Source: Eledone cirrhosa
Lineage: Eukaryota
NCBI GenBank assembly: GCA_964016885.1
Contig: CAXHJY010001291.1
Span: 1 to 22,824 of the forward strand
Direction of reading: 5' to 3'
Length of the DNA stretch: 22,824 nucleotides
The position numbers and the translations under genes were made by a program. The number at the start of each line of letters is the position of its first letter. Position 1 is the stretch's first letter. The notes beneath the pieces were generated by a model, which searched no databases, was not told where the DNA came from, and saw only the letters and a list, made by a program, of their open reading frames with translations. Shown piece by piece: positions 1 through 22,824 of the stretch.

Positions 1-45
1 TTGAACAGGGACAGAACAGAGAGGCAGTACGACAAATGTTTATTA
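1..45 (-). repeat. Fragment of the 3'-terminal repeat seen at 6118-6247 (inverted copy)
   Basis: The reverse complement of 1-45 (taataaacatttgtcgtactgcctctctgttctgtccctgttcaa) matches 6193-6237 with about 2 mismatches. It lies next to (TA)n. Confidence 0.8.
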
Positions 46-61
46 GCTTCACGTATATATG

Positions 62-117
<56 letters not shown>

Positions 118-531
118 AAAGAATAGAGGTGTAACACACAAGCTATGATATATTGGTAAACGGAAAAGAAAATGCTGACAAATTGTTCACAGTGAAAAAT
201 AGTTTAATTAGAAATAAGTGATAATTAGTAATAGTATTGGTTAGTATTCAGTTTTGGTTTTAAGTTTTACCGGTTGCGCATTTCTAAATCCTTTTCAAAA
301 ATAATTTTGAGATAGAGCGTCCGTGATGTTTGCTCTGATCTGATTAGTTTTGGGAATTCTACGTGTATTTATGTTAAAAAAATGGCTCCAGCGCTATTAA
401 AATTATTTTTTGCGCCAATTCGTGTTGCAAAAATTCTTGTGGTCAAAACAATTTTGATTGGTCGCTAGAGGTCATGTGAATGTAAAAAATTGATTTTGCG
501 CCAAGACTGAGAAATGACTCTTTCACAACAA

Positions 532-575
<44 letters not shown>

Positions 576-1164
576 TAGTAGTAAAGTGTTCGTTGTTGTG
601 ATAATAGTTAGCAGGGATGTGTGTGCGAACCGCAGCCTGTTGACAGTTCAAATGCCTATTAAGACAAGTGTGTGTGTGTGTGTGTGTGTGTAGCAGAGTA
701 ATTCGTGGTGAGAGGGATGGTCAGTAGGAATGTGTCTGTAAGTAAGTGAGGGATATTTTAACATGTTAAAAGATATTTTTCAGCTCTTGTCTTATACGGA
801 GAAGTGTGCGTGTATATAAGTCTCTTTGTATGTTAATGTACGAGTGTGTATGTGTGTGTGTATATACGTGTGCGGTGGGGGGGACCAGTACTTTTTTCCT
901 GGTAAAATGGTGTACATTATTCGATATTTTCAGTAAAATCGATTCTCTCAATAGAACATCAAAAACCTTAACAATAAAAGGTGTGAAATGATATTCACTA
1001 TTTATATATACATACATATATTCACTATATATATATATATATTTTTTTTTTTTGTCTTGCACCATAGAACATGTGTGTTTACGTATGGCATTGTGTTTAT
1101 ATGTGGGTAGAGATGTGTGCTGATGTAGGTATGTATGTTGACGTCTGTATGTAGTGGGTTCGTC

Positions 1165-2030
1165 TTAGGGAGAAGTGTTTAGACGGGGTCCGTATTTGTT
1201 AATAAATTAAGATTCCTTGCTGATGCGATTGGTGTGGGTGGCATTATCTTTAAATTTGTAGAGGGGAAAGATTCTGAAGTTGGGATGATTTGGGGCGGCA
1301 CAGGTATCAATATGTTCACTCAGTGGTATTTTCCTGTATTCCCGTATTTTAATTTGGGATCTATGGACAGTCATGCGTTGGCGGAGGCTGTTTTTGGTCT
1401 GGCCTATGTATTGTCCTCGATAACCTGAGCAAGTTAATACATATATTAGATTTTCCGATGCACATGCGAAATTGTGTTTTACTATAAAACGTTGTCCTTC
1501 TTTGAAATAGAATTCCGAACCCTCTATTAGGTTGATGCAAATGCCACAGTTGGGTCTATCGCATTTTTTTTACTGTGGGTTTCGTTATTGTGGTTGGCAG
1601 TACTTTGGCATGTGTTAGGATGTTTTTCATTGACTAAAGATTGTCTTTTGCTCTTTATGATATCGTGTGTTCGTAGGATTTGGTTCATTCTATGGTCCTT
1701 TTTCAACACAGGGATGTTCTGGAGGATGGTGTCAAAGTCCTCATTGTTGAGGGGGTTGTGTGTGGAGATGTATGGAAGAGCTTTTAGTTCCGGTTGATTT
1801 ACTTTAGGGTGTCTAAGTTCCTGGGTACTGAGTTTTAGGGCACGTTGGATTCCATTGTCAATTAGTGATGCAGGGTAGTCCCTGCCTATGAGTGTGTCCT
1901 TTAGTTCTTGTAGACGTAAGTAGCAGGTGTTTTTATTGCAGACTATAGTACAGATTCTCTTGGCTAAGTTGTAGGGAATATTGATTTTAACGTGTCTAGG
2001 GTGGCAAGAGTTGAAAGGAAGATACTGGTC
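1165..2030 (-). pseudogene. PLE RT C-terminal region plus GIY-YIG endonuclease pseudogene
   Basis: Manual translation: DQYLPFNSCHPRHVKINIPYNLAKRICTIV (RT thumb)...IIKSKRQ, frameshift near 1635-1640, SMKNILTHAK...TVKK, frameshift in the T-run 1564-1571, then CDRPNCGIC (Neptune-type Cys linker)...CASENLIYVLTCSGYRGQYIGQTKNSLRQRMTVHR...SEH...KES*FINKYGPRLNTSP*. Premature stop at 1207-1209; final stop at 1165-1167. Confidence 0.9.
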
Positions 2031-2760
2031 CACCCCACACACACACACATATATACACACACACATACACACGCGTACATTAACATACAAAGAGACTTAT
2101 ACACACACACACACACACTTCACCGTATAAGACAAGAGCTGAAAAATATCTTTTTACATGTTAAAATATCACCAACTCCCTTACAGACACATTCCTACTG
2201 ACCATCCCTCTACCACGAATTACTCTGCTACACACACACACACACACACACACTTCTCCTTATAAGGCAAGAGCTGAAAAATATCTTTTGACATGTTAAA
2301 ATATCCCCCACTCCCTTACAGACACATTCCTACTGACCATCCCTCTACCACGAATTACTCTGCTATACACACACACACACATACACACACACACTCACAC
2401 ACACACACACACACCAACTTGTCTTAATAGGCATTTGAACTGTCAACAGGCTGCGGTTCGCACACACATCCCTGCTAACTATTATCACAACAACGAACAC
2501 TTTACTACTACTACACACACACACACATATTTGTTGTGAAAGAGTCATTTCTCAGTCTTGGCGCAAAATCAATTTTTTACATTCACATGACCTCTACCGA
2601 CCAATCAAAATTGTTTTGACCACAAGAATTTTTGCAACACGAATTGGCGCAAAAAATAATTTTAATAGCGCCGGAGCCATTTTTTAAACATAAAAACAGG
2701 TAGAATTCCCAAAACTAATCAGATCAGAGCAAACATCACGGACGCTCTATCTCAAAATGA

Positions 2761-2797
2761 TCTTTGAAAAGCATTTAGAAATGCGCAACCGGTAAAA
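2761..2797 (+). ncRNA. Degenerate minimal hammerhead-like motif in the Neptune-like pLTR (second copy at 265-301, minus)
   Basis: TTGAAAA core (U3-A8), stem II GCATT-taga-AATGC, GCAA in place of GAAA, palindromic ACCGGT, then TA. Stem I is weak. Confidence 0.45.
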
Positions 2798-2906
2798 CTT
2801 AAAACCAAAACTGAATACTAACCAATACAATTACTAATTCTCATTTATTCCTAATTAAACTATTTTTCACTGTGAACAATTTGTCAGCATTTTCTATTCC
2901 GTTTAC

Positions 2907-3992
<1,086 letters not shown>

Positions 3993-4486
3993 ATTGATTT
4001 CGAATATTCCGTCCTCCATTTTGTGTATATTTACATAATTTATAGAATTACGGTTTTTAATACCCATAAGACGCGAAAATCTGATTAGATTTTCGCATTG
4101 CTAAAGCAATTTGAGGCATAATTTCCTCAGAAGAATTCCTTAACTGCAGTCAATTACTTATTTTCTCCTGCAGTCTTCCGTATATTTAACCTTTAACCCC
4201 TAAAATATCACTGGCTATATATGTGACTGTACAATGTTATTTATTGAGGCAATTAACTTAATCACTATTTACACCACAGGCAATTAATCTTTGATAAATG
4301 TCTCTAATTTCATTAAACAATGTTTTAGTCGAAGAAAAGCTTTTAGTCATTTTAATTTGTAAATATTTCCATCAAAACATTTTCTCATATCAAAAGCAAA
4401 TCGTCAAGTAAACAAATGACTCACAATATTTTGCATATGTACATATATACTTAAGTGTATGTATACATTTATAGATCTCTCTCTCA

Positions 4487-5270
<784 letters not shown>

Positions 5271-5274
<4 letters not shown>

Positions 5275-5440
5275 AACGAGTAGGACCCCGACGGCTGAGC
5301 TCAAGCCGTTTCGGCTGCTAATTCAGCTAGTTCAGCTCAGCCGTCGAGGTCCTACACGTTCCTATTACCACTCTACTACCCTAAGTATTGAGTACTTTGG
5401 TGCGATATGGTACATCTGGTTCCTTACCACATTTCCTTCG

Positions 5441-5441
<1 letters not shown>
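5271..5441 (+). mobile_element. Non-autonomous mini-insertion of the intact PLE family (inverted pLTR, partial pLTR, ~80-nt tail)
   Basis: Homologous to the reverse complement of 16997-17208. Ends at ...catttccttcgc(TA)n. Confidence 0.85.
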
Positions 5442-5495
<54 letters not shown>

Positions 5496-5496
<1 letters not shown>

Positions 5497-5673
5497 CGAA
5501 GGAAATGTGGTGAGCAACCAGGTGGACCATAACGCACCAAAGTACTCAATACTTAGGGTAGTAGAGTGGTAATAGGAACAAGTAAGACCCCGACGGCTGA
5601 GCTCATGCCGTTTCGACGGCTAATTATGTACTGAATAAATGGCTTGAGCTCAGCCGTCGGGGTCTTACTTGTT

Positions 5674-5677
<4 letters not shown>
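5496..5677 (-). mobile_element. Second mini-insertion of the same PLE family, opposite orientation
   Basis: acgaaggaaatgtgg...taggaacaagtaagaccccgacggctgagctc... matches 16997-17135. It is followed by a short inverted copy ending gttcc(TA)n. Confidence 0.88.
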
Positions 5678-5722
<45 letters not shown>

Positions 5723-6053
5723 GCACACACAAATATATAAATAAATAAATAAATATATATATATATATACACGATATATAAATAAATAAATATATGTATA
5801 TTTATATATATATATATATGTATACACACACAAGTATATATATAAATGTATATATATATATATAAAATATATGAACATATGTATACACAAATATATAAAT
5901 AAATAAATATATATATATATATACACGAATATATAAATAAATAAATATATGTATATTTTTATATATATATATATGTATACACACACAAATATATAAATAA
6001 ATGTATATATATATAACATATATGAACATATGTATACACAAATATATAAATAA

Positions 6054-6094
<41 letters not shown>

Positions 6095-6117
6095 TATATG
6101 TATATTTATATATATAT

Positions 6118-6244
6118 CACCTGAGGAAGGGCTTATGCCCGAAACGTCGTCCTCCATCTACCCCCCCCCCCCCACTCTCCTGAGCTTGAATTTAATAAAC
6201 ATTTATTGTACTGCCTCTCTGTTCTGTCCCTGTTCAAATTTTTC

Positions 6245-6247
<3 letters not shown>
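6118..6247 (+). mobile_element. PLE-type 3' terminus with hammerhead-like motif between TA tracts
   Basis: CTGAGGA-A-GGGC-ttat-GCCC-GAAA-CGTCG-TC (6121-6151), then a C-tract, AATAAA and a pyrimidine-rich tail ending in (TA)n. The stem I partner is missing. Confidence 0.6.
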
Positions 6248-6279
<32 letters not shown>

Positions 6280-6678
6280 ATACACACACAAATATATAAA
6301 TAAATGTATATATATATAAAATATAATAACATATGTATACACAAATTTATAAATATATATATACATACAGATACGCATATTTTTTATTTCATGAACATTG
6401 CTTTAATAGTTTCATTTCTTATAAATGGCAGAGAGTTATCTAAATGTAGGAATAGCGATCAGAAAATTATTTAGTAATATAATAAGAAAGAATTTTCAAA
6501 CTAAATTACATTATTGTGTTTATGTTGAATGACATTAAATCTAATATATCGACGTATAGAACAGTTAATGTTATTTTATATATATATATTTTAACAAACA
6601 CACACACTCACACACATACGCACACACACACACTCACACACATACGCACACACACACACACACACATACATTATTAAT

Positions 6679-6856
6679 TGTTTCTACTTTAGGCCAAGGC
6701 CAGCAATTACCCAGTGCATTACTGGTACTTTATTTTATCGACCCCGTAAGGATGAAAGGCAAAGTCAACCTCGGCAGGATTTGAACTCAGATCGTAAAGG
6801 GACGTAACTATGCTGGAAAGCATGGCGTCCGACCCTCTACCGATACTGCCAATTCC
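6679..6856 (-). mobile_element. tRNA-derived SINE (octopus-type, Deu/Nin-like central domain) with 16-bp target-site duplication (TSD)
   Basis: A box TGGCAGTATCGG, B box GTTCAAATCC, body gactttgcctttcatccttacggggtcgataaaataaagtaccag. TSD CACATACATTATTAAT at 6663-6678 and 6857-6872. Confidence 0.9.
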
Positions 6857-6884
6857 CACATACATTATTAATACTATTAATTAA

Positions 6885-7078
6885 GGGTGGTGGATTGGCA
6901 GAATCGGTAGAGAGTCGGACGCCTTGCTTTGCAGCAAAGAGTTACGGCCCTTTATGGTCTGAGTTCAAATCCTGCCGATGTTAACTTTGCCTTTCATTCT
7001 TACGGGGTCGATGAAATAAAGTACCAGTAATACACTGGGATAATTCCTGACCTTGTGCCAAGAGTAGAAACAATTATT
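6885..7078 (+). mobile_element. tRNA-derived SINE, same family
   Basis: TGGCAGAATCGG A box, GTTCAAATCC B box, same body, ends tagaaacaattatt. Confidence 0.9.
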
Positions 7079-7381
7079 CACTACGGTTACCTCGGATGGA
7101 CTCGGGGGGTAACTACAGTAAGTAAGGTAAGTAGGATACATAGCAGAATATTTAATATAGAAATGGCTTTTACATGACTAGATCTCTTTCATCTCCCGAA
7201 TGAAATACGTATTTCCATGTAGAAGCCATTTATATATATATATATATATATTCACAAGAATATCTGTTTTGTTAATATTTGGAATTTATATTAATGACTC
7301 TGGAAAATATTTTACTGTAGAGGGCTTCCAATCTATTGTAAAACTCATTATTTACTGTACTCATTGAATCTTGTGTAACTC

Positions 7382-7434
<53 letters not shown>

Positions 7435-8093
7435 TGCAAGTCTGTAGAACTATTAGATAAAGTGTATACAGTATTTCCTCTCCTAATCAGTATAAATCAC
7501 CACATACAAAATCATTTAAACGAGGCTATAAAATGTACTTATGGAGAAATAATAGACAAATGATACAGATTATCTTCCATGATGTACAGCCATATGACAT
7601 TTATATAATTATTTCTTTTAGCCTGTAGAAATTGACTATATTTATCCTTATCGAGCACTCTTTGGATTTTAGGCTTTACATTTATTATTATTATTACTAT
7701 ATATATGTATATATATATATATTTGTTATTGAATCAGTCGCAGATAGAAAAATCAACCAGCTAGCGACAAGTAAATAAACAGGTAAAAAATATAAATTAA
7801 AAACACACAAACACTCGGATGTAAGGCATGGACAGAACAAATGAGAGACACAGAAAATAAAAACCTAGTCACCGAGGAGGTCACATAATGTGTAACGAAA
7901 GAGCTTTGACAATGTATAAACAACCTTCCGGTAATCGAACCAATCAGAATATTGCACTTAATTGAAGAAAAACAGTGGTGCGTGTCTTTTTATTGGCAAC
8001 ATGACCCTCCCAAAGTATAACAATATATATATATATATATATATATACGATATTAACAAATGGAAACTATATTTATAAAACCATATTTATTTT

Positions 8094-8148
8094 ATTATAC
8101 ATATTTCAAGGACACCACGTTAAATTGTGGTATGCTTTCATCAGACAA
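8094..8148 (-). ncRNA. Hammerhead-like motif (CUGAUGA core) in a dispersed PLE-type terminus
   Basis: Minus strand: ttgt-CTGATGA-aagcataccac-aatttaac-gtggtgtcctt-GAAA-tatgt-ataa. Stem II is 11 bp with one mismatch; the cleavage-site register is non-canonical. Related pieces occur at 11203-11229 (+) and 11320-11370. Confidence 0.55.
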
Positions 8149-8320
8149 AATACAATATATATCAGTTTTATAAATAAATATTGACATACCCTTTAAAAAT
8201 GCAACCATTACTGTTGGAAGCTCCAGGATAGTCCATGTTTACTCCAAATACTTGTTGAGTGCTTTATATCAGTTATAAAAATATTTGCTTGTTGTATCCC
8301 AACAATTTAAATAGAACTTT

Positions 8321-8355
<35 letters not shown>

Positions 8356-8363
<8 letters not shown>

Positions 8364-9059
8364 TAAAATAACAGATTAAAGATTAAGCAAAGAATCGCTG
8401 CTTTCACCCTTAACGGGATCTTCTAGTATTTTCGCGTATGCTTGTGTATGTATATGGTTGCGTGTATGTATTTATTTAATTTGTGTTACCTCTGTATTTT
8501 ATTTACTTTATTCTTAACTCTGAAGCCGAGAATCATTCGGTTTCCTAGTTAGAATTTTAGTCTACGACTTCAGTTATACCATTTACGTGGGTTTGTCTTT
8601 GCGTGCAATTGTTCTCCCCGCTCCACATATGACGTATTATCTTCGTTTTTTTCGTTCATTGCCAGAGAACGTCTCTATGAACCACCTAAGAGAATATTAG
8701 TCTATGACTTCTTTTATACCATAAACGTGGTTCTGTCTTTGCGTGTAATTGTTTTTCACCGATCCTATTAATGACGTATTATATTCGTTTTTTCCCGTTC
8801 TTTGCCAGCGAACGTCTCCACAAACCAAAGTATCGTCTTCCTGTCTTCTTCCGGTTGCAACGTTATTTGAAATATTCACTTCTGCGTTCACAGATTGACT
8901 TTGTTAGTTTCAGAAGATCCCGTTAAGGGTGAAAGCAGCGGTTCTTTGCTTAAACTTTAATCTCTATATTTTAATAAATATTTGCTCTACGGTTCTTTGA
9001 TATATATCTATCCTTATCGAGCCCTCTTTGGATTTTAGCCTTACAATTTTTATTATTAC

Positions 9060-9060
<1 letters not shown>
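8356..9060 (+). mobile_element. Non-coding dispersed repeat with ~70-bp inverted 5' copy of its sub-terminal region (PLE-like architecture)
   Basis: 8356-8424 is the reverse complement of 8912-8981. 8427-9060 recurs at about 10177-10810. Internal ~140-bp tandem duplication. Flanked by (TA)n. The tail alone recurs at 7637-7700. Confidence 0.75.
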
Positions 9061-9107
<47 letters not shown>

Positions 9108-9602
9108 AGTTTATTGAATCATTCATATAGGCGAAACATTTCTTATATTATTTTGGTTCTCATTGTTATTCTTTTCCAATATACATACACACACGTACAT
9201 ACCTTTCACATACACGGACACACATACAAATTACACAATTATCAAAGTTATGTTCAGATCATTTTATTGGTGACAATCGTTTCTTACAAACTTTTGTTTG
9301 TATTCATCGGAACATTAGCAATGTTTGTACATATAATTAACCTCCTATTCAACTGAACAATCATATAGATACATATATATTGATGTTGTGAACAACAGTT
9401 TCGTATTTACAGACACACATATATAAATTTATATATTAAGAGAGTGTGAGAGAGAGAGAGACAAGCAGGCGTACAAACAGATAGTCAGAAACATTATCAT
9501 GATGGCTTCTCGAGCATGGCTATCACTGACATCTTAACCCAATGATGATTGTACCTACCCACTTGAAATCGACAACGATATTTGAAGCTGGTGAAGCCGT
9601 GT

Positions 9603-9736
<134 letters not shown>

Positions 9737-10176
9737 GTAAATGAAAAATCAGTGGTGCATCGGAACTCAATGTTTTGTGTATTACAATTGTTTCCCCGGC
9801 TAACAGCTCGAGGTGCGATCCATGTGTGGATCTACCTGACTCTAGTCCCGCAGGTTCCTGGGACACGTCTATTGATTTCGGATCATATTCTTTTTCATAT
9901 ATAAAAGATACAGAAGCGAAAACCAATCCAAATCAAACAGTGAGTGTGTTCTATTATTAATTTCTATTAATATTATAACAATATGACCATCCACAAATAT
10001 AACAATATGTCAATTCCGTCTCCGAACATATGTGTATTTACATGTAGGTATGTGTCTGCGTTTGTTATATACGTATTTATTTATTTATATACGTTTATTT
10101 AATTATTTGTATACACGCACACTCACACACACACACATATTTATATGTGCGTGTATTTGTATACCTATGGTGAGTG

Positions 10177-10810
10177 TTTTCGCGTATGCTTGTGTATGTA
10201 CGTATATGGATGCGTGTATGTATTTATTTAATTTCAATTACCTCTGTATTTTATTTACTTTATTCTTAACTCTGAAGCCGAGAATCATTCGGTTTCCTAG
10301 TTAGAATTTTAGTCTACGACTTCAGTTATACCGTTTACGTGGTTTTGTTTTTGCGTGCCATTGTTCTCCACGGTCCACATATGACATATTTTCTTCGTTT
10401 TTGTTCGTTCATTGCCAGAGAACGTCTCTATGAACCACCTAAGAGAATATTACTCTACGACTTCTTTTATACCATAAACGTGGTTTTGTCTTTGTGTGTA
10501 ATTGTTTTTCACCGCTCCAAATAATGACATATTATATTCGTGTTTTCCCGTTCTTTGCCAGGGAACGTTTCCACGAACCAAAGTATCGTCTTCCTGTCTT
10601 CCTCCGGCTGAAATACTCACTTCTGCGTTCACAGATTGACTTTGTTAGTTATAGAAGATCCTGTTAAGGGTGGAAGCAGCGATTCTTTGCTTAAACTTTA
10701 ATCTGTTATTTTAATAAATATTTGCTCTACGGCTCTTATATATTTGATATATATTTATTCTTATCGAGCCCTCTTTGGATTTTAGTCTTCAAATTTATTA
10801 TTATTACTAT
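10177..10810 (+). mobile_element. Second copy of the 8427-9060 repeat
   Basis: Colinear high similarity, e.g. ctgaagccgagaatcattcggtttcctagttagaattttagtctacgacttcagttatacc in both copies. Confidence 0.85.
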
Positions 10811-11372
10811 ATATAGATATATTGTTATATATATATATACTGTTATATTTTTTTTGGGGGGGGGTCATATTGTTATAATATTAATAGAAATTAATAATAG
10901 AACACACTCACTGTTTGGTTTGTTTGGTTTTCGCTTCTGTATTTTTTATATCTCCATAGTTAATTTATTTGGCAATCTGTGTTTATCATTGATTGACCAA
11001 TGGTTATAAATTCTGATATAAATATATAGTCTATAGTCTATAAAAGTTCTTTCGTTGCACATCAGTAACATCATCAGTGGTACTTTTATGTTTCCTCCTG
11101 TTGTATTGTATGTAAATATATATATATATATATACACTATCCAGGAAAACTTGAACCGTTAAGATCTCCTTCCTGGATATGTCAATATTTATGAAACAAA
11201 CTTTGTATTTTATCTGATGAAAGCGTACCAAAATGTTGGTAATTCAACAAATATATATGTTTATAACTGATTCGAAGCACTCGACTGGTTTCTGGAGTAT
11301 ATTATCAATGGTATTAAATGAATGGAACTATATTTAGAAAACCATATTTATTCTATTATACATATTTCAAAT

Positions 11373-11490
11373 AAGTTCGCATCCCGCCGAGGTTAACTTT
11401 GCCTTTCATCCTTACGAGATCGATAAAATAAAGTACCAGTAATGTACTAGGTAATTGCTGGCATTGTGCCAAAAGTAGAAACAATTATAT
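11373..11490 (+). mobile_element. 5'-truncated copy of the tRNA-SINE
   Basis: Starts at a decayed B box; body and 3' end (tagaaacaattat) match the family. Confidence 0.85.
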
Positions 11491-11519
11491 TATATCATAT
11501 ACGTAGGAACTATTCAGCG

Positions 11520-11860
11520 AACCCTTGTAATTAAAGTGACGCTGTAGAACATGATATAGCTTCCGTCTGCTTCGACGATGCACATACAGTCCTTCTGACT
11601 TGTGAATGAACGTGTAATACGTTGAGTATTCCGTAGACAAGAGTACTTTTAAGATAATTCTCAAGTAGGATCAGTAAGACCACTTCTGTGACAAAATTGC
11701 TTCATTGATTTACAGGCACACTTCATCCGATGAGCTTCCACACCGTTTCGGTCAGATCAATTTCATTCTTCGTGTCTGGGTTGACCTAAAGTTAAGGTAA
11801 ATACACCCAGAGGGAACGACCCAAGATCCTCCTGATTGCGATAGGAAAGGAGCTTTTGAA
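11520..11860 (-). mobile_element. Old degenerate SINE-like repeat of a different family
   Basis: Resembles, from recall, a common octopus SINE (gttgagtattcc..., tgtgacaa..., gcttccacac.gtttc.gtc). It cannot be verified within the window. Confidence 0.35.
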
Positions 11861-12114
11861 GCCCTTATCTTTGACTGCCTTCACGATTATCAACATATTG
11901 TAAAACGTAAAGAAATATGTATTTTCCAAAACATAAACAGATGTTTCGAGTATTTACGTCTAATTAAATAAAATATTGCCTACAGAACCAAAGAAAAGAG
12001 GTGGAGTTTCTGACAGGAAGGCGAGAATTCTTACTTTGTCGAATAGAAGAAAGGAATGTTTTACACAAACAAACCTACACGCAATCACATACTTGCATTT
12101 ATATCTCTGTATGT

Positions 12115-13320
12115 ACACATGCATTTGGCGGTGTGTATGTGTACATGCATTTGGCGGTGTGTATATACACATGCATTTGACGATGTGTATGTATATATTA
12201 CATTTGACGATGTATATGTACACTGCATTTGGCGATGTATATGTACACATACATTTGGCGATGTATATGTACACATACATTTGACGATGTGTATGTATAT
12301 ATACATTGACGATGTATATATATACACATACATTTGACGATGGGTATGTATATATACATTGACGATGTATATATACACATGCATTTGACGATGTGTATGT
12401 ACACAAGCATTTGACGATGTGTATATACACATACATTTGACGATGTGTATGTACACATGCATTTTTTTCGATGTGTATGTATATATACATTTGACGATGT
12501 GTATGTATATATACATTTGACGATGTGTATGTATATATACATTTGGCGATGTGTATGTATATATACATTTGGCGATGTGTATGTATATATAGAAATGACG
12601 ATGTGTATGTACACATGCATTTAGCGTTGTGTATATACACATGCATTTGACTATGTGTATGTATACATGCATTTTTTTCGATGTGTGTGTATATATAGAA
12701 ATGACGATGTGTATGTATATATAGAAATGACGATGTGTATGTATATATAGAAATGACGATGTGTATGTATATATAGAAATGACGATGTGTATGTATATAT
12801 ATACATTTGACGATGTGTATGTATATATACATTTGGCGATGTGTATGTACACATGCATTTGGCGATGTGTATGTACACATGCATTTGGCAGTGTGTATAT
12901 ACACATGCATTTGACGATGTGTATATACACATACATTTGACGATGTATATGTACACATGCATTTGGCGATGTATATGTATATATACATGGACGATGTATA
13001 TATACACATGCATTTGACGATGTGTATGTACACATACATTTCACGATGTGTATATACACATACATTTGACGATGTGTATATACACATGCATTTGACGATG
13101 TGTATGTATATATGCATTTGACGATGTGTATGTATATATGCATTTGACGATGTGTATGTACACATGCATTTGGCGGTGTGTATATACACATGCATTTGAC
13201 GATGTGTATGTATATATGCATTTGACGATGTGTATGTATATATACATTTGACGATGTGTATGTATATATACATTTGAGGATGTGTATATACACATACATT
13301 TGGCGATGTGTATGTATATA
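12115..13320. repeat. 26-bp minisatellite, about 46 units
   Basis: Unit CATTTG(A/G)CGATGTGTATGTA(TATATA/CACATG), with clustered variants such as GAAATGACGATG. Confidence 0.95.
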
Positions 13321-13462
13321 AATTAGACAAAGTTGACTGAGAGAATGTCAAATATTCATTATGGGCAGGATCTGAGGAAATGCAGTTTTACACGCCCCGT
13401 GTCTCTTCAAGATATATTTTCCTTTTATCTTCTCTTATTGCTATGGTATACCCCCCCCTCTT

Positions 13463-13534
<72 letters not shown>

Positions 13535-13550
13535 TATAGGAACCAGTAAG

Positions 13551-13644
13551 ACCCCGACAGCTGAGCTCAAGCCGTTTCGACGGCTAATTCTGGACTAAAT
13601 GAAAATTTATCCTGGTATTTAAATAGCCGATCTTCTCAAGGGGT
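13551..13644 (-). ncRNA. Complete type I hammerhead ribozyme, U3-A8 variant
   Basis: ACCCC-UUGAGAA-GAuCGGCUA[loop]UAGCCGUC-GAAA-CGGCU-ugagcuc-AGCUG-UC^GGGGU. All three stems pair. Predicted cleavage between 13556 and 13555. Confidence 0.85.
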
Positions 13645-13881
13645 AATTCCATATATGGTCAAAGTGATTGTCAAAAATCAGTAGTAATTCTGTGGTTGCA
13701 AATTAGTAGGGGAGATGGTGGCTAAACCTGCCAGTAGGAGAAAGAGGGGAGGGGGTGGAGTAGACCCAATCAAGCGTTGGTAGTGCCAGCTACAGCTGGG
13801 CATGAGGTCAAAGAAGATACAGGGGAGGGGGAGGGGGAGGAAGTCGGAACGGTAGGTAGAACAATGGGGGGTAGAAATAGG

Positions 13882-13912
<31 letters not shown>

Positions 13913-14765
13913 TGAGAGTGAAGAAAGGCAAATAAGTGTAAAGAAAAGTAAAGTAAATTAAATTCTACGACCTAGGTGTCAGGCTATTGTTAGGCGAGAA
14001 TAAAATAAAGAAAGAAAGAAAGAAGTAAAAAAATAAATAAATGAATAAATAAGGAAATAAGTAAGAGAACTAGGTGGGACGAATAAGGCAAGGACCCTTT
14101 TAAGAGGTATAAGTACATAAATGATACGGTGACGGGTCAACAAAAGGGGCCAAAATACTAAAGAGACTACCACGAAATAAACAATAAAGGTTTCCATCCC
14201 GGGCCTGCAACGACCCAGTGCAGCAAAGTGAACTTGTACGAGATAATAATTCTGAGTCCCGAGAAAAATATATACTAATGCTAACTCTAAAAGATCTAAA
14301 ACAAGCTACATGAAAGTTCGTACGAAATAAAGGTAGAATACGGAGAAATAAATTCAGAATCCACCCCGCCCAGAAGAAGAGCGAAGCAAGAAATACTGAA
14401 ACGAAAAAATAAGGCATGTGCCACTAAGAAATATAGAGGGCACAGAGAATAGTGGGAGCGGTCGGAAAAAGGGGGAAAGTATCCGGGGTCTAAGCCAGCT
14501 GCTATAAAGGGCGGAGTCCGCCAAATCTATCAAAGACTAGTGGAGGGGGGGTGGGGGTACTAAGGCTACATGGGGCCAAAGGGCAGCCTCGGGTGGGCGA
14601 GAAAAGACGCCGACAAAGGAGAAGAGCTGGGGTAGAAGGACAAAGGGGAGAGGGGGGAAGGAAATAAAGGAAGCGATAAAAGAATACAAAGAAGATCTTA
14701 CGTCTTCCTTGGCAAGCAGGGGTTACCTATTGCAAAATCGGCAACTGGGGTGTTATAGCCCTAGT

Positions 14766-16919
14766 CTACCCCCCCGGGTCATTATGGGGTTTGAGGGCGA
14801 GGTAAGTCCTACGCAATCTATGTTTACATGCAGTAACCAGTTCATCTTTCTTGTTTAGGAGTTGGTCCGTCGAAAACAGCATTTGTAAAGTTTCCTCCGA
14901 GCATAAATTGCACGGACGGCGTCCTCCCGTGTAAGAATTGGCTCTGGACAGTAATCTCCAAGTGAGATCATAGGTGATGTTGTTGTCCTTGAGGTCCCAT
15001 ATGTGGCCCGAAAGTGTAGTGGCGTGACGCCGGGCCGGGTTTCGGAAGGTATGTCTATGTTGGTATAGCCGGGTCTTGAAGTCACATGCGGTAAGTCCTA
15101 TATAGGCTTTGTTGGAGGTATCCGTCCTCACGTTGCACTGGTAGATCACATTACGGTCTCTGCATCTATTGTCGAGTGGGCAAATAGATCTATCCGGGCA
15201 GTTACACCTCCTGGTCGGTTCTCCACTGCTAATTAGGTTATTTCTGCCATCGGGGTTGAGTTTTTTGTTGTTAGAGGAGACGATGTTTTGTGCGAAGTTT
15301 GGTGTAGTGCTGTAAGAGAGTTTGATGGTATTTTTGTTAATTATGTTGTGGTAGCGGTGTTGTAATGGGAAGTGTTTTTCAATGAGCCTAAAGAATAGTT
15401 TCCCGATGGGAGTAGTCACCTCTGCGTTGTGGGGAGGATTGAACCATGTTACATTGCGTGAGCGGCGGTGTCTCCTGCTGGTTCCGCTAATGGGAGCTGG
15501 ACAGTAGGATATTTCCTCCCGGAAACCACTCCGCTTGAGGGCCTGGTTGTAATAAGGCGCATGTTCATCGAATATCCGCTCATTAGCTGACAAACGGGAT
15601 ATGCGGAGGGAGATGTTTTTGACCAGGTTGTTTGTGATGTTCCTAGGATGGTTTGATCGGCGGTGGATGTAGTGCAGATTGTCATTAGGTTTCCTGTATG
15701 GGTAGTACAGGTCGTTTTCGAGGTCGAGGGTTACGTCCAGGAAGTTTACTCGGGTCAGGGACGTTTGTAGGGTTATTTTAAATCCCCAGTCGCGGAAGAA
15801 TCTGATTAATTGTTTCCGGACCCGATCTGTACTACTGGGGTTGTACCCTTTAAGGGTAAGGAGCCCATCATCACGGTACAATCCACCACCGAATGCAGGA
15901 AACATATCAGTGAGTTTGGCTATTAGGAATAATCCTATAAGATCAGTGACCTCCGCCGAATCCGTGGCGCCCATGCTGACGTCGAAGGGTGAGTCGGGAG
16001 CTCTTTTTATCCATTTAGAGTCGTCAAAGAGTAAGACTGTCTTCCTGGCGTGGAGGATGATTTTTCTTTCCTGGTCGGTGATGGGCACGAGTGTTTCGGC
16101 GAAGTCCAAGGCGGCAGTAAGTAGCGGTAAGGTGATAGAAGCATAGTAGCTCTCTATGTCGAACTGTATGAATTTAGTTTCTCGTTTATCCTCCATATTG
16201 CTGAACCAGGAGATTACTTCCTGGGTGTTGATCCATAGGCTAAGTCGGGTGTGTTGCTTGACTTTTGGTATCACGCGGTCTAGGATTATTTTGCTGATTC
16301 TCCCTATGTCGGACTTCGTTGGGTTAATAAGCCTGATGGAGGGTTTACGGTCAAAATCGGATTTATGGTCCTTCAGTGTGAAGTATGGTGTCCGTGGGTC
16401 TAGAGGTTCCGTGCGGTCGGCGACCCCGAGGCTGGAGGTGATTTGTTGTCCATCTCGATTTATGTCCTCGATACAAGAGTGGTTGGCCTTTTTATAGGTG
16501 GAGTTTAGGCTGCTCCTGATCAGTGTGTGGTATCTGTCAGGGTTGACAAAGTATAGGTTCCCAGTTTTATCCGAATGCACCATGATGTCATTTGTGTTAT
16601 CATACTCTGTTAAGTTGCTACGGAGTTTTTGTAGGAATCGGTTGTGTCTGGGTTTAAATTTAATGTTCTTGACCAGTTGGAAGAGGTCATTCTCGAAGGG
16701 TGCGAGCAAGGGGTTCAGGGGCGGAGATTTGTAGGTAATAAATCCGAATCTCTCCTTGGTGCCGAAGTCTTGGTTGTCGCAATATCTGTCATAGAAAAAA
16801 GTTCTCCATCTAAGTCTTTTCGCAAATAGATCAATTTTTTGCGTGAGCATCCGAAGGTAAAGTTTTTTCGGTGGGATTGGGATGTTCTTGGTAGAGAAGT
16901 CAATGTTGTGTTTTCGCAT
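14766..16919 (-). CDS. PLE polyprotein: reverse transcriptase plus C-terminal GIY-YIG endonuclease (717 aa)
   Basis: SDKTGN, TLKDHK...IRLINP, QFDIESYY (motif A), SMGATDS (B'), LYRDDG (C), NFLDVTL (E), YIHRRSNHP thumb, CNC-x5-CPL-x3-C linker, NVIYQC...YIGLT...FKTRLYQH, CNLCSEE...LLNK...CKH. Start context gcaccATG. Confidence 0.96.
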   Translation of the reverse strand: MRKHNIDFSTKNIPIPPKKLYLRMLTQKIDLFAKRLRWRTFFYDRYCDNQDFGTKERFGFITYKSPPLNPLLAPFENDLFQLVKNIKFKPRHNRFLQKLRSNLTEYDNTNDIMVHSDKTGNLYFVNPDRYHTLIRSSLNSTYKKANHSCIEDINRDGQQITSSLGVADRTEPLDPRTPYFTLKDHKSDFDRKPSIRLINPTKSDIGRISKIILDRVIPKVKQHTRLSLWINTQEVISWFSNMEDKRETKFIQFDIESYYASITLPLLTAALDFAETLVPITDQERKIILHARKTVLLFDDSKWIKRAPDSPFDVSMGATDSAEVTDLIGLFLIAKLTDMFPAFGGGLYRDDGLLTLKGYNPSSTDRVRKQLIRFFRDWGFKITLQTSLTRVNFLDVTLDLENDLYYPYRKPNDNLHYIHRRSNHPRNITNNLVKNISLRISRLSANERIFDEHAPYYNQALKRSGFREEISYCPAPISGTSRRHRRSRNVTWFNPPHNAEVTTPIGKLFFRLIEKHFPLQHRYHNIINKNTIKLSYSTTPNFAQNIVSSNNKKLNPDGRNNLISSGEPTRRCNCPDRSICPLDNRCRDRNVIYQCNVRTDTSNKAYIGLTACDFKTRLYQHRHTFRNPARRHATTLSGHIWDLKDNNITYDLTWRLLSRANSYTGGRRPCNLCSEETLQMLFSTDQLLNKKDELVTACKHRLRRTYLALKPHNDPGG

Positions 16920-17204
16920 GGTGCGGGTGAAAAGAATTGAGCTTAGCGGAAAAGTCTGGATGCGGCGTTATATATATATATATATATATATATATAACGA
17001 AGGAAATGTGGTAAGGAACCAGGTGGACCATAACGCACCAAAGTACTCAATACTTGGGGTAGTAGAGTGGGTAATAGGAACCAGTAAGACCCCGACGGCT
17101 GAGCTCAAGCCGTTTCGACGGCTAATTCTGGACTAAAATTATTCTTTTAGTCCAGAATTAGCCGTCGAAACGGCTTGAGCTCAGCCGTCGGGGTCTTACT
17201 GGTT

Positions 17205-17276
<72 letters not shown>

Positions 17277-17639
17277 TCTTTCTCCTATGTCTTTCGCTGT
17301 GTGTGTGCACGGATGCGTATATGTTTTACAAGTGCGATTCCGGGTTCAAACGACAGAAAAAGTGAGTGCCCAGGGAGAATGAGCCTATGTCCAAAGGTCG
17401 ATGCCTTTCTGGTTTAAACCACGGTTCAGCAGAGAAGTAGTGTTGGTCACAAGAAAACAGACTGAAAAGTTAATAGGCTGACCAAGATACTTTCATGGAA
17501 TGACCAAATGAGATATATTTTTCAACAAACTCCCTGGAAGGAAACAATGTAGTTATTAATAAGAAAAGTTGAAATTAATCCATGCGAGATTTCGCAGCTC
17601 TATCATCACCCCTACCGATGCGCTGAACGAGTGTGACTT

Positions 17640-18145
17640 TTTAGTCAAGCCAGCGACTTGAAAACTCTGGTACAAACACTACACTAGTGACAACTACTGA
17701 CACATAGTGCAGGGCCCATGGTACCATGTGACCACAAGTGCAGAGAGACCACCAGATATAAAGCAATGCCTGTGCCGTGAAGCTTTTATAGTGAGCAAAG
17801 GCACTGCACAAAGCCAGTCCCACTCTCTTAACCAAGATGTTATTTACCAAAAAGAAGAACAAGTCAACATCATTGGATACCATCAGGGTTGCAGGTGTTA
17901 TATCAGAGTTTTCCTTCTCATAGAATTCTGCCTTGACAAAGGCTAAGGGGTCATCTCTCCCGGTGATTTTGGATGGCCATTGACTCTTAAGAGCTCGTTT
18001 TGCCTTTGACAGGTTTTGTTTTTAGTCCTGCAGGATGTCCAAAGTAACCCTCCTCACCAAGAAAGCTTGCTGGGGTTGCCAGTTTAGTCGCCAACGACCC
18101 AACCATGAGGCAGATTGTACTGGGATACATGTTACCAGTAGCACC

Positions 18146-18147
<2 letters not shown>
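17640..18147 (-). mobile_element. Decayed 5' region of an RTE-like non-LTR element or derivative
   Basis: Minus-strand motif gagaaggaaaactctgatataacacc (17894-17919) resembles RTE 5' UTRs from recall. HDV-like motif at its 5' end. The left boundary is approximate. Confidence 0.5.
18079..18147 (-). ncRNA. Degenerate HDV-like ribozyme candidate
   Basis: P2 CCAGU/ACUGG, L3-like GCCUCAU, GGC able to pair with L3 GCC, J4/2 CUAA. P1 and P3 are imperfect. Confidence 0.45.
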
Positions 18148-18600
<453 letters not shown>

Positions 18601-18764
18601 AATGTCTGTGTGTGTATGTGTGGCCTCTATCTAACAACACAATTGCATATATATATATATATATAAATTTGAGTGTGTTAGTTGCTTACCATTTCTTTGA
18701 ATTAACAACACCATGTTTCGGATATTGGCATATCAACGTAACAACAAGGACCATTTTATCCCAC

Positions 18765-18941
18765 GTATCAGTAGAGGGTTGGATGTCATGCTTTGAAGCA
18801 TAGAGTTACCTCCTTTTATGATCTGAGTTAAAATCCCGCCGAGGTTAACTTTGCCTTTCATCCTTACGGGTTCGATAAAGTAAAGTACCAGTAATGGCCT
18901 GGGTAATTGCTGGCCTTGTGCCAAAAGTAGAAACAATTATA
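18765..18941 (+). mobile_element. tRNA-SINE copy, A box truncated
   Basis: gtatcagtagagggttggatg...gagttaaaatcccgccgaggttaactttgcctttcatcc...tagaaacaattat. Confidence 0.87.
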
Positions 18942-19192
18942 TTTCCTTGTATTTTTTCTGTTGAAGTTATAGTTGCCTGATGAGGTCATAGCTGTTGAAT
19001 AATGGTTATCACAGAAATATATATTACAGCAAATATGAGTAAACAAAGTTAATTTTAAACTGTTGACTTACATTTGATGATATATATATATTATAGGAGA
19101 GAGATGTCGGTTTAACTCGTATTTATTTTCTACTACACATGTTCTGCCAAATGGCAGTCTCAAAACCGTACTGAATTACCTACAATTATGTT

Positions 19193-19380
19193 GCAGTGGT
19201 TTGGCAGTATCGGTAGAGGGTCGGACGCCATGCTTTCCATCATAGTTACGTCCCTTTACGATCTGAGTTCAAATCCCGCCGAGGTTGACTTTGCCTTTCA
19301 TCCTTACGGGGTCGATAAAATAAAGTACCAGTAATGCACTGGGTCCTTGCTGGCCTTGTGCCTAAAGTATAAACAATTAT
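19193..19380 (+). mobile_element. tRNA-SINE copy with 11-bp TSD
   Basis: Intact A and B boxes. ACAATTATGTT at 19182-19192 and 19373-19383. Confidence 0.9.
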
Positions 19381-19561
19381 GTTATAGTATCTTTTGATTA
19401 TTTAGGTCAGTGTCTCTTCAGACACTAGAATAATCTCCCTTTTATACGCTACAGAAGAGACGAGTAACAAAGAATTTAAATACTAACTGGAAAAAATATG
19501 CATTTTACCAAGCCTACATAAGAGAACAGGAGATTTGAAATATATGGCGGACCTTAGCAAC

Positions 19562-19605
<44 letters not shown>

Positions 19606-20329
19606 GCATCTTCTTTCATATATATATATATATATTAAAAAAAAACCAAAGAACAACATAAAAAAGCGAGATGTCCTACACGGGTGAAAATATAAGAAAA
19701 AGAAAATAGAAAATAGAACTGAGATAGTTTGTCTCAAACCACAAACAAATCTCAATTTTAAAGCATAAGAACTGTGAAACCGGCAAAGTACATATAATAA
19801 AGAGAGATAAACTCAGATATATACATATATGTGTTCAAATCGTAAGGGACCAGATTCGCTAGGGTGAATAAGATACTAAATATGAAAAATACGGTTGGCC
19901 CGACTCAATTAAAAGAATAAATTAAGAAAAATTATTAACCAATCGTGATAACTATCAAATAAACACCCAGACAGTCTTTGGTAAAACTGTTTCAGATCAA
20001 GTGAAAGGAATTACCAATTCTATTGCTCTTCAGTGAATGTAAAAATTAGTAGACCCTTCACTTGTAGGTTTCTTAGAAGACTAAATGAAGCGCGTGTTTA
20101 GAATAACGCTCATGATATTCATTATGAATTGAACACATATATGTCTATATCTGTGTTTATCTCTCTTTATTATATTGAATTATACTACACGGCTCGGAAC
20201 ATTTTTCCTTGAGCTCTTTAATTGTAATAGACTATTCTGAGTTTCTAACTCAATATATACTTTTGATATATATCCATTTCTTCTTTTTATATATGATGAC
20301 AAAATTATGTAAATTTTAACGTTAAACTT

Positions 20330-20660
20330 CTAATTTAAACTTCCGGTGAATATTAAGACGAAAGGTGAAAACGTAGAGACTGGTTCATTATTACGACGTT
20401 GCATTTTCGACATGTGACATGTTGTGTCTATCATGTGACCATCAGTGTCCCCGGTTGACATTGAGGAAATCATGCCTGATGAAAGAGCCTCATAATTTGG
20501 ATGTATCGTTACAGGTAGCGTTACAGGTATCGTTGGTTGTTCTTCACGGTAAGATATTTCGATTTTTTTCGGGTGCCCCCAAAACGGGGTATTGAGGTGA
20601 AATAAGCGGGGGTAGAGGCGGGGGTGGAGGTGGAATATGTGGGGGTGGGGGTGGAGATGG
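20330..20660 (+). promoter_or_regulatory. Possible host promoter and first exon with splice donor
   Basis: ACTTCCGG (ETS-like, 20339-20346), two CATGTGAC E-boxes (20411, 20432), donor CG|GTAAGA at 20548/20549, downstream GC boxes, locally free of microsatellites. Confidence 0.3.
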
Positions 20661-21597
20661 AAAATGAATTCATCTCGTTTTTTTTTTTCGTTGTTCTTTA
20701 AAAACCAGAATTAGTCGTTTAATTTACATATTGAAACCCCAACCCATCCTATTTATTTTATAACGTATGGGATTTCTTGAAGTATTCTTTGTCATGTATA
20801 CCTATTTCATTGTATAACGAATATTAAGTGCAGCATGCTGCAGGAATGCTATCGCATTAAATACATTTTCACCGGGGATAAATTTACAAAATTTAATGAT
20901 CGTTGGTGTGTGTTGTGTGTTGGGGTGTGTTGTGGTTGGTTTTAAACATTCTGAAAACTTAATAAGCGGGGGTGGGGGACGAATATTTCAGACCGGAGAG
21001 AAGAATAGTACAATTAAGCAAACAACACGAAACCACGAAGTAAAGCAAAGAAATTTGCAAGGAGTATGAAATAAATTTTTAAAATGTAAGTAAAAATAAA
21101 ATAGAAACTGAGAAGAATTATGAAAGAATTGTTAAGGAAAGAAATATAATTGCAAAATGGCGAATAAGAGATAGAGAGAATATAAAGATGAGGAACATAA
21201 TAGAAAGGTAACGCAAGAATTTGGACAGAAAATATATAATTAGGATTGGAAATTGGTTGGAAAGTGGATATGAATATAATGCATGATATATTAACAAAAT
21301 TATCAGTTAAGATTGTACAAAAATTACATTTATTTCTCATATATATTAGAAGCCGAATAGAAAAATAATTGTTGCCTAATGGTGTAAGTCTATCATATAT
21401 AGAAAATGCAAAGGTATACATGCATACATACATATATATACATACATACATATATATGTGTGTGTGATTGTGTGTGTGTGTATGTGTGTGTGTGCAAGCC
21501 AGCAGACATAGATACAATAATATTCGTATAGTTTTGCGAGACATTAAACACATTCATTTGTAAATACATATGTATTAGTCAAGATAACAGCCCCCCC

Positions 21598-21599
<2 letters not shown>

Positions 21600-21674
<75 letters not shown>

Positions 21675-21762
21675 GCTCTCTCTCTCTTTCTCTCGTTAAC
21701 ACAAACATATATAAATAAACATCTATCTATATATATATTCCTAGACACGCACACATACATAT

Positions 21763-21816
<54 letters not shown>

Positions 21817-21880
21817 GTATATAACAACAAACAAATATAAACACACACACATATAAACATACACACACACACACACAGGC
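21600..21880. repeat. (CT)n and (CA)n microsatellites
   Basis: (CT)n at about 21600-21695; (CA)n at about 21765-21812. Confidence 0.95.
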
Positions 21881-21984
21881 ATACATATATACATATATAT
21901 GCATAAACACATACATAAATTACATATTCAATTGCCCCCAAACATGTGTGACATAAAAAAACAAATTAATAAAAAAGAAAGCAT

Positions 21985-22824
21985 GTATATATATATATAT
22001 AAGATGTATATAAATTAGATGTGTATATTTAAGATGTATATATATAAGGTGTATATATATTAGATGTATATATTTAAGATGTATATATATAAGGTGTATA
22101 TATATTAGATGTATATATATAATATGTATATATATCAGATGTATATATATGAGATGTATATACATTAGATGTATATATATTAGATGTATATATATAAGAT
22201 GTATATATATATAAGATGTATATATATAAGAAGTATATATATAAGATGTATTATATAAGATGTATATATATTAGATGTAAATATAAGATGTATATACATA
22301 AGAAGTATATATATAAGAAGTATATATATATAAGAAGTATATATATATAAGAAGTATATATATAAGATGTATATATAAGATGTATATATATAAGATGTAT
22401 ATATATAAGAAGTATATATATATATAGAAGTATATATATAAAAGATGTATATATATATAAGATGTATATATACATGTATGATATGTATATATATAAGATG
22501 TATATATATACATATCATACATGTATATATACATCTTATATATATATACATCTTTTATATATATACTTCTTATATATATATACTTCTTATATATATACAT
22601 CTTATATATATACATCTTATATATACATCTTATATATATACTTCTTATATATATATACTTCTTATATATATATACTTCTTATATATATACTTCTTATGTA
22701 TATACATCTTATATTTACATCTAATATATATACATCTTATATATACATCTTATATATATACTTCTTATATATATACATCTTATATATATATACATCTTAT
22801 ATATATACATCTAATATATATAAT
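21985..22824. repeat. 13-17-bp TA-derived minisatellite (TATATATAAGATG/AAGAAG) with orientation switch near 22498
   Basis: AGATG/AGAAG units up to about 22500, CATCT/CTTCT units afterwards. Confidence 0.93.

Follow-up and report, generated by a model that had tools for sequence, protein, structure and literature searches.

A hammerhead-like sequence at the 3' end of a Penelope-like element (PLE) of Eledone cirrhosa raises the question of whether such a motif cuts transcripts in vivo and, if so, how many of them and in what form. We analysed the window that carries it, a stretch of 22,824 nucleotides that makes up the whole of one small contig of a 3.0-Gb genome, and counted copies by sequence-pattern matching over the organism's own genome, where a DNA similarity search, which skips common words, gave no match. 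The ends of these copies indicate that the U3-A8 hammerhead of this high-copy, Hydra-clade PLE likely cleaves a small share of transcripts in vivo and that most new copies come from uncut RNA, a reading to which we assign a probability of about two in three.

The element lies on the minus strand. Its intact ORF of 717 amino acids (14766..16919) codes for a reverse transcriptase with a C-terminal GIY-YIG endonuclease, and is followed by a 3' UTR of about 1.1 kb (13651..14765) and preceded by what remains of the 5' UTR (16920..16968), just upstream of which a (TA)n run stands in place of about 42 nt found in the tandem units. The motifs of the ORF (RWR at 37, DKT at 117, CxCX5C at 572, VIY at 591 and YIG at 606, CxxC at 670 and CxH at 698) are those of the Hydra clade, including an RWK-type motif and the C-terminal position of GIY-YIG; the (TA)n target and the 3' hammerhead also agree with that clade. 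The unit length of 3,542-3,543 bp exceeds the "generally under 3 kb" given for the clade, a figure that is descriptive rather than strict. Judged by these sequence features, the element is a Hydra-clade PLE of high copy number. No Pfam family was matched by the 717-aa ORF, the resemblance of its product to Hydra-1_Obim was judged by eye alone, and the product is 37% identical to a metagenome relative that carries a canonical hammerhead. Assignment to the Naiad clade was rejected as the endonuclease is C-terminal, and a non-LTR retrozyme was rejected as the unit codes for RT-EN, whereas retrozyme units are non-coding, tandemly repeated and a few hundred bases long.

Elsewhere in the genome (G000:C1:91473193-91493782) nearly identical units of 3.54 kb follow one another head to tail, and an inverted partial copy closes the array; the ORF was open in 4/4 units of 3,542-3,543 bp. 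This array is a likely source locus. In true tandem units the order is ribozyme, tail, a spacer of about 42 nt and 5' UTR. The window copy ends at +17 in (TA)n, and its transcript would therefore lack the downstream tail. The window also holds a 179-aa ORF fragment (1527-2066, minus strand) with motifs that may be those of the thumb in a Penelope/Poseidon-type RT, a different dispersed repeat of about 140 nt in four copies (6940-7079, 11352-11491, 18804-18943 and 19244-19383), and AT-rich minisatellites at 11960-13300 and 21900-22800 with periods of about 26 and 15 nt.

The motif itself is of type I with an extended stem I and covers 13539..13650 of the minus strand. Stem I (13644-13640 paired with 13555-13551) leads into the core U3 U4 G5 A6 G7 A8 A9 (13639-13633), in which U3 pairs with A8, as read from the sequence and the family census. 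Stem II (13632-13624 paired with 13586-13579) encloses an insert of 37 nt and, with its predicted internal loops and apical hairpin, spans 13579..13632. After G12-A13-A14-A15.1 (GAAA, 13578-13575) comes stem III (13575-13570 paired with 13562-13557), whose loop holds a palindrome (13569-13562); stem III and this self-complementary loop together (13557..13575) form the predicted dimer interface, on fold prediction and copy conservation. Cleavage is predicted after C17 (13556), which makes 13555 the +1 base (13555..13556). Beyond it, a 6-nt bulge and the outer strand of stem I (13539..13550) reach the copy end at 13539 (+17), adjoining (TA)n. Past the bulge, fold prediction extends stem I by pairing 13650-13645 with 13544-13539, and the hammerhead is the predicted minimum-energy fold of the region 13650-13539. 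Three helices surround the core, the motif being open at stem I, and U4 G5 A6, A9, G12 A13 A14, A15.1-U16.1, H17 and G10.1-C11.1 are present along with the Watson-Crick 3-8 pair of the window copy. Fold prediction also places a bulge in stem I and internal loops in stem II, with no tertiary contact assigned between the two.

All parts that a sequence-only reading had named were found at their places on the minus strand, and sequence, fold and ORF motifs bear out its claim that a PLE with an intact ORF ends 3' in a complete type I U3-A8 hammerhead. That reading missed the stem I extension and counted 5 bp in stem III; the stem is indeed paired and overlaps the palindrome, but has 6 pairs when A15.1-U16.1 is included. 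The fold energy is no better than that of shuffled sequences (z of -0.13 and -0.96), and Rfam hammerhead families gave no match in a search with 271 nt, nor among the 150 of 212 window matches that were listed; the absent match weakens only the assignment to an Rfam model. The motif is genuine and a chance origin is ruled out, since it sits where Hydra-clade hammerheads sit, its core region has 5,542 genomic matches, and core variants at a frequency of at least 5% occur, in a DNA run of the organism, only at positions 7 and 3.

The census defined how far the family departs from a canonical core. Exact matches to the 3' half were found at 34,569 genomic places, and the core-region pattern, with positions 3, 7 and 8 left free, at 5,542. 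U3-A8 was present in 77 of the first 100 core matches listed, C3.A8 in 1,349 of the 5,542, and G8 in 39, which comprise 6 C3-G8 and 33 U3.G8 cores. A Watson-Crick 3-8 pair is therefore absent from the 1,349 C3.A8 and the 33 U3.G8 cores, the latter wobble core marking a small divergent lineage. As only 6 of the 5,542 cores are C3-G8, a search confined to CUGANGA does miss the family, as had been predicted. Position 7 takes all four bases across copies; in contigs from a DNA run of the organism, which may be of the source sample, 24% had C3, position 7 was variable and no other core position, U4, G5, A6, G12, A13, A14 and C17 included, showed a variant at 5% or above; a run of a second organism, in which the region is covered in pieces, was left aside. 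Among 16 subfamily groups, no two-sided compensatory change was seen in stems I-III, which barely vary and of which I and II were also fixed by the search anchors. The tree of these 16 groups (176 columns, midpoint root, no outgroup) is compatible with loss and regain of the 3-8 pair and does not fix their order. Of eight metagenome loci with related proteins, five bear a small canonical C3-G8 hammerhead, in two distinct motifs. The presence of U3-A8, C3.A8 and U3.G8 cores on one natural scaffold offers a test of how strict the 3-8 pair is.

Position 13559 is the sole difference between the window motif and a 64-nt copy at 17137-17074. The difference, reported earlier from the sequence, was confirmed by this comparison; it is not evidence of a G-U change tolerated within one element, and the second copy is probably not that element's own 5' pLTR. 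Among tail-bearing copies of the window's group, T at this position was linked to one tail type in 32/34. The upstream piece is a fold-back stub (16996..17209) made of an inverted arm, a direct arm and a tail; it holds just the 3' half of the motif, without the core, and carries C at the 13559 position with another tail type, seen in 7 copies. Because this base and tail type belong to a sister subfamily, the supposed 5' pLTR is probably a separate insertion of that subfamily. As far as the copies tell, the base at 13559 marks a subfamily, of which it is the consensus; a compensatory-type change was rejected. A TA run takes the place of the spacer in the window, and the upstream piece resembles thousands of other fold-back stubs. 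Two further stubs of the same family and other subfamilies (5272-5451 and 5496-5676) are stacked in one TA tract.

Whether the motif acts alone or in pairs was examined by fold prediction. In the isolated 119-nt sequence the hammerhead was the minimum-energy fold, with a three-helix probability of 0.58 (37 C) or 0.77 (20 C), which, together with the 6-pair stem III and the bulged, extended stem I, speaks for a fast, self-sufficient ribozyme that would process each transcript, a version built on the earlier proposal that the motif could cleave as a monomer. U3-A8 cores are also stated in PMC3088659 to be active in vitro. In a 300-nt tandem context, however, the three-helix probability fell to 0.10 or less (0.10 at 37 C), while a rival hairpin that buries GAAA rose from 0.24 alone to 0.66 (37 C). 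The predicted double-hammerhead dimer, joined through stem III and the palindromic loop, reached -71.5 kcal/mol as against 2 x -27.5 (-55.0) kcal/mol for two monomers, an advantage of 16.5 kcal/mol before concentration effects. The six-base loop III palindrome was kept in 131 of 143 scored copies (184 found; the loci are not a random sample), and the sequence looks selected for pairing. Cleavage as a monomer is possible on these models, yet it is not favoured over the dimer.

The ends of genomic copies bear on how often cutting would take place. At the 3' side, copies end at two fixed points, +17 in 36/76 arms and the tail end in 30/76. An RCTC-N(13-16)-GAGY-RC hairpin occurs twice per tandem unit (+26..+51 and +104..+127), each 6-9 nt behind a fixed 3' end, and the pair is also found in the 37%-identical metagenome relative; in the window a small tail hairpin of this RCTC-N-GAGY type lies at 17043..17068 (minus strand), and its twin is missing from the window copy. 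The 5' ends fall mostly in stem II, at -34 to -53 in 103/128 arms. Genome-wide, the 3' arm of the hairpin at the apex of stem II (window 13590-13610) is where most short copies end, and the self-complementarity of this hairpin may let two cDNAs anneal. Copies that cross the cut site uncut number 14,680 in the window's group and 16,759 in the second main group. With most 5' ends in stem II and 31,439 such read-through copies, most templates were uncut at the ribozyme. Tandem arrays likewise run across the site intact, and of the spacer-anchored full-length copies, looked at in 90 of 361 places, most cross the ribozyme, with 5 ends at -2 to +3, too few for a comparison. Against the 14,680 read-through copies of the window's group stand 245 filtered starts at the cut base, and with the arrays intact, the tandem-context fold and the conserved palindrome, a fast monomer acting on every transcript is very improbable.

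Those 245 starts nevertheless form a sharp pile-up. Starts were counted by requiring three non-matching bases upstream of the match, with a stricter filter for the window's group. Over all groups, 903 starts at +1 were obtained before removal of G-run expansions, which made up 21 of the first 100 listed +1 matches and 5/30 fetched loci, the other 25/30 being true truncations; 53 matches fell at -3 and 77 at +5 (reversed-pattern control 6). In the window's group, 245 copies start exactly at +1, compared with 30 at -1, 10 of which look like +1/+2 joins, 10 at +2 (62 of 72 matches being G-run contractions), 10 of the 53 at -3 and 13 of the 77 at +5. A control site 23 nt upstream, preceded by the same heptamer, gave 86 starts against 34,569 read-through (0.25%), whereas +1 over the two main groups gave 412 against 31,439 (1.31%). 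The comparison is thus with five control positions and not with the whole profile. The +1 rate was 1.67% in the window's group and 1.0% in the second, a lower value that position 3 does not explain. The inverted partner arm ends at +1/+2 in 10/15 insertions with a detectable partner and at +1 to +3 in 4/31 control loci, a contrast somewhat inflated by the three-base mismatch filter, which favours symmetric junctions. Within the first 100 listed of the 245 copies, 13 arm pairs are split by a single A/T.

The predicted cut at 13556/13555 is thus backed by copies starting at that very base. A template physically ending at +1 would explain both the sharp ends and the concordant arms, and the pile-up is what one would see if a few percent of the RNAs used as templates were cleaved in vivo. 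Such a base-exact excess of cut-site insertions can be measured from the genome alone and yields a rough cleaved fraction per subfamily, 1.0-1.7% raw and about 5-6% if junction bases are taken as random.

A template could also begin at +1 if an internal promoter had its transcription start there, and a fixed RNA 5' end of this kind would likewise yield concordant arm ends. A capped RNA end is expected to add G. Of the listed non-expansion matches, 70/79 have T or A and 9/79 have G directly ahead of +1, and a base-exact coincidence of a start site with C17 would be unlikely. Promoters are reported in PLE pLTRs, according to the available part of a review (PMC6765202); even so, we find a start site at this base barely credible.

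The steps that would connect cleavage to the copies can be set out as follows. Tandem units would be transcribed through the ribozyme into the next unit, and the element's enzyme would begin cDNA synthesis at two fixed points that lie downstream of the ribozyme, at +17 and about +97, each strand of the cut (TA)n target priming one cDNA (twin priming). On uncut RNA the cDNAs would cross the cut site and mostly stop in stem II, giving fold-back stubs; on pre-cut RNA both would reach the end of the template at +1 and be joined, often with one A or T added, giving copies that start at the cut base. Cleavage would be slow or would depend on conditions, and probably involve either a dimer linked by the palindrome or help from protein. 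The cut would create a 5' end ahead of the ORF and deprive the upstream unit of the start signals that follow it, so that cleavage may trim or limit templates without being needed for insertion.

The C3.A8 lineage provides evidence against cleavage. A tail marker divides the second group into a U3-A8-type (9 U3-A8 and 1 U3.G8 among 10 visible cores) and a C3.A8-type (10/10). We had expected the C3.A8 lineage to lack the +1 excess, and this failed: C3.A8-linked tails gave 47 starts against 5,400 (0.87%) and the U3-A8-linked tails of the sister lineage 7 against 672 (1.04%; p = 0.66). The C3.A8-linked rate is 4 times the -3 background of the second group and half the rate of the window's group. 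The +1 excess is independent of the 3-8 pair, which counts against the cleavage reading. In one type III hammerhead, the available part of PMC9901934 reports rescue by C3G/G8C only, all other single and double changes at 3 and 8 giving low activity; since only the G3-C8 swap was active there, neither U3-A8 nor C3.A8 can be assumed to be fast. Further points against cleavage are that no RNA-seq reads ended at the cut site of the Anolis element, that two-sided compensatory changes are absent from the barely varying stems, and that the rival hairpin buries GAAA. The C3.A8 excess may reflect slow assisted cutting, trans cutting in a mixed dimer or, for part of it, stalling at the junction; mixed-dimer pairing of this kind appears once as a predicted fold.

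These rates fit a hammerhead-shaped scaffold with little or no catalysis, on which the +1 excess would come from reverse transcriptase that stalls at the three-way junction or at the long stem III formed between molecules, or from joining that favours the G-run. The amplification of C3.A8 to nearly a quarter of the 5,542 cores points the same way, as do the normal insertion in vitro of ribozyme-dead RNA of another PLE (available text of PMC11167929) and the fact that a structure, stem II, is in any case where most copies stop. A passive scaffold accounts poorly for single-base sharpness at the chemically predicted bond, for a share of arm pairs with a common end base that is much higher than in controls, for a matched upstream control five times lower, and for the constancy of U4, G5, A6, G12, A13, A14 and C17 while position 7 varies. 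We consider a non-catalytic scaffold unlikely, at a level still to be reckoned with, and prefer occasional cleavage. A stronger form of the cleavage reading, rather unlikely and offered tentatively, takes the copy ends as a fossil record of germ-line cleavage in which even the C3.A8 lineage was cut, by protein help or by U3-A8 RNAs acting in trans through the conserved palindromic stem III. If so, the family would have lost and regained the 3-8 pair, its subfamilies would share catalytic cores, and ribozyme activity in any PLE family could be assayed from the genome alone by counting +1 starts.

Compared with known systems, this is a precedented hammerhead variant in a known clade. The U3-A8 core is already published, and its supposed novelty in PLEs does not hold: about 1,300 such motifs are described in Schistosoma (PMC4209133), and natural U3-A8 hammerheads appear in PMC3088659. 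What is new here is the base-exact genomic footprint and the mismatch (C3.A8) lineage. In the literature searched, which covered few subscription papers, we found no report of PLE copies piling up at a hammerhead cut site and none of C3U/G8A data. With the C-terminal EN+ PLEs of the Hydra clade (Craig et al. 2021, PMC8557442, as available in part), the element shares RW[R/K], DKT, the CxCX5C linker, CxxC and CxH around E/N and the C-terminal GIY-YIG. Both also have a (TA)n target, a type I hammerhead at the 3' end, a tail on one side and an inverted partner truncated at its 5' end. The Hydra rows of File S2, in the portion available, all have a CUGANGA core, a short stem II and a loop III of 1-3 nt, whereas in the present family A8 is fixed (as U3-A8 or C3.A8), stems I and II are extended and long, respectively, and loop III is a palindrome of 7 nt; its unit measures 3.5 kb and its end copies exceed 34,000.

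The Cercyon-related PLEs of Schistosoma mansoni (Cervera and de la Pena 2014, PMC4209133) share a U3-A8 core in the pLTR and more than 1,000 genomic copies, and there too the motifs were found only after the descriptor was changed. According to the accessible part of that paper, they lack stem III and need dimers, in contrast to the full stem III and palindrome seen here, and it describes neither a C3.A8 lineage nor a copy-end footprint. The natural U3-A8 hammerheads of Perreault et al. (2011, PMC3088659) share the 3-8 covariation; in the part available they are not tied to the Hydra clade and no mismatch lineage is described. The in vitro activity reported for PLE hammerheads, in the portions of the literature available, is low, and the footprint bears on whether, and why, they cut in vivo. 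A further parallel is with PAc, the Poseidon element of Anolis carolinensis (Frangieh et al. 2024, PMC11167929), in which two internal start sites, seen in vitro, define the tail, both target strands are cut and extended, and uncut RNA is the main template, as we read the present family. Insertion of PAc proceeds in vitro without ribozyme activity. The PAc hammerhead is C3-G8, needs protein to cleave and leaves no RNA-seq reads ending at its cut site, whereas in the present family genomic copies start at the site.

What the first reader, a model, noticed from the sequence alone, without database searches (positions are those of the whole stretch)
17075..17208. 5' pLTRs keep only the substrate half of the hammerhead: possible split ribozyme releasing a unit-length RNA
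Seen: both the direct and the inverted 5' repeats begin inside the stem II loop. They retain the stem II 3' strand, GAAA, stem III, GUC and the stem I 3' strand, but lack the UUGAGAA strand. Inferred: the missing strand (13620-13644) in the same transcript could pair with the 5' half and cleave at 17094/17093. Cleavage at both sites would free a 3538-nt monomer that could circularise, as retrozyme RNAs do. A circle would also explain why the pLTR end is followed by 5' UTR sequence.
Basis: inference. Interest (0 to 1): 0.7.

Follow-up and report, generated by a model that had tools for sequence, protein, structure and literature searches.

The report
Penelope RNA starts inside its hammerhead
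Thousands of tiny hairpin leftovers of this jumping gene stop at one spot inside its self-cutting RNA motif, likely because the capped RNA begins there with only the half that gets cut, so the catalytic half at the far end of a full-length RNA would have to finish the job, probably closing a circle that rebuilds complete copies.

Summary
Observation confirmed and far from chance. The window holds a Penelope-like element (Hydra-type motifs). The hairpin at 16997-17207 is one of roughly 20,000 short two-armed insertions in (TA)n. It carries other subfamily alleles than the ORF copy beside it, so it is probably a separate insertion, not that copy's own repeat. In 99 sampled loci, 54 of 62 and 49 of 51 arms stop 33-46 bases before the hammerhead cut site. 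An extra G sits specifically before base -41 (window 17134), the mark expected from a capped RNA start inside loop II. About 2.7% of arms end exactly at the cut site, and the sharpest such class is 6-10 times rarer in subfamilies with a mismatched core. Copies that continue into the ORF behave differently: 25 of 25 keep the whole hammerhead. They need a template with no end there. A split-ribozyme circle fits (about 45%), but strand transfer without cutting or read-through also fit, and mismatched-core subfamilies still spread. Circles were proposed in 2014. No RNA data were available. This scan noted a similar edge in another genome (e1-9016903).

The parts
16997..17138 (-). Direct (long-tail) arm of the short cassette: -44 to +97, substrate half of the hammerhead plus 97-base tail
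17145..17207 (+). Inverted (short-tail) arm: -44 to +17, same half hammerhead, ends in TA
17134..17134 (-). A at -41, inferred main capped transcription start, inside loop II (same base in the 3' copy: 13596; in the inverted arm: 17149)
   Evidence: extra G specifically before this base genome-wide; jump donors at -37..-44
17093..17094 (-). Hammerhead cut site of the 5' half (GUC/G)
   Evidence: family-wide pile-up of ends at +1
17097..17113 (-). Helix III hairpin with near-perfect 16-base palindrome, predicted pairing site between two hammerhead copies
   Evidence: cofold
16969..16996 (.). (TA)14 in place of the real UTR bases +98..+141; probably target microsatellite between two insertions
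17207..17272 (.). (TA)33 target tract outside the inverted arm
14766..16919 (-). 717-aa ORF: reverse transcriptase (YRDD) and C-terminal GIY-YIG-like domain with Hydra-type motifs RWR, DKT, CxCx5C, CxxC, CxH
   Evidence: (Pfam RVT_1 only weak, E 0.039)
13551..13644 (-). Complete type I hammerhead of the 3' repeat, U3-A8 core variant, long loop II; cut site 13556/13555
13539..13555 (-). Short tail (+1..+17) ending at the (TA)n target

Best explanation
The half-hammerhead hairpin is a short two-armed insertion of a Penelope-like element whose arms stop at about -41 to -45, likely because reverse transcriptase ran off the capped 5' end of an RNA that starts inside loop II, and the long copies likely come from a minority of full-length RNAs whose 3' hammerhead is predicted to cut both its own site and the 5' half and which would then close into a 3.54-kb circle. 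Shown in DNA: two fixed 3' ends (+17, +97) at TA; the stop zone; an extra G before A-41; a peak of ends at +1; joins from those two ends only to internal positions; and unit-length copies that never stop at -41. Inferred: capped start site (about 85%), cutting in vivo (about 70%), the split ribozyme and circle as main route to long copies (about 45%). Untested: transcription, cleavage in trans, ligation.
For: Stop zone: 54 of 62 and 49 of 51 arms; same edge in a subfamily whose loop II hairpin differs (by eye). RNA end rather than pause: 17 of 58 UTR-bearing loci contain a join from a downstream position back to the repeat, and every donor lies at -37..-44 (13) or +1/-1 (4); on the second pass 7 of 7 such copies that reach -33 stop again, against 0 of 25 continuous copies (Fisher p 3e-7). 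Cap mark: where an arm abuts (TA)n through a G, that G lies directly before A-41 in 59 of the first 100 of 196 matches, before -40 in 9, before -42/-43/-44/-45 in 3/0/1/2; the same test with C gives 13 of 44 genome-wide, although C is the natural base there in 8 of 48 full hammerheads and G in 1 of 48. A cap templates +C and 5'-OH ends get mainly one extra base with MMLV enzymes (PMC6885630, passages). Ends at the cut: 74 of the first 100 of 539 matches are true stops at +1/-1 among 15,079 arms, about 2.7%; controls about 33 of 100 of 110 at -3/-4 and about 23 of 100 of 143 at +2. The class with both arms ending at +1 around one extra base is 17 of 100 there (0.6% of arms) but 1 of 100 of 171 in 2,847 arms and 3 of 100 of 599 in 18,656 arms in two subfamilies rich in C3-A8 cores. 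Folding: 3' whole + 5' half gives a core on the half's site, -57.4 against -40.9 for the separate folds; shuffled partners gain 6.8 +/- 3.2 against 16.5. No second fixed end within 700 bases upstream in 90 long arms. One 2.4-unit array has private changes in all three segments (3, 2, 3), as expected of one long insertion.
Against: No RNA run was available, so start site, cutting and circle rest on DNA scars. Subfamilies with a C3-A8 mismatch made hundreds of long copies (71 of the first 100 of 367 matches) including copies with real UTR and whole hammerhead (L209, L213, L255), so efficient cutting may not be needed; that C3-A8 is inactive is my recollection, not a tested fact. In the Anolis element, hammerhead mutants did not affect insertion in vitro and no RNA-seq reads began or ended at the cut (PMC11167929). 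Only about 2.7% of arms end at the cut, about 1% do so in the mismatch subfamilies, and part of the peak can arise by microhomology in the G run or the CG palindrome. Joins onto a 3' end at -1 are rare (1 of 5 matches). Most arrays of 2-4 units are better explained by later DNA duplication. One of 100 shuffles matched the cofold gain. Linkage of subfamily alleles did not place a crossover at the cut site. Counts from listings are by hand on the first 100 rows, mostly contigs C1-C2.
Confidence: 0.45

Rival explanations
1. Same capped start inside loop II, but no cutting is needed: on a full-length RNA the enzyme moves from the 5' end to the matching 3' repeat by homology (as in retroviral strong-stop transfer), helped by the two ends pairing through the palindromic helix III. 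Short or truncated RNAs lack the 3' repeat and give run-off cassettes.
For: The enzyme does jump from the -41 end (13 of 58 loci). C3-A8 subfamilies spread with long copies. Cleavage-dead hammerheads did not affect insertion in vitro (PMC11167929). Cofold supports end-to-end pairing.
Against: Needs close to 100% transfer at every arrival: 25 of 25 second passes and both arms of long insertions usually pass together. The mismatch subfamily with the broken palindrome still made long copies. Does not by itself explain the +1 ends or the conserved core.
Confidence: 0.27
2. Long copies come from read-through RNAs started at host or upstream promoters that hold two whole hammerheads (cut and circularised as proposed in 2014, or copied directly); the -41 RNA serves as mRNA and as template of dead-end cassettes only.
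For: Unit-length copies keep a whole hammerhead upstream in DNA (25 of 25); tandem arrays exist; helix III is strong enough for a monomer fold; +1 ends are explained equally well.
Against: No second fixed end upstream in 90 long arms. Starts at -41 inside tandems would leave many unit-length copies ending at -41; none was seen. Read-through templates must supply the roughly 4-13% of arms that pass.
Confidence: 0.2
3. The stop zone is a reverse transcriptase pause at a weak hairpin or bound protein in loop II, or an uncapped nuclease cut, and not a transcription start.
For: A weak AU-rich hairpin is predicted with its 3' strand at -37..-45. Ends spread over about 12 bases, and many at -44 lack an extra G.
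Against: Continuous templates are copied through the same bases without stops (25 of 25); stronger helices I-III barely stop the enzyme; extra G is specific to A-41; no pile of 3' ends at -46 (2 loci among 66 listed rows).
Confidence: 0.06

Closest known systems
Hammerheads in PLE pseudo-LTRs and the proposed circular intermediate (Cervera and de la Pena 2014, PMC4209133; parts 1-2 of 4 read)
   Same: Type I hammerhead in the repeats, U3-A8 core variant, palindromic helix III region, dimer model, proposal that cut RNA is ligated into a circle for more-than-unit copying.
   Different: That model has two whole ribozymes in the precursor and states there is no in vivo evidence. Here the RNA appears to start inside the 5' ribozyme, helix III is long, and genomic ends mark the cut site.
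Poseidon element of Anolis, internal initiation (Frangieh et al. 2024, PMC11167929; parts 1-2 of 4 read)
   Same: Both target strands cut and extended, two internal start sites defining the tail, AT-rich target, uncut RNA as main template.
   Different: Tail here spans +17 to +97 in the 5' UTR, not in the ORF. That paper found no reads at the cut site and does not place the RNA 5' end inside the ribozyme in the parts read.
Hydra clade and PLE insertion anatomy (Craig et al. 2021, PMC8557442; section 11 and passages read)
   Same: RWK-like, DKT, CxCx5C, CxxC and CxH motifs, (TA)n targets, partial tandems, inverted 5'-truncated copy, tail.
   Different: Unit is 3.54 kb, not under 3 kb. The paper describes 5' truncation without a fixed stop in the passages read.
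Drosophila virilis Penelope internal promoter (Schostak et al. 2008, PMC2377424; section 15 and passages read)
   Same: Transcription starts inside the pseudo-LTR from an internal promoter; mechanism of repeat regeneration called unexplained.
   Different: There the start lies upstream of an intron whose end maps to the start of helix I (PMC4209133), so the whole ribozyme is transcribed.
Metazoan non-LTR retrozymes (Cervera and de la Pena 2020, PMC7229834, passages; Li et al. 2026 preprint 10.64898/2026.07.22.740005, part 1 of 5 and passages)
   Same: Type I hammerhead, double cutting, RtcB ligation to circles shown for those RNAs; PLE origin proposed.
   Different: Retrozymes are 170-400-base non-coding tandems with a whole ribozyme per unit; this is the 3.5-kb coding element, and its short cassettes lack the catalytic strand.

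Membership tests
Penelope-like element, EN+ | Single ORF with RT and GIY-YIG endonuclease | tested here: inconclusive
   717-aa ORF with YRDD; Pfam gives only weak RVT_1 (E 0.039) and no GIY-YIG hit; a VIY...YIG motif is seen by eye
Penelope-like element, EN+ | Partial tandems (pLTR), inverted truncated copy, tail | tested here: met
Penelope-like element, EN+ | Hammerhead in the repeat | tested here: met
Hydra clade | RWK, DKT, CxCx5C linker, CxxC and CxH motifs | tested here: met
   RWR 37, DKT 117, CxCx5C 572, CxxC 670, CxH 698 against the description
Hydra clade | Insertion into (TA)n | tested here: met
Hydra clade | Generally shorter than 3 kb | tested here: not met
   unit 3544 bases; the paper says 'generally'
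Hydra clade | Placement in the RT tree; absence of CCHH by alignment | not tested
   no reference PLE proteins were fetched
Type I hammerhead ribozyme | Conserved core and three helices | tested here: met
   48 distinct copies: helix I pairs 45-48 of 48, six pairs of helix II 46-48, four pairs of helix III 47-48; almost no two-sided changes, so conservation rather than covariation. No hammerhead family among the 150 Rfam rows shown of 212
Type I hammerhead ribozyme | 3-8 base pair in the core | tested here: met
   U3-A8 in the window and 37 of 48 copies; C3-A8 mismatch in 9 of 48
Type I hammerhead ribozyme | Self-cleavage | not testable with these tools
   indirect only: peak of ends at +1
Non-LTR retrozyme | Short non-coding tandem unit with a whole hammerhead in each unit | tested here: not met
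   coding 3.5-kb unit; cassettes lack the catalytic strand
Non-LTR retrozyme | Circular RNA detected | not testable with these tools
   no RNA holder listed

The most novel reading that the evidence does not exclude
A natural split hammerhead acting as a full-length check: the element starts its capped mRNA inside its own ribozyme, so only a transcript that reaches the 3' repeat supplies the catalytic strand, docks through the palindromic helix III, removes the cap fragment and closes a 3.54-kb circle, which is the template that regenerates the pseudo-LTR and promoter in daughter copies.
Probability: 0.35. Interest if true: 0.8.

Novelty: new variant of a known kind. Interest (0 to 1): 0.6.

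Why it matters
How Penelope-like elements rebuild their upstream repeat, and what their hammerheads do, are open questions in the papers read (PMC2377424, PMC8557442, PMC11167929). This family leaves some 20,000 scars that map a likely capped start at one base, a likely cut end at one base, and two kinds of template. That yields exact primers and three rival models that one marked construct can separate. It also offers indirect in vivo evidence of cutting with a natural mismatched-core control, and shows how half-ribozyme mini-tandems can arise by jumps.

Tried and rejected
No RNA holder listed: no evidence either way. Contigs of coded runs repeat the depth drop past -45 and show a few loose ends at 17134 starting with the extra base, but they may be the source sample and do not bridge the (TA)14, so the window junction was not checked independently. 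Rfam showed only chance microRNA-like hairpins in the rows listed. The 3.5-unit array on C2 was first taken as rolling-circle evidence and rejected: two units and the partial unit are identical and share private changes; similar for three of the other arrays examined. My first script classifying jump copies (first part) gave false positives and was replaced. Splicing at the AG at -41/-40 was rejected because arms include bases upstream of it. Fold-back copying of one cDNA was rejected because each arm can hold sequence the other lacks. A second start upstream of the whole ribozyme, suggested by 6 of 30 ends at -102..-121, was not confirmed in 90 arms. An endonuclease cut at -46/-45 found no matching pile of 3' ends. 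Crossover mapping by allele linkage in 37 copies was inconclusive. A downstream promoter element was looked for by eye against a recalled consensus and not found. No paper on C3-A8 activity was found.

Full report
Coordinates. Positions are counted from the hammerhead cut site on the element's sense strand (minus strand of the window): +1 is the G after GUC (17093 in the 5' copy, 13555 in the 3' copy). Counts marked 'of the first 100' are hand counts on the rows a search listed; totals are the tool's whole-genome counts of exact matches and are lower bounds for the family.

What is in the window. An ORF of 717 residues at 16919-14766 has YRDD and the motifs RWR, DKT, CxCx5C, CxxC and CxH, which match the description of the Hydra clade of Penelope-like elements. 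Pfam gives only a weak RT hit and no tree was built. The 3' repeat holds a whole type I hammerhead (13644-13551) with the U3-A8 core variant known from PMC4209133 and PMC3088659.

The family. The own genome (3.0 Gb) has 19,949 exact matches to a 30-base tail probe, 4,844 to the catalytic strand, 379 to the tail continuing into the real UTR and 14 to an ORF-proximal probe. A head-to-tail array gives a unit of 3544 bases. The usual insertion is (TA)n, an inverted arm ending at +17, a direct arm ending at +97, (TA)n. This matches two internal starts and extension of both target strands, shown in vitro for the Anolis element (PMC11167929). Only 2 of 99 tail-anchored loci continue into the real UTR.

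The window's hairpin is probably a separate insertion. Eleven of the 13 other ORF-proximal matches shown have the real 44-base UTR segment +98..+141 in full context (one is an inverted junction, one a repeat of the same locus); in the window it is replaced by (TA)14. Both hairpin arms have C at -4 while the 3' hammerhead has T. Two repeats copied from one RNA should agree. So the 3538-base monomer is a composite, and the junction could not be checked in reads.

Stops are fixed, not random. I fetched 99 of the first 100 listed tail matches (all on contig C1). Of 62 long-tail arms reaching -33, 54 stop by -46; of 51 short-tail arms (found next to 68 of the 99 loci), 49 do. The arms differ in length by 80 bases, so the stop follows template position. 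Among 41 loci with both arms in the zone there are 34 distinct junctions, so these are independent events. Four of the eight passing arms were scored at -113/-118 only because older subfamilies diverge there. Upstream of -59 the stop rate falls smoothly from 0.002 to 0.0005 per base in 90 arms (90 of the first 100 of 2,068 matches; three inner tandem units and the last seven not fetched), with no second edge.

The edge is an RNA end. Among 58 UTR-bearing loci (62 fetched of 379; four dropped as repeats of one locus), 17 have a join from a downstream position (+161 to +918) back to the repeat. The donors are -37..-44 in 13 and +1/-1 in 4, nowhere else. On the second pass, 7 of 7 such copies that reach -33 stop again in the zone, while 25 of 25 copies that run on to the edge of the fetched stretch pass it; five further copies of uncertain class also pass. 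Half of these loci had only 520 bases downstream, so 'continuous' is not proof of unit length for them. A pause would act on both classes; an end acts on one.

The end is likely capped. With a purine before A-41, it is G in 81 and A in 19 of the first 100 of 2,188 matches; many of those G can also come from the partner arm. The cleaner test uses arms joined to (TA)n: G lies directly before A-41 in 59 of the first 100 of 196, before -40 in 9, and before -42 to -45 in 6 together. The same test with C gives 13 of 44, although C is natural at -42 in 8 of 48 whole hammerheads and G in 1. A cap templates the first added C for MMLV-type enzymes (PMC6885630, passages), and an extra G from capping is noted at an L1-made junction (PMC11702581, passage); that PLE enzymes do the same is inference. 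The bases around -41 (TYAGTC) are 88-100% conserved within a more variable loop and resemble an invertebrate initiator (recalled). Some arms reach -44/-45 with templated bases, so a second start near -45 is likely. In D. virilis Penelope the start is upstream of the ribozyme; here it falls inside it.

Ends at the cut site. Of 539 matches lacking T at -2, 74 of the first 100 are true stops at +1/-1 (25 are point changes or an extra G, 1 a deletion), about 400 of 15,079 arms. Controls give about 36 at -3/-4 and about 33 at +2 (arithmetic). Microhomology in the G run and the CG palindrome can inflate this, so I also counted the class with both arms ending at +1 around one extra base: 17 of 100 (0.6% of arms), against 0.06% and 0.10% in two subfamilies in which C3-A8 cores are common (2 of 2 and 6 of 9 sampled; 71 of 100 for the linked loop sequence). 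These subfamilies are older, and one has a weakened helix III, so the control is not perfect. One added base is what a 5'-OH end gives with MMLV enzymes.

Can the half be cut? The predicted joint fold of the 3' whole hammerhead and the 5' half keeps helix II in the 3' copy, pairs the two palindromic helix III strands, and pairs the 3' copy's ACCCC with the half's GGGGU, leaving the half's C17 at the core: -57.4 against -40.9 kcal/mol apart, and -48.4 against -34.0 after the 3' copy has cut itself. This is the known double-hammerhead geometry. Shuffled partners gain 6.8 +/- 3.2, one of 100 reaching the real 16.5. A transcript running through the inverted arm would bury the half in a hairpin, but one starting at -41 would not include that arm.

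What makes long copies. They need a template continuous through -41. A circle made by cutting both sites explains seamless units, whole upstream ribozymes and the joint passing of both arms. One 2.4-unit array has private changes in each segment. Against it: other arrays look like later DNA duplications; mismatch-core subfamilies made long and unit-length copies; joins onto a -1 end are rare; and cutting was dispensable in vitro for the Anolis element. Strand transfer between the repeats and read-through with two whole ribozymes remain open, and allele linkage did not decide.

Novelty. Hammerheads in pLTRs, the dimer fold, the circle proposal, the tail, and inverted truncated copies are in print. 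A capped start inside the ribozyme, run-off scars at the cap and at the cut site, and the two template classes were not found in searches or in the parts read. The library lacks most subscription papers on Penelope, and no supplements were read; those of PMC4209133, PMC8557442 and PMC11167929 could bear on this. Earlier notes of this scan describe stubs ending at a hammerhead edge in another genome and two-armed retrozymes in this genome; they are unchecked AI notes and not counted as support.

Verdict. Real, non-random, and more informative than the single locus suggests. New variant of a known kind; interest 0.6.

Noticed in passing
window 5270-5445 and 5494-5680: Two more short cassettes of the same family face each other across a (TA)n tract; one direct arm starts at -45, the other near -12.
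   Followed up: partly
window 1207-2096, minus strand: Broken 3' part of another Penelope-like element (Pfam GIY-YIG E 1.6e-4) with repeated segments and (CA)n around 640-860 and 2090-2560.
   Followed up: no
window 6700-7080, 11352-11491, 18804-18943, 19200-19383: Four copies of an unrelated short repeat; the copy at 6781-6968 forms an imperfect hairpin.
   Followed up: no
window 19543-19612: Short inverted repeat around a (TA)n tract.
   Followed up: no
window 11960-13320 and 21900-22740: Minisatellites of about 26 and 15 bases.
   Followed up: no
L187/L221, L227, L271: Mini-tandems of 257, 226 and 47 bases made of the RNA 5' part without the catalytic strand; possible birth stage of retrozyme-like repeats.
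   Followed up: partly
L229/L230 (G000:C1:91472001-91492000): A 4.5-unit array preceded by more than 50 copies of a 55-base piece of the ORF; units differ in a mosaic pattern.
   Followed up: partly
family-wide: Whole subfamilies amplified with a C3-A8 mismatch in the hammerhead core, one also with a broken helix III palindrome.
   Followed up: partly
family-wide: Runs of T up to about 15 bases at the -44 end suggest added or slipped A on the cDNA.
   Followed up: no
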